From the NCBI GenBank assembly GCA_963815455.1, contig CAWFGO010000001.1, forward strand, positions 384,001 to 448,000: a DNA stretch of 64,000 bases, in the 5' to 3' direction. This DNA comes from an uncultured Verrucomicrobiae bacterium (GTDB lineage: Bacteria; Verrucomicrobiota; Verrucomicrobiia; Chthoniobacterales; UBA10450). The notes beneath the pieces were generated by a model. That model did no database searches. It was not told where the DNA came from and worked only from the letters and a program-made list of their open reading frames with translations. The first letter of the stretch is position 1, and the number at the start of each line of letters is the position of its first letter. Shown here piece after piece: positions 1 through 64,000 of the stretch. The position numbers and the translations under genes were made by a program.

Positions 1-161
<161 letters not shown>

Positions 162-167
162 TGATTC

Positions 168-215
168 TGTAGCCGGGGGCGCCGACCCCGGCTGCGGTCA
201 ACGCCCGCGGCTACA
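168..215. repeat. GTAG-type REP-like palindrome (family A)
   Basis: TGTAGCCG...CGGCTACA inverted ends with an internal hairpin, in the dapB-folK spacer. Confidence 0.75.
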
Positions 216-218
216 ACA

Positions 219-722
219 ATGAGAATTGGCGTCGCGCTGGGGTCGAATCTTGGCGATCCTATGGCAAATTTGCGGACCGCGCGAAAAGCGCTCTCCCATC
301 TTGCCGGCGTGACACCGCCGATTCTTTGCTCTCCGATTTACGAAACGGACCCGGTCGATTGCGAACCGAGCGCGGGAAAATTTTTGAACGCTGCGATCGA
401 GTTCGGTTACGAGGGAGATTTACTCGAACTTCTGGGAAAAATCCGGGAAATCGAAACCGCCCTGGGCCGGCCGGCCGATCATCCGCGCTATGTTTCGCGC
501 AAGATCGACATCGACCTTCTTTATGCGGACGACACGACGTTCGATAGCCCTCAATTGCAGTTGCCGCATCCGCGGATGCATGAGCGAAAATTCGTTCTTC
601 AACCGCTGGCCGACATTCGGTCAGATTTGATCTTACCGGACCAAACCAAGACCGTTCACGAGTTGCTCGCGCAACTTGGGGATTCGAGTAAAGTGGTGCG
701 CACCGACTGGAAACTGGAATGA
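219..722 (+). CDS. folK: 2-amino-4-hydroxy-6-hydroxymethyldihydropteridine diphosphokinase
   Basis: ALGSNLG, FLNAA, RKIDIDLL and LPHPRMHERKFVLQPL motifs. Confidence 0.95.
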   Translation: MRIGVALGSNLGDPMANLRTARKALSHLAGVTPPILCSPIYETDPVDCEPSAGKFLNAAIEFGYEGDLLELLGKIREIETALGRPADHPRYVSRKIDIDLLYADDTTFDSPQLQLPHPRMHERKFVLQPLADIRSDLILPDQTKTVHELLAQLGDSSKVVRTDWKLE

Positions 723-1492
723 AAGATTTCCGCGAAATGAAACGCCGGGGTGAGCGGATCACGGCGCTGACAGCCTACGATTATCCGACGGCCCGTTTGC
801 TGGACGAGAGCGGGATCGACATCATCCTGGTGGGCGATTCGGTTGGGATGGTCGTGCTCGGTTACGAGAACACGACGCGAGTCACGCTGGAAGAGATGTT
901 GCATCATACGCGGGCTGTAGCTCGCGGAGTGAAACGGGCGTTGCTGGTGGCGGACATGCCGATTCATACTTACGAAACGCCGGAGCAGGCGGTGGCTACG
1001 GCCAGGCGTTTTGTCGATGTTGGCGCGCAGGCGGTAAAACTCGAGGGCGGCACGAATCACGTCGGTCAGATCGAAGCGATCACGCGGGCCGGGATTCCGT
1101 TCATGGGGCACATCGGGATGCTGCCGCAAAGTGTGCGCGAAGAAGGCGGCTACAAAGTTAAGGGACGAACCCAATCGGAGGCCGAAGCGCTAATCGCGGA
1201 TGCTCGCGCAGTTGAAAAGGCCGGCGGGTTTTCCGTGGTCCTGGAAATTGTGGTGGCGGACATCGCGAAACAGATCACCAATGAACTTAGCATCCCGACG
1301 ATCGGGATCGGTTCGGGTGAACATTGCGACGGTCAAATACTGGTCACGCACGATCTGATCGGTCTTTTTCCATGGTTCACGCCGAAGTTTGTTTCACCCG
1401 AAGCGCGGGTAGCCGATGAAATTCGGCGGGCAGCGTCTGCATTTATCGAACGAACGCGAAACGGCAATGCGTTGTCTAACACCCGATCATGA
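719..1492 (+). CDS. panB: 3-methyl-2-oxobutanoate hydroxymethyltransferase
   Basis: LTAYDY, ILVGDS, AVKLEGG, GHIGMLPQ and IGIGSG..CDGQILV motifs. Confidence 0.97.
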   Translation: MKDFREMKRRGERITALTAYDYPTARLLDESGIDIILVGDSVGMVVLGYENTTRVTLEEMLHHTRAVARGVKRALLVADMPIHTYETPEQAVATARRFVDVGAQAVKLEGGTNHVGQIEAITRAGIPFMGHIGMLPQSVREEGGYKVKGRTQSEAEALIADARAVEKAGGFSVVLEIVVADIAKQITNELSIPTIGIGSGEHCDGQILVTHDLIGLFPWFTPKFVSPEARVADEIRRAASAFIERTRNGNALSNTRS

Positions 1493-2553
1493 AGGCCCAC
1501 GAGTTCGACGATTTGGAATTTGAAGCGCTTCTGACCGGTAGCAGACAGCGCAACTGGGTTTTTTTCGCGCTAATGGTCTCGCTGGCGCTGCATCTGGCGC
1601 TCTGTTTTTGGTTTTATCGGACGCAGTTCCAATCGGCCGAGGCTTTGTTCGCCGATCATCCTCAGCCGCCGACTTTCAAGGTCAGGAGTGTGGACCTGAA
1701 CCCGAGCATCGACAAGAACAGTGTCGATCAAACCAACACCGCGGCGAAACCCGAGCCGGACAACACCGACGTGCAATTGCCGGATGAGAAAAGATCGTTC
1801 GACAAACTTTTGCAGGAAATCCAGGCCAGCACCGCGATGCCGGATGAGACAAACGATGTCTTGCCGGACAAGCCGAAAGTGGAGCAACCGGATGTCACTT
1901 CTGTGCTCAGCGAGATCGAAAGGAGCAGCGCCCAGGTTCTTTCCAACAGCCCGAACGCGACGCACGAACAATCATTGCTTAACGACACCGCGGTTTCGGG
2001 CCGGCCGCAGCCGGCTCTGGACGGAAACGAGCTGGCCACGAGCACCACGATTAAACGGCCAAATACATTTACCAGCAAACTGCCCGCGGACAGCGCCGGG
2101 CCGAACAAGGGACGGGCGCCGGGATTCAGCGATCTCGATCAATTGCTCTCGCAGAAGGGTCCCCTCGGTTCGGGGACGAAGTTACGAATGCCGGACGATC
2201 AACTTTTTCAATACGACAGCGCGGATTTGCAGTCGAGCGCGATGTGGCAATTGCAAAAGCTCGGCACGTTGATCAAACGCAATCCGAAAGCGACGTTCAC
2301 GGTAGAAGGTTACACCGACTCGTTTGGCCCGCCGGATTACAATCTGGAGTTAAGCCAGCGCCGGGCCGAGGGCGTAAAGGCTTATCTGGTCAACGTGATG
2401 GGGATTAATCCGGCGCAAATCGAAACGCATGGTTACGGGCAATCAAAATTTATCGTCCCGCCTAATCCGAATGCCGGGGAAACCGATGCCGAGATCGCGC
2501 GGCAACAACCGAATCGGCGAGTCGAAATCGTGGTCCACACGAACGAGCGATGA
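1489..2553 (+). CDS. membrane-anchored OmpA/MotB C-terminal domain protein
   Basis: N-terminal TM helix, low-complexity linker, then VEGYTDS...YNLELSQRRAEGV...NRRVEI peptidoglycan-binding motif. Confidence 0.9.
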   Translation: MKAHEFDDLEFEALLTGSRQRNWVFFALMVSLALHLALCFWFYRTQFQSAEALFADHPQPPTFKVRSVDLNPSIDKNSVDQTNTAAKPEPDNTDVQLPDEKRSFDKLLQEIQASTAMPDETNDVLPDKPKVEQPDVTSVLSEIERSSAQVLSNSPNATHEQSLLNDTAVSGRPQPALDGNELATSTTIKRPNTFTSKLPADSAGPNKGRAPGFSDLDQLLSQKGPLGSGTKLRMPDDQLFQYDSADLQSSAMWQLQKLGTLIKRNPKATFTVEGYTDSFGPPDYNLELSQRRAEGVKAYLVNVMGINPAQIETHGYGQSKFIVPPNPNAGETDAEIARQQPNRRVEIVVHTNER

Positions 2554-2554
2554 C

Positions 2555-2631
2555 TCTGTAGCGGCGGTCTCCGACCGTCGCTCGAATGCCCAAAAGAAAA
2601 AAATGCGACGGTCAGAGACCGCCGCTACAGA
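2555..2631. repeat. GTAG-type REP doublet (family A), probable terminator between convergent genes
   Basis: TCTGTAGCGGCGGTCTCCGACCGTCG / CGACGGTCAGAGACCGCCGCTACAGA near-perfect inverted repeat. Confidence 0.85.
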
Positions 2632-2634
2632 TTC

Positions 2635-3261
2635 CTACCAGTTTTTGATCCACTGATTTTGATCGTCGGGCGGATTTGCGTTCGCGGTGCTCCAGAGATC
2701 GAACGTTGGATTGTATCCGCCGGCACCGCCTGCGGCCTTCATTGTCGAATAACCGTAACTGTTCCCAAACGCGTCGCGCAAATAATCTATCGTGTTCGCG
2801 GCGGATGGAGGCTGGGTCATGTCGCGCCTGCCTAACGTAGCTGGTTTGAACTGCATATAAGAACGCTTGTTCGGATCCAGGCCACCGTCGAGGTGCGGAT
2901 CCCCCGAGAGTTCCATATAAAGAAATTGCGAAGCACTTTTGTACGCGGTCCAATTGATCGTTCCACGAGCATCGAGAGTATCCGTCTTAACGGGATCTTG
3001 CGGATAAGCGCCATTATCGGCCTTATAATTTTCCAGCGCGGCAGACATGGCGGCGATTTCGGCCTCGGCACGAGAGCGCGCGCCCTTTTTTTGCACATAC
3101 CCGCTGGTGGCGAGAATCAACCCTCCCAGCACAGCGATAATCGTGATGACCACGAGCAGCTCCATGATGGTAAACGCAGATGTAGTGGCGGGCGTGTCGT
3201 CCGCAATTCCGGCGATTTTGCGGCCGACACGGCCGCCTCTACAACTTCCACGGCGGGTCAC
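2635..3261 (-). CDS. prepilin/pseudopilin (GspG-like) with N-terminal methylation motif
   Basis: AFTIMELLVVITIIAVLGGL motif; ALENYKADNGAYP; DAFGNSYGY...FDLWS. Confidence 0.9.
   Translation of the reverse strand: MTRRGSCRGGRVGRKIAGIADDTPATTSAFTIMELLVVITIIAVLGGLILATSGYVQKKGARSRAEAEIAAMSAALENYKADNGAYPQDPVKTDTLDARGTINWTAYKSASQFLYMELSGDPHLDGGLDPNKRSYMQFKPATLGRRDMTQPPSAANTIDYLRDAFGNSYGYSTMKAAGGAGGYNPTFDLWSTANANPPDDQNQWIKNW
3181..3243. repeat. family A palindrome inside the prepilin leader
   Basis: TGTAGTGGCGGGCGTGTCG...CGACACGGCCGCCTCTACA, similar to the copies at 49269 and 50998. Confidence 0.8.
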
Positions 3262-4550
3262 GTTTGCTGTTGCAGGCTGCTGATGATGCTGATGAGCGGC
3301 ATGAAAAGCGCAATCACGATCGTGCCGACCACGAGGGCGAGGAAAACGATCATGATCGGCTCCAGCATGGAGGTGAGCGCAGCCACGGAATTATCCACTT
3401 CGTCGTCGTAGACATCGGCAATTTTCAAGAGCATGTCCGGCAGCCGGCCGGTTTCCTCGCCGACGTCGATCATACTGATGACCATCGGCGGAAATGCGCC
3501 GCTGGCTTCGAGCGGTTGCACAATCGATTCTCCTTCCTTTACGCTGTCGTGCACTTGCGAGATCGCGCTGGCGATTTCGGCGTTACCCGCGGTCGCACGC
3601 GTGATGTTGAGCGCCTGCAGGATCGGCACACCGCTGGTGACCAGCGTGCCCAGCGTGCGCGAGAAACGGGAGATCGCCGTCTTGCGCAGCAGATCGCCAA
3701 AAAGCGGGACCCGCAGTTTGAAACGATCGATCGCCGCTCTTCCGCCCGGTTTGCGGGCGACAAACTTGTAGGCCGCAACCACCACGATGACCAGGCCGAG
3801 AATAATCAGGCCATGATTTTTTACGGCATTGCTCGCACCGATCACGAAAAGCGTGATGGCCGGCAGCGGTTTGTCGCCGAGCATGTCGTGAAAAATGGCC
3901 TCGAACTTCGGCACAATGAAGACGAGCAGGAAAGACAAGATCGCCACCGCCATGATCAAAACGATGATCGGATATACCATTGCCGAAACGACCTTGTTCT
4001 TGATTTTGGTCGCCTTTTCCTGGAACTCGGCCAGCCGGTTGAGAACCACTTCGAGCACGCCGCCCAACTCGCCCGCTCTTACCATGTTGACGTAAAGATC
4101 GTTAAAGATCAGCGGATGCTGGGCAAGAGTGTCGGAAAAAGTGTTCCCGCTTTGAACCGAGTCGGCCAGCTTGTCGATGGTGCTCTTCAAAACCTTGTCG
4201 CGTTCCTGTTTGCTGAGAACATTGAGACCGCGCAAGAGCGGCAGGCCGGAATCGATCAGGGTGGCCAATTGCCGGGTAAAGATCATCAGGAGCTTGGGCT
4301 TGATTTTCTTGCGCTGGAACAGCTTGATCTCCATGCGCGCTCCCCTTGCCCGCGGCGCCCGGGCCGCTTTAGCCGCTTTGGCCATCGTCTTGCCATCCGG
4401 CCCGCCGCCCTTGCCCTCTTCATAAACACTGGTCGGGAAATAACCGGCCTGACGCAGTTGACCGATCGCCTCGTTGGTCGAGCCAGCCTCCACTAATCCG
4501 GTCGACTCCTGCCCGCGCGAATCGAGAGCGACGTAAGTAAAACGCGGCAT
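3258..4550 (-). CDS. pilC: type IV pilus/T2SS inner-membrane platform protein PilC/GspF
   Basis: Start MPRFTYVALD; FTRQLATLIDSGLPLL, GELGGVLE and GEETGRL T2SSF repeats. Confidence 0.93.
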   Translation of the reverse strand: MPRFTYVALDSRGQESTGLVEAGSTNEAIGQLRQAGYFPTSVYEEGKGGGPDGKTMAKAAKAARAPRARGARMEIKLFQRKKIKPKLLMIFTRQLATLIDSGLPLLRGLNVLSKQERDKVLKSTIDKLADSVQSGNTFSDTLAQHPLIFNDLYVNMVRAGELGGVLEVVLNRLAEFQEKATKIKNKVVSAMVYPIIVLIMAVAILSFLLVFIVPKFEAIFHDMLGDKPLPAITLFVIGASNAVKNHGLIILGLVIVVVAAYKFVARKPGGRAAIDRFKLRVPLFGDLLRKTAISRFSRTLGTLVTSGVPILQALNITRATAGNAEIASAISQVHDSVKEGESIVQPLEASGAFPPMVISMIDVGEETGRLPDMLLKIADVYDDEVDNSVAALTSMLEPIMIVFLALVVGTIVIALFMPLISIISSLQQQT

Positions 4551-4564
4551 GGTCGCTACGCTAA

Positions 4565-4690
4565 AGCTCCAAATCCCAAGTTCCAAGTTCCAAAGAAACT
4601 CCAAATCCCAAGCTCCAAACGACAATCAAGCGCGCAGGTTTGGGATTTGGAGCTTGGGAATTCCTTGGAGCTTGGGTTTTGGGATTTGAG
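4565..4690. repeat. inverted array of degenerate heptamers (CCAAGTT/CCAAATC-like)
   Basis: ccaaatcccaagttccaagttccaaag... followed by the complementary tttgggatttggagcttgggaa... Confidence 0.7.
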
Positions 4691-4700
4691 ATTTTTCTCG

Positions 4701-6387
4701 TCACGTGTATTTCAGTACTTCTTCGATCGTAGTATCTCCCGCAAATATGCTGCGCAATCCGTCCTGACGCAGCGTGACCATGCCGAGCTCGACCGCTTTT
4801 TGTTTCAGGGTCACGGTCGGCGCGCGCTCGTTGATCAATTCGCGGATCGGGTCCGTGATCTTGAGCAATTCGTAAATTCCGATGCGGCCTTTGTACCCGG
4901 TGTGATTGCACGCATCGCAACCTTTGCCGTAATGAAATTCCTTTGCCCCGATGTCGCGCCGCGACAGATCGAGTTGCGCGAGCAGCGCTTCGTTCGGCTT
5001 GTATGTGGTGCGACAATTCGGGCAAATCCGGCGGAGCAATCGTTGCCCGAGGACCGCTTCCAGGGTCGAGGAAATGAGGAACGGCTCGACGCCCATGTCG
5101 ATCATACGGGTCACCGCGCCGGGGGCGTCGTTGGTGTGCAACGTGGTAAAAACGAGATGCCCGGTGAGCGACGCCTGAATGGCAATTTGCGCCGTCTCCA
5201 GATCGCGCGTTTCACCCACCATGATGCGGTCCGGGTCTTGTCGCAAAAACGCGCGCAGCACTCGCGCAAAAGTGAGACCGATGCCTTCGTTCACCGGCAC
5301 CTGCACGATGCCCTCCAGATCGTACTCGACCGGTTCTTCCGCGGTGAGCAATTTGGAATCGATCGTGTTGATCTTGCGCAAACAGGAATAAAGCGTCGTC
5401 GTTTTTCCCGAGCCAGTTGGTCCCGGTGGCGATGAAAATACCGTTCGGCCGCTCGATGACCTCGAGAATGTAAGCGTGGATGTAATCGGGCATGCCGAGC
5501 ATTTCGAGATCGAGATTCACCGTCGAACGATCGAGCACTCGCAACACAACGCTTTCGCCGAACTGAGTCGGCAAAGTCGAAACGCGAAGATCGACTCCGC
5601 GCCCGGCGATACTTTTTTGGATGCGCCCATCCTGGGGCAGGCGTCGCTCGGCGATGTTCATGTTCGCCATGACTTTGACTCGCGAGATGACCGGAAGAGC
5701 CAGATGACGCGGCGGCGGCGACATTTCGTAAAGCGCGCCGTCCACGCGATACCGAATTTTAAATTCGTTTTCGAACGGCTCGAAATGAATATCGCTCGCC
5801 CGGTCCTGGATGGCCTGGTACAAAATAAGATCGACAAACCGAATGATCGGGGTTGCGTTGGCCTCGGCTTCAGAAATGGTGGCGCCGTCGCCTTCGCGCA
5901 ATTGCAAGAGTTCGCCCGCTTCGCCGAGCTGCTTGAGGATGTCCTCCATGCTCGCCGTCTCGGTGCCGTAGTACTGTTTGATCCGTTCTTCGATCTGCTC
6001 GGTCGGCGCGATCACAACATCGACATCTTTGCCAAGAGCAAACCGAAGATCTTCCGCCGTGCGCGGATCGAGCGGATCGACCAGCGCGATGCGCAATGTG
6101 TTGCCACTTAGTCCGATCGGCAGAGCGCGATGCAACCGGGCCAGCCCGCTCGGAATCAAATGCAAAATCTCCTGCGCGATTTCTTTGCCGGTAAGATCGA
6201 CAAATTCGGTGCCGAGCGCGTCGGCGATCGTCTGATAAAACCCGTGTTGATCGACGTAACCGCCGTCGATCATTGCCTGCGCGATCGTCTTGCCGTTCAA
6301 GTCCACTTCGTTCAGCACGTCTTCCGCCTGCGACGGCTGCAGCACGTGCTGCTCGACAAAAAGTTCCGCGACCTGTTTGTCGTTCAT
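4701..6387 (-). CDS. pilB: GspE/PilB family ATPase (frameshift near 5420, probably a sequencing error)
   Basis: [17 protein letters not shown]; Walker A split at ATG(P)[23 protein letters not shown]; Cys4 zinc motif. Confidence 0.9.
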
Positions 6388-6392
6388 AACGC

Positions 6393-8094
6393 TTAGCTCG
6401 CGTCTCCGATCGTCGTGGAAATCACTTCTTCGGCGGAAGTGAGTCCGGCCAGAACTTTGCGCACGCCATCTTCGCGCAACGTGCGCATGCCCAGTTCGCG
6501 AGCGCGTTGCCGCAAGTGCAAAGTCGAGTCGCGTTTGTTAATCATGTGCCGGACTTCATCGTCGATGATGAAAATTTCGAAAATGCCCATCCGTCCTTTG
6601 TAACCGGTCTTGCGACATTGGTCGCAGCCGACCGGTTTCATTACTTGCGCGTCTCGGACCTGGCCCTTCTCGATTCGCAGCGCCCGCAGTTCCGTCTCCG
6701 AAAGTTCGCCCGGTTGTTTGCAGTTGGCGCAAAGTCGCCTGACGAGCCGCTGGGCCATGATCGCCCGCACCGACGAGGCGACCAAAAACGGCTGCACGCC
6801 AATGTCGACCAAACGCGCGACCGCGGAAGGCGCGTCGTTTGTGTGCAACGTGCTGAAAACAAGATGTCCGGTCAGGCTCGCGTTGGTGGCGATGCTCGCC
6901 GTCTCCAGATCGCGAATTTCACCGATCATGATGATGTTCGGCGCCTGGCGCAGCATCGATCGCAACGCCGCCGGAAACGTCATCCCGATCTCCGGATTCA
7001 CCTGCACCTGATTGATCCCGGTCATCTGATATTCGACCGGCTCCTCGACGGTGATGATTTTGCGGTCGGGCTTGTTTACGTAATTCAAACAGGCATACAG
7101 CGTGCTCGTCTTTCCCGAACCCGTCGGACCGGTGACCAGCAGAATTCCGTCCGGCAATTTGATCAGGCGCTCGAACGTTTCCTGATCGTCGCTGAAAAAT
7201 CCGAGCTCCGGCAATCCGAGGAGCAAACTCGATTTGTCCAGCAACCGCATCACCACGCTTTCGCCATGGTTGGTCGGGATGGTCGAAACACGCAGGTCGA
7301 GCGGTTTCTTTCTGATCTTGACCTGGATGCGACCGTCCTGCGGCAAACGCTTTTCGGCGATGCTCATCGAGCCGGTCATGATCTTGATGCGGCTGACAAT
7401 GGCCGACTGCAAACGCTTCGGCGGCGCCTGCATTTCCTGAAGAACGCCATCGATGCGAAAACGGACACGGAATTTTTTGTCGAGCGGTTCGAGATGAATG
7501 TCGCTCGCGCCCAAGCGATGGGCTTCGACCAGTAACATCGACACCATTCGAATGATCGGCGCGTCGGTGGCATCGCCCTCGGCCATTTCCGCGCCTTCGG
7601 CGATCTCGAGGCCAAGATCGACATCGTCGCCGATTTTTTGTCGCAGAATATCGGCCGCTTCATCGGCCGTGCCGTAATACTTGATGAGCGCCTCCCGAAT
7701 TTTCTCCGGGCTGCTGCAAACCAGCTCGATTTCGCGCTGGAGCAAAAAACTGAGGCTGTCGATCGTGTCGATGTCCAGCGGATCGCTTACGGCAACGACC
7801 AGCCCGGTCTCGCCGAAAGCGACCGGAAGCACTTTGAATCGGCGCGCGTCTTCCGCGCGGATCTGTTTGATCACGTCCGGCGGAATGACCATGGAGGAGA
7901 TGTCGATCCAATCCATGTGCGCCTGCGCGGCGAGCGAGCGCGAGACATCGGTGTCCGAAACGACGCCGTCCCTGAATCAGAACATCGACAATCTTCTCGC
8001 CGTTCAGACGTTTGCGCGCGCTCTCGATTTGCTTGCGCGTAACGAGTCCCACGTCCTCGAGGACTTTGAGCACGTAATCTTCGTTGTGTTGCAC
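6393..8094 (-). CDS. second GspE/PilB family ATPase (frameshift near 7973)
   Basis: [36 protein letters not shown]-terminus MQHNEDY lies in another frame. Confidence 0.9.
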
Positions 8095-8253
8095 CTGGGG
8101 AATGATGCCTGAGCGGGGAATTTACTGCAACCTTGCTCGCGAACTGCATGAACATGCCATGGAAAGCAGTGATCTGTATCGAGTGAAGCGCGATCTAACT
8201 GAGAATCGCGATTGGGGACCTCCGGGGAGCGCACGCGCCCAATCCGAGCCGGG

Positions 8254-10127
8254 TCACTCCACGGTCACGCTTTTGGCCAGGTTGCGCGGTTTATCCACGT
8301 CGCGGCCGAGCTCGACCGCCAGATGGTAGGCGAGAAGCTGAAGCGGAACGACGGTAAGGATCGGGATCAGACAATCGGGCACGTCGGGCAGCATGATGAT
8401 ATCGTTCGCGGTCCCTTTGAGCTGCTTTGCGCCGTTGCCACTGGTGACGGCGATGATCGGGCCTTTGCGCGCTTTGACCTGCTCCATGTTGTTCAGATTT
8501 TTGGAAAAAATGGCGTCGTCCGGCGCGATGAAAACCGAGGGAAGATCGGGTCGGACAAGCGCGATGATGCCGTGCTTGAGCTCCGCGCTGGGATGACCTT
8601 CGGCAAAGAGATAGGTGATCTCTTTCATCTTGAGCGCGCCTTCCAGCGCGATGGGAAAATTGAACTGCCGCCCAAAGAAAAGCATGCCGCTAACATCGGC
8701 ATATTTTTTCGCGATCGCCTTGATGTGGTCGCTCAGCTTGAGCACTTCCTCGATTTGTGCCGGCAACGCGTCGAGCGCACCGATGATTCGGCTTCCTTCC
8801 GCGGTCGAAAGATTGCGCATCCGTCCGAGAAGAAGACCGATGAGCGTGAGAATCGCCAAGCTGCGACGTGAACGATTTGGTGGCCGCGACGCCGATCTCG
8901 GGTCCGGCGTGCATGTAAACGCCGCCATCGCTTTCGCGCGCGATGGTGCTGGCGACGTTATTGCAAATTCCGAGCGTGCGATGTCCTTTGCGCCGGCTCT
9001 CGCGCAATGCGCCGAGCGTATCGGCGGTTTCGCCGCTCTGGCTGATCGCGAAGACGAGCGTGTCGTTCGTCATTGGCGTATTGCGATGGCGAAACTCGCT
9101 CGCGTATTCGACTTCGACTGGAATGTTGGCCAGATGCTCGATGAGATATTCGCCGACCATGCCGGCGTGCAGCGCGGTGCCGCAACCGGTAAGCACGATT
9201 CGACCGACGTCGCGCAATTGCTGCGGCGTCATGTTCAAACCGCCGAGTTTGGCCGTGCATTCCTCCAGATTTAAGCGGCCGCGCATCGCGTCCCGCACCG
9301 AGTTCGGTTGCTCAAAGATTTCCTTGAGCATGTAATGCGGGTAATCGCCTTTCTTGATGTCCTCGGCGCTGAATTCGACTTTGCTGACCTGGCGGTCCCC
9401 GGCCTCGCCGGCGACCGAACTGATTTCGAACTTGCCGCGCTCGACGGCCACCACGTCGAAATCGTTCAGGTAAATGGCGTCGCGCGTGTGGGCGACGATT
9501 GCGCTCACGTCGCTGGCCAGAAAATTTTCGTCTTTGCCCACGCCGAGCACGAGCGGACTGCCACGGCGCGCGCCGACGATAAAATCCGGAATGTCGGCGT
9601 GAACCAGCGCGATTCCGTAAGTGCCGATCACTTGCTTCAACGCCGATCGCACGGCGTTGACCAGGCGCGATTTCTTTTGATCGACATCGACCGTGGTCGC
9701 GCACGAGTCGTGTAAAGTTTGCCGATCAGATGGGCGAGAACTTCCGTATCGGTCTCCGAGCGAAAATTCGTGTCGCCGTCTTGAATCAGTTGTTCCTTGA
9801 GCGCCTGATAATTTTCAATCACGCCATTGTGGACGAGGGCGAGCTTGCCGCTGGCATCGAAATGCGGATGCGCATTTTCGTCGGTGACCTTGCCGTGCGT
9901 GGCCCAGCGAGTGTGACTGATTCCAAACGAACCCGGCGGCGGCTTGGCTGCGATCAGTTTGGCGAGCGAGGCGATCCTCCCGGCGCATTTGCGCGTCTCG
10001 ATCTGGTGATGCCGTTGACAATCGCGATGCCGGCCGAATCGTAGCCGCGATATTCGAGGCGGCGCAAGCCATCGAGCAAAATGGGCGCGGCCTCCGCGCG
10101 CCCGACATAACCGACGATTCCGCACAT
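8254..10127 (-). CDS. glmS: glutamine--fructose-6-phosphate transaminase (several frameshifts)
   Basis: MCGIVGY...[40 protein letters not shown] across four frame segments. Confidence 0.95.
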
Positions 10128-10363
10128 ATTTTTGATGTAGCGGCGGGCGAGTCGCCCGCGATCCCGCCATTGTAACGCCGCCACGTCTAGTCGCAAGATT
10201 CGCGCCCGGGGAGAAGGTTTTTCCTAACCGCTCCGGAGATACGCCTCCCAACTCGCCGCGCGCAAAAAAGTTGCCCGAATGCGCAGACGCTGAGTTAATA
10301 CCATTGTGAAAACGCAGGAACTGTTGTGAGCCTCAGCCGACGGATCGACAACGGCGCGAATCT

Positions 10364-11677
10364 TTGGCCGATCCATTTCCGGCGATGCCGGTACCCGCGC
10401 TTCCCCCGGGCACGACGCAGCGCACCCTCGCCATTATCATGGGTGGCGGCGCTGGAACGCGGTTGTTTCCCTTAACGAAGGACCGGGCAAAACCGGCCGT
10501 GCCGCTCGGTGGAAAATATCGCCTGGTCGATATCCCGATCAGCAACTGCCTGAACTCGGGGCTGCGCTCGATTTATGTGCTGACGCAATTCAACACCATG
10601 TCGCTGCATCGACATATTCAGGCGAGTTACAAGTTCGACAATTTTTCCCGCAGCTTTGTCGATATTCTGGCCGCGCAACAAACCCCCGAAGGTTCGCAAT
10701 GGTATCAGGGCACAGCCGATGCCGTCCGGCAAAACATGCGTTATTTTCTCGAGCGCCCATTCGATTACTACCTGATCCTCAGCGGCGATCAGCTTTACCG
10801 AATGGATTTTCGCGCGCTGCTGCATCAGCACATTCGTTCCGGCGCCGATATCACGCTGGCGACCAAGCCGATGCAGCGGGATCAGGTTTCCGAGTTCGGC
10901 ATCATGCGAAGCGAAGCCGACCGGCGCATCACCCGTTTTTTGGAAAAACCGAAGGACGAAGCCGCGATCAGCGAAATGAAAATGAGCCGCGAGCTGCTTC
11001 GGGCCATCGATTCGAACGAGGAGGAGGAGCTATTCCAGGCATCGATGGGAATTTACGTTTTCAATCGCGACGTGCTGGTCAAATGCCTGGACAACGATCT
11101 GGCCGATTTCGGGAAGCACGTGATCCCGCAATCGATCCAGGATCGGCATGTGAGCGCGTACATTTTCAAGGGTTACTGGGAAGATATCGGAACAATCCGC
11201 GCATTTTACGAAGCGAATCTCGACCTGACCGATATCGTGCCCGAATACAGCTTCTTCGAGCCAGACGTTCCAATTTACACGCATCCGCGATTTCTACCGG
11301 GCAGCAAGATCAACGGCGCGACTCTTCGGCAGGCGATCATCTCCGATGGCTGCATCATTTCCGATGCGCATCTGGAGCGCAGCGTGATCGGCATTCGCAG
11401 CATCATCCAGAGCGGCGCGACGATTCGAAACAGCATCGTGATGGGCGCGGATTATTTCGAACTCGCCGGAGGCGATCCGACGCAGCCAGCCATCGGGATT
11501 GGGCGCAACTGCGTAATCGATCGCGCCATCATCGACAAGAACGCGCGGATTGCGGACGGCGTCGTGATTACGCCGGAAGGCAAGCCGGAAAATTTTGACG
11601 CCGAGAATTTTTTCATCCGCGACGGCATCGTCGTGGTGCCGAAAAACGCGGTAGTCCCGGCCGGGTTCTGGATTTAA
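10364..11677 (+). CDS. glgC: glucose-1-phosphate adenylyltransferase
   Basis: GGGAGTRLFPLT..RAKPAVP.GGKYRL, WYQGTADAVRQN, GYWEDIGT; exact start uncertain. Confidence 0.95.
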   Translation: MADPFPAMPVPALPPGTTQRTLAIIMGGGAGTRLFPLTKDRAKPAVPLGGKYRLVDIPISNCLNSGLRSIYVLTQFNTMSLHRHIQASYKFDNFSRSFVDILAAQQTPEGSQWYQGTADAVRQNMRYFLERPFDYYLILSGDQLYRMDFRALLHQHIRSGADITLATKPMQRDQVSEFGIMRSEADRRITRFLEKPKDEAAISEMKMSRELLRAIDSNEEEELFQASMGIYVFNRDVLVKCLDNDLADFGKHVIPQSIQDRHVSAYIFKGYWEDIGTIRAFYEANLDLTDIVPEYSFFEPDVPIYTHPRFLPGSKINGATLRQAIISDGCIISDAHLERSVIGIRSIIQSGATIRNSIVMGADYFELAGGDPTQPAIGIGRNCVIDRAIIDKNARIADGVVITPEGKPENFDAENFFIRDGIVVVPKNAVVPAGFWI

Positions 11678-11716
11678 GGCCGAGTCGCGGCTCGATTACT
11701 ACGCCCCTGTGCGAAA

Positions 11717-11860
11717 GGTGGATCGCGTCGCTCCGCCGCGCGATGCTAGTCTACTCGGCGCAGCCGCAAATTTAATTGGGAACTTCGCGAGCCAGCGCTA
11801 GGAAATAAATGCAGCTTCGCCGGTTGGATTAACATCGAGCGCGGAGCGGCTCGATCCACC
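11717..11860. repeat. long palindromic element (GGTGGATCG...CGATCCACC)
   Basis: Imperfect ~30 bp inverted arms around a ~85 bp spacer, between convergent genes. Confidence 0.65.
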
Positions 11861-11884
11861 GCGGCAATCGCCGCTACGACCTCG

Positions 11885-12090
11885 CTATCGGCGATCGGTC
11901 ATGCCGGCCAGATTGCCGCCCGATTCCCATTTTTCCGGCTTATTCCAGGGGACGGTTGACTCCTGCTTTTCGGCGGGGTCATCCACAAGTCGCTGCTCTT
12001 TCTGAGATGCGCAGGAAACGAAGGTGCCCGCAATTGCGAAGATCAAAACCGACGTAATTCTCCTGCGAAGCTTACGAATTGGTACCTGCA
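11885..12090 (-). CDS. small putative lipoprotein
   Basis: Basic residues, hydrophobic stretch, then FVSC lipobox-like site and PWNKPEKWE; start uncertain. Confidence 0.6.
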
Positions 12091-12875
12091 TAAATAACGG
12101 TGTCTCCGGGTTGCACCTGGACCCCACGAGCCAGGCTGCTGGTGATTATATCGCCGATGGCCGTGGCCGGTTCAACTGAAGAAATACGGATCTTGCCAAT
12201 GAGAGTGCCGTCGCGCAAAACGAGCATTTCCGAGTTCGGCTCGACCCCCTGCCGGCCGCCCAGATTCAACACCACGAAATTGTAAGCCTGATTTACCGCC
12301 AGGATGGTGCCGCGCACGCCCGGATTGCCCGCGGCAGCGGCTCGGCGTTTCTTCTCATCCTCAAGCTGGGTGACACGCTCCTGCGCGGCGCGCAATTTGT
12401 CGGACAAAAGAACCTTTTCGCTTTCTGCGCTTTCCACTGAACGCCGCAGCTCGTCGATTTGCGCTTCCACTTCGTTTGCCGATGGAGTGCCGGGGATTTC
12501 GCCGGCGGGTTTCCCGGTCGCTTCCTGGATGCTTTTTTGCAGGGAAACGATCTCGGCTTCGTTCGCGTCGAGCTTGGCCTGCAAATCGGCCTTTTCCTTT
12601 TGCGCCGCCACCAGATCGGCTTCGGCCTTGGCCGCTTTGCTCTCGGCTTCGGCCGCCTTGTTCATTGCTTCGGTCGCGGCGGCTTCGCGCGCCTTGATCT
12701 GTTTTTCTTCAGCGATCCGGCGTTGCACCTCCGCTTCATGCATCGCGGTAATGTTCGACACGTCCGCATGAAGCCGTTTCACCTTGAAGTTGTTCAAGAC
12801 ACCGAACACCCCGGCCAGGAGAATCATTGAGACGGAAATGGCGATTATCGTCTTGGGCGTTAACGCGAGAGTCAT
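12072..12875 (-). CDS. membrane-anchored coiled-coil protein with C-terminal beta domain
   Basis: N-terminal TM, Ala/Glu/Lys coiled coil, GTILAVNQAYNFVVLNLG...VQPGDTV. Confidence 0.75.
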   Translation of the reverse strand: MTLALTPKTIIAISVSMILLAGVFGVLNNFKVKRLHADVSNITAMHEAEVQRRIAEEKQIKAREAAATEAMNKAAEAESKAAKAEADLVAAQKEKADLQAKLDANEAEIVSLQKSIQEATGKPAGEIPGTPSANEVEAQIDELRRSVESAESEKVLLSDKLRAAQERVTQLEDEKKRRAAAAGNPGVRGTILAVNQAYNFVVLNLGGRQGVEPNSEMLVLRDGTLIGKIRISSVEPATAIGDIITSSLARGVQVQPGDTVIYAGTNS

Positions 12876-13021
12876 GGCATTTCAGGCAGCTTCGGAGTGG
12901 CCAGCAGTTGTAATCGGAAACGCCGCCAAATTGCAATTGCATTTAATTGTTTGAGATCGTTGCGCTCTTGAGTTCGAAATCACGTTGCGCCTTGCACTGT
13001 TCCCACCTATAGAAAGTGCCC

Positions 13022-13159
13022 ATGGGACAGCAGCATCGAGTTCGAGGCAAACGCAAGCGACGCAAAGCCTATCTCAAACGGAAGAAGCAGGCGCGTCGAT
13101 CGACTCGCCGCGAGCCCCCCAAACCGAAGGCGAAGAAGCAGGCGGCGGCGGCCGACTAA
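13022..13159 (+). CDS. small, highly basic 45 aa protein (not in the ORF track)
   Basis: ATG...TAA reads MGQQHRVRGKRKRRKAYLKRKKQARRSTRREPPKPKAKKQAAAAD; preceded by ttgcac...tataga promoter-like hexamers. Confidence 0.65.
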   Translation: MGQQHRVRGKRKRRKAYLKRKKQARRSTRREPPKPKAKKQAAAAD

Positions 13160-13201
13160 AGATTTTCGTCCGGATCGCGGTCATTCCGGTAGGTCTTCCG
13201 A

Positions 13202-13615
13202 ATGCCGAAACGCGCCCGCTATTTGGTTGTCGATGGACACAGCATCATTTTTGCGTGGCCGGAGCTGCGCAAACTGCATCAACGCCGATCCTCACTCGCG
13301 CGTGAAGCGCTGACCAAGCGGCTGCGCGATTACCAGGATTGGACAGGCGTGCGGACCGTCCTCGTCTTCGACGGAAGAGGCTCCAAAACCAGCGTAATAT
13401 CCGATCCGAGCGAGGTTCAGATCTTTTACTCACGCCGCGGCCAACCGGCCGACGCGATCATTGAGCGGCTCGCAAGCAAATACGCGACGCAATTTGGTTT
13501 GATCGTCGCCACAGGCGATTCGCTGGTGAGGGAAACGGCGAATGCATGCGGCGCGGAGACGATTTCGCCCGAAATGTTGCGCGAAGTTCTGGCCGACGCG
13601 CGCACAACGGGGTGA
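13202..13615 (+). CDS. NYN domain ribonuclease (YacP/Rae1-like)
   Basis: LVVDGHS, LVFDG, ADAIIERL and VATGD PIN-fold acidic motifs. Confidence 0.85.
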   Translation: MPKRARYLVVDGHSIIFAWPELRKLHQRRSSLAREALTKRLRDYQDWTGVRTVLVFDGRGSKTSVISDPSEVQIFYSRRGQPADAIIERLASKYATQFGLIVATGDSLVRETANACGAETISPEMLREVLADARTTG

Positions 13616-13617
13616 GA

Positions 13618-14081
13618 TCAGGCAGCGCCAGCCAGGGCCGGTTCAGGCCGCTGATTCAACGGCTCCATTCGCGCGCGGAGCTGGCAGGTCGTCAGCACCC
13701 GGGCGAGGACGCAATAGAGCTGCTCGATGGGGAGATTCTTGCTCACGTAACCATTTGCTCCAGCCCGCAGAGCGGCATGCATTTGATCTTCGTCATAACC
13801 CGCCCCGTGAAAACGACGATCGGCAGCCCCGGATTACTTTCCCGGATAAAGGTGATGAGCGAAATGCCGTCCACTTTCGGCATCTTAAGATCGACAACCG
13901 CCACTTCGCAGTCGTGCTGCGAGAGCCAGTTAGCGGTCTGAAATCCGTCGGTAAGCGCCTCACAGGAGTGACCCTTTTGACGCAGATAGGTGACGAGGAA
14001 CCCGGCGATGGAGGGATCATCATCGATGATAAGAAACTGGGCGAAATCGCGAGTTAGTGGCTTCATCTTTATAATTTCCAT
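13618..14081 (-). CDS. single-domain response regulator (frameshift near 13800)
   Basis: LIIDDD...VVDLKMPKVDG...VVFTG, continuing as AALRAGANGYVSK in another frame. Confidence 0.8.
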
Positions 14082-14185
14082 AATCCCTATAGCACTAACC
14101 TTGCCATCCCGCTCCGAAGCTCTCGAATTCGAAATCAAACGGCGGCAGGCGGCTCCGCCCGGAACCATCACAGAGGGCAGCGTTG

Positions 14186-15200
14186 TTAAAGCCCGAGCTT
14201 CTTTTCGATCGCCTTCACCCGCTCGAAAAACTCGCCCAGCTTGCGGACCCAGGCGATCTGTTGCTTTGCATCGCGAAGCGGAACCGTGGGGGTGGCCCAC
14301 CAAATCCCGCCGTTGAGACTCTTGGAGACTCCGCTTTGGGCGCCGATCATCGTGCCATCGCCAATTTCGATGTGGCCAATGATGCCGGCCTGCCCGCCGA
14401 TCATCACTCCCCGCCCGATCCGGACACTGCCGGCCACGCCGACTTGCGCGGCCACAACCGAGTTTTTCCCGATAACGACGTTGTGGGCAATCTGGACGAG
14501 ATTGTCGATCTTGGCTCCCTCTTGAATCCACGTCCGCCCAAAACGCGCCCGGTCGATGGTCGTATTCGCGCCGATCTCGACGTCATCGTCGATTTGGACA
14601 ATGCCAATCTGCGGCACCTTCTTTTGCTGGCCTTTCTCCACCTCAAAACCGAAGCCGTCGGCTCCGATCACAGCCCCGCTGTGAATGATGACACGAGCGC
14701 CGATGCGAGTGCGTTCGCGAATCGTGACGCGTGGATAAATCAGACACTCCGCCCCGATCGTGGTCTCGTGGCCAATGTATGCTCCCGCCCCGATCACCGT
14801 GCGGTCGCCGACACTGCACCCCCGGCTCGATGACCGCGTATGGCTGGATGGAAACGCGATCTCCCAGTTTGGCGCCGGGATCGACAACGGCGGTGGGATG
14901 AATCCCGGCGGCCAACTTGATCGGCTTCGGAGCGAACTTAAGCACGACTTGCTCGAAAGCTTTGGTGGGATTAGCGACGCGAATTTGTGAGGCGACGATT
15001 TTTTCCTCGAAATCAGCCGGAACGAACGCCGCCGAGGCACGAGTGTTGCGAAACGCGGCGAGATAGCGCGGATTTCCGTAAAACGTGATTTCTCCGGTGG
15101 TTGCCTCGGCCAGGGAAGCCGCCCCGTCGATTTTTTGGGCGGGATCGCCGGCTAACTCGCCGCCGGACATCTTCGCCAGTTCCTGAAGGGTGAAAGTCAC
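14186..15200 (-). CDS. lpxD: UDP-3-O-acyl-glucosamine N-acyltransferase (frameshift near 14820)
   Basis: Hexapeptide repeats; [29 protein letters not shown]. Confidence 0.93.
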
Positions 15201-15208
15201 AATAGTGC

Positions 15209-15301
15209 GTCATTCCGAGCGTAGCGAAGCGGAGTCGAGGAATCCCGCGTTCTCAGCTTAAGGGTTGCATCGCGGGATCCTTCGACTTGGCTCAGGATGA
15301 C
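15209..15301. repeat. GTCAT...ATGAC palindromic repeat (CGTC-type REP-like)
   Basis: gtcattccgagcg...tcgaggaatcccgcg / cgcgggatccttcgac...ctcaggatgac. Confidence 0.75.
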
Positions 15302-15324
15302 CGCGGAGGGCGCGACATCGGAGA

Positions 15325-16293
15325 TCATTTTTTCACACTGGCCCGGACAACATCGAGCTGACCGGCCGAACCGAGCTTCTCGTTCTTGTGAGCAATGAAA
15401 TTCGCGTATTCCTCGACAAAGGTTTTTCCCGGGGGCCGGAAATCAAATTGCTCGGGATGATCGCGAAAGAATTCGCGATGGACCCGTGTCCAGACGAGCC
15501 GCCCATCGGTGTCGATGTTCACCTTGGTCACGCCCAGTTTTGCGGCGGGCAAATATTCCTCCTCATTCACGCCGCGGGCGGATGGATCGAGCTTGCCGCC
15601 GGCAGCGTTGATCCGCTCCACTTCCGATTTCGGAACGCTGGACGATCCATGCATGACGATGGGTGTGGGGGGCAACCCTGCTTGTTTTATCTTGTCGCGG
15701 ATACCCTCGATAACGTTGAAATGCAGCGATTGCTGGCCCTTGAACTTGTAGGCGCCGTGACTGGTCCCAATGGCCGCAGCAAGGGAATCGCATTTTGTTT
15801 GCTTGATGAACTCGACCGCCTCATCCGGATTGGTCAAACAGGCGTGACCTTCATCGACCTTGATGTCCTCTTCCACGCCGCCGAGCCTGCCCAGCTCCGC
15901 TTCCACGCTGATTCCCTTGGCGTGGGCTTTTTCGACGACGCGCTTGGTGATGGCTACGTTCTCCTCGAAAGCCTCGTGGCTGGCATCGATCATGACCGAA
16001 CTGTAAAAACCCGACGCGATGCAATCGTAGCACGCCTCTTCGTCGCCATGATCGAGATGCACGGCAAAGATCGCTTCGGGAAACATCCCTTCCGCGGTTC
16101 GAATAATCGCCTCGAGCATGCGCTTGTCGGCATACTTTCGCGCGCCTTTGGAGAGTTGGATGATGAAAGGCGCCTTGCTTTGCACAGCGCCGCGGAACAA
16201 GCCCAGGCATTGTTCCATGTTATTAATGTTATAGGCGCCAACGGCGAATTTGCCGTAGGCAACTTTGTAGAGTTGAGCAGTAGTGACAATCAT
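15325..16293 (-). CDS. fba: fructose-bisphosphate aldolase class II
   Basis: GAYNINN, VHLDHG, SVMIDAS, VEAELG, GTSHGAYK, VMHGSS, KVNIDTD. Confidence 0.95.
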   Translation of the reverse strand: MIVTTAQLYKVAYGKFAVGAYNINNMEQCLGLFRGAVQSKAPFIIQLSKGARKYADKRMLEAIIRTAEGMFPEAIFAVHLDHGDEEACYDCIASGFYSSVMIDASHEAFEENVAITKRVVEKAHAKGISVEAELGRLGGVEEDIKVDEGHACLTNPDEAVEFIKQTKCDSLAAAIGTSHGAYKFKGQQSLHFNVIEGIRDKIKQAGLPPTPIVMHGSSSVPKSEVERINAAGGKLDPSARGVNEEEYLPAAKLGVTKVNIDTDGRLVWTRVHREFFRDHPEQFDFRPPGKTFVEEYANFIAHKNEKLGSAGQLDVVRASVKK

Positions 16294-16384
16294 AGGCTTG
16301 GAAGAGGTGAATCTTTCGCGCCAAAGTCGCGAGTAGGAGAACGAATCTAGCGGCGAAATCGAAAATCGAAAATCGAAAATCAGA

Positions 16385-18403
16385 TCAGTGCCCGTTCGAT
16401 TTCGTTGGCAGCATGATGCTCACCAACGTGCCGTGAGAGGTCGAATCGATATCCACCCTGCCGTTGTGATCGAAAATGGTGCGCTTGACGATGGGCAGGC
16501 CAAGTCCCATTCCGCGCGTTTTGGTTGTGCAAAAGGGGGAGAAAATTTTTTCCTTTAATTCGGGCGCGATTCCTTTGCCGTTGTCGCGAACCGTCACCAC
16601 AACGCCGGTAGAACGTTTCCCGTGACGAACAGATTTTGCCGAAAGCGTGATGCGCGCTTTGGTTTGACCCGAGAGCGCCTCGGCCGCGTTGGCCACCAGA
16701 TGCGCAAAAACTTCCGCCAAAGCCGTCTCGTCACCGAGCACTTTGGGAAGATCGCCCGGCAGCGATGTCTCCACCGAGACGTCGCCGTTCATATGGAACC
16801 GCTCCCGCGCGATCTCGACCCCTTTTTGCAGCGGGCGGCGGACATCGATCGACTTGAAGATGAGATCCGGCGGATGGGCAAAGTTATCGATTTGCGCGAT
16901 GATGTTGTCGAGGCGATCGACCTCCTTGACCACGATTTCGTTGAATTCCTTTCGAAAATCGGCGTCGTCGAAACGCTCGGGCAGAAGTTGGGCGAAAGTC
17001 TTGATGGCGACGAGCGGATTGCGAATTTCGTGCGACATACTGGCCGCCAGATCGGTCCAAAATGCGGCCCGATCGACCAACGATTGTTTCTCGCGCACAC
17101 TTTGTTCGGCTGTCAGATCGTTTACGATTGCGACAACGCCAAGCGATGTGCCATTGTCGCCGAGTCGGCGTGTTTCCACCGAAACCGACCGCCGGGTGGC
17201 ACCGTCCATCCATTGCTGCGACAGAATCGGGGCGTTGGATTCAAGCGCTTCACGAACGATGCCGGCTAGTCTGCCCCCGGCAGTTTCAACCGGTTTGTTC
17301 AGGACAGTCGCCTTGGAAATACCGAGGATTTGTTCGGCCGTGGGATTGAACCACCGGATAATTCCATCCACGTCGGTGGCCACGATGCCCGGCGGGATCG
17401 CTTCCAGCAGCGTTTCGGCCAGAGTTTTTTGCAGCGCCGCCTCCTCGTAAAGCAAGGCATTTTCCAAGACGGTCGACACATGCTCGGCCAGCATCATCAG
17501 GCCTTCGAGATCGTGGGTATCGAAATTCTCGCCGGTCACGCGATGGCCGAAAAACATCCAGCCTCGGACTCGTTCCGGGTTGCGCAGGTAGAGGGGCACG
17601 ATCACTTCCGCGCCAAACGAATCGAGAGCGCGCCGCATCACCGCGCGCTCTTTGGGATCGGCTGTTTGCGCGAGGTTGACCCGAGAAATCAAATGGGCAT
17701 GCCGTTCGAACCAGCGTGCAAGCCCATCGCGCTCTCCAAACTCCAATTCGTGGGTTTCCGGAAAACAGCGGAGTCCGGCCAGGAGCCGGTAACGATTGCT
17801 CTGGCGAGTCTTGAGAAAATCCCCACCCGGGTTACGCCAGCGGCATCCGCGACGCCTTCTATGACGCTGGCAAGGAGCGCTTCAACATTTTCGAATCGAC
17901 GAAACACGCGGGGGAACCGCAATAGGGAAAGGCTCGCAGGTGCGACCGAACGACCGGCAACAATTTCGACGGGACGCGGCCGGCATCGGAATAGCTGGAG
18001 CAATCGTCGATCTTTCCCGAAGATCGCGATTCTCCTGCAATACTTGGAGATGATCGAACGCACGCGCGGCCAACGCCTGAAACGGACGACGTTCCAGTTC
18101 CAGATCCTCAGCCGCGTAAATCCCCGATTGCTCGGCCTCCCGCAGCGGATCCGAACGGGCCGCGCCGAGCGCAATGATCAAGACCTCCGGCGACTCACGT
18201 TGAATCTGCTCGATCAGATCGCGGCAATCCCTGGCGCGCAGATCGACAAAGAGCAGGGCCGGCCCTGCCTGCTGCAAAACCGCATCCAGCCGATCGGCAT
18301 TCGCCACGTGACGCACCTGGGACATCGCCCGCAAAAACGCCTTGATTCGCCGAACGAGGTCGGGGTCCTGAGTATATAAAACGCAAATCGGCGGGGACAT
18401 CAT
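16385..18403 (-). CDS. cytoplasmic histidine kinase: degenerate REC, GAF, PAS, HisKA, HATPase (frameshifts 17750-17990)
   Basis: SHEIRNPL H-box, DNGKG and GMGLGL G-boxes; PAS FNPTAEQILG; REC-like N-terminus lacking the acidic DD pocket. Confidence 0.85.
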
Positions 18404-20909
18404 GCCGCCGCCACCTCTCGATCAAACCGGACCAGCGGAAACAGAATGTGAAACGCTGTCCCCTTTTGCAGTTCGCTTTCCACCTCAACCTGGCCTCCAT
18501 GTTCCTGAATGATCCCATGCACCACAGACAATCCCAGCCCGGTGCCGTAATCTTTCGTGGTAAAAAATGGATCGAACACGTGCGGGATATCCTCGCTGCG
18601 AATTCCTTCGCCGTTGTCGCGAATGGAAATCCGCAGAGGCCTCGAAGCCTTCGCCATTGGACTGGCTCATGGCGGGCGTCCAGACCTCGCCCGTCCGGAT
18701 TTCCGTGCGCACACTCAGTTCGCCGCCGCTTTTCATCGCATCCATCGCGTTAATAAAGAAATTCAGAAACACCTGCTCCAATTGGTCCGGATCGGCCCGT
18801 ATTGTATCAACATTTGCGTCCCAAGAGCGAGTTAATTTGATCGATTTTTGGTGTAATCGATGCCCCACGAGCTTGAGGGATTTTTCGAGGATCTCGTGCA
18901 CATGCATCGGTTTGAGCACCGGCTTGGTGGGCCGGGCGAACCGAAGCAGCTGGTTCACCAGCGAATCGATCCGGTCGATCTCATGCCCGATCAGATTCGA
19001 AAACGTTTCCCGAAAATCCGAATCCTGGTAACGCTCGGGCAGTAATTGGGCGAAAGTCTTGATCGAGACCAGCGGGTTCTTGATCTCGTGCGCCATGCCG
19101 GCGGAGAGGGTGCCGAGACTGGCCAGCCGGTCGCTTCTTCGAATCTGTAATTCGAGCCTCTTGAGTGAAGTAATGTCCGTCAGCACCATCAACGCGCCGA
19201 GGATCTTGTCGATCTTGTCCATGGAAAATGGAAGTGCTGGCCCGGACCACCACGCCGTCGTTTCCGGATTGCAGGACCAGCTCGCTATTTACCTGGCTTT
19301 CGTCGTCAACCAATGTCTTGCGCAACGGACCACGCAGCGCCTCCGGCAGCTCGTTGAGTGAGCGGTCGATCATGTCCTGCGAATTAAGTCCGGTGATCTG
19401 TCCCGCTTCGTTGTTAAAAACAGTGATTCGTTCGTCTGTTCCTACCGCAATCACGCCGCTGGTCAGATGTTCCAGCAGCGTTTCGTTGTAAATCTTTGCG
19501 TTCTGCACTTCCGTAAACAGCTCCGCATTTTCCAGCGCCACAGCGAGCTGGCCACACAAAACCTGCAATGCATTCTGCTCCACCATGCCGTAAGCGCGTC
19601 CCGATTTTCGCGCTCCCAGCAGCATCACACCCGCCAGTTGGTCGCGAGCAAAAATCCCCATCGCCAGGCCGATCTGGAGAGAATCTAGCTGCCGCATCAC
19701 AAGCTGGAGCTGCGGGGTGGGTCGCACCCGGTGTAGTTCTTCCAACACGATCGGCTCCCGATCCAACAGAAGTTGGGCGATGGTCGCCTGGTCGCGCGTC
19801 AGCTCCAGATGCTCACGCACTCCTGCGTCGGCAAAGGGATATTGCTGGGAAAATCCATGTCGATCCGGCAGAAGAATGAACACGCGATCGGTGCCAACCG
19901 CATCGGCCACCGTTTTGGCAAATCGATCGAGCAAATCCCGCAGGGTCGTGACCGAACTCAATATCTTGGCCGCTTTGCTGACCGTTGCCCGGAAATCGAG
20001 CCGGTGCGAGCTAATAAAGAGCCGTTCGGCCAGGCGCTGGGAAACGCCGCGGGCCGGGGCCATGGCGATGGCAATCACGATTGCCGCCGCCACATGCGCA
20101 ATTGACCGGGCATTGCCGAACGAATGCAGAGCCGCCACCACCAGCCACCAAACCACTGCGTAAAGCGCCAGAAGATACACCGCGAGCAGCCCGTAAGAGA
20201 ATAACCGCCGCAGGAGGACGCCGACATCCATGATTTTTCGCGTAGCTATGCCGTAGGCGATGATCAGGCCAAAGAGGACAATTCGAAAGGGCGCGAACTG
20301 GGCTATTTCTGAACGATCGATAAACAGGCCCAGGGCGAAGGACAAGAGAGTCGTTCCGATCACGACACCAACGCCAATTAAGATAAATGCGAGTTCCGCC
20401 CGCCTGCCTGCCGTGGCCTTGCTCAAATCGCGGGCATAGAGAGACACGACGGCTATCCCGGCCAGAGCAATGTACGCGAAATAGAGAATGGATTGCTTGC
20501 CATACATCGGCACCACCGCTCCCGTCGCGGGCGACAGGTCGACTCCTTTGAGAAAGAATTTGGTTTGGCAGAACGCAATCATTAGACCTAATGCGAACAA
20601 CCAGGCCCATGATCTCCGAACGATCTCGCCCCAGGATTGGTCGCCATGTTTTACGGACAGTCGAAGAAAATTGAAGAACGTAAGGACCACGGCGCCCATA
20701 ACGGAGGCCTGCCGGATGTAAAACGCCGCGAGTTCGACCGTAGTGGCCTGGAATGTCAGGCAGAGGCTGCCCAGCCATCCGTCGATGGCAATAGATAGAA
20801 GCAGAAAACACTGATTTGGTTTGCGCCTGGGGTTTGCATAAAACACCGCGAGGCCCAGGCCAAGCTGGATAACGATCGCGATGATAATTGATAGGACAGG
20901 GCTTTTCAT
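18400..20909 (-). CDS. multi-TM (about 7-9 helices) GAF-PAS sensor histidine kinase (frameshifts near 19225 and 18640)
   Basis: Hydrophobic N-terminal ~300 aa; LQVLCGQLAVALENAEL GAF end; AHEIKNPL; DPFFTTK..GTGLGL. Confidence 0.88.
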
Positions 20910-22150
20910 TCGCCTTGCACGCGAGTGACAACCATCGAACTGGCGCTTCCGCCCAGGCCACGGACATTGATCACGATGCAATTCACCCGGGATCTTCGCG
21001 CCCGCTGCGGAACAAAATCCAAGTCGCACTTCGGATCGGCGAATTCATAATTCGCCGTCGGCGGCACCAAGTGGTCCCGGATCGCCAGTACAGACGCCGC
21101 AACCTGAAACGGTCCGCCGGCCGCCAGCGCGTTTCCCGTTATTCCCTTAATCGAGCTGACTGGAATCGAATACGCGCGCTCGCGAAACACCTGCTTAATC
21201 GTGTCTACTTCTACGGCATCCAGCACGGGGTGACCCGGTCCGTAGGCCGAGATGTAATCAACGTCTTCGATGGTTCGATGAGAATTTGCCAATGCCTGCT
21301 TCATTGATTGTTCCAAGCCCGAAGCCGGTCGGCTAGGATCGACATCGCGTTGCTTGCCGTAACCACCGATTTCCGCGTAAATGCGGACGCCGCGCGCTCG
21401 GGCGCGTTCCAGATTCTCAATCACAAAAATTCCCGCGCCTTCCGAGATGACGCCGGAATCCCGGTCCAAATCGAAAGGCCTGTTCGCCTTTTCCGGTTCG
21501 CCATTCCGGCGCGAGCTCAGCCCGCTGCTGGTGAAAGAAGCCATCGAGAGCGGCGTAATCGGAGCATCCGTGCCGCCGGCGATCGCGACCTCAACCCGGC
21601 CCTGGCGGATCATCTCTGCTGCGTCAGCGACCGCATCCAGGCCTGAGGGACATGCCGAGGAGATCGTCGCCGCATGCGCGCAAGCCCCGAGCCGGTCGGC
21701 TATTACGTTTGCAGCTCCCTGGGGCAGAGACGCGGAGCAAGTGGTTGCCGGCGCACGATCCGGTCCGTGTTCGCTTACGATGTGAAGAGCGCGCTCCAGT
21801 ACATCCATCGAATTCATGCTCACCCCGACAATCACCGGCGTCGGACTCGGCAACTCAAGATTCTCGATATCCAGCGCCGCATCGTCGAGCGCCAGCATCG
21901 TCGCCGCAAATGCCAGCTGCGTATGCCTTGCCATTCGCTTCGGCTTCAGCTCAGGAGCAATGTAATCCAGCGGGTCGAAATTTTTCACTTCGCCAGCGAT
22001 CCGGCTCTTGAAATCGGTCGCGTCGAACAAGGTGATCGGGCCGATGCCGCTGCGGCCGGCGAGAATCGATTCCCAAAATGCCTCAATCCCAATCCCGTTC
22101 GGGGCCACGATTCCCATACCGGTAATGACGGCTCGATTGCGCGTACTCAT
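20906..22150 (-). CDS. FabF-like beta-ketoacyl synthase with non-canonical active site (C167, Y303, N340)
   Basis: AVITGMG, GRSGIGPITLFD, SSACPSG, RPFD..R.SGVISEGAG; YISAYG replaces INAHG and ITGNAL replaces MTGHLL. Confidence 0.9.
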   Translation of the reverse strand: MSTRNRAVITGMGIVAPNGIGIEAFWESILAGRSGIGPITLFDATDFKSRIAGEVKNFDPLDYIAPELKPKRMARHTQLAFAATMLALDDAALDIENLELPSPTPVIVGVSMNSMDVLERALHIVSEHGPDRAPATTCSASLPQGAANVIADRLGACAHAATISSACPSGLDAVADAAEMIRQGRVEVAIAGGTDAPITPLSMASFTSSGLSSRRNGEPEKANRPFDLDRDSGVISEGAGIFVIENLERARARGVRIYAEIGGYGKQRDVDPSRPASGLEQSMKQALANSHRTIEDVDYISAYGPGHPVLDAVEVDTIKQVFRERAYSIPVSSIKGITGNALAAGGPFQVAASVLAIRDHLVPPTANYEFADPKCDLDFVPQRARRSRVNCIVINVRGLGGSASSMVVTRVQGE

Positions 22151-22469
22151 GATGTCGATCCAAAAAAGACGCGCGAAAGACCAGATGCCAAATCAGCTTT
22201 CAGAAGAGATTCTAAGAAACGAGTCTCCTTGCCAAATGGCTTCGAGTCACCGCGCATTCTAGACGCTACATTAAATCCAGTCATTATACGTTTCGTCCTA
22301 TTTCAAGCCTGTTTTATCCAACCAAATCTGCCACTTATTCACAAATCGCAGCTTGCGCGCCAATCAAAACCAATTCAGCTTCCCGCCGCATAGATTATGG
22401 CTCCTGAGGCTTTTGTCACCTACCTCCTTCCGCGGCACGCTGTTAGCTTCTACCCCCGCTGCTACCCTC

Positions 22470-23621
22470 ATGTCCGCTCCGCCTGAACCACCCGAAATCC
22501 TTGTTATCGACGACGAAGTCGGTCCGCGCGAAAGCCTGCGGATGCTGCTGAAGCCGGACTACCAGGTTCGCACCGCCGATTGCGTCGAAACAGGCCTTAA
22601 ACTTCTGAAGGAAAAGAACCCGGATACGATTGTCATGGACATCCGAATGCCCGGTATGAGCGGTATCGATGGACTGCGCAAAATCCGCGAGATCGATCCC
22701 CATCTTTCTGTGATCATGCTCACCGGTTTCGGCGCCCTCGAGACGGCCCGGGAAGCGCTTCGGTTGGGCGCTAACGATTACATCAGCAAACCCTTCGATG
22801 CAGGCGAAATGCGCGACGTCATCGATCGCAATGTCGAGCGCACTCGGGTCCACCGCACCGCCGAACACACCGCCGGCGAAATCCAGGAACTCAATAACCG
22901 CCTTCTCAAGGAGCTGGCCCAAAAGGAGCGCCTTGCCTCTCTCGGTCAGGCTTCGGCGGAATTCGTCCACGATCTGGGCAATCCGCTGACCATTGTTTGG
23001 GGCTACGTGCAGCTCTTGGCCAAGAAGCTCGAAAAAACTGACAACGGTGGCGCCGCCGAGAACACCGATTCGATTCGGGAGCTAAACATTATCGAAGAGA
23101 ACGTGCGCCTTTGCCGGGAGCTGCTCACCATGTGGCAAAGCTACGGCAGCGTTGAAGCCTCCCCGCGCAAGCCAATCTCCGTCTCCGAAATTGTCGGCGA
23201 CGTTCTCAAAGGGCTCACCCCGGTCGCAGCCCAAAGCGGCATCGATCTAAAATCCGATGTCTGTACCGATCCCTGCACGCTGCACGGCGACACGGTTCAA
23301 ATCAAGCGAGCGATCCAAAACGTCATCATCAACGCGCTCCAGGCATCCGCCGAGGAAAAAGGACCGGTTTCGGTCACTTGTGTGCGGAAAGATTTCTACG
23401 TCGATATCGTCATTGAAGATACCGGCGCCGGAATAGACCCGGTCCAAATGAACAAGATTTTCGACCCGTATTTTACGACGAAACAGGGCAAGAGCGGAAC
23501 CGGTCTGGGGCTTTATATCACAAAGAAGGTCGTCGAGGACCATAATGGCTCCATCAAGGTGGACAGCACATCCGCGGCGGGAACCGTTTTCACAATTCGC
23601 CTTCCGCTGCTGAACGTTTAG
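22470..23621 (+). CDS. hybrid response regulator-histidine kinase (REC-HisKA-HATPase)
   Basis: LVIDDE, MDIRMPGMSG, YISKPF; FVHDLGNPL; DPYFTTK..GTGLGL. Confidence 0.92.
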   Translation: MSAPPEPPEILVIDDEVGPRESLRMLLKPDYQVRTADCVETGLKLLKEKNPDTIVMDIRMPGMSGIDGLRKIREIDPHLSVIMLTGFGALETAREALRLGANDYISKPFDAGEMRDVIDRNVERTRVHRTAEHTAGEIQELNNRLLKELAQKERLASLGQASAEFVHDLGNPLTIVWGYVQLLAKKLEKTDNGGAAENTDSIRELNIIEENVRLCRELLTMWQSYGSVEASPRKPISVSEIVGDVLKGLTPVAAQSGIDLKSDVCTDPCTLHGDTVQIKRAIQNVIINALQASAEEKGPVSVTCVRKDFYVDIVIEDTGAGIDPVQMNKIFDPYFTTKQGKSGTGLGLYITKKVVEDHNGSIKVDSTSAAGTVFTIRLPLLNV

Positions 23622-23731
23622 TTGCAGCGGCAGTCTCCCACCGTCGCACTTTTGGGAGCAAGGGCTCACCCCTAGCAGTCAGGATCGCGGTTTCACTTGT
23701 CAGTCCTCGTGCGTTTGGTTTCCCTGAACGG

Positions 23732-26008
23732 GTGCAACCCACTTATCAGGTCGCTCCAATCTTTCTGATCCGCCTGCCCGGGTTGTCCTTCGACGCAATC
23801 GAGCAGCTGGCCACGCCTGAAACCATCAAAGCTGCCCGTGCGCTTGCTGTGCACAATGAGCGAGACGCGGACTCCATGGCGCGCCTTCTCGAAACCCTTG
23901 AGAAAGAACTTGGCCCGGCACGGACGGCCCTTTGGCAATCGAGCCGAACTGTGTTGGCGCCCTACCTCATTTTCGCGGTCGGCGGTGTTCGCCAGCTGCT
24001 CTCCCACCTTCTCGACGACCAAGCCGATTACAGCCGGCTGACGCGCCGTAACTCCCGGGCCGGAGATCGGGAACGGCATCTCCTTCTTTATCTTCAGAGA
24101 ATCGCAGCCAAGAACGACACGTTTAGCGAATTTGGACCAACCGGTTGGGGCAAGATCGATTCGTTTAATGCGTCGCCTGCGGCGATGAACGCGATCAAGA
24201 TCGACATCCGGCCCGGGATCGCGAGGCGCAAAGCATTCTTGGAACGCTGGACCGCCCATTCCGTAGCTGCGGCGATGAATGCCGACCCGGCGGTGCGATC
24301 GGAAAGCTCTCCCCGGCTTCATCCGGGCGTCCGAATCGAAGGCGATCAACTTCTCTTTGCCGATACTGGCGAAACAATAAAGCTCGACGCCAGGACGAGC
24401 GAAATTCTTGCCCGATGCAACGGATCGACTCCAGCCCATGCAATTGGCGTCGATCTGAATGTGCTCGACGACTTGGACAAACGAAAAATGATTCTTTGGG
24501 AAGTCGAGGTCCCGGCTCTCGATCCACATCCTTTCGACACGCTCGTCGCCGATGTCCAAAATTGGCGGGAAAGCCCGGTGCGAGAAAAGTGGCTCGGGCA
24601 ACTTCAACCAATTGCCGCGTTGCCAGAAAGTATTATCCGGGCAAGCGGGCCGGCTGCCCGCTTGGAAATCATGAATGAATCGGCGCAACGCTTGCAGGGC
24701 ATTGGCGTTGCGCACACGACATCGTCCAACCGGTATCTGTATTCGGCGAAAAATCCGATTGGCGAAGAATGTTTCCGCGAATGCGGTTTCTCTGTTAGTC
24801 AGGACTTGATCGACGAAGTTGCGGTAGAGGCCGCTCCCTGGATCGATTTTTGGCGCGATTCCTACGCCTTCATTGCCGGTCGCGTCGCTGCCGATCTGCG
24901 CCGCGTTTTGGAAAAAAATCGAAGCACTGCCATGCCGCTGCCCGCCTTTCTGAAATTATGCGAAGCAGCAAAACGTCCCCTCACCGGTCCGGGCCTGATT
25001 GCTCCCGCCGCGATCGCGTTCCAGGAAATCAAAACCGCCTTTCGCCAACGAATGCGCCCTCAGGCCGATGCCGCCGAGTACACGCTTACACCAGCCGATT
25101 GCCACATTGTGCGCGATAATTTTGAATACGAAAAATTCGATGAATACACTTATCCGTCGGCCGATTTGCAACTCGCCGCAAAATCAACGGAAGCGGTAAG
25201 CCGCGGCGAATATCAATGGGTTCTGGCCGAGCTGCATCCTCCCGTTGCTCTCCTGCAACATTGCATGTACTGGGCTTGCCCCGATAAACCCGCTCTTACT
25301 CGCGCCCTCCTCCGCACAACCTGCCACCGGCCAAATTTTTATTTTGGATTTTTCGCCACCGATTTTACTGCCCACACAGCAATCCGTTTTTTCGACGCAG
25401 TTCCAGGGGTCACAAACTTTGTCGCGCCTCAACGGGGGAATCCGGCGTGGAAAACTGTTTCGCCCTCGCAAGCGGAAGTTTATGTCGATGCACCTAGTGG
25501 CGACGTTTGTCTGCGGAAAATCGGAGCCGGTGAATATCTCGGTTCGTTCTCCCGCAACTGGATTATCTCGCTCGGTTTTCATCCGTTCCAATTCGGGATG
25601 TCGCCGCATACGCCGCGGTTGCGCTGTGGGAACGTAATCGTGCAACGCCGGACGTGGACCGTGACTCTGGATGAACTCGGCGCCGGCAATTTCAAGGGCA
25701 TTTCGCGCGACCTGGTTCTCGCGATTGAGCGCCTACGCGCCCAGCGCGATTTGCCACGTTACATTTACATTCGCCCGACCGAGCAGGCACTTCGCCGCAG
25801 CGGCGCGGAAGGCCGCGACAAGGACACCAAACCGGTGTTTGTCGATCTTGAGAGCTACCTATTCCTGGAAATTTTCCAACGCTGGCTGACCAAATCCAGC
25901 GAGATCGAAGTCACCGAAATGTTGCCCGATCCGGATCATTTGTTGTGGAAGGAACCGGATGGAAGACGCACCTTCGAGCTGCGAACACTCATCGTCCCGC
26001 GCTCATGA
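23732..26008 (+). CDS. short LanB / peptide aminoacyl-tRNA ligase (PEARL)-like protein, glutamylation domain only
   Basis: YLQRIAAKNDTFSEFGP, PSADLQL, WVLAELH, HTPRL..GNVIVQRRTW, KPVFVD, EMLPDPDHLLW...GRRTFELR; 758 aa with no elimination domain. Confidence 0.8.
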   Translation: MQPTYQVAPIFLIRLPGLSFDAIEQLATPETIKAARALAVHNERDADSMARLLETLEKELGPARTALWQSSRTVLAPYLIFAVGGVRQLLSHLLDDQADYSRLTRRNSRAGDRERHLLLYLQRIAAKNDTFSEFGPTGWGKIDSFNASPAAMNAIKIDIRPGIARRKAFLERWTAHSVAAAMNADPAVRSESSPRLHPGVRIEGDQLLFADTGETIKLDARTSEILARCNGSTPAHAIGVDLNVLDDLDKRKMILWEVEVPALDPHPFDTLVADVQNWRESPVREKWLGQLQPIAALPESIIRASGPAARLEIMNESAQRLQGIGVAHTTSSNRYLYSAKNPIGEECFRECGFSVSQDLIDEVAVEAAPWIDFWRDSYAFIAGRVAADLRRVLEKNRSTAMPLPAFLKLCEAAKRPLTGPGLIAPAAIAFQEIKTAFRQRMRPQADAAEYTLTPADCHIVRDNFEYEKFDEYTYPSADLQLAAKSTEAVSRGEYQWVLAELHPPVALLQHCMYWACPDKPALTRALLRTTCHRPNFYFGFFATDFTAHTAIRFFDAVPGVTNFVAPQRGNPAWKTVSPSQAEVYVDAPSGDVCLRKIGAGEYLGSFSRNWIISLGFHPFQFGMSPHTPRLRCGNVIVQRRTWTVTLDELGAGNFKGISRDLVLAIERLRAQRDLPRYIYIRPTEQALRRSGAEGRDKDTKPVFVDLESYLFLEIFQRWLTKSSEIEVTEMLPDPDHLLWKEPDGRRTFELRTLIVPRS

Positions 26009-26030
26009 AAATAATCGCCATCACTGACTC

Positions 26031-26160
26031 CGGGGAGCACACGCGCCCTCGCGTGTCCTTTTTGGCGCCCCCGCCAAAAAGATTTGTGCACGTGATCACG
26101 GAAAAAGTTCGCGCTGGCGAGAGCGCCATCGCCGGCACTCGAGGGCGCGTGCTCTCCCCG
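26031..26160. repeat. palindromic element (CGGGGAG...CTCCCCG, family C)
   Basis: cggggagcacacgcgccctcgcgtg / cactcgagggcgcgtgctctccccg; a half copy lies near 8222-8240. Confidence 0.8.
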
Positions 26161-26162
26161 AA

Positions 26163-26938
26163 ATGAAGATCATCGCCATCGCAAATCAAAAAGGCGGCGT
26201 CGGCAAAACGACCACGGCCGTCAATCTCGGGTGCGCCCTGGCCGAGCTGGGCCAGCGCATTCTGCTGGTCGATCTCGATCCGCAGGCGAACGCCACCAGC
26301 TCGTTTGGCTTGCAGGGATTGGACGGGACGAGCCTTTACGAACCGCTTCTTGGCGAGGCATCCATCATCGACAAAATTGTGCCGACGCGATGTGAACGCT
26401 TGTTCATCGTGCCGGCCGATCTCGATCTTGCCGGCGCCGAAATCGAGATCGCGCGCATGGAAAATCATCTCACCCGCCTGGCCGAAACGCTGAGGCCGCT
26501 GCGCGCCGACGATACCTTCGATTTCGTTCTGCTCGATTGCCCGCCGTCGTTAGGCATCTTAATGACCAACGCCCTCGCCGCCGCCGACGAACTTCTCACG
26601 CCGATTCAATGCGAGTATTTCGCGCTCGAAGGACTTGTCAAAATCGTCCGCGTAGTCGAGCAGATCCGCGACTCCGGCGCGAACGATCGGATCGAAATCG
26701 GCGGCATTGTCATGACCATGTTCGACAGCCGCACCAATCTGAGCGCACAGGTCGTCGCCGAAGTGCGACAGCATTTCGGTCCGCGTGTTTATGCAACCGT
26801 AATTCCACGCACCGTTCGCCTGAGTGAAGCGCCCAGCTTCGGTCAATCCGTTCTCGAATATGCCCCAGTGGAACCGGCGCCGCCGCCTATCGCGCCCTGG
26901 CCAAAGAGTTCCTAAAACGACACGCCACTTCTGTGTAG
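26163..26938 (+). CDS. parA: ParA/Soj family ATPase (frameshift near 26866)
   Basis: ANQKGGVGKTTT, DLDPQANAT, DCPPSLG, PIQCEYFALEG; C-terminus AYRALAKEFLKRHATSV* in another frame. Confidence 0.92.
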
Positions 26939-27002
26939 CGGCGGTCTCCGACCGTCGCATTATTTGCCGAGAAAATTCCACCGACAGTCGGAGGCCGCTA
27001 CA
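26934..27002. repeat. family A REP doublet
   Basis: Left arm TGTAGCGGCGGTCTCCGACCGTCG is identical to that of the 2555-2631 copy. Confidence 0.85.
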
Positions 27003-27028
27003 GTAACATGCTGATTTTGTGGTCGAGC

Positions 27029-27510
27029 CTAGGACTTTGGCGAAGCTTCGGGAGCAGCAGCCGGTGAAGCCTCAGCTTTTTCTTTCTTCGTTTTCTTCGC
27101 CTTTTTCTCGCCGCTTGTCATCGCGCCGATCTTTACGGTCTTGGCCTCGAGGCTGTTGTCAGCGGCTTTCCAATAAGCACCGCTCACCTCTTCGTTTTGC
27201 ACAATGTCGTTCATCGTCGCCGCAGCCGCACCTTTGGTGATCGCGGTCTTGTCTGTGACTTTGAAGACGCGCGTGGCTTTCTTCCCAGTGATGGTAAACG
27301 TCTTCCCGCTCTGATCCACGGCCGGACCATCCCGTGGAACGGAATGGGCCTTGGCACTTTGGTCGCCGCTGCTGCCGGCGAGGCGGACGCAGCAGGCACA
27401 GCCGAAGAGGCAGCGTCCGCTTTTTTCTTGCCCGCAGCCGATAAACTGAGTGGCGCGAACGCCAGAGCCGCAACACAGGCCACCGCGATGAGTTGTGATT
27501 GATGTTTCAT
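27029..27510 (-). CDS. secreted Lys/Ala-rich small beta-barrel-like protein (frameshift near 27322)
   Basis: Signal peptide MKHQSQLIAVACVAALAFAP; PFHGMV..VDQSGKTFTI...EAKTVKIG. Confidence 0.7.
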
Positions 27511-27629
27511 AATTTTGGGTTTGTTAGTTTCGGGATCGACACCGACCCCGGATGCAGGACGAGGTCAGGTGCGTTCTCTTTATAGGTCTAGCGAGTCCGG
27601 CCGCCGAAGGCAATCGCTTTTCCCTTTGC

Positions 27630-27677
27630 GTGGCATCGGCATCCTGCCGATGATCATGGGCTGGAAGCCCATGCCAC
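27630..27677. repeat. GTGGC...GCCAC double-hairpin repeat (family B)
   Basis: gtggcatcggcatcctgccgatg-at-catgggctggaagcccatgccac. Confidence 0.85.
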
Positions 27678-27975
27678 TCTTCATCCCCTGTTGAACAATT
27701 AGATTTCGCTGCCGCGAAATTGGTGGCAGGCCGAGTCGAAGCTCGCTGCGTTGGCGTGGCAAATCAAAACGTGTCCGCCTTCACCGAAGTTACGGCGCGA
27801 CAGTCCACGCTCTCCACTACGCTGCGAGCGAAGACTGGAGGTAAGGGGATTATCCAGCGCTGCGCGTTCGCTCGGGGTTTGAGCTTCGCTCTTAACCCTT
27901 GCGCGTTATGCGCCCCACCAGTCGAACAAGATTCTCATCCCCTACGAAAACAAATGGATTTCGCTGACGCTAAAT

Positions 27976-28051
27976 TGGTGGAGGTAAGGGGATTCGAACC
28001 CCTGACCTTCTCATTGCGAACGAGACGCTCTACCAACTGAGCTATACCCCC
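27976..28051 (-). tRNA. tRNA-Ala (anticodon CGC), CCA encoded
   Basis: Reverse complement GGGGGTATAGCTCAGTTGGTAGAGCGTCTCGTTCGCAATGAGAAGGTCAGGGGTTCGAATCCCCTTACCTCCACCA; G3:U70 pair. Confidence 0.97.
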
Positions 28052-28287
28052 AAAGTCTTTCGACCGCCGAGCTTTAAGGTGCAGAATTCGGACTGCATTT
28101 CAACTGGCACCCCACCCGTTTTGCCCCCCTGATGATTTTCGGAAAGTCCACTTCTGTCCAGAAAAGTCTGGGCTGAACCTGAGCGGGCTTCCCTCGACTC
28201 GCTGACACTTGCATGGACGAGTTCAACGCGTGATGTCTTTAGTCACGCGCTCCGATCTGACACTTTAATGAGTGCGTAGATGATTTG

Positions 28288-28867
28288 ATGAGCACGACGA
28301 AGCCCGATGATTTGCAAGCAGTGCGGACATTGTTGAGGCACTACAGCCATTCGATGAGCTCGAACGAGATCGAATAGTTCGCTCGGCACGGGAGAAGTGG
28401 GATATCCCATTCTCCTTCGGTAACGGCTACCAGTGCGCCGGCCATCGTGTCTGGAGGAGCGGCCAGTCCTCCTGCCACCGATGGTGGGCAAGACATTTCT
28501 TCCTTCGTGACGAAGAAGGATCCCAAAAGCGACGTCCACTTCGCTGCGACAGTGGCGTATTACTATCAATTTGTCGCACCCACCTGAAAGAAAGGCCGCG
28601 ATCACAAAAGAGGATCTCATCGACGCCTGCAGAAAAGCGCCACGCAAGCGACCGAAAAGGCCTGCACAGGTGTTAGTGAACGCGTACCACAATGGCTTAT
28701 TGGACAGAGGCGAGAGAGGCCAGTACAGGCTAAACTCAGTCGGTGAGAATTTGGTAGCCATGGTTTTGCCTGGAGGCAGCACCACAGCGAAGCCAGTGAC
28801 GAAGGGTGCTCGCAAACGTTCATCACGAAAAGCCAATGCCCCAAAATGCGCCGCTCCGCTGGCGTGA
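28288..28867 (+). CDS. hypothetical protein with probable C-terminal winged helix (frameshifted)
   Basis: Reconstructed MSTTKPDDLQAVR.IVEALQPFD...KDPKSDVHFAATVAYYYQFVAP...GQYRLNSVGENLVAMVLPG. Confidence 0.6.
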
Positions 28868-28914
28868 AGCGCGCATAGGGACAAGCCAATGCAAGACGCA
28901 GCGGCACGCTCGAT

Positions 28915-29678
28915 ATGGCCATCGATGCTGTGACGAGGCTAAGAGGCACCCTCCGCAAGCGAAGGGGTCACCAAGTAGAAGTGCGGACGAACAGATGCTT
29001 GTCAAGGCAACTACAAGCATGGTTCAGATCGCAAAGACCAGCCCTACTTGCCCTATCAAGCGAACAACTCTTCCAACAAGTTGATGCCGCCTTTGCGGCT
29101 CTGCTCGAATACTCAGATATCGGCACGGTTCGAGATAAGTACATAAACCATCTGGCAACCCTTGGGCTGATCTTGTTCGGCTTAGGTCCCAAACCGTGCT
29201 CGCACTTCCAACCCAATCCGTGCAGCAGCCAGATTTCAAGAGGTTAATAAGTGACTCAATGATGGTAGCGATCCTGGAGCGTCGTTGGACCGAAATTCTC
29301 GCCTGCCTGCAAGCAGGAGCTGATTTAGCTGCCACTGTAATGATGGGCGGACTCTTGGAAGCACTATGCCTCGCGCGCGTGAACAGACTCTCGGATTTAA
29401 AGCCGGTGTTCACCGCGACCGCTGCGCCGAAAGACAAAGCAGGGAAGCCTCGACCGTTAAAAGAATGGGGCCTCAAAGATTTCTTGGACGTAGCCAACGA
29501 ATTAGGATGGATACGTCGATCAGCAAAAGATGTAGGGGCGGGGACCGCGAGATTACCGAAACTATATACATCCCGAAATGGAGCGATCACATGGAATCTC
29601 GATTAACAGTGACGACTCCAAATGTTCTTCAGCGTGCTTTCAGCTCTAGCTGATCAGATTATAGCGAGTGTAAAATAG
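28915..29678 (+). CDS. HEPN/DUF4145-like putative nuclease (frameshifted)
   Basis: AATVMMGGLLEAL, WGLKDFLDVANELGWI, then RDYRNYIHP at 29548-29574 in a shifted frame; both ends approximate. Confidence 0.6.
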
Positions 29679-29798
29679 GCTCTCGCGCGCACAATTTCAG
29701 TTCTTGCGTGCGACTTCGCATCGAACGCGGTGACCTTCTGGAAGGTTCTTTGCTGGCCCCTGAATGATCTGCTGTGAGTCCATTCTTGTCCAGAAAAG

Positions 29799-31844
29799 TC
29801 ATGGTTGAATGATGTGTAGCTCCTTGCTTTTGCGGTTAGATCTCACGCGCCCATTGGCGAAGGAAGAGGTTAGTCGCGACGCGACCTCCCGTTGAACAGA
29901 ATCAAGAGCGCCGCTCGCCACTGCAGTGTAGGGATCCCGGGGGCCGATCACGAAGTCCATTCCCCACGGCTCGTTACGCACACTCATGTCCGAAGCGCAT
30001 CCTGCCAGCGCTTGTTGGGCGGGCCATTGAAGATCACTTTATCCATCCGGGGCGTGACGCTCGCGGCCATTGACAGACGCGTTTCGCTCGGCGTTTAGCT
30101 CGAGAAGCATGGGACGGAGAAACCATAGGGTAGGGTTTTTTGATCGAGTTATCAACCTTGGTCCCGTCAGGCAGCAACAGAAACGGAAGGAAAACGCATC
30201 ATCAGCTCACTGTTGATACCAGGTCCATCGATGCCCTTCGGCGATCTGGGCGTCGTGTCGCCGTGAAGGAACGCGTCATTGCGGTTGAAGCCATAATCGG
30301 GGGACTGGTTCAGGAATGTCGGGAATCGAGGCAGCATTGTCCTCGCCGACGAAAGCCTTCGCAGGCTGATCCGGCGGGTGACCTTGTTGAATACTCCAGT
30401 GAATTTCCTTCACGGAGAAGCCTTCCTCCATCTCAAGAGGAGCTGCCCGCCACACGACATGAGTCCCGAGTGGTCCGCTGGCGCACGCGAAAAGCGGCGT
30501 CGCCGCCGATTGTTAAATGGCCAACCGCGATCTTGCGGCCGACAAGGGGCATATCAGAATAGCCTTCCGTCGTGCCGAAGCTGTCGTGAACAGCCCACTG
30601 GAAATAATCGTCCAGATCGCCGGTGACTTTCCACGACGTAGTCCTGGCGTCGCCTGCGCTTGTGGCACCTGCACCGGACCTACTATCTGAGTAGTTCGGA
30701 CGGGCTCAGCGCCCTGGGTAGGGACAAACTCTACAGGATCGAGAGAGATGAGGATTCCTCCGATGGTCGCAACGGACTCGCCGGTAAAACCAATCGTGAG
30801 CTGGCCGCCGTGCAATCGCACGACGCCGTCGTGCAGGTAGTCGCTGTCGCTGTCAACGGAGGCGCCAGCGGGGCACACGATACTGACGTCGACATGCTGT
30901 CTGCGGTGTACCGTCCGTGGGAGGTTCCTCACGGCGAATTCGGCAGGGCGTTGTTGCATGGGGGTATTAACAGTCGGCGATATGAGCTCGATCACTTTGC
31001 CGAAGCCCGCTCGGCAACATGACCTGGGCAATCGCTCGCGATCGGCGTCCACATTTGCAGACCCTCGCGCCGCACAGTCAGGTCTAGGTGCGCGGTGGTG
31101 GATTGGTTCACCACCGGCAGCTGGTAGACGTTCATTGTGTCGGTCGTAACAATCTGCTGAAGCTTGGTCTCCGCCGAAAAACAGTTCTGATGGAACGGCG
31201 TTGAGGGTGGTCCCTTCAAGCACGACCGTGCTCCCGGAGACCGCGACCTCAGGGTAATAGCTGGTGACCTTGAAGGGCCTCCACAAGCGCGACTCAGCGA
31301 TGCTGTCGCCGGGCCTGATCCCGGCGATGCCGTCATTGACTCCCCTGGCCGCCTGGAAAATGGACGTTATCTTTTTCCGGAGGATGTCGGCACTTGTGCT
31401 TTGAATCTTGATCTTCGGAGGGCTGGGATTGATCACCGGTGTGCGCTCGGGCAACCCGGACCCGCCGATGCGCGCGAAGGCCTTGACGGTCAGCGGAAGC
31501 GTGAACTTGACCACTTTTTCACCGTCGAGGAGTTGCACGGCATAGGCGCCCGACGGTGGGAGCACTTTGGTTTCGATCGAGACACTCAGTATCTTTGCGC
31601 CGGGGTCGAATTGAGTTTTGCACGTGAAAGCGCTTTGCCCCCCTTCGTTGCGGACGACCGCCGCGGAGACGACGTTCTTTAGCTCCGCCGGGCCTGTGAC
31701 GTTAAACGAAAATCGCCCGGCCGAGGGCATGGTACAGACATAGACTAGGTTCTTAGGCTTGGTCGTTAGCTGCGCCTGCGCGTGTGAAGTGCAACTGAGG
31801 ACCGCGACGTAGGCCGCAACGACGAAGAATGTTTTGGTTTTCAT
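29799..31844 (-). CDS. secreted beta-rich hypothetical protein (frameshifted, 3' end approximate)
   Basis: Signal peptide MKTKTFFVVAAYVAVLSCTSHAQA; IPT/Ig-like segment VTSYYPEVAVSGSTVVLEG. Confidence 0.55.
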
Positions 31845-31948
31845 AGTTAGTGGATCTTGACGAGGAGAAGGCTTTCTCAAAGCGAGGGAATGGCGAGTGC
31901 CGATAAGTTCCGCTACAGGCTCCCGCTCAGATGCGATCACTTCAGAGA

Positions 31949-33437
31949 TTATTGTTTTTCCAAGACCCACAGCTGTGTTTGATCCCCACTTATCGGGTGC
32001 CATTGTTTCAGCCCGCAATTATGCGGGGACTGCTGGCAGCTATCAGCCGCATCTAAGACTTTACCCGACAACGAATTGATAATTACATAAATATTGTCTT
32101 GCCCGGCAATCTTGTAGAACAGCGCATATCTGTCCAGCATATGCAATATTGATTCCTTGCATATTAACATTGCCACCATCCTGATTGATACCTTGTCCAT
32201 CGCTGTCTACCACGGGCACTTCCATGTTAAATACAACCCTGTTACCCCAGGAGTCTGTCTTTCCAGTGGCCATTTTTATCCGATATCCAACCGGAAGCTG
32301 CTTTTCTATAGTGAAAATATTATTACCGCGATCGCTGCCAATCTTCCACGTTTCGAGTCCCGATTCAGGTGTAGCGTTGTCCTTATCGTGCCAACGCCAG
32401 TTGAGAGCCCTATACGATTGATTTCTAAAGGCGTAACATTTTATTATATATTCACCCTCGGGTACGGCAGCCCCGGTGAAATTATTGAGAAAATTGATGG
32501 CGCTCCATGCTATCGCGTCAGATGCGGGTCCAAGCACTGGTGGTATAAGAGTCTGATCGCCCGTCGATTGATTGAACCGAAGCTTGACATCGCCCGCCGC
32601 CTTCATGAGGGACGTTTCCATTCGATTCTTGATTCCGCCCGTGCATTTATCGTCTTTTGCGAACGGCGTGTCCCAGCCCATGTGAAATAGCAGTTCCAGA
32701 TTCTGCCAAACGGACTTTGCTTCATTAAATGACTCGGTCACCGCTGTGGCAACCTGCTTGTTCTCTTTGACATATTTATTGAGAAAGAAAGCAATCATCG
32801 GTTCTGTCATCATCTGGTCGCAAGGCGTGCCCACGGACGTTCTGGCGCCGATTGCCAACCAGTCATCGTTACAGGTGGCGGCATGGCAATTACACATATA
32901 GACAAGTCGCAAACTCCGAAGTTGAAGTTTTTACCTTTTTGGGTCCTCGGCGTCCGTTAATAGCGAGCGGATTGTTCCGGAGTCGCCTCCCTCTAGCAGT
33001 AAACTCGATTACGCCAGCTCCAGTCTATCATCGCCGCCGTGCCCGAGAATCGAACAAGCTCAATTCTGATTGCCGGCTACGGTTTCAGCAATCAAATTAG
33101 TCAGCAACTTCTGCCTGGTGCAGTTCACATCCGTTAGGGGAATGATCTTGTCATAACGATCGGCACCCTGGGCAAAGGTTGCGTCAACATTTTCGAATGT
33201 TTCAGCGATTATTGTATCGCACGGCTCTAGAGAAGAACGTGGATCAACTGCGTGTTGTTCGCTATTTCGTCCGGGAAGTTGAAGATCTCAAGCATGGTGG
33301 GATTTTCGAGCCCGCCGTTTTCCTGTAGTGCCATCGGTTACTCTGTGAGTGGCCCCTTGAGCAGAAGGTGAGAAGGGGATCATCATCGCTGTCAAAAAGG
33401 TTAGAATAACACTCGTTGTCTTCGGATTTATTTTCAT
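31949..33437 (-). CDS. secreted protein with C-terminal ricin-type beta-trefoil lectin domain (frameshifted)
   Basis: Start MKINPKTTSVILTFLTAMM; C-terminus YVIINSLSGKVLDA...KQW...QTQLW (QxW repeats). Confidence 0.6.
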
Positions 33438-33445
33438 TATTGTCT

Positions 33446-34618
33446 TCATTTTGTCGTTTGTTCTCCGCGCCCCAAGACCATGCTTGCTCCGTGTCCTGAT
33501 GCCTGCATATCGTTAAAAGCGGATTTCATTATCGTTTTCTCTGTTGCCCTCGTTAATTTGGTTGTTTGGATCAACTTTGAGCAGCAGGGCTCTTGGGTCG
33601 AGCAACTGCGTGCTGCCCGGTTCGGCAAAGCAACCTGATGAAGGTTTGCGTCGGATGGGCCAACCTTGAATCTTGGATCACTGATTGACACGAATCGAGG
33701 TCGGGCGACCAGTGTCAGTTATCCTTTTGAACGACGGGCGTACTTCCTGCTCGGGAATCCCTGCGCTAGAGTCAACGTATCAAGCACAAGGGGGTGTTTG
33801 GAATTAGTCACATCGATCAGTTGCACGTCAAATTGAGTGTTGGCCGGGAGCTGTATGATGTTGTTACCCGATACGCCCCAAATGAGTTTTGGTATGGGAA
33901 CAGTAGTAACGACATTCCTCGGCAAGCCGCTGCAGAAGAAACTCATCTGACTTGAGTCATCCCTCCGCGAGTGGTCGGGACCACTTCCTGTGTCAAGTTA
34001 ACCGGGCGTGTAAGCGTCACGGGGGTGCCCAGAGCGGGCGTTAAATTTGGCGAAGACGGCACTATAACGGCCATTCCTCCGGATAGAGCTTCCGGAGCTT
34101 CCCGGCGAGACATGCGTGCGATAAGTAGCGTTCGCCAGAGAGGTGCAGATCGGCGGCCACGATCTTCAGATCTGAACCTCTCACTACCAGTCGGCCATGT
34201 TAACGGTTACTGTGCGGTTACCGAGTCCGTGAGAAGACGCAGCTCTTGACATCGACTACGACGTATCCCTCAGACACCACATTGCCCAATACGATCGCGC
34301 GCATTCGGAGAGCTCTGTCGCTGGTCCCCCTGCCGCTTATCCATTCATAGATATTGGAGCCTCATCGGCATCCTGCGCAAAATCTGCTCCGTGCCCATAT
34401 AATCTGACCCTGATTGTCTCCCCCGAAGCGATCTTAATTCGAGCACGCTCGGCCCATAAGAAGTGAAGTGTCGAGAAATGAGCCTCGCTGCATGGACCTG
34501 AGATGTGGTCAATAGTGAAAGTGTCGATCGTCGCTGACGCCGGGACCGCCGTTGCCAGTAACATCATACCCGCAGCAAGCCAAGCGAGCGGGCGTTCTAG
34601 AGTAAGAGTTAAAATCAT
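33446..34618 (-). CDS. secreted hypothetical protein (frameshifted)
   Basis: Signal peptide ...LAWLAAGMMLLATAVPASA; collinear ORF fragments 34337-34618, 33719-33946, 33446-33691. Confidence 0.45.
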
Positions 34619-35266
34619 TTTAGTTTCCTTGTTAACTTATAGAGGATCACGTCGCGACGCTGGAACCGACTACTGTGTGACGGCTGGGCGCACGACGAAC
34701 AGCTCGACGATGCCAATTCTGTTTCCCGACCTGCTCTGGATGGCGTCAATGCGTTTAAGGCGCGTGGCTGGAATGTACGCGTACGGCGAGTGCTGATTAC
34801 CGAGGCCGAATGGCTAGAAGTTAAGCAGGAGGACGACTTCATATTGTTAGGGCCAAGGTAGGAGGAGCACGCTCGCGAATGTGCTCGTACAGACAGTAAA
34901 AACAGTGAACGGGAAGTGGATGTCCCCGACCGATTCGCAGCATGCGTGTTGCTTCTGCGCAAACTCCGGTAACGGAAAGGTGTGGCGTGTGTTGATCGTT
35001 GCGCATGGGAGGGTCCGCGCTCAAATCATCGAAGTCAGCATTGCTCACGTCGATATCGCTGGACGAATCGGAGGGGGGCTATCTTGTGAAGGTTGCCCTT
35101 TTTCGTTCTTTGGCACTATGCAGTCGGCGCCGTCGATCGAGCGGCTGGCGAGGACCTCGGTCGAGATGATTACCGTCTGGCCCAGAGCCGCAGAGGGGAT
35201 TTGCCAGCAGGCCGCGAGAAGCACTAATGGGAGAAACGACTTTATCTGAGCTGAGGGCTTCGGCAT
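34615..35266 (-). CDS. secreted hypothetical protein (frameshifted)
   Basis: Signal-like MPKPSAQIKSFLPLVLLAACWQIPSAALG; downstream fragments in other frames. Confidence 0.4.
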
Positions 35267-35533
35267 AAACCAGGGGATCGCGTTTGGCGATGTCCCAGCT
35301 AAGGTCCAGCCCCCTTATTAGCCCTGCCGAAGATGCGTTGAGACGTCGTGTCTACGTAATCGGTAAGTCGGTAAGTAAGGAAATTTCGTTAGGCTGTCAA
35401 GCTTTGGTTTCAACCTTACGATTTTTGTTATTCTATATGGCCCTCCAACACGTCTTGGAGCCCCACTTCGTGTCCTGCGTACGTCCAGTCCCACGGGCCC
35501 GGGAGTGGAGCGAAAGACCTACGAGCTGCCGAA

Positions 35534-35914
35534 CTACCACCGGAGGTGAATCTTCGCGCAGAAAGAAACCGTACACATCTCGATTCTGATCGCAAAATCA
35601 GAGTTGATCTCCTCAATCGTTACCTGCGATTTTCTGACGCCAGCTTCACGAATCAGCCCGAGAAGCTGTTTCTTGTCTTTTCTCATTGTTGCTTCCTCGA
35701 ACCGTTGCACGAAATCCCCGCCTTTTTCGAGACGATCTAAGAGCAGAGACACCTCCTTGTTGACCAGGGCCATCGCTTGCTTTTCCTTTGCTGTCGCGGC
35801 AGCCAATGCCTTTGGATTTGGCTTAGTGCTGCCGGCTACGGCCTCGCTAACGCCTAATGACATGTGACGGTTAATAGGTACCGCCCCGAATGTCCACATA
35901 TTTCTTGTTTTCAT
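35534..35914 (-). CDS. hypothetical helical protein ending in C..FCAKIHLRW
   Basis: 126 aa ORF preceded by an AGAAAGG RBS-like sequence. Confidence 0.6.
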   Translation of the reverse strand: MKTRNMWTFGAVPINRHMSLGVSEAVAGSTKPNPKALAAATAKEKQAMALVNKEVSLLLDRLEKGGDFVQRFEEATMRKDKKQLLGLIREAGVRKSQVTIEEINSDFAIRIEMCTVSFCAKIHLRW

Positions 35915-36276
35915 TATGTTGCCTTTCTATTGAAGGCATTTGACCGCCTTGGTCCAGACTATACAAGTCATTTGGGCGGTCCTTTCTTTTCAACTATCTC
36001 TCGTGTGGCAAGCAAGAAAACTGCGATCTGAAAAGCACTACTCAAAGCCGAACGCGTGTTTGGTCACTAATCCCTCGAGATAGCGCTGGTTGCAGTTTTG
36101 CAGTCCGCGATTATCGGTCCACCCGTTTCGCCCCCCTGACGCTGGAAATTCGGTCTACTCCTGTCCAGAAATGTCCACACGATTGTGCAGAGTTAATCCA
36201 ATCGGAATTCTTTTAGCGTCCGCACGTGTCTAGCAGTGTCCTGACACGTCGGGAGTAGTCGCAAACTAGCAAAAAA

Positions 36277-36317
36277 TCATTGCGAACGAGACGCTCTACC
36301 AACTGAGCTATACCCCC
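36277..36317 (-). pseudogene. displaced 5' half of tRNA-Ala(CGC) (att site)
   Basis: Identical to tRNA positions 1-41; stops shortly after the anticodon loop. Confidence 0.9.
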
Positions 36318-36370
36318 GCCGGAACCGGCCGAAATTATCACGAGACCCGGATTTTTCATCAAGGATTGTT

Positions 36371-36436
36371 TGTAGCCGGAATCGGTGATCTCGGACGAAG
36401 ATGACGAGAAAACCGGCATCGACGATGCCGGCTACA
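36371..36436. repeat. family A REP doublet
   Basis: TGTAGCCGGAATCGGT...CCGGCATCGACGATGCCGGCTACA. Confidence 0.75.
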
Positions 36437-36437
36437 A

Positions 36438-38167
36438 CTACAACCCGAGCAACTCGCGAACGTATTTCGGCGGCGGGCTGCCGAAGCTCAGAACACTGTC
36501 GTGATAGTCTTTCCTTTGAAATTCTCCTGGCTTTTTTCTTCGCCAGGTCGCGGATCTCCAGCATTTCGCTCACGCCGACAAAATAGGTGGACAATTGCGC
36601 GGACGTCAGCTGGGCGCGTTTCCATTTCGCCACCGCTTCGCCTTCCTGCTGGTAGCCTTCCTTCATCATCAGATCCATCGCTTCCTTTTCGGTCATGTTT
36701 CCCGCATGAATGCTTTGATCGAGAATGGCGTTGCAATCGACGCGCAACCGCATTTTCAACTGCTGCATCTTCACATCCGGCCCCCCATAGCCTTTTTCGG
36801 CCATCATCTGCTCGCAATAGACCGCCCAGCCTTCAATGAACGGGCCGTTTTCGAAAATCGCGCGCACCAGGGTCGGCGCGCGAAACTCATTCGCATGCGC
36901 CAGCTGCAGATAATGTCCGGGCATGGCTTCATGCACCGTAAGATCGCGTATCATGTAATCGTTATATTCGCGAAAGAAAGATTCCTTCGTTTCCTTCGAC
37001 CAATCTTTAGGCGTCGGCGCCACTGCGAAAAAAGTTTTGCCATGCTTCTCGAGCGGCCCGGCTGCGTCGCAATAGGCAATGCCGCGCCGCGCTTGAACTC
37101 GGGCATCACAATCACGTCGAGCGGCGTGTTCGGAACGGTGACCAGATTGTGCGATTTCACAAAATCGGTCGCCTCCCTGACGACTTTCTGGCAGAAACCG
37201 ACAATGGTGTTGTCGTCCGGGTGTTGCTCCGCCAGCTTGTTCAAAACCGCAGTCGTAACTTTCTTTTTGTCGTCAAGCGCCGCCTGGTCGGCTTTCGGAA
37301 AATATTTTTTGTAAAGCGGCAGGGCCGTTTCATAGAGAGCATCTTGCGTTTGATGCAGATCGGCCTGCGCCCGTTTCATGATTTCTTCCATCGACAAGTC
37401 CGAGGCGAGCGCGAAATGCAGATTTCTTGCGAAACTTCTCCGCGCCGATGCGAAAATTGCCGTCGGAACGTTTTAGCAGATCGTTTTTCAGCCATTTCTT
37501 GTAGTCCTCCAGCGCCTTCGCGGTTTTTTCCTGGATCGGCGCGAGGTCCTTCTTCATTTGCGGCGCGCGATCGAGAAGCGGTCGAAAGCCCCTCGCGCAC
37601 CAGTTTGATGGCGCCTTCGGTCTGTTCGATGGCCGTCTCCGTGTGAACGCGCGGCGGATGCTGCAGGTTCTTTTTAGCCTCGGCGATCACGAGCGGGATC
37701 GCTTCCATGCGTTTGCGCAGATTCGGGATGCGATTTTCCGGCGTATCGAAATCGCGCGCGACAATGAGATAGAGGCTGTCGGCAAGGCTCCGAGTGTAAA
37801 CCAGCGGGTTCCAATCGGGTTCCTTCATTTCCTCCAGTTGGAAGATTTCGCTATCGACGTTTTCCCGCAGGATGCGCACATCGACCCGGTTCGGGCCGGT
37901 CAGCTGTGAAAAATCGTCGAACTTCTTGAGCTCTTCGCGAAATTGTTTCGCCCGGGCCAGTTGCCGGGTCCGCGTCGCGGCCGAGTAATCGCTCAGTTGA
38001 CCGTCGAATCGATGATCGCCCAGTTCGGTGGCTCGTTCGGGATGCTCGGCCAGATAGCCTTCCACATAATCTTGGCGATCTTTTCAAATTCGTCGTCCTT
38101 GGGATTCGCGTTGGCGTTCGAATGATCGACAGGACAACAGGAGACCAGCCGGCAAGAATCTTTTCAC
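36438..38167 (-). CDS. DUF885 family protein (several frameshifts)
   Basis: P..ATELGDHRFDG.L.D, HEAMPGHYLQL, FIEGWAVYCE, QLSTYFVG, SFGSPPPKYVRELLGL*. Confidence 0.85.
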
Positions 38168-38178
38168 CTTACTTAAAG

Positions 38179-39671
38179 CTATGCCTCCGGTTGAACCGCA
38201 AATCCCACCGCCGGCTCCGCATCGCCGGTAACTTTCGTCTGATCCTGCAGATACGTCCGGCCTTTGTAAAACGGCGTCACGATGGCAAACAGCACCGCCG
38301 TTCCCAGCATGACCCAGAAAAAGAACATAAAGTAACTCGCTCCCTGCAGCTTCACCGATCCGTCCGGATTTTCGATGAAGAAATTGACTCCGGCTGTGAA
38401 AGCATTCCCGAGTGAGACTGCGAGCAAATAGGTGCACATGCAAAGCGACTTGAGCTTGACCGGTCCTTGCGTGTAGGAAAACTCAAGGTGAGTCGGCGAA
38501 GCCAGCGTTTCACCGGCCGTCAGGATCACAAACGCCCAAATTTGCCAGATAATGTTGGGCCGCGCGCCGCCGTCAATGCGCGTCTGAATCATCGCGACCA
38601 AAAAAAACGATGCCGCAGTGACAAACAATCCGGCGCCCATCTTCCGCAGCGGGGTCAGCGGAATCAGCTTCTCGACGGCGGATAAAGCAAATAGGAAAAG
38701 AGCGGCAGCATGACCAGAATGAAAATCGGATTAACGGTCTGGATTTGCGACGACAGCCAGTTCATTCCGAAGAAATGCCGATCCATCGACTCCGCTTGAA
38801 CGATCCACGAGGAAAAATTCTGCTGCCACAAAGCCCAAAACATGGCCATGAACGGCACAGGCATCAGAATGTTGAGCAGGATCTTGCCTGTTTCCTTGTT
38901 GAAAATTTCGCGTCCGTACGTTCGCAGGCCAACTGGCGGGATATGGACAAATTTCTTGCGTCCCATCCAGAAAATGATCGTGGCGAGAGCCATGAAAACG
39001 CCTGGCAAGCCCAAAAGCGAAGTCCGGGCTGTGCAGTCGCGGACTCACCAGAAAATTTGAGACGGAAGTGGGCAACAAATTCGTGAGCCAGTTGGGAAGG
39101 CCGCTTGCGGCGCCAGGAGCCATGGAATGAGCAACGTCGACATGGCCGACCCGGCATTAATCGAAAAATAAAACCAGTTAAACACCCGGGTCAGCAAGTG
39201 CTTGTTTGTCTCGCCAAATTGATCGCCGACGTTCGTTGAGACGCAGGGTTTAATTCCGCCTGCGCCGAGCGCGATCAAGAGAGACCGATGGCAAGCAAGT
39301 AGCGTGGCTCAATGGCGTGTGCCACGCCCGTGCCCATCAGCGCAAGAGTGAGATGTCCGCCGCAATAAACGATCGACAGCCAAAAGACGACCCAGAATTT
39401 GCCGAAGATCGCATCGGCGAGAACCGCGCCGAGAATTGGCAGAAGTAAAGCGAGGTAACGAAAGTGTGATACCACGCTTCGGCTCTTGCCGGGGCCATTA
39501 CATCCAGATGACCCACCTTGTTTACAAGATAGGTGGTCATGAAAATGGTCAGGACGGAATTCATCCCGTAATAGGAAAATCGTTCTGCCGCTTCGTTCCC
39601 GACGATGTACGGCACGCCAGGCGGCATGGTGCCGATCTTCGGCGGCGTAGTCAGGTATTGCGTTTGGCCAT
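38179..39671 (-). CDS. POT/PTR2 proton-dependent oligopeptide transporter (frameshifted)
   Basis: [12 protein letters not shown] (ExxERF), [35 protein letters not shown]. Confidence 0.92.
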
Positions 39672-39683
39672 GTTCTTATTTGC

Positions 39684-39934
39684 CTAACGGGACTTCGCGG
39701 GGAAGAATTCAGCCGGCGTTGGTGTCGGCGAAGCCGGTTGGGCCGCAGGCGCAGGCGCAGGCGATGTCGATGTTTCGGTGACCGCCTCCGCGCTTTCTTC
39801 ATGCCCGTCGATAGGATCGACATGTTCCTTTTGCACCTCGGGCATTTCGCCCAGGTGATGTTTTCGCAGGAACAAATCAGAATCAGTGCGGCGCCCCCCA
39901 AAATCGCCGCGCATTTCCCAATCGAAAGTTGCAT
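39684..39934 (-). CDS. small putative lipoprotein (frameshifted)
   Basis: MQLSIGKCAAILGGAALILICSCE lipobox-like site; Pro/Ala-rich tail ...AEFFPAKSR. Confidence 0.5.
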
Positions 39935-39993
39935 AAGGCGCAGCGACAATAATCGCCCTTCGGCGTGATGCGCAAGGTGAAAGCACAGCAGAA

Positions 39994-40042
39994 GTGGCAT
40001 GGGCTTCCACCCATGTCCCCATCGGCAAGATGCCGATGCCAC
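39994..40042. repeat. family B double-hairpin repeat
   Basis: gtggcatgggcttccacccatg...catcggcaagatgccgatgccac, an inverted copy of 27630-27677. Confidence 0.85.
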
Positions 40043-40099
40043 GATGCGCTACGCTAACAGCTATTGACAGGAGCTCCCGCAGGATTGCTACGGCACGGC

Positions 40100-43000
40100 T
40101 CATCCGAGGTGCGATTTCACCAAACCAACGTCCGAACCGTTAATCGTCCCGTTGAGTGTCACGTCTTCACGGAAATTAGCGTTCGTAACTGGCGCGCCGA
40201 TCTGCCCCTTGGTTTGGGCAACATCAGAAGCATTTACCGTTCGGTTTCCGTTGGTATCGCCAATGAGCATGTTCACGCTCACCACCGTGTCGGCCAGAAC
40301 CTGACCGAAACTGTCGGTTACGTTGCTCAAAGTGACCGTGATTTTCTGGGCATTATCTACGCCGGTCAGATTCACCGTCATGGTGTTAGCGGAAAACGCA
40401 GGTGTGCCCGACACGCTTCCTATGCCAGTCGTTACGTTCGCGTCGCCGCTGACAACGTCACTGCTATAGGTGATGACCAGGGTGTGATCGCCATTGATTC
40501 CGCCGGTGCGGCATTCTACGCCAGGCTGACCACTGAGAGGTCGATTGATGGGAAAAACGCCGGCCATGCCGTGATTTTTTTGTGAGACTGCGCTGAGCAG
40601 TTGTGTCGGGCACTCCAGCGTCAGGACGAGGTCCGCACGGGCGGTGGAATTTGCAGAATGGCTGTCTCAACTACTCCATTACAACCCGCGTTTTGTGCGC
40701 GCACTTTGTAAAAACCGGAGAGCGCGTCCCAGCCGAAATGGCCGTCGGTGTCGGTCGTATCGGGGTTATGCCGATTGCCAGGAGACATGACGGCGCTGCC
40801 ATCGGGCACGATATCGAACGGACCCATTGGTGTATCCGAGCGAAGCAGCGTTACGGTCGCGCCTGAAATCGGTGCGCCATGATTATCCCGCACTGTGCCG
40901 CTGGGATCGATGTACAAATCGAAGCCGATTGTGGTGGTGCTGCCTCCGCAATCTATCGTCATCGACACCGTAGCAGCGCCATGCGCAGGAAGAGCGCCGG
41001 AACTGATGCTGTAAAAGTGCCGCTGCCTGCCGGTGTCTCCGTCATCGGACCGCTGGCGAAGATTGAAAATCCGCGTGAGATAATATACGACGCCGTCCCG
41101 TTCGGACAGCCGGTTGTAGTGAGGGTGAGGGGCGATTGCCAGTAGACGGTCGGCACATCGCCGCCACCGTTATTGTGTGGCTCAATGCTCGTCCCAGAGG
41201 GTGGCGGAGCCGGTGCTTGCAACATCAGGTCTTGGTTCGTGAGCGCGCTGCTACAGCCCTGCACCGAGCGATCGAGAAGTTATCCCGGCACATCAACCGA
41301 CCCTTGCGGCGGGAAAATGGTTAGATCGAAAGGCGTATTGAGCGGCAACCCAGTGATTTGATAATTCCCGCTCGCATCCGTTGTCGCATTAAAAGAACAC
41401 GGGCCGTTGTTAGGTTCGCAGGCCTGTAGAGTTCGCCTTGGAGTGGGCCTTGCGCGTCTGTGATTTGCCCAGATATCATCCCGCAAAAATTAGGCGATGG
41501 CGACTTGCACTGACCGGCGACACCGGCATCGAAAATGGCCTGCACTTCTGACGGTGTGAGTGCACGATCAAAGACTTGAGCCTCATCGATGAGGCCGTTA
41601 AAAAGACGAGGTCCAAAGAAAGGGTGATTGCCAATCATCAAAGGTTGTCCGCTCTGTCCGCGCGTAAGGTTCGTAAAAGCGTTGAGGTTCTCCAGCTGGC
41701 CGTTGATATACATCCTCAACCCGGACGCGTCCCATGTGCCCGCGACGTGATACCAGACTCCAACTTGAATGACCGTCGTCGAAGCAACGTTGATACCGCC
41801 CGAAATGTGGAAGAAGAACCGGTCCTGGGTGCCGGCCTGCAAATCAAAATCCGTATTGAGACCGCCCTTGCAGATGATCGCCATGGTGTGCCCGGCAGTA
41901 GAAGGCAACTGGTTGAACATGACCCAGGCATCCATGCTGCCGGCGGTGGTCGGGTCCTGTGCGGAAACGGCAGCAGCTTGCACGTAAGTACTGGAGCCAT
42001 TAAGACTAAACGCCTGCCCGACTTTTCCGGGCGCGAATGTTGCGCCGCCTTGCAGACTGCCGTTATTGCCGGTTTGAATATCAAATGCGTTACCGTCGCC
42101 TGGATACCATCCGACTAAATTAGTTGGTGGCGCGATGCAGCCCGGCACAATGGTCATCGAGTAAGCTCGCTGCGCCATCGTGTTATTCGAGTCTGCCGCT
42201 TGAACGGTGAAGTTGAAACCACCCATTGCCTGCGGCGTGCCGCTGATAGTTCCGCCATTAGACAAACTGAGACCGGTCGGCAAAGAGCCGTTGCTGACGG
42301 TAAAAGTATACGGCCCCGTTCCGGCCCCAGCGGTAATGGTCTGGCTATAAGCCAAGCCTACGGCTCCATCGGGCAGCGACGTCGGGCTGGATAACAAGTG
42401 CCGGTTTGCACTGGCCCGCGCTTCCGGCGGCGAAGATGGCTTGGACCTCCGAGGCGCTCAGCGCGCGGTTGAAGACTTCGAACTCGTCAATGTCGCCGTT
42501 GAACGGCTGCGGGCCATTGCCTGACCCTGCCCGATCGTGAAGAGATCACTCGTGCGGAGCGAGTTTGTGCCAAGGTTGTTGTCAATAACCACCATGGTGT
42601 CCAGCACGCCGTCCACGTAAAGCTTAACTCCTGATGCAGATAAACTTCCGTCATACGTGGCCGTAACATGGTGCCATTGACCGTCATTAACGCCGGTGCT
42701 GCCGCGAACGATCATGGCATGATCCCTGGGCAATTTGCGGTCGCGCTGTTGTCCAAGAAAAATGAAAGGAAGCCTGCCCCCGGCGGCGTCACAGGCGTCG
42801 GGTAGCAGGCTGGAGTTTGGCCATTGTCGACTTGGAGACCGTAACCCGTAAACGGGGCGTTGATCTGTCGCTTCGCGGCGATGAACATGTTAACCGAGGT
42901 CTCGGTCGTACGGAGCCATGCGTCGATACTGAATGGATTCGTTCTCTCAAAGTTTACGCTGGACCCGTTCGTAACTTGGATGAATTGGTTCGTGCCGTTG

Positions 43001-43227
43001 AAGTGAAACGCCTGTCCGACCTTGCCGGACGCAAAGGTCGCGCCGTTTTGCAGCGTTCCGTTGCTGTCGCCTTGATAGTCCAAGGTGTTGCCGTCGCCCG
43101 GCCACCACGCGACCAAATCCGAGGGCGGCGTGATGCAGGCCTGGCCAAGCGGCGAGCGCCGGGCGAGTCCAACGCTCGTTAACGCGAGAGTGATGAAGAT
43201 CAATTTCAGGAGCTGATTCGTTTTCAT
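40100..43227 (-). CDS. large secreted protein: two LamG/concanavalin-like domains, Ig-like (He_PIG), carboxypeptidase-regulatory-like repeats, C-terminal dockerin-like domain (frameshifted)
   Basis: LVAWWPGDGN / LVGWYPGDGN, WHHVTATYDG, SLPDGAVGLAYSQT, GDTNGNRTVNASD...DVTLNGTINGSD. Confidence 0.8.
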
Positions 43228-43341
43228 AGTTTTGTCCTTCACCTAGAAATGGCGAAAACGGGGGGCGTGAATGGACATTCGTTAGAAAAAAAGCTCGCTT
43301 TTGTTCAGCTCGCCGCGTAAAAAGCGGTCGAGGCAAAGCTC

Positions 43342-43914
43342 GTGAATTCCAACTCCCCACCGGACGTTACCCAGGTTCTGAAGAATTGGCGTGAGGGCGA
43401 CACCACCGTGCCAGACAAATTGATGCCGCTCGTTTACGAGGAATTGCGCGGCCTCGCTCGCAAATATCTCTCAAACGAACGCTCCGATCACACGCTGCAG
43501 GCGACAGCGTTAGTTCATGAATCCTATCTCCGGCTGGTTGACGACACCCGGATGAGCTGGAAGGACCGCGCCCATTTTTACGGGGCGGCCGCGAGCGTGA
43601 TGCGGCGCATTCTGATTGATTACGCCCGCGCGCACAACGCGGAGAAGCGCGGCGGCAAATTACAAAAACTCTACCTCGACGAAACCAAGGAACTTTTGCA
43701 GGAGAGCCCGCCGGATCTCGTCGCGCTCGACGATGCGCTGCAGAGTTTTGCCGCCACGTTCCCGCGCGAGAGCCAGGTGGTGGAAATGAAATTCTTTGGC
43801 GGAATGGAAGCGCGCGAGATCGCGGAAGTGTTGGACGTTTCGGCCAAAACCGTTTCGCGCGATTGGGATTTTGCGAAGATCTGGCTTTGCCGCGCGCTGA
43901 GCAATGCAGCCTGA
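43342..43914 (+). CDS. ECF sigma factor of the kinase-associated type (TIGR02999-like)
   Basis: LMPLVYEELR.LA, HTLQATALVHESYLRL, MRRILIDYAR, VSRDWDFAKIWL. Confidence 0.92.
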   Translation: MNSNSPPDVTQVLKNWREGDTTVPDKLMPLVYEELRGLARKYLSNERSDHTLQATALVHESYLRLVDDTRMSWKDRAHFYGAAASVMRRILIDYARAHNAEKRGGKLQKLYLDETKELLQESPPDLVALDDALQSFAATFPRESQVVEMKFFGGMEAREIAEVLDVSAKTVSRDWDFAKIWLCRALSNAA

Positions 43915-46696
43915 GCCAAAGAGTGGCGCGAGCGTCCCGCTTGCGAAATCCGAGGAAGAACACAAGCGGGACGCATGCGCTAGTCCCGAGCGAGCGACAC
44001 GAGCCGCGGAGCTGCTCAAGTCCGCCTTGGAACTCGGCCCGAAGGATCGGTCGTCCTTTTTGGATGACGCTTGCGGGTCAGATGCCGCCTTGCGCGCGGA
44101 AGTCGAATCGCTCTTGCGATTTCGGGGACCCGCGCGCGCTTTCATGCAACAACCTGCGATCCATCTCGCCGCCGATGTCTTTCCCGATCGGGAATTGAAA
44201 GCGGAAGAAACGATCGGCGATTACAAAATCATCTCGCTCATCGGCAGTGGCGGAATGGGCGATGTCTATCTGGCCGAAGATCGACAACTGCATCGTCAGG
44301 TAGCGCTCAAGATCGTCCGTCGTGGCATGAACAGCGATGACGTCATTCGCCGGTTCCAGCGCGAAGAACAAATTCTCGCTGGTCTGAACCATCCAAACAT
44401 TGCGCGACTCTACGGTGGTGCGATCACAGCCGACGGCATGCCTTTTTTTGTCATGGAATATGTCGATGGCACGCGTCTCGACGAGTACTGCGATGAGAAG
44501 CGGCTGCCGTTAAAAGAACGACTCACACTTTTCCGGAAAGTGTGCGGCGCTGTCGCTTACGCGCATCAACATCTCGTCATTCATCGCGACCTCAAACCGA
44601 GTAACATTCGAGTGACGCCCGAGGGCGAGCCGAAGCTGCTCGACTTCGGAATCGCCAAACTACTCGATCCAGCAACCTCGATCGGTCGCGAAATGACGAT
44701 GACGTTTCCCGGCGCGATGACGCCGGAATACGCCAGCCCTGAGCAGATCCGCGGCGAAACCATGACCACGACGAGTGATGTCTACAGTCTCGGCGTTGTT
44801 CTTTACAGATTGCTCACCGGCCAAAGTCCCTATCGCACGAAGACAAATCGTCCCGACGAGATCGCGCGAGCGATTACCGAGCAGGAACCGACGCGCCCGA
44901 GCACAGTCGTGGCATCGGCTTCCAGCCGATGGTCCATGGGCTGGAAGCCCATGCCACAACTCCGGGGTGATCTCGACAACATCATTTTGATGGCGCTGCG
45001 CAAAGAACCAGCGCGGCGTTATTCATCGGTGGGACAGTTTTCCGAAGACATTCGTCGCCATCTCGACGGGCTTCCAGTTATCGCTCGCAAAGCTACTTGG
45101 AATTATCGCGCGGCCAAGTTCGTCAAACGAAACAAAACAGCGGTCTTCGCGGCCACGCTTATCGTGACAACTCTGTTTGCCGGAATGGCAATGACAATTT
45201 GGGAGAAGCGCAGGGCGGAACGGCGTTTCAATGATGTGCGCGAGTTAGCCGCGGGATTCGTGTTTGAGATAAACGGCGCCATCGAGCACCTCCCGGGCGC
45301 CACCTCCGCGCGGGTGCTTCTGGTCCAGCGCGGGCTAAAGTACCTGGACAGCCTGGCGCAGGAATCACGGGGGGATCGTTCGCTCCAACTCGAATTGGCC
45401 GTAGCCTATCTTAAGATTGGCGACATTCAGGGCAGACCTTACCGGCCGAATATTGGCGACGCGGCGGGAGCGTTGGTGAGCTATCGCAAGGCGCAATCAA
45501 TCTTAGAGGACTTGTCTCATTCGGAAATGAAGGACTCGAAGGTGTTATACGAGTTAGCAACATCTTACGAAAATATTGGCCGTCTCCAATTGCTGGAGAC
45601 GAATCGAACTGAGGCGATCGAGAACGCGCGGAAAGCAGTCGCGACCGCGGCAACGTTGGACGCAGCGGCGCCAGCAGACTTGAAATACCGCAAGCTTCTT
45701 GGGGACAGCTATGTCCATCTAGGCATGGCTCTATTCGGGGAGGAATGGCAGAGTTTGTCTATTGGCATCGAAGAGACCCAGCAAGCACTGGAGATCTTCC
45801 GCAAGGCACTCTCGATCCACGAAGCCTTAGCCGCCGCCAAGCCAGCAGACGGTTTTTTTCAGTGGGCGGTCCAGGCAGATTACACCTACATCGGTTATGC
45901 CGAGCGCAGGATGGGTGACCTCACGAGCGACACGGAGCATTATCGCCTGGCGCTGCAGAATCATGTCAAAGAGCTCGAGATAAGCCAAGGCCTGGCCGCC
46001 TCCGATCCAACAAACGCATCCTATCAGCAACTTGTCGGCGAGGGACACATGGATGTCGGCAAATCACTGGCCAAAATGGGCGATACCGCGCGGGCTTTGG
46101 ATCATCTCCGTCAATGGCACTCGATTTGCGAATCGTTGGCCGCGTCCGATCCCAGCAACGTCGAAATGCGAGCACAGATAGGCAACAGCGATGACAACAT
46201 CGGACAGGTCCTAGCGCAAGCAGGTGATGCCAGGGGCGCATTGGAAGCCAGCGAGAAGGCGAAAGATAACTACTCTAAGTTACTCGCTGGCGCTCCAACC
46301 GATCTAGCCCTTCATAACCGGCTGGCCCGCCTATACAGACAGATCGGTGACATTCTAATAAAGGCCGACAATACCGATGCGGCGCTCAAGACGTATGACC
46401 AAGCGCGCGCGCTTTTGGAGAACTGGTTGGCGCTCAAACCGACGAGCGTAGAAGCGCGGCACTTGCTCGCGCTAAATCACGCCACCGTCGGTAAGGTTTA
46501 TCAGAATCGCGCCGCCAACCAGAGATCTGCCGACGAGCGCCAGCAAGCGCTGAGCAAAGCAAAGGCTTCGTTCCAGCGCAGCTTGGAAATTTGGCATGAA
46601 CTGCGCGACCAAGGTCTTCTGACTTCCGGCCAGGCCGGCAAACTTGATGAGCTTAGCAAAGAGATCGCCAAATGTAGTGCGGCGCTGGGGGAATAG
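43904..46696 (+). CDS. Ser/Thr protein kinase with TM helix and TPR-like C-terminus
   Basis: GSGGMGDVY, VALK, HRDLKPSN, DFGIAK, TPEYASPEQ, DVYSLG. Confidence 0.95.
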   Translation: MQPEPKSGASVPLAKSEEEHKRDACASPERATRAAELLKSALELGPKDRSSFLDDACGSDAALRAEVESLLRFRGPARAFMQQPAIHLAADVFPDRELKAEETIGDYKIISLIGSGGMGDVYLAEDRQLHRQVALKIVRRGMNSDDVIRRFQREEQILAGLNHPNIARLYGGAITADGMPFFVMEYVDGTRLDEYCDEKRLPLKERLTLFRKVCGAVAYAHQHLVIHRDLKPSNIRVTPEGEPKLLDFGIAKLLDPATSIGREMTMTFPGAMTPEYASPEQIRGETMTTTSDVYSLGVVLYRLLTGQSPYRTKTNRPDEIARAITEQEPTRPSTVVASASSRWSMGWKPMPQLRGDLDNIILMALRKEPARRYSSVGQFSEDIRRHLDGLPVIARKATWNYRAAKFVKRNKTAVFAATLIVTTLFAGMAMTIWEKRRAERRFNDVRELAAGFVFEINGAIEHLPGATSARVLLVQRGLKYLDSLAQESRGDRSLQLELAVAYLKIGDIQGRPYRPNIGDAAGALVSYRKAQSILEDLSHSEMKDSKVLYELATSYENIGRLQLLETNRTEAIENARKAVATAATLDAAAPADLKYRKLLGDSYVHLGMALFGEEWQSLSIGIEETQQALEIFRKALSIHEALAAAKPADGFFQWAVQADYTYIGYAERRMGDLTSDTEHYRLALQNHVKELEISQGLAASDPTNASYQQLVGEGHMDVGKSLAKMGDTARALDHLRQWHSICESLAASDPSNVEMRAQIGNSDDNIGQVLAQAGDARGALEASEKAKDNYSKLLAGAPTDLALHNRLARLYRQIGDILIKADNTDAALKTYDQARALLENWLALKPTSVEARHLLALNHATVGKVYQNRAANQRSADERQQALSKAKASFQRSLEIWHELRDQGLLTSGQAGKLDELSKEIAKCSAALGE
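43922..43984. repeat. palindromic element in frame in the kinase N-terminus
   Basis: agtggcgcgagcgtcccgcttg / caagcgggacgcatgcgctagt; encodes SGASVPLAKSEEEHKRDACAS. Confidence 0.7.
44909..44957. repeat. family B repeat in frame within the kinase
   Basis: gtggcatcggcttccagccgatggtccatgggctggaagcccatgccac; encodes VASASSRWSMGWKPMPQ. Confidence 0.9.
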
Positions 46697-46893
46697 GTCG
46701 CCACGGCAGTTACTCAGAGCGTGGCGCTTCCTTTGGGATTTTGGGATTAGCGCGCGTCGCGCGAAGGAGCGCCACAAATGGCCGCGATGGCAGCGCTGAG
46801 ACGATCGAAGCGGCCGACCCTGCTGTCCCCACCTGACGCGTGATCCATAGATCGCTTGACATCGTCGTATCATTCAATCATCGTTTCAGCGAA

Positions 46894-47125
46894 TATGCGA
46901 ACCACCCTCACCATCGACAATGATGTCTTTGAAGCCGCTCGGGCCATGGCGGCATCCTCGGGGAAGAAACTCGGCGAGGTCATTTCCCATCTCGCTCGCC
47001 GTGGACTGAAGACGCGGCCGGAAACGGCAAAGAAAAATCGCCTGCCCGTTTTCCGCGTTTCAGAGAACGCTCCAGTCATTCCCAGCGATCGGGCCCGCGA
47101 AATTCTGGCGCGGGACGAAAAGTGA
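46894..47125 (+). CDS. VapB-like ribbon-helix-helix antitoxin
   Basis: MRTTLTIDNDVFEAARAMA...LGEVISHLARRGL; overlaps the start of the PIN gene. Confidence 0.85.
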
Positions 47126-47539
47126 AGACCGCGCTCCTCGATGCCAACGTGCTTCTGGCGCTGGCCTGGCCGAATCATCAGCATCACAGCGCAGCGCACG
47201 ATTGGTTCAGCGCCCAATCCCGCCATGGCTGGGCCAGTTGCGCGTTCACTCAAGTCGCTTTCATTCGGCTCTCCGCGAATCCTGCTTACACGCCGAGCGC
47301 GGTTTCACCGCAGGAGGCGGCGGCACTGTTGGAAGAATTTCTTCTACACAAACATCACCGGTTCTGGCCATCCCCGCCCGCGGCAATGCCGAAAGTCTAT
47401 TCGCGCGCGCTGGGACATCAGCAGGTGACTGATGCTTATCTGGCGATGATCGCCCATCATCAGAAAGGACGTTCTGGTCACGTTTGATACGCGCGCCGCT
47501 GCGCACGCGCCGGACGTTGTCGATCTTATTCCGTCATGA
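47122..47539 (+). CDS. VapC PIN-domain toxin (frameshift near the 3' end)
   Basis: LLDANVLLALAWPNH.HH, QVTDAYL, then LVTFD in a shifted frame. Confidence 0.88.
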
Positions 47540-47583
47540 CCTGGCATTGAAACGCGCGGGGAGCGCATTACTATCATCGCAAA

Positions 47584-50039
47584 GTGGCACGCAGCGTAAA
47601 AAACAACCCCTGGAACGAGGTCTTCGCCCTCGTTCTCCTTTTCATCGGGACGCTGCTTTTTCTCGCGCTCATTTCTTATACGCCGAAGGATGTCCCGTCA
47701 TGGGTCTGGTTTAGCCACATCTCTCCGGCCAATCATCCGGCCCAAAATTTTATCGGGCCAATCGGCGCGATCATAGCCGGAGTCTGCTACCACCTGATCG
47801 GTGCCGCTTCCTATTTGCTAGCCGCAGTGCTGCTCGGTTTTGGCGGGGCCAAATTGTTCCATTCCACTTTGCGGGTGACACCGCGGATTCCGTGGATCGT
47901 TTTGTTCGTCGTTTCCGGCGCGTGCCTGTTGCAGTTGCAAACGAGCCATCTTCAAGGCTGGAAAGCGCTGTTCAACATTCAGGGTCCAGGCGGCTGGGTC
48001 GGTTATTTTTTTGGAAGAACACTTCTGCTCAACTCCATGGGCGAGGTTGGCTCGGTCATTCTTCTCACGGGAATGTACCTGGCCGCGTTGATTCTCATGA
48101 CCGGCTTGCGACCGATTCATATCGTTAGGGAAACGCTGGCCGGCACACGCAGCGGTATCGTCCGGTTCCACGAATGGCGTTTGCATCGACAACTGCGCCG
48201 GGCGGACATCAAAGGCCAATTGGAAATCAGCCAGAAAGAGCTGGCCAAACAACGGCGTTCGATCGAGAAGCAGCTCAAGAAGAAGGGCGCGCCCGTTTCC
48301 GAACCGTCGGCTGCATTTATCTCGCCGGAGGAACTGGCCAACCGGCCAAAGCCGAAGGTGGTCGATACCACGGCGTTGCCAAACGATTCGGCTCCAGCGC
48401 GCAAGAAGCCATCCCTGGCCGAGCTTCGCCTCGGCACTCACAAATCGACGGCCCCATCCGGCCTGGCGAGTCGAACATGGGACGCAAGTTCGTACCGGCT
48501 TCCCGGGCTCGATTTGCTGGACGAGCACGACCCGGAAGGCCGCGGCGCGGCCGATCCTGCCGAACTCGAGCGGGTTCAACAAATCCTGATCGACACGCTC
48601 GGGCAATTCGGCATCGCGGTTGCCGCGGGCGACATTACTAAAGGCCCAACGATCACGCGTTACGAAGTTTATCCGGCCAAAGGCGTGCGCGTAGACAAGA
48701 TCGTTAGTCTGGAACGCGATCTGGCCCGCGCCACGCGGGCGGAGCGAATCAATATCCTCGCGCCGATTCCCGGGAAAGACACGGTGGGCATCGAGTTGGC
48801 GAACGCGCGTAAGGTCACCGTGACATTGCGCGAACTTTTGCAGTCGCCCGGTTGGGACGAAGCAAAGACGAACGCGAAAATTCCGTTAGCCATTGGTAAA
48901 GACGTTTACGGCAAGACCATTATCGCCGACCTGGCCCAAATGCCGCATCTGCTGGTGGCCGGCACAACCGGCGCCGGTAAAAGCGTCTGCATCAATGCCA
49001 TGATCGCCAGCATGCTCTTCCGGTTCACGCCGGAGGAACTGCGATTCATCATGATCGATCCGAAGGTGGTCGAGATGCAGGTCTACGAATCGCTGCCGCA
49101 CCTGGCGTTTCCGGTCGTTGTCGATCCTAAGAAAGTGCTCCTGGCGTTGCGCTGGTTGATCGATGAGATGGAGCGACGTTACAAAATTTTCGCGCGCGCG
49201 GGCGTGCGCAACGTCATTGGGTTCAACGGGCGGCCGAAGAAGAAAACACAGAAAGAACTGGATGCGGATGTAGAGGCGGGCGTGTCGCCCGCAAATTTCG
49301 GAGCTGCGGCCGACACGGCCGCCTCCATACCGGTTAAAGTTCCGCGCGACGATGAAATTCAAATTCCGGACAAACTTCCCTATATCGTCGTGATCATCGA
49401 CGAGCTGGCCGATTTGATGCAGACCGCGCCGGCGGATGTGGAAAGCGCAATTGCCCGGATCACGCAAATGGCGCGCGCCGCCGGTATTCACATTATTGTC
49501 GCGACCCAAACGCCGCGGGCCGACGTCATTACCGGAGTGATCAAAGCGAATATCCCGAGCCGGATTGCGTTTCAGGTGGCGAGCAAGATCGACAGTCGCG
49601 TCATTTTGGATGAGAACGGGGCCGATCGCTTGTTAGGCCAGGGCGATATGCTTTACCTGCCGCCCAGCGCTTCCCGATTGATTCGGGCCCAGGGCGTCCT
49701 GGTGACCGACCACGAAATTCAGCGCCTGGTCGATTTCGTTACCGCCCAAAGCCCGCCCGCTTTCGACGCCGTTATGCACCAGAAATTGCAATCCGCTCAG
49801 CGTCCGCCACCGAAGAAGAAGTAACGGACGAAGACGAAGAGCTGGTGGAAAAATGCATCGACATTATCCGGCAGGAAAAACGCGCCTCCACTTCCCTGCT
49901 CCAACGCCGGCTGCGACTCGGTTATACCCGGGCCGCTCGGATCGTTGATATTCTCGAACAGCGCGGTATTTTGGGTCCCGGCGAAGGTGCGAAGCCGCGA
50001 GAGATTTTGGTCGATCTCGATCTTGACGCCGCTGTCTAG
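47584..50039 (+). CDS. ftsK: DNA translocase FtsK (frameshift near 49800)
   Basis: 4TM N-terminus; MPHLLVAGTTGAGKS, IDPKVVE, IIDELADLM; gamma domain ASTSLLQRRLRLGYTRAARIVD. Confidence 0.95.
49269..49329. repeat. family A palindrome in frame within the FtsK motor domain
   Basis: tgtagaggcgggcgtgtcgcccgc...gcggccgacacggccgcctccata; encodes VEAGVSPANFGAAADTAASI. Confidence 0.85.
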
Positions 50040-50053
50040 CCGGCATTTACGCC

Positions 50054-50977
50054 ATGACAATTGAAGGTCTCGGTAAAAAATTTGAAGAAGCGAGGCTGGC
50101 TCGAAAGCTGACCCTCGATGAAGCGGCCCGCCTGACGAAAATTCGGCCGTCCCGCCTGGCCGAAATCGAGGCGGACGATTTTTCGCAGTTCCCGAGTCTC
50201 GCTTATGCGAAGGGGTTCCTGCTCATTTACGGAAAATTTTTGGAGGTCGACGTGACACCGTATCTGGAAGCATTTGAAAGTTCGGAAAATGTCACCGTCG
50301 ATGGTTATTCTTATCTTCAGGAAACTCCGGCGCCGAAGCCGGCGCGCACGCCCATTGTTCGAACGCCGAAAAAAAGGCAGACATCGGTATGGCCATTGGT
50401 GGTGGCAGTCTTCGTTCTGGTGATGGGTTTTTCCGTGATGAAACTGGTCTTGAACCTCAAACGCCTTTCGTCCGGCAACGAGAAAATGATGATCGGCATC
50501 CCGCAGCCTTCGCCGGCGGAATCGGTTGCACCGAGCCCGCCAAGTGTCGCGACGGTTCCCACTCCGCAACCGACTGCGACCCGATCCAGGAAAAGTGAAT
50601 CGACCACCGGTGGCCTGGTATCGGCCGCAACACCGGTAGCAGTCAAGCCCAAGGCGCCTGAGCCGGAGGTCCGCCGGGCCCAACCGGTAGTCCGGGAGGA
50701 AGTCGCCAAAGAAAATGTTGCCGAGACATCTCCACCCGCCGAAGCGCCGGGTGAAACCCGATGGGACATCAAACCGCTGAAAAAAACTTATATTAAGGTG
50801 GTCGTCGATAACGGAGCAACCACGCCTCCAGTTGAACGGTGGATCTCGCCGTCCGATGGGGCGATGGAATTTCGCGGCAAACACATCGCGGTCCGGGTTC
50901 TGGATCGAGAGGCGATCCAGGTCAGGAAAAACGGCCAGCCGCCGGCCGAGAACGACAGCGACGTCGTCATTCAGTAG
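50054..50977 (+). CDS. RodZ-like HTH membrane protein
   Basis: LGKKFEEARL..KLTLDEAARLTKIR..RL.EIEADDF...YAKGFL..Y, followed by a TM helix; position between ftsK and rimO. Confidence 0.8.
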   Translation: MTIEGLGKKFEEARLARKLTLDEAARLTKIRPSRLAEIEADDFSQFPSLAYAKGFLLIYGKFLEVDVTPYLEAFESSENVTVDGYSYLQETPAPKPARTPIVRTPKKRQTSVWPLVVAVFVLVMGFSVMKLVLNLKRLSSGNEKMMIGIPQPSPAESVAPSPPSVATVPTPQPTATRSRKSESTTGGLVSAATPVAVKPKAPEPEVRRAQPVVREEVAKENVAETSPPAEAPGETRWDIKPLKKTYIKVVVDNGATTPPVERWISPSDGAMEFRGKHIAVRVLDREAIQVRKNGQPPAENDSDVVIQ

Positions 50978-50983
50978 CGCTTC

Positions 50984-52460
50984 ATGAATTCGCCAGCTGT
51001 AGCGGCAGCCGTGTCGAACCGCAGATTCGAATGCCCAGAGAAAAGAGCGGCCGACACGGTCGCCTCTACACCGTCCCAAAGTGGGCATGATCAGCCTCGG
51101 CTGCGCCAAAAATCTTGTCGATGCGGAGATCATGCTCGGCAGCGTTTTGCAGCGTGGGATGGAAATCACATCGCGGGCGGATGAGGCCGACGTGCTCGTG
51201 ATCAACACCTGCGCCTTTATCGATTCAGCCAAGGAGGAATCGATCGAGGCAATTCTGGAAGCGCATCAGCAGCGCGGTCTAAACAAACGCCCGAATCAGA
51301 AACTGATCGTGAGCGGTTGCATGTCGCAGCGATTTTCCAGCGAGCTGCGCGCGCAGATGCCGGAAGTCGATGCGTTTATTGGGCTGGACCAGGTGAGTGA
51401 GCTAGGCGCAATCGTCGAGAGAGTGGTGGCACGGGCTTCCAGCCCGTCTCCCATCGGCAAGATGCCGATGCCAAATCGCGATGTCGATCTTAACTTCGTC
51501 ACCGCACGCCCGACTTACATTCCCAATTACGACACGCCGCGATTTAGGCTCACGCCCGCGCACTCGGCCTATCTGAAAATTGCCGAGGGATGCAACCATC
51601 CCTGCAGTTTTTGCGTGATCCCGCAAATGCGCGGAAAACATCGCAGCCGACCGATGGACTCGGTGTTGGCGGAGATGCGCGGTCTGGTTCGCGAAGGCGT
51701 CCGAGAAATCAATTTGATCAGCCAGGACACGACGTATTACGGAATGGATTTGTGGCCGGAAAAAGCCGGTCCGCGGCAGCCGGTCGATTCCACACGCGGT
51801 CCCACGCTGACGAAGCTCCTACGCGAAATTCAACAGATCGAGGGCGACTTCTGGGTGCGCCTCCTTTACACGCATCCGGCGCATTGGAGCGACGAGCTGA
51901 TCGAAACCATCGCGCAATGCGGCAAGGTCGCGCGTTACATCGACATCCCGTTACAGCACATCGATGAATCGATGCTCGGACGGATGCGCCGGGAAACGTC
52001 GCGGGCGCATATCGAGAACTTGATCGGCAAACTTCGCGCAGGAATTCCCGGTGTCGCCCTGCGCACCACCTTCATCGTCGGATTTCCAGGCGAAACCGAG
52101 GCCGAGTTCGAGACATTGATCGAGTTCATCGAGCGAACACGATTTGAGCGCCTCGGCATTTTCAAATACTCGCAGGAGAAAGGATCGCGCGCAGCCAAGA
52201 TGCCGGGTCAGATTTCCGCCAGGGTCAAGAACGCTCGTTATCGAAGGGCGATGTCGATCCAACAACGGATCGCGCACGAAATTGCCACGGAAAAAATCGG
52301 ACGCGAATTAAAGTTACTGGTCGATCAACCGCACGTCGCGCGGACCGAGGCCGACGCGCCTGATATCGATACGCGCGTTATTTTGTCGAAGCCGGCGCCG
52401 GTCGGCGAATTCATCTGGCGAACGATCACCGGCAGCCGCGGCTACGATTTGCTGGCGTAA
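50984..52460 (+). CDS. rimO: ribosomal protein S12 methylthiotransferase (ORF from 51081; ATG at 50984 joins it if one indel near 51071 is corrected)
   Basis: ISLGCAKNLVD, NTCAFIDSAKEESI, KIAEGCNHPCSFC, YIDIPLQH, C-terminal TRAM domain. Confidence 0.93.
50998..51070. repeat. family A palindrome at the rimO 5' end
   Basis: tgtagcggcagccgtgtcgaaccgc...gcggccgacacggtcgcctctaca. Confidence 0.85.
51426..51473. repeat. family B repeat in frame within rimO
   Basis: gtggcacgggcttccagcccgt..catcggcaagatgccgatgcca; encodes VARASSPSPIGKMPMP. Confidence 0.85.
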
Positions 52461-52588
52461 CATTATCGCCGTTTGGCAAACGCTGTGAATAACTCACGCG
52501 CGCGCAAAATTATTCGCCGCGCAAAGTTAACAAGTGACAATCCCGCCATTTTCGGTCAGTCTTTTTCACCACCGATTCGCCACGTCTC

Positions 52589-53164
52589 ATGGCCGACTCC
52601 ACCGAACCAAAAAAGGAAACTGTCCGCATCGCCCTGCCGCCAAAACCTCAGCCGCCCGGGGCGGGGGTTGAATCGCGCGAGACGGCAAGAATCAATCTGC
52701 CAACGCGTCCGCCTACCGTTCCTCCGCGGCCGCCCTCGGCGCAATCACCTTTGCCGCCGCCTCCGACCAGGCCAATCGCACCTCCGCCCTCGGCGGCGCC
52801 ATTAATGCCAAAAGGTGCAGGCCCCGGCGCCGCATTCCCTGCTTCCGTTGCCATGCCGGCGATTAATCCCTCCCCCGAGCCGAAAAAGGAAACCGCGCGC
52901 ATCCCAGTCCCGGGTCCAAAAAAAGAGACTGCTCGCATTACGGTTTTGCCCAATCCTCCACCGGCGCCAACTGTGCAGATGAAAAAGACTCAGCCCCTCA
53001 GCCGGATGCCTGAGATGGCGCCGCCGAGCATGCCGGTGAACGTCGCCACCAGCGCGCCCGAACCGGAATTGGTTGTCGCTGAAATGCCGATGTCGTTCTA
53101 CTGGGCCGTGCTGGGCGGTGCCGCCGCGATTTTGATTATTCAGATTTGGATTTACGTTTCTTGA
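52589..53164 (+). CDS. Pro-rich, C-terminally anchored membrane protein with repeated ETxRI motifs
   Basis: KKETVRI, RETARI, KKETARI twice; hydrophobic C-terminal helix. Confidence 0.75.
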   Translation: MADSTEPKKETVRIALPPKPQPPGAGVESRETARINLPTRPPTVPPRPPSAQSPLPPPPTRPIAPPPSAAPLMPKGAGPGAAFPASVAMPAINPSPEPKKETARIPVPGPKKETARITVLPNPPPAPTVQMKKTQPLSRMPEMAPPSMPVNVATSAPEPELVVAEMPMSFYWAVLGGAAAILIIQIWIYVS

Positions 53165-53167
53165 TAT

Positions 53168-53497
53168 ATGGAGAATTCAGCGACCGTTAAACTTGATGAA
53201 TCCAACTTCGATCGCGAAGTGATGCAGAACGATAAGCCGGTGATTGTCGATTTTTGGGCCGAATGGTGCGGCCCGTGCAAAATGATCGCGCCATTGCTCG
53301 ACGAAATCGCGCGCGAAAAAGCCGGCAGCGTCAAAGTCGCAAAAGTCAATGTGGATGAAAACCAGAGCCTCTCGTTCAAATACAACATCCGGGCGATCCC
53401 ATCCCTGCTCTTCTTCAAGAACGGCCAGGTCCGGGACCAGGTCACTGGCGTAGCCAGCAAGAAGGATTTGCTCGGCCGCCTCGAAGCGCTGGCGTAG
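53168..53497 (+). CDS. trxA: thioredoxin
   Basis: DFWAEWCGPCK, IRAIP. Confidence 0.96.
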   Translation: MENSATVKLDESNFDREVMQNDKPVIVDFWAEWCGPCKMIAPLLDEIAREKAGSVKVAKVNVDENQSLSFKYNIRAIPSLLFFKNGQVRDQVTGVASKKDLLGRLEALA

Positions 53498-53552
53498 AAA
53501 TTTTCGCTACGCGAAAATTTCCAGTGACCAGTGATGAGTGACGGGTGACGAG

Positions 53553-54093
53553 CTAATTACAAACTCGGGTCGTTGTTCTGTACGACACCTGGACTGACCC
53601 CCTCATCCGAGCGCGTTGCAAAAGCACCGTGATGCGACGATACCCGTATCGGGGGTGCGCTTCACTCAACTTCAACACCTCTTGATGGATGCTTCGACAC
53701 ATTGCACTCACCCGGCTCGGCCGATAAAAACTCGCGCGGTTGAACCTCAGAGCCCGACAAGCAGGCGCCGTCTTGCCCCAACCCTCTTCCACACTGCGCT
53801 GCACCGCCCGTCTTTTACTCGACGGGCTTACTATTTTTTGCGTTCACCTCTTTCAATATCTGGTTCTGCACCGTTAGATCCGCCACCACTCGTCGCAGCC
53901 GCCGGCATTCCTCTTCCAAGGCGTGCAGGCGGCGCGCCTCGCTCCCTTCCATCGTCCCATACTTGCGCTTCCACCGTAATAGGTTTGCACCCCAATGTTG
54001 TGTTACGCACACACCGCCTTCACCCGCGCTCCCCGCACGTACCTGCCTCATTATCCCCGATCTTCTGCTCTTCGCTGAATCGACTCTTTTCAT
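53553..54093 (-). mobile_element. IS3-family transposase remnant (OrfA plus truncated OrfB)
   Basis: RWKRKYGTMEGSEARRL.ALEEE.RRLRRVVADL (OrfA); HPRYGYRRITVLL (OrfB HTH); no DDE core. Confidence 0.75.
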
Positions 54094-54172
54094 CTGCCTC
54101 CTTTTGTGGAGGCAGAATTATCGCTATGCCATGTCCACTTTTTCGGGTCAGGCCACCTTCATCCAAGTCACG

Positions 54173-54442
54173 CTATTCTGAGAGCAACTCTTTCAATTGG
54201 CCGACCCTTCGCCGTAATCGTTCTTCCGCCGCGGCAGCGTAGCTTGGGCGATCTGATCGCAGGTCTGCGTCATCCATGTAATGATATAGCTCATGCCAAG
54301 TATTCTTCATTAAATGATTAGTCTCAGTATCAATAGACGGCCACTGAGAGACGGCTGAGTTAGCGTCGAGCGAGCCGTCGAGAACGGACTCAAGGAGCCG
54401 TATCGCGAGTTCAATACGCATCTTGAGATCGTGATTTTTCAC
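54173..54442 (-). CDS. putative immunity protein of the RHS toxin
   Basis: GTG start overlaps the RHS TGA; ~89 aa, ...QWPSID...WHELYHYMDDADLR. Confidence 0.7.
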   Translation of the reverse strand: MKNHDLKMRIELAIRLLESVLDGSLDANSAVSQWPSIDTETNHLMKNTWHELYHYMDDADLRSDRPSYAAAAEERLRRRVGQLKELLSE

Positions 54443-57400
54443 GGGCCTGGAGGAAATGTTGGATATCGTGAATCGTAAAGAGGGATGTGGAATCCACTCG
54501 GGCCTACGTTCAGATGCAAAACTGGCTGGTCGCCAGAACCCGGTATTGGGGCGTAGTCCAGTCGGAGAATTGGGACGTTGGCATAAAGTAGCCCTACGAT
54601 TCGGCCTTCGCCATACTGCAGAAACCCCGTGGAGGGTCCGACAATCCGCACGTTTCCCACTACATCCGCACCAACTGCGATGGCGGTCGCGACAGTTGAC
54701 GTTCCAATGAGCCCCCATTCGGTAGCATACGCAGCTGGATTATTCTCCACTTGACCCAGCGGCCCGTAACCCGCATCCCGAGCTATATTCCAGTTGTTTC
54801 CGTACCACCAGTCACCCCAGACATCACCTATTGACGTGGCCGTGTCCGCGAGGGAGTCCGCGAGCCCTTCATTGAACCACGTTCTCGGATCCCACCAGTC
54901 GCCCGGGCAAAGGCCGAGCGGATCAGCGGAATTCAAGGGATCGTTAGCAACATAAGCATACAGATTCGCTCCTTGACTCGTCTCGGCGTTTTTCAATGGA
55001 TCACGGCTGATCCAACGTCCGAGAGTAGGACTGTAGGCGCGATTAAGAGATAGATTCAGTCCGCTAGGCTGGTGGAAATAATGACCGGTGTATCCGAAAT
55101 CGACAGTCATTTTCCCGCTCACCACAACTGATTTGCCCCAGGCATCGTAGTCGTATTTCGCTACCAACCCACCGCCGGAATCGGTTACTTCACGGATGCT
55201 GCCTAAATGATCGCGCGTGTAGTAGTAATTTCCCCCGTCGCCGCCTATTCGTTTTTCTCCTTCGGCGAAAAAGCGCTTCGTTACATTTACTCCCGTACCG
55301 TCACGTTCCTCGCAAATTTGATTCCCACACCAGACAAAATTCCGGGTTGCCGTGGCGACTGAGTACTGCCGAAGCGAGGCTCGCAATTGCTGAAAGCTGG
55401 CGTTGAAATTGCCGCGTTGCGCTGCCTGGAAGCTCAGGGCGTAGGTGCCGGCCGAGAGGCTTAATTCCTGCAGGATTGCACCGTTGGACTGGACGAAGCT
55501 GACCTGCACTCCATCGGGCGCATTGGGATTACCCGATGTAAAAGCGGTGCCGTTTCCGCTTATACCCGTGGTTCCTTGAAAGCTCCACGTGCTGTCGGGA
55601 GGATTAAACTGGTAACCCGGATAACCGATCACGGGGCTCTCGAAGCTGCCATTTGAAACCGGCGTGCTGTTGAGTTCTACCGCATCTACGAATGCGGTGT
55701 TGTCTCCACCGTTGGGATTAATTCCTTCAAAACTCAGTGTATAATCGCCAGCCGGCAGGGCCATAGCGCCCGTCTTGAACGAATCGTAATTTGCGCTGGC
55801 TGGCTGCACAATTGCAGTAAATCCCGGTCCTTTCTCGGTAATTCTCACCCGCCGCCCAAGTCCATCATAAGCAAATTCCGTGCGATTACCGGTGTCGCTG
55901 TAATCAATCGCCACCAATCGGTTGGCCGCGTCCCAATCATAGGTCTCATTCGCACCGTCATAGGTCATGTTGCCATTCGCGTCGTAGGCGAGCGGCACCG
56001 GCTCACTCTGCGAATTCCCGTCCAGGTGGGAAACAGTAGCAATTTGATTTAGATTGTTGGCTGTATAAACGCTGCCGAACTGAGTATACGGAGTGAAGTA
56101 TACATTCCTGAGCCGGTTCCCAGCGAGATCGTAATCATATTGGAACCCATACGATCCCTCGCCGATTATAGACCCGAGCGTCGTGCGAACCAGCTGGTTG
56201 GCAGCGTCGTAATCGTACGTCGGCATGACGGCTGGCGCCAAGGTGGTCAAGACCTGTCCCTCAGCGTCATAAGTATAATCGAATCTCGAAAGAGTGCTGG
56301 AACTGCCGGTAAGATGCAGCAGCGTTTGCAGGCGATGATCGTTGTCGTTGCCAAAATAAGCGTGGTTTTCAGTTTGCCCGTTTGGATAATTCAGGGTCAG
56401 CAGCCGCGAAGTCACGGTGTCATAATTACGAGTGAACGATCCAAGCGCGTTGGTTGTCGTCTCAATTCGACCCAGCGAATCGTAAGTCATGCTCGACGAA
56501 ACACCATCGATCGATTGGTTTTCGATTCGCCCAAGCTCGTCGTAGGTATATTCGATCGTGTCGTTCGAGAAAATACCATCGACGCTTTTCAGTTGGTTGG
56601 CCCCGTGAGTACCGGGAGAAACAGTGACCGGATGATACTGGTAAGTGGTCGGTCCTAGATCAGGGCTCGTGATCGAAGTGATTCGATCATAATATTGATC
56701 GTATGCGTAATTAACGGCGGGTGTCGGATTTTGGGCGTTGGTGTAAAATATCTGCTTCAACCTGTCATCTAGAAAGTAACGGTAATTCGTTGTTTGGCCG
56801 AGCGCATCGGTGGTCGATTTTAGACGGCTGGTCGAGTTTTCGTATGTATAAGAAATGGATGTGCTGTTCGGCGCACCGAAGGCAAAAGTCTTGGAAAAAA
56901 CCCTGCTCTGCAAATCACGCTCGAATTTCGTAATATTCTCATTTGCGTCAGTGAGACTCGTGAGTGATCCGCAAGCGCACCAATCGTAAGAGGTAGGCCG
57001 GCCAAGTGGGTCTATCATGTGATCGAGCTGCTTGATGCTGTTGTAGTGTCTCAGCGTCCAGCGACCGAGGCGATCCTTGCTCGCGGTAAGATCGAGTATC
57101 GGTTCGATTCCCCGGCCGAAATCTTGTTCGTATTGGAATTGCCGAGTTGTGCCATCCGGATACAAAATCTGCATCGGACGATCGAGATCGTCGTAATCGG
57201 TCGTGGTCTGATACCCGTCTGGATTGTTTGTGACCGTCCGGACGCGGTGCGCACTGTCGTAGGTGAAGCTCGTGACGGCTGAAGCGCCATTAACGGAAGG
57301 AAACGGAGGACTCGTAATGGAGGCAAGATAGCCGTCCGGGACGTTGCTGCCATTGCCGTAGCCGTAGGTCGTGATCTCGCCCTTGGGATTCTGTATCGTC

Positions 57401-59246
57401 ATGACCTGGCCCCGGCTGTTGTAGGTTCTAATCGTGGTTTGACGCGCTGCATCTATGGACGTTATGGGCAGATGCTTTGAATTGTATTCGTATTCGGCTA
57501 TCTTATCTGCATTCTTTCCGTCCGGATCGGTATTCTCACCTGCCAGATTCCTTTGATAAACGCGCAACACGTCGACTCCGCCTGAAGCATACGCATAGCT
57601 GGTCACTGTGTGGGTGTGCTTTTATTTGGCTAGTTGTATAGGGAGACTGTGTGGTGAGCGCGCGATTGATGGTGGGTGAGTGCTAGCGAGAATAGCGGTT
57701 GGTTGGTTGTGTACAATAGACTTAGTGGTTTTTTTGCTGCTGATAACGTAGAAACTGCGGAATATCGCTGGTTAGAAGTTAGTGCAATATTGGTTTTTGT
57801 GTAGTTGTAGGCATGTTATGGGTGGGTAATTACTACGGGTTTTTGTAATAGATGTGTTACGGTGTTGAGCTTGGAATTGTAATTGTTAAGCGCGATAGGC
57901 TGCGATGGATGGTATTTGATGGAGCTTGTGCGATATTAGCGCTAGATTGCTGGTTTTTTTTTTATATTAGCATGATTTGTGAGATGTGTGTGAAGTAACG
58001 CATACGGTGTGGTAGAGAATTGATGAAATTACTGTTGTTGATAGAAAATGCGAAGAATAGATGGGATGGTGGTAAGTTTGCTGTGTGTATGAAAACAGCG
58101 GTGCGCGAGAAGGGTTGTATTGGTTATTTGTTTGAGTGTTTGTTTATAGGCAAAGATGTTTTGCTAAGCGTGTTATTTGTGATGTATTGTTTATAGTATG
58201 AATCTATGGATTGTGCTGGGTGATTCGCTCAAGATGAGCTGCGGAGTGAGGAGCTTTCGGCTGAGCGAATTTTAGAAATCGCGGTAGCGCTTATAGCTAT
58301 GGAGATGTTGGCAGAGGAGCGTGGCTTGCGCCAGGCAGGTACTGTTGCGAGTGTTATCGATCTGGTATAGCGTGTGCTGCACACGGACATACACGCTGAC
58401 GTTGGCCGTAAGGTTCATCGGATCGTCAGTGACAGGATAGCCAATTGAATGTCCAATTTGGCCCCAGTTTGAATATTGTTGGCTCGGAGATTGATCGCTG
58501 TCCCTTTGGCCGTAGGTCACAACAAAATCAATCCTCGGCCCCGCGGGCGGAGTGTATTCCAATGGCGTGTCAGTAATTCGCAGGCTGGCCGTGGCGAGAT
58601 CGACAGTATAGCGAGCCATGCCATGAGTGTTTCCGCAATCGTCTCCGCCGCCGGTCACATTCTCGTTGCGGCCGCCGTCGTCTGAACCTGTTCCACCGTC
58701 GTCAGCATCATTGGGTTTATGGCTCTCGTCGCTTGGCGTTGGCTCAGGAGTTGGCGAAGGGGGCGGCATATTGATATAGATGTCCAAGTAAGCGACCTTG
58801 TCCTCAGGCTCCGGCAGGGTCCCCGGATACGGTTCTCCTAGCTCTCCAAAATACACGTCCCTTCGTGTCAACGACGCCGACGCACCATTGGTCGTCACTA
58901 GTTCAACTCCCTCGTACGAAAGCTCCGTTCCACGAGTCTGGGACACAATAAGCGTTGGCGACCCAACGCCATTGGCAACATATGCTGTGAATCCCTCATA
59001 GGGATAGCCCGTATGCGTCGTAAATGTCACAGGATATCCTCCATCCGGTGTTCCAGGGGCAATGTGATAGACAGCGATAATGGTTCCCCTGTCGGAAGAG
59101 AATGCGACCAGCACCGAGCCAAAGCCGCACGGGGCGATATTAACGTTTAACTCGACTGAGGAGGCGGCGGCGCGTGCCGTTGCTATTACCAGGAATGCGA
59201 GCGCGGCTGTGAAGGAAGTTAACGACGACAGGTGGACGTGTTTCAA
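54439..59246 (-). CDS. Sec-signal RHS/YD-repeat polymorphic toxin (segment 57607-58400 corrupted)
   Basis: YD repeats; RHS core DHLGS...YDAWG...RAYSPTLGRWISRDP...NLYAYVANDPLNSADPLG; N-terminal signal peptide at 59246. Confidence 0.88.
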
Positions 59247-60206
59247 CCAGATCGGGTGGTGTGACTAGTAAAGCAGTTTTGCATATTCGGGGAAGATTAG
59301 GCGTGTTTGGTCTTGCACTTTCCGAAGCATCCTCTCGGGAGAGTCGGAAAACCCGAGTAGACAAAATTGTTAGTTTTGTGTCAAAGATCTTTTTGAGGAG
59401 ATTCTCGCGGCCTGCATCCGCTCTGGCTTGTTGAGGCAATTAGCCTGCGAATTTGTTTCAATGTCGCAACAACCATTACCAAGGCGGGATATGGAGGCGT
59501 GACATCAAAAACAATTTGTCCCAGGAAAAGATCGCATACGCTGACGGCTTTTCATGCTGGTTGGAAATGCGCGAATGGTCTCAGACGATGCACGGTCTGC
59601 CGTTCGACGGCATTCTAATTCATTGGACGGACGTTTCCTCGTGAGCACGCAGCTGTCGGCCCGCAGCTCCGCCCGGATTCGTTGTTGGGCGAGGTCCTCA
59701 GTTGGCCAACGCCTCTGGCGTTTTTCTGACAATCGTTTTTGCCTCCGTTTGACCTGGGAGGGAGGCACGATTTTGAGTTCTTTCTTATTGATCATGCTGA
59801 TGGCCGCGTGTCAAACGCACGTGCCGATCAAAGTTGGCGAGAGACGTCAATCGACAAATCAGGATCGAAAGGATCGACAGACTATTTTCGATGTCTCAAC
59901 GTCGTGACACCGATCTGGGTGACACGTGTCAGCCAGGCGCTTTTGTGACGCCGGCGGCACATCGCGCGAATATGCACGCGGTTGCACATTCGCCGGCGTA
60001 GGGCGGTTAAGACCCTTTTAGCTGCTTCTGGTTCAAGCGCTCGTGCCGGTGGCTGACAGCCGTAGGTATGCACGTGCAGACATCCACTGGACAAATTGGG
60101 GTGTCAGCGTTGCGCCTCAATCGCGTTGCGCATTTCCGATCCGCAGGATGCCAATTCGTCGTGCGAGAATCGTTTACGAGGTGCATTTGGGACCGCAGCC
60201 TCTACT

Positions 60207-60280
60207 TGCGCCCGGCGGGGGTCGAACCCACAACCTTTGGCTTCGGAGGCCAACGCTCTATCCAGTTGAGCTACGAGCGC
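60207..60280 (-). tRNA. tRNA-Arg (anticodon CCG), CCA not encoded
   Basis: Reverse complement GCGCTCGTAGCTCAACTGGATAGAGCGTTGGCCTCCGAAGCCAAAGGTTGTGGGTTCGACCCCCGCCGGGCGCA. Confidence 0.95.
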
Positions 60281-60462
60281 GCAAGAAGAAGCGACTATAT
60301 TCGCAGGATCGACATCTACAACTCCTGCTCCTGCTCATTCAATCGCGATTACGAGCATGAGCATGAGTAGGAGCACGAGGAAGGGAGCGATATCTTCCAT
60401 TTGCAATTTCACCCCGGATATTGCAAGGTGTCCGCCCTTCGTTCAGCGAACGGGAGGCCCTT

Positions 60463-60804
60463 ATGAACCGCATCATCGACGCTATTGAAAAAGAACAGCA
60501 AAAACCCGGACCGATAGAGTTTTCTGTCGGCGATAGCGTGAATGTCCATACTCGCGTGGTCGAGGGCGACAAGGAACGAATCCAGATTTTCACCGGCATT
60601 GTGATTGGCCGAAAAGGGCGCGGTCTCAATGAAACCGTCACCGTCCGCCGCATTTCCTATGGCGAAGGAGTCGAGCGGGTGTTCCCCGTCCATTCGCCGC
60701 GCATCGCCAAGATCGAAGTGGAAAAGAAAGGCCAGGCCCGCCGGGCCAAGCTGAACTATCTCCGCGGCCGCAAAGGCAAGGAAGCGACGGCCGTTCGCGA
60801 GTAA
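60463..60804 (+). CDS. rplS: 50S ribosomal protein L19
   Basis: [53 protein letters not shown]. Confidence 0.97.
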
Positions 60805-60816
60805 ACTCGCGAACGA

Positions 60817-60881
60817 AAAGCTAAAAAACTGACATGCTGAAATCATTTCAGCTTTTCAGTTTTCAGCATTTCAGTATTTTA
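60817..60881. repeat. inverted short degenerate repeat array (GCTGAAA/TTTCAGC units)
   Basis: aaagctaaaaaactgacatgctgaaat / atttcagcttttcagttttcagcatttcag. Confidence 0.6.
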
Positions 60882-60888
60882 GCAGCCG

Positions 60889-61587
60889 ATGTATCGGCGT
60901 TGCGGATTCCGGCATGAAAAGAAACTGCGCGCCATCGGTGTCGCGCGGATTGCCGGAATCGATGAGGCTGGACGGGGCGCACTGGCCGGCCCGGTGGTAG
61001 CGGCGGCGGTGATTCTTCCGGAAAAGTTCCGGCACAAACGCCTAAACGATTCCAAACAGCTCGCGCCCGAACTGCGCGAGGAAATCTATGTCGATCTTAC
61101 CAGCAATCTCGAAATCGCCTGGGCCATCGGAGTTGTCGATCATGTCGAGATCGATCGAATCAATATTCTGCGCGCCAGCCACCGGGCCATGCGCGCGGCG
61201 ATTGAGGCGCTAAACGCCTTGCCCGATCACGTTTTGATCGACGGCCTGCCGGTTGTTCCGTTTCCATTTCCCCAAACGGCGATCGTCGAGGGCGATTGCG
61301 TTAGCCTGAGCATCGCTGCCGCAAGCGTTATCGCCAAGGTGACCCGCGACCGAATGATGCGTGACTTTTGCGGGCAATTTCCCGAATATTACTTCAGCCA
61401 GCACAAAGGCTATGGCACTGAACTCCATCTGCTAAGGCTCCATGAATTCGGCCCTTGTCCGATCCATCGCCGGTCTTTCGAACCGGTGGCGCAACCGCTT
61501 CTCGCTCTCGAAGGCCTGGTCCCGGCCGGAGCATCTCCGGCGCGGCGCGCACGGCGAGAAGTTAGCGTGCCGATTTCTGAAGCGTAA
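60889..61587 (+). CDS. rnhB: ribonuclease HII
   Basis: AGIDEAGRGALAGPVVAAAV, NDSKQL, SIAAASVIAKVTRD, HKGYGT, HRRSF. Confidence 0.96.
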   Translation: MYRRCGFRHEKKLRAIGVARIAGIDEAGRGALAGPVVAAAVILPEKFRHKRLNDSKQLAPELREEIYVDLTSNLEIAWAIGVVDHVEIDRINILRASHRAMRAAIEALNALPDHVLIDGLPVVPFPFPQTAIVEGDCVSLSIAAASVIAKVTRDRMMRDFCGQFPEYYFSQHKGYGTELHLLRLHEFGPCPIHRRSFEPVAQPLLALEGLVPAGASPARRARREVSVPISEA

Positions 61588-61906
61588 CGGCTACAAAATT
61601 CTTTTCCGCAATTTTCGGGGCCATAGCGGCGGCGAGATCGACATCGTCTGCCGCGACAACGACACCCTGGTTTTCGTGGAAGTGAAAACGCGGACCAGCG
61701 AGGATTTCGGACGGCCTTTCGAAGCGGTCAATCGACAAAAACAAAAACGAATTGCCCGCGGCAGCCTGGCTTGGCTGCGGATGCTGGACAATCCCGATAT
61801 TCTTTTCCGCTTCGATATCGTGGAGGTAATCCTCGTCGAGGATGCAAAACCGCGCATCGAAGTGATCAAGAACGCGTTCCAATTGCCCGCGCCGTATATT
61901 TATTAG
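61442..61906 (+). CDS. yraN: YraN family putative endonuclease (start uncertain)
   Basis: GAHGEKLACRFL, GEIDIV, LVFVEVKTR, RFDIVEV. Confidence 0.9.
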   Translation: MNSALVRSIAGLSNRWRNRFSLSKAWSRPEHLRRGAHGEKLACRFLKRNGYKILFRNFRGHSGGEIDIVCRDNDTLVFVEVKTRTSEDFGRPFEAVNRQKQKRIARGSLAWLRMLDNPDILFRFDIVEVILVEDAKPRIEVIKNAFQLPAPYIY

Positions 61907-61990
61907 AGACCCGACTCCGCGCGAGGCTACGGCGCGGCAAGGGGGTGGTGGAAAGTGACACCTGACAGAAAATCTGATTCAATCGGAAGA

Positions 61991-62437
61991 ATGAAAGCCA
62001 CGATCTACCTCTTCTTTTGCAGCGTCATGATTTTCTCATTTGCCGTTCCGGCAGACGCGGGCAAACCGAGAAAGAAGAAAATAACGATTGTGACGCCGAG
62101 TCCGACGCCCGGGCCTGCCTCTTCGGCGGATCTCTCCCGTTTCATGAGCGCTCATCTCGAACAAATTCTCGGACCGCTCGACCAGAAGGTCGATGTGCCT
62201 CGCACCGAACTGGATCAGATCCGCGACTCGTTTTCGAAAGGTTTTAGCAAGGCTTCACTGGCCGAAAGGTCGCGATTCCAGCTGGGCCTGGCAGTCTGTG
62301 ACGCGATCTCCCAGGCAATGGCGGAGCGAAATAAAGCGGTTGCGATGGGGGCGGCGGCCAACTGGTCGCAACAAGCTGCACAACTTCGACAACGGATCGA
62401 CCAACTAGCGGCCCAGCAACGGGCCGCGGAACACTAG
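61991..62437 (+). CDS. secreted helical hypothetical protein
   Basis: Signal peptide MKATIYLFFCSVMIFSFAVPADA; TPSPTP linker. Confidence 0.65.
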   Translation: MKATIYLFFCSVMIFSFAVPADAGKPRKKKITIVTPSPTPGPASSADLSRFMSAHLEQILGPLDQKVDVPRTELDQIRDSFSKGFSKASLAERSRFQLGLAVCDAISQAMAERNKAVAMGAAANWSQQAAQLRQRIDQLAAQQRAAEH

Positions 62438-62469
62438 TCGGATTCGAAGATCGGCCGGGACAAGATATC

Positions 62470-63720
62470 TCACGCGTCGAGCACGAGATCGCTCGCCGGG
62501 GCCCCGATACATGTGAGCCGCGTGCCGGGGTTTGTGTCGAAGTCGGATTTCGCGACGTAAGCAATCTCTCCGGAAAAAACGGCGACCTGACAGGTCCCGC
62601 AGCTGCCGGCACGGCAACCGCACGGAATATTAATTCCGTTCGCCTCCGCGAACTCGAGAATATTCCCGTGCTCGCCCGACCAGTTCACGGTTTTCCCGCT
62701 CTTCTTGAATTGGACCGCAAAGCTAACGGGGGCGGCGTCGGTGGAAGCTCCGGCCGCGGCAACTTTTCTCACGGTGGATGGACCGAATGTCTCGTAGTGA
62801 ATATTCTGATCCGGCACACCCCACTCTTTGAGGCCTTCCGTGATGTCCTGCATCATTGCGCCCGGGCCGCACAGATAGAAATCGAAGTTGCTCGAGGGCA
62901 GCACCTGTTTGAGGGCGTCCACCGAAACGCGGCCTTCATAATGGTAATCGCGTCCTCGCTCGTAATCGAGGCCCGGTTGGCTGCAGAAGACCGTCAGATG
63001 CACGTTTGGATTTTCCTTCACGATCGCTTCCAAATGCTCCCTCATGATATGTTCCGAACGGTTCCGCACCCCGTGGAAAAACCAAACCTCGCGGCGCGAT
63101 CCCTGAGCGACGAGCGTGTTCAACATCGCCAGAACCGGCGTCACGCCTATTCCGCTTCCGATCAGAACAACGGGGCGTCCGCCAGCCGGTTCGAGACAGA
63201 ACTGCCCAGCGGGCGCTTTTACATCGAGAATGTCGCCTTCCTGAATTTGATCGTGGAAAAAGGACGACACGATTCCCGGCGGTCCGCCTTTGTCTCGGGG
63301 CGGAATGCGTTTAATTGTGACACGATAAGCGTCGCCATGCGTCGCGTCGGAAATACTGTAGCAGCGGATGGCCCGATTTCCGGAGCCAGGAATATCCAGT
63401 TGAAACGTCAGGTACTGGCCGGGCAGGAAATCTGGCAGCGGCTTCTTATCGTGCGGCGTGAGATAAAATGAGCAAACGTCATCGCACTCCATGACTTTCT
63501 TGCTGACGAGAAACTTCCGATAGCCATTCCAGGGTAGAGCGTCTTCAGCGCGTTTGCGCCGAAGATCGCGCATCATCGCCAGCTCCGTCTTTAGGAGCTC
63601 AAGGTCGAGGTCGGATTGCCGCCGCTGCCCAACAACACGACGAACGTTCTGGACAGTTACCAGGCCGAGCTGAACAAGGACGCCGCCTATGAGGATGCCG
63701 CCGATTGCTTCGGGAATCAT
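62470..63720 (-). CDS. FAD/NAD(P)-binding oxidoreductase with C-terminal 2Fe-2S ferredoxin domain and N-terminal membrane anchor
   Basis: PGQYL, RCYSIS, GSGIGVTP, YLCGP, CRAGSCGTC. Confidence 0.9.
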   Translation of the reverse strand: MIPEAIGGILIGGVLVQLGLVTVQNVRRVVGQRRQSDLDLELLKTELAMMRDLRRKRAEDALPWNGYRKFLVSKKVMECDDVCSFYLTPHDKKPLPDFLPGQYLTFQLDIPGSGNRAIRCYSISDATHGDAYRVTIKRIPPRDKGGPPGIVSSFFHDQIQEGDILDVKAPAGQFCLEPAGGRPVVLIGSGIGVTPVLAMLNTLVAQGSRREVWFFHGVRNRSEHIMREHLEAIVKENPNVHLTVFCSQPGLDYERGRDYHYEGRVSVDALKQVLPSSNFDFYLCGPGAMMQDITEGLKEWGVPDQNIHYETFGPSTVRKVAAAGASTDAAPVSFAVQFKKSGKTVNWSGEHGNILEFAEANGINIPCGCRAGSCGTCQVAVFSGEIAYVAKSDFDTNPGTRLTCIGAPASDLVLDA

Positions 63721-63749
63721 GAGCGGGCCGGGAACGTGAAAACTCCTTG

Positions 63750-64000
63750 TTAGAACTTTACCAACAGCTCGGAGCGAAAGCCGTAGGCGGTGTCGCGATC
63801 CTCGGGAAAGCCGACGAAAGCGTCAAGGATCAGAACCGTATGTTGATTCATCTTCATCTGATAGCGCCCTGCCATCGCGACCCCGTCCGGCTGATTAAAG
63901 AACTGTGGAGTCTCAGTGCGAACGCGTCCGCCGAATTCCAGAGTGAGCTGGCGATCGCTGCTGCCAAGGAATCTTTGGTAGCCAACGGCCCCGCCGCCAG
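63750..64000 (-). CDS. 3' end of a probable outer-membrane beta-barrel protein (partial)
   Basis: My translation ...GAVGYQRFLG...QLTLEFGGR...AYGFRSELLVKF*: amphipathic strands ending in Phe. Confidence 0.55.
   Translation of the reverse strand, partial: GGGAVGYQRFLGSSDRQLTLEFGGRVRTETPQFFNQPDGVAMAGRYQMKMNQHTVLILDAFVGFPEDRDTAYGFRSELLVKF

Follow-up and report, generated by a model that had tools for sequence, protein, structure and literature searches.

A ketosynthase variant in an operon with two sensor kinases

The window analysed here, a stretch of 64,000 nucleotides from an uncultured Verrucomicrobiae bacterium, carries on its reverse strand an operon that opens with a gene (20906..22150) for a 414-residue FabF-fold ketosynthase variant, henceforth termed KS, recognized from profile matches, scores under all FabF cut-offs and a structure model, and proposed below to be a signal synthase. 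As noted in a preliminary description of the locus, the genes overlap: KS runs into kinase 1 at an ATGA shared by stop and start codon, and the stop of kinase 1 likewise overlaps the start codon of kinase 2. Kinase 1 (18400..20909, reverse strand) belongs to the HisKA_7TM family, combines nine predicted transmembrane (TM) helices with GAF, PAS, HisKA, and HATPase domains, and is our proposed receptor; kinase 2 (16385..18403, reverse strand) consists of an atypical REC domain followed by GAF, PAS, HisKA, and HATPase domains. In the window, kinase 1 is split over three frames by two frameshifts, and kinase 2 is disrupted near 17750-17960 by indels, scrambled sequence, and a stop. Since both ORFs are intact in relatives (847 and 668 aa) and lpxD, also in the window, carries a frameshift as well, these breaks are, judging from the sequences, assembly errors.

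The first seven TM helices of kinase 1 are GPCR-like in a structure model, and no solved bacterial sensor domain appears among the structural matches listed for this part. PF16927 (HisKA_7TM) matched 16 of 22 kinase-1 sequences and TIGR02916 (PrsK) 2 of 15 kinase-1 N-terminal parts; with 76 bits against a TIGR02916 cut-off of 300, a relative's intact kinase 1 falls outside the PrsK PEP-CTERM group. The REC-like domain of kinase 2 had been called a pseudo-REC, a label that fits the absence of the usual acidic pair but not the Asp kept at the phospho-acceptor position in 22 of 22 aligned sequences.

The unit reaches past the three genes first described into a divergent operon at 22470-26915. This operon comprises a REC-HisKA-HATPase hybrid kinase of PhcR/LvrB-like architecture (22470..23621, forward strand), a 758-residue Lant_dehydr_N (PEARL-like) protein (23732..26008, forward) that fills a variable modifying-enzyme position in the window's family only, and a ParA/Soj-like ATPase (26163..26915, forward), which closes the block in this family and may or may not belong to the system. 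The PEARL-like gene was rejected as a core part, its full-length matches, in 3 of 301 genomes, all falling within the window's family. The block holds no methyltransferase.

Facing the divergent operon is a conserved consensus match to a sigma-54 -24/-12 promoter (22432..22448, forward strand), which at 9/13 is found in 32 of 33 family loci where 5.3 would be expected. A conserved, repeated TGTGAATAA-type box (22314..22343, no strand assigned), situated some 100 bp upstream of this promoter, is a candidate activator site that also fits the DnaA-box consensus; as an oriC marker it was dropped, there being no GC-skew switch at this place. Two elements face the KS operon. One is a sigma-54-like GG-N10-GC element (22347..22363, reverse), possibly part of the activator site instead, which is enriched only in the window's family: 20 of 33 loci there carry it against 1.4 expected, compared with 3 of 34 elsewhere (1.3 expected). 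The other, a sigma-70-like promoter site (22256..22284, reverse; 9/12 matches), is a consensus match only and is kept in many family loci.

The ketosynthase departs from chain-elongating FabF

KS matches PF00109/PF02801 in a Pfam search and is modelled with a thiolase fold (TM 0.90 to B. subtilis FabF, 4LS8; 35-36% identity). All of its top sequence and fold matches are KAS II/KS-alpha proteins, which speaks against a FabH-derived scaffold, and its active Cys sets it apart from chain-length factors, KS-Q, and Ser-type decarboxylases; the block contains no second KS or ACP next to it. Cys167 (TGT, 21650-21652), Tyr303 (TAC, 21242-21244), and Asn340 (AAC, 21131-21133) align with Cys163, His303, and His340 of E. 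coli FabF, and residues 395-401 read NVRGLGG, which confirms the residues first described. The possibility raised at the time, that His at 303/340 had been lost to sequencing error, can be set aside, since C/Y/N together with NVRG[LIM]GG recurs in 120 of 120 best database matches (query included; 70-79% identity; best 120 of 7701).

KS thus lacks the Cys-His-His triad of FabF/KAS II. The FabF motifs GTST and NSFGFGG and the gating Phe400 are replaced by GPGH, NVRGLGG, and Leu, and the profile scores stay below the cut-offs of TIGR03150 (362 vs 494 bits) and PRK07314 (343 vs 387). Together, these features support the earlier view that KS is probably not a chain-elongating FabF. Consistent with the reported lack of ACP or other fab genes nearby, the genome's two PF00550 (ACP) matches both lie on contig C3 and its three ordinary C/H/H FabF-type genes on C2 and C3.

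Comparison across the KS clade, using FabF residue roles from the accessible text of PMC7138838, separates two sides of the active site. Transacylation features are kept (Asp265 equivalent in 95%, Lys335 in 94%), as is a basic ACP patch (K/R at the Arg68 and Lys69 positions in 85 and 91%), while the malonyl/pantetheine side is rebuilt (T305P, T307H/D, F229G, R206G, E349Q, F398H/R, and a shorter loop 2). His307, although constant in the 120 closest matches, gives way to Asp in 44% of the clade and was dropped as a generally relocated catalytic His; His397 is Arg in the window's family. With no catalytic base retained throughout the clade, the release chemistry lacks a clear residue. A FabB H333N mutant is reported to stay active; no paper using this term was among those listed by a literature search.

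Kinase linkage is conserved while the triad varies

A multi-TM kinase accompanies KS in 30/30 family loci and 36/36 distant loci. The KS is carried by 29 of 36 genomes of a soil Chthoniobacterales family, and the cassette also occurs in Kiritimatiellia, Opitutales-like, and Aerophobetes-like lineages, covering soil and water Verrucomicrobiota; the linkage spans two classes plus the Aerophobetes-like lineage, among which both the flanks and the order of the genes differ. A literature search found no such system in any of these four groups. The preliminary description had named ordinary C-H-H homologs in unrelated contexts as the case against it, which the C/Y/N best matches and kinase-linked family loci contradict. 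Its postulated clade of C/Y/N ketosynthases tied to kinases holds for the linkage but not for the triad, as Tyr303 is limited to the window's family and sits within a C/H/N clade.

Among 79 kinase-linked KSs from Verrucomicrobiota and Aerophobetes-like DNA, every one has a nucleophile (72 Cys, 7 Ser), and positions 303/340 show ten combinations. Cys is present in 57 of 58 clade-signature cluster representatives. The commonest triad is C/H/N (28/79 linked KSs; 30/58 representatives), and 37 of 68 clade members carry Tyr, Trp, or Asn at position 303. The same cassette also houses C/W/x, C/N/H, S/H/H, and intact C/H/H forms, the last in 4/79 with two above the TIGR03150 cut-off; the seven S/H/H relatives resemble Ser-type enzymes. 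KS and kinase genes overlap by 4 nt in 37/79 and lie within -10..+20 nt in 60/79.

Further parts of the wider cassette are a sigma-54 activator, a divergent FadL porin, a REC-kinase, a variable modifying enzyme, and a conserved sigma-54 promoter. In distant loci, FadL occurs in 29/36 and a modifying enzyme in 24/36; O- and ICMT-type methyltransferases as well as FAD oxidases are found among the cassette's enzymes. The window's genome (90% complete) gave no FadL match and no clear orthologue of the cassette sigma-54 activator (best 35%). When a distant representative was used to seed a metagenome scan, most of what came back was canonical FabF; 77 of 80 loci, nearly all canonical FabF, lacked such a kinase or FadL and served as a control. 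The scan also yielded loci L166, in which KS directly precedes kinase 2, and L173 and L174, whose FadL match (26-28 bits) was dropped for its resemblance to a PorV-type protein. An Aerophobetes-like kinase 1 found no match in four unrelated genomes; plasmid searches returned a distant kinase in three Manganitrophus records, the one inspected having no KS beside it, and no LuxD-methyltransferase.

In eight genomes, the KS slot directly before a homologous kinase 1 is occupied by a LuxD-like thioesterase-SAM methyltransferase fusion, whose LuxD-like part matches PF02273 (E 1e-24 to 1e-28) with Ser/Asp/His and a GxG motif invariant in 10/10. Five of the eight show kinase 2, FadL, and REC-kinase, with no KS in 17-20 kb; the fusion was found in 0/8 genomes of the window's family and not in the window's own genome. 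Drawing this link ourselves, we suggest from the gene content that the KS-kinase and LuxD-methyltransferase-kinase pairs share one cassette. Locus L278 (genome G064) has an intact LuxD-methyltransferase before kinase 1 and, coupled to kinase 2, a KS that is full-length but degenerate (S/Q/H, without Lys335); two genomes, G232 (one contig, 100% complete) and G083 (99%), keep the kinases without a variant KS. A LuxD-methyltransferase label on L097 in the kinase tree proved to be a false match on its methyltransferase (31 bits).

A proposed acyl-ACP-offloading signal synthase

The lipid-signal role originally suggested for KS remains the best reading, and KS may well be an acyl-ACP-offloading signal synthase of a quorum-sensing-like circuit, an assignment we hold with even confidence. 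A housekeeping acyl-ACP would dock on KS and pass its chain to Cys167; with the malonyl-decarboxylation site lost, the chain would be released to another acceptor such as water, an alcohol, or an amine. A cassette enzyme (methyltransferase, FAD oxidase, CoA ligase, or, in the window's family, the PEARL-like ligase) may modify the product, which, being hydrophobic, would cross the envelope, through FadL where present, and bind the GPCR-like 7TM domain of kinase 1. Together with kinase 2 and the REC-kinase, kinase 1 would then pass phosphate to the sigma-54 activator, which would drive the divergent operon; the domain content and promoter of this last step are shown at the sequence level, the phosphate flow being our reconstruction.

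Several comparative observations point to this role. The nucleophile is constant while 303/340 vary, the transacylation side is kept while the malonyl side is rebuilt, and the LuxD-methyltransferase replaces KS in its slot. The KS-free kinases of G232 and G083 resemble orphan receptors, FadL and modifying enzymes recur in distant loci, and the canonical-FabF metagenome loci lack such partners. KS distances correlate best with the kinase-1 TM domain (r 0.63, partial 0.46) and least with the kinase-2 REC domain (0.20) in a weak test of 29 loci whose signal may stem from the physical adjacency of the coding DNA. Against a synthase, the degenerate KS of L278 beside an intact LuxD-methyltransferase fits a non-catalytic role, the window's genome is without a FadL match, block methyltransferase, or clear activator orthologue, and autoinduction predicts a KS-facing sigma-54 site, yet this site is enriched in the window's family only.

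A possible though doubtful alternative is that KS is an acyl-sensing subunit that makes no exported product: bound to or acylated by acyl-ACP or fatty acid, it would control kinase 1 or 2 by contact and inform sigma-54 genes, fadL among them, of the lipid status. The classical function of FadL as a channel for fatty-acid uptake suits such a role, as do the tight translational coupling, the tolerance of ten triad states, some without the Cys and some without either His, and the KS copies next to kinase 2 in L278, despite a separate synthase, and in L166. A precedent for enzyme-kinase contact is RpfF, which binds the RpfC REC domain (accessible text of PMC9864630). In one tentative version, KS would act as a covalent lipid sensor, its Cys167 acylated from the acyl-ACP pool or by an imported fatty acid and thereby switching the GPCR-like 7TM/REC-like kinase pair, and other lineages would plug in a LuxD-methyltransferase synthase, giving phylum-wide mix-and-match lipid signalling in Verrucomicrobiota. 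However, both kinases persist without a variant KS in G232, G083, and the LuxD-methyltransferase cassettes, the same slot is filled by a catalytically complete two-domain enzyme, and KS divergence does not follow the kinase-2 REC domain in the weak test above. Complex prediction of KS with kinase-1 GAF and kinase-2 REC-GAF gave no answer (score 0.01, mark 0.32) and counts neither way. On balance, the comparative evidence leans to a synthase over a sensor.

It is unlikely that KS instead condenses two acyl units, head-to-head as in PpyS/OleA or with a beta-keto acid, to a pyrone, resorcinol, or ketone, with triad changes diversifying the signal. The O-/ICMT-type methyltransferases and FAD oxidases would suit hydroxy-pyrone or phenolic products, by analogy with BpsA/BpsB, and intact C/H/H forms exist in the cassette. 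The commonest triad, C/H/N, equals that of FabH-type enzymes and PpyS (C129/H281/N310 in the accessible text of PMC4578411), but the window's KS has His at neither site, over half of the clade has lost it at 303, and the scaffold is KAS II. Nor did a column scan of the alignment reveal an obvious gained invariant Glu equivalent to PpyS E105, the partner-subunit base of PpyS/OleA. An ordinary or vestigial FabF paralogue kept beside the kinases by inherited gene order, as family-wide synteny including fba and lpxD and a G279 copy with an internal stop could suggest, is very improbable and largely refuted by linkage across different flanks and gene orders, near-invariant clade-specific residues, and ordinary FabFs elsewhere in the genome.

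If the synthase reading is right, the cassette would represent an undescribed form of bacterial cell-to-cell signalling, KS a new autoinducer synthase family on a KAS II scaffold, and its product the first ligand lead for the uncharacterised GPCR-like HisKA_7TM kinase domain. The interchangeable slot renders the idea directly testable, and the natural series C/H/H, S/H/H, C/H/N, C/W/x, and C/Y/N is a ready set for studying condensing-enzyme repurposing.

Comparison with known systems

With FabF/KAS II (E. coli; B. subtilis 4LS5/4LS8; TIGR03150), KS shares the thiolase fold, Cys nucleophile, Lys335, Asp265, and part of the ACP-docking patch, whereas His303/His340, GTST, NSFGFGG, Arg206, Phe229, and loop 2 are altered and the gene is fixed in a kinase operon away from ACP/fab neighbours. 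Kinase 1 resembles PrsK (TIGR02916)/HisKA_7TM (PF16927) kinases in its 7TM, GAF, and kinase architecture but lies far under the PrsK cut-off, has an extra PAS in most cases, and is coupled to an acyl-handling enzyme; the accessible text of the PF16927 paper names no ligand (PMC5847659).

By Pfam, the thiolase-fold KS is outside the PhcB, RpfF, and CqsA families, and no PhcS/RpfC/CqsS-type family is among the best 25 NCBIfam matches of the kinases. PpyS/PluR and DarABC/PauR of Photorhabdus also have a stand-alone ketosynthase, which makes a signal from fatty-acid intermediates (accessible portions of PMC4578411 and PMC13220807). The PpyS precedent, invoked at the outset, serves as an analogy only, in that PpyS derives from FabH, has C/H/N plus Glu105, and signals to a LuxR solo, unlike the C/Y/N KS with its membrane kinase (PMC4578411, same portion). 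A logic like that of the proposed circuit is seen in the Ralstonia phc system of PhcB methyltransferase, PhcS sensor kinase, and PhcR REC-kinase with 3-OH-MAME/PAME, which, as far as the text of PMC8578825 was accessible, pairs a fatty-acyl signal and a synthase gene before a membrane kinase with a REC-plus-kinase hybrid. The LuxD-methyltransferase form of the cassette would, by analogy, also yield a fatty methyl ester; differences are the ketosynthase as synthase, the HisKA_7TM-GAF-PAS receptor, the second kinase, the sigma-54 output, and FadL. In the DSF system of Xanthomonas (PMC9864630), RpfF, as proposed for KS, uses a fatty-acid-metabolism fold to offload acyl-ACP and its signal is read by the multi-TM kinase RpfC, but the fold is crotonase and the output HD-GYP/c-di-GMP. 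The Aerophobetes-like loci are the sole cassettes to end in REC-HD-GYP.

The ketosynthase and its gene order

The ketosynthase (KS) gene (20906-22150, minus strand) encodes a 414-aa protein whose Cys167, Tyr303, Asn340 and NVRGLGG loop align with Cys163, His303, His340 and the NSFGFGG loop of E. coli FabF. The preliminary description had read these residues from the same codons, and since the triad (C/Y/N) is common to all of the best 120 of 7701 KS matches (the query and 119 sequences at 70-79% identity), it is not a read error. Named relatives are Chthoniobacterales/Spartobacteria. Structure prediction and fold comparison gave a FabF fold (pLDDT 75, TM 0.90), and the protein fell under every NCBIfam ketosynthase cut-off shown in profile comparison. 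The described lack of a nearby ACP or fab gene also stands: the genome's two ACP-family matches and three ordinary C/H/H FabF-type genes lie elsewhere, outside the cassette. Both reported overlaps, of the KS stop with kinase 1 (18400-20909, minus strand) and of kinase 1 with kinase 2 (16385-18403, minus strand), are ATGA.

The variant KS (55-73% identity) occurs in 29 of 36 same-family genomes and, at that level of identity, in none of 24 genomes of other families. The check proposed on KS-kinase linkage came out in its favor, as kinase 1 directly follows the KS in 30/30 family loci, own genome included, and is present in 36/36 distant loci. A divergent REC-kinase (22470-23621, plus strand) is present in 27/30 family loci, and the remaining three reach contig edges. 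In order, the family block comprises parA, the PEARL-like gene and the REC-kinase, followed by KS, kinases 1 and 2, fba and lpxD. Family counts, alignment A1 and promoter counts take in the unpublished genomes G003 and G008 (with G015 in the denominator); the conclusions are independent of them.

Kinase 1, kinase 2 and lpxD carry indels in this assembly, and both kinases are intact in relatives. The glmS-like gene (8254-10251) and lpxD (14186-15200) are split by frameshifts, evidence that indels are frequent in the assembled sequence. A second, heavily frameshifted parA-to-lpxD block (L026, contig C7, 19400-30200, on a 32-kb contig), ~75-85% alike at the protein level where in frame, is a second strain, a contaminant or a paralogue. 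Three genomes (G005, G167, G290) have two variant KSs each. Kinase 2 is followed by a class II aldolase (15325-16293) and in some relatives (L001, L004, L005) by a class I aldolase, a non-orthologous swap in place.

The cassette beyond the family

When 301 genomes of the phylum were searched by profile, a second tier of loci emerged in another class (36 loci from 34 genomes), Kiritimatiellia wherever a name exists. Besides kinase 1, these hold kinase 2 above threshold (31/36; four misses are contig ends), a divergent FadL/OmpP1/TodX porin (29/36), a sigma-54 activator (17/36) and at least one modifying enzyme (24/36), namely FAD oxidase (14), class I methyltransferase (8), O-methyltransferase (3) or B12 radical SAM (3). 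A search with the kinase-1 N-terminus, of which 40 matches were retrieved, added C/W/x forms as well as S/H/H and C/H/H forms that have an ICMT-type methyltransferase gene in front of them; some cassettes neighbor CoA-ligase or nucleotidyltransferase genes. The cassette also occurs with an intact C/H/H KS at metagenome loci L166 and L173/L174, the latter two with kinase relatives named Aerophobetes. Of the 80 loci in that scan, the remaining 77, nearly all canonical FabF, gave no 7TM kinase or FadL match.

In the loci of family f19 (L268, L269, L272, L274-L277, L279, L281), the kinase-2 gene encodes ~600 aa without a kinase core, and an aminoglycoside-adenylyltransferase-like domain gene sits beside it (scanned for L274 and L277); at L274 a carbamoyltransferase separates the two kinases. 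At L110-L112, the divergent operon also encodes, after its FAD oxidase, a FeeM-like N-acyl amino acid synthase-aminotransferase fusion and PlsY.

Active-site evolution and function

Among 124 KSs, 79 kinase-linked and 45 unlinked hand-picked controls, the linked triads were C/H/N (28), C/Y/N (18), C/W/N (7), S/H/H (7), C/N/H (4), C/H/H (4), C/W/T (4), C/W/S (3), C/H/C (2), C/W/I (1) and C/H/I (1). The 68 non-H/H KSs form one clade (FastTree support 99; SH-aLRT 100 for 31 of them in a tree of 61 rows), with C/Y/N nested among C/H/N. A single origin of all linked KSs was not rejected (p-AU 0.76), which does not establish it. One C/W-type KS (L296, G279:C186) has an internal TAG and still precedes kinase 1.

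The clade alters Thr305 and Thr307, which presumably take part in malonyl chemistry, together with Phe229, Arg206, Glu349, Phe398 and Phe400, and its loop 2 is four residues shorter. Retained are the Cys (100%), Asp265, Asp311, Glu314, Lys335 and the Arg68/Lys69 ACP patch. In FabF, such basic residues serve ACP docking, Asp265 gating, and backbone amides form the oxyanion hole (PMC7138838). Because docking and gating residues are kept and the oxyanion hole comes from the backbone, acylation can survive these changes and malonyl chemistry should not, as far as residues permit a prediction.

We file the system as probable synthase-plus-kinase signaling, with KS and kinases outside the FabF, PpyS and PrsK families. 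Chances are about even that the KS is an acyl-offloading signal synthase; adding the condensing alternative, it is probably a signal synthase of some kind. Precedents are the phc system (PMC8578825), RpfF/RpfC (PMC9864630), the uptake of long-chain AHLs through FadL (PMC9938287) and the signal-making ketosynthase PpyS (PMC4578411). The combination of ketosynthase, histidine kinase, FadL and quorum sensing was not found in print in searches that reached few subscription papers; the accessible part of a 2026 quorum-sensing review (PMC13220807) includes neither the system nor Verrucomicrobia.

That the KS instead acts as an acyl-sensing subunit of the kinase is doubtful. A condensing signal synthase is somewhat less probable still, and an ordinary or vestigial KS very improbable.

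Kinase 1 has nine hydrophobic segments, and 16/22 kinase-1 sequences match HisKA_7TM. In the model built for a relative (pLDDT 85), residues 1-228 resemble GPCR folds (Z 13-15.6, rmsd ~4 A, 202-222 residues), a predicted helical likeness that by itself shows no function. KS distances track the kinase-1 TM domain most closely (29 loci; a weak test).

For the signal-synthase reading, the case is thinner in this lineage than for the wider cassette, because the genome search returned no FadL match and no clear cognate sigma-54 activator, and the block holds no methyltransferase. The PEARL-like protein (23732-26008, plus strand; PF04738, weak match to 6EC7) could, speculatively, amidate the acyl product.

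The slot before kinase 1

A LuxD-like thioesterase-SAM methyltransferase fusion directly precedes a homologous kinase 1 in eight genomes. Viewed over 17-20 kb, five of these loci are free of any KS and encode kinase 2, FadL and the REC-kinase. Ser, Asp and His, which we take to be the LuxD triad, and the SAM motif are invariant in 10/10 fusions, and the kinases group with KS-linked ones (FastTree, long branches). The fusion occurs in 7/251 class genomes and was not found in the Chthoniobacterales family. A genome-wide search of G232 and G083 found no variant KS, though kinase 1, a kinase-2-like gene and REC-kinase are kept. Counting against a simple slot swap, L278:3717-6968 (genome G064) combines both types in a divergent layout: the fusion precedes kinase 1, and a degenerate S/Q/H KS stands in front of kinase 2 and a sigma-54 activator. 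The fusion family comprises at least 205 proteins (among them P0393-P0512; Omnitrophota, Opitutales and Verrucomicrobia wherever a name exists), many adding a polyketide cyclase/START (PF03364) or PilZ domain.

Promoters and regulatory sites

Scored against what we take to be the sigma-54 consensus, sites towards the divergent operon reach 9/13 in 32/33 loci of the family, against 5.3 expected, and 10/13 in 13/34 other loci, against 1.2 expected; two duplicate loci were left out, and related loci are not independent. Sites towards the KS are enriched in the family only (20/33 versus 3/34). Before FadL in S/H/H and LuxD cassettes, 2/12 reach 10/13 and mostly none was seen.

A TGTGAATAA-type 9-mer (22335-22343), conserved in most family loci and matching a DnaA-box consensus, adjoins the operon ending in parA (26163-26915, plus strand); the whole genome has just 27 such boxes. 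It may link the system with the cell cycle or serve as the activator site. Two further sites resembling the cassette's sigma-54 elements lie on contig C2 at 585086 and 674027 (both minus strand), one upstream of an apparent exopolysaccharide sugar-transferase gene and one before a PAS-type protein, making these genes candidate regulon members.
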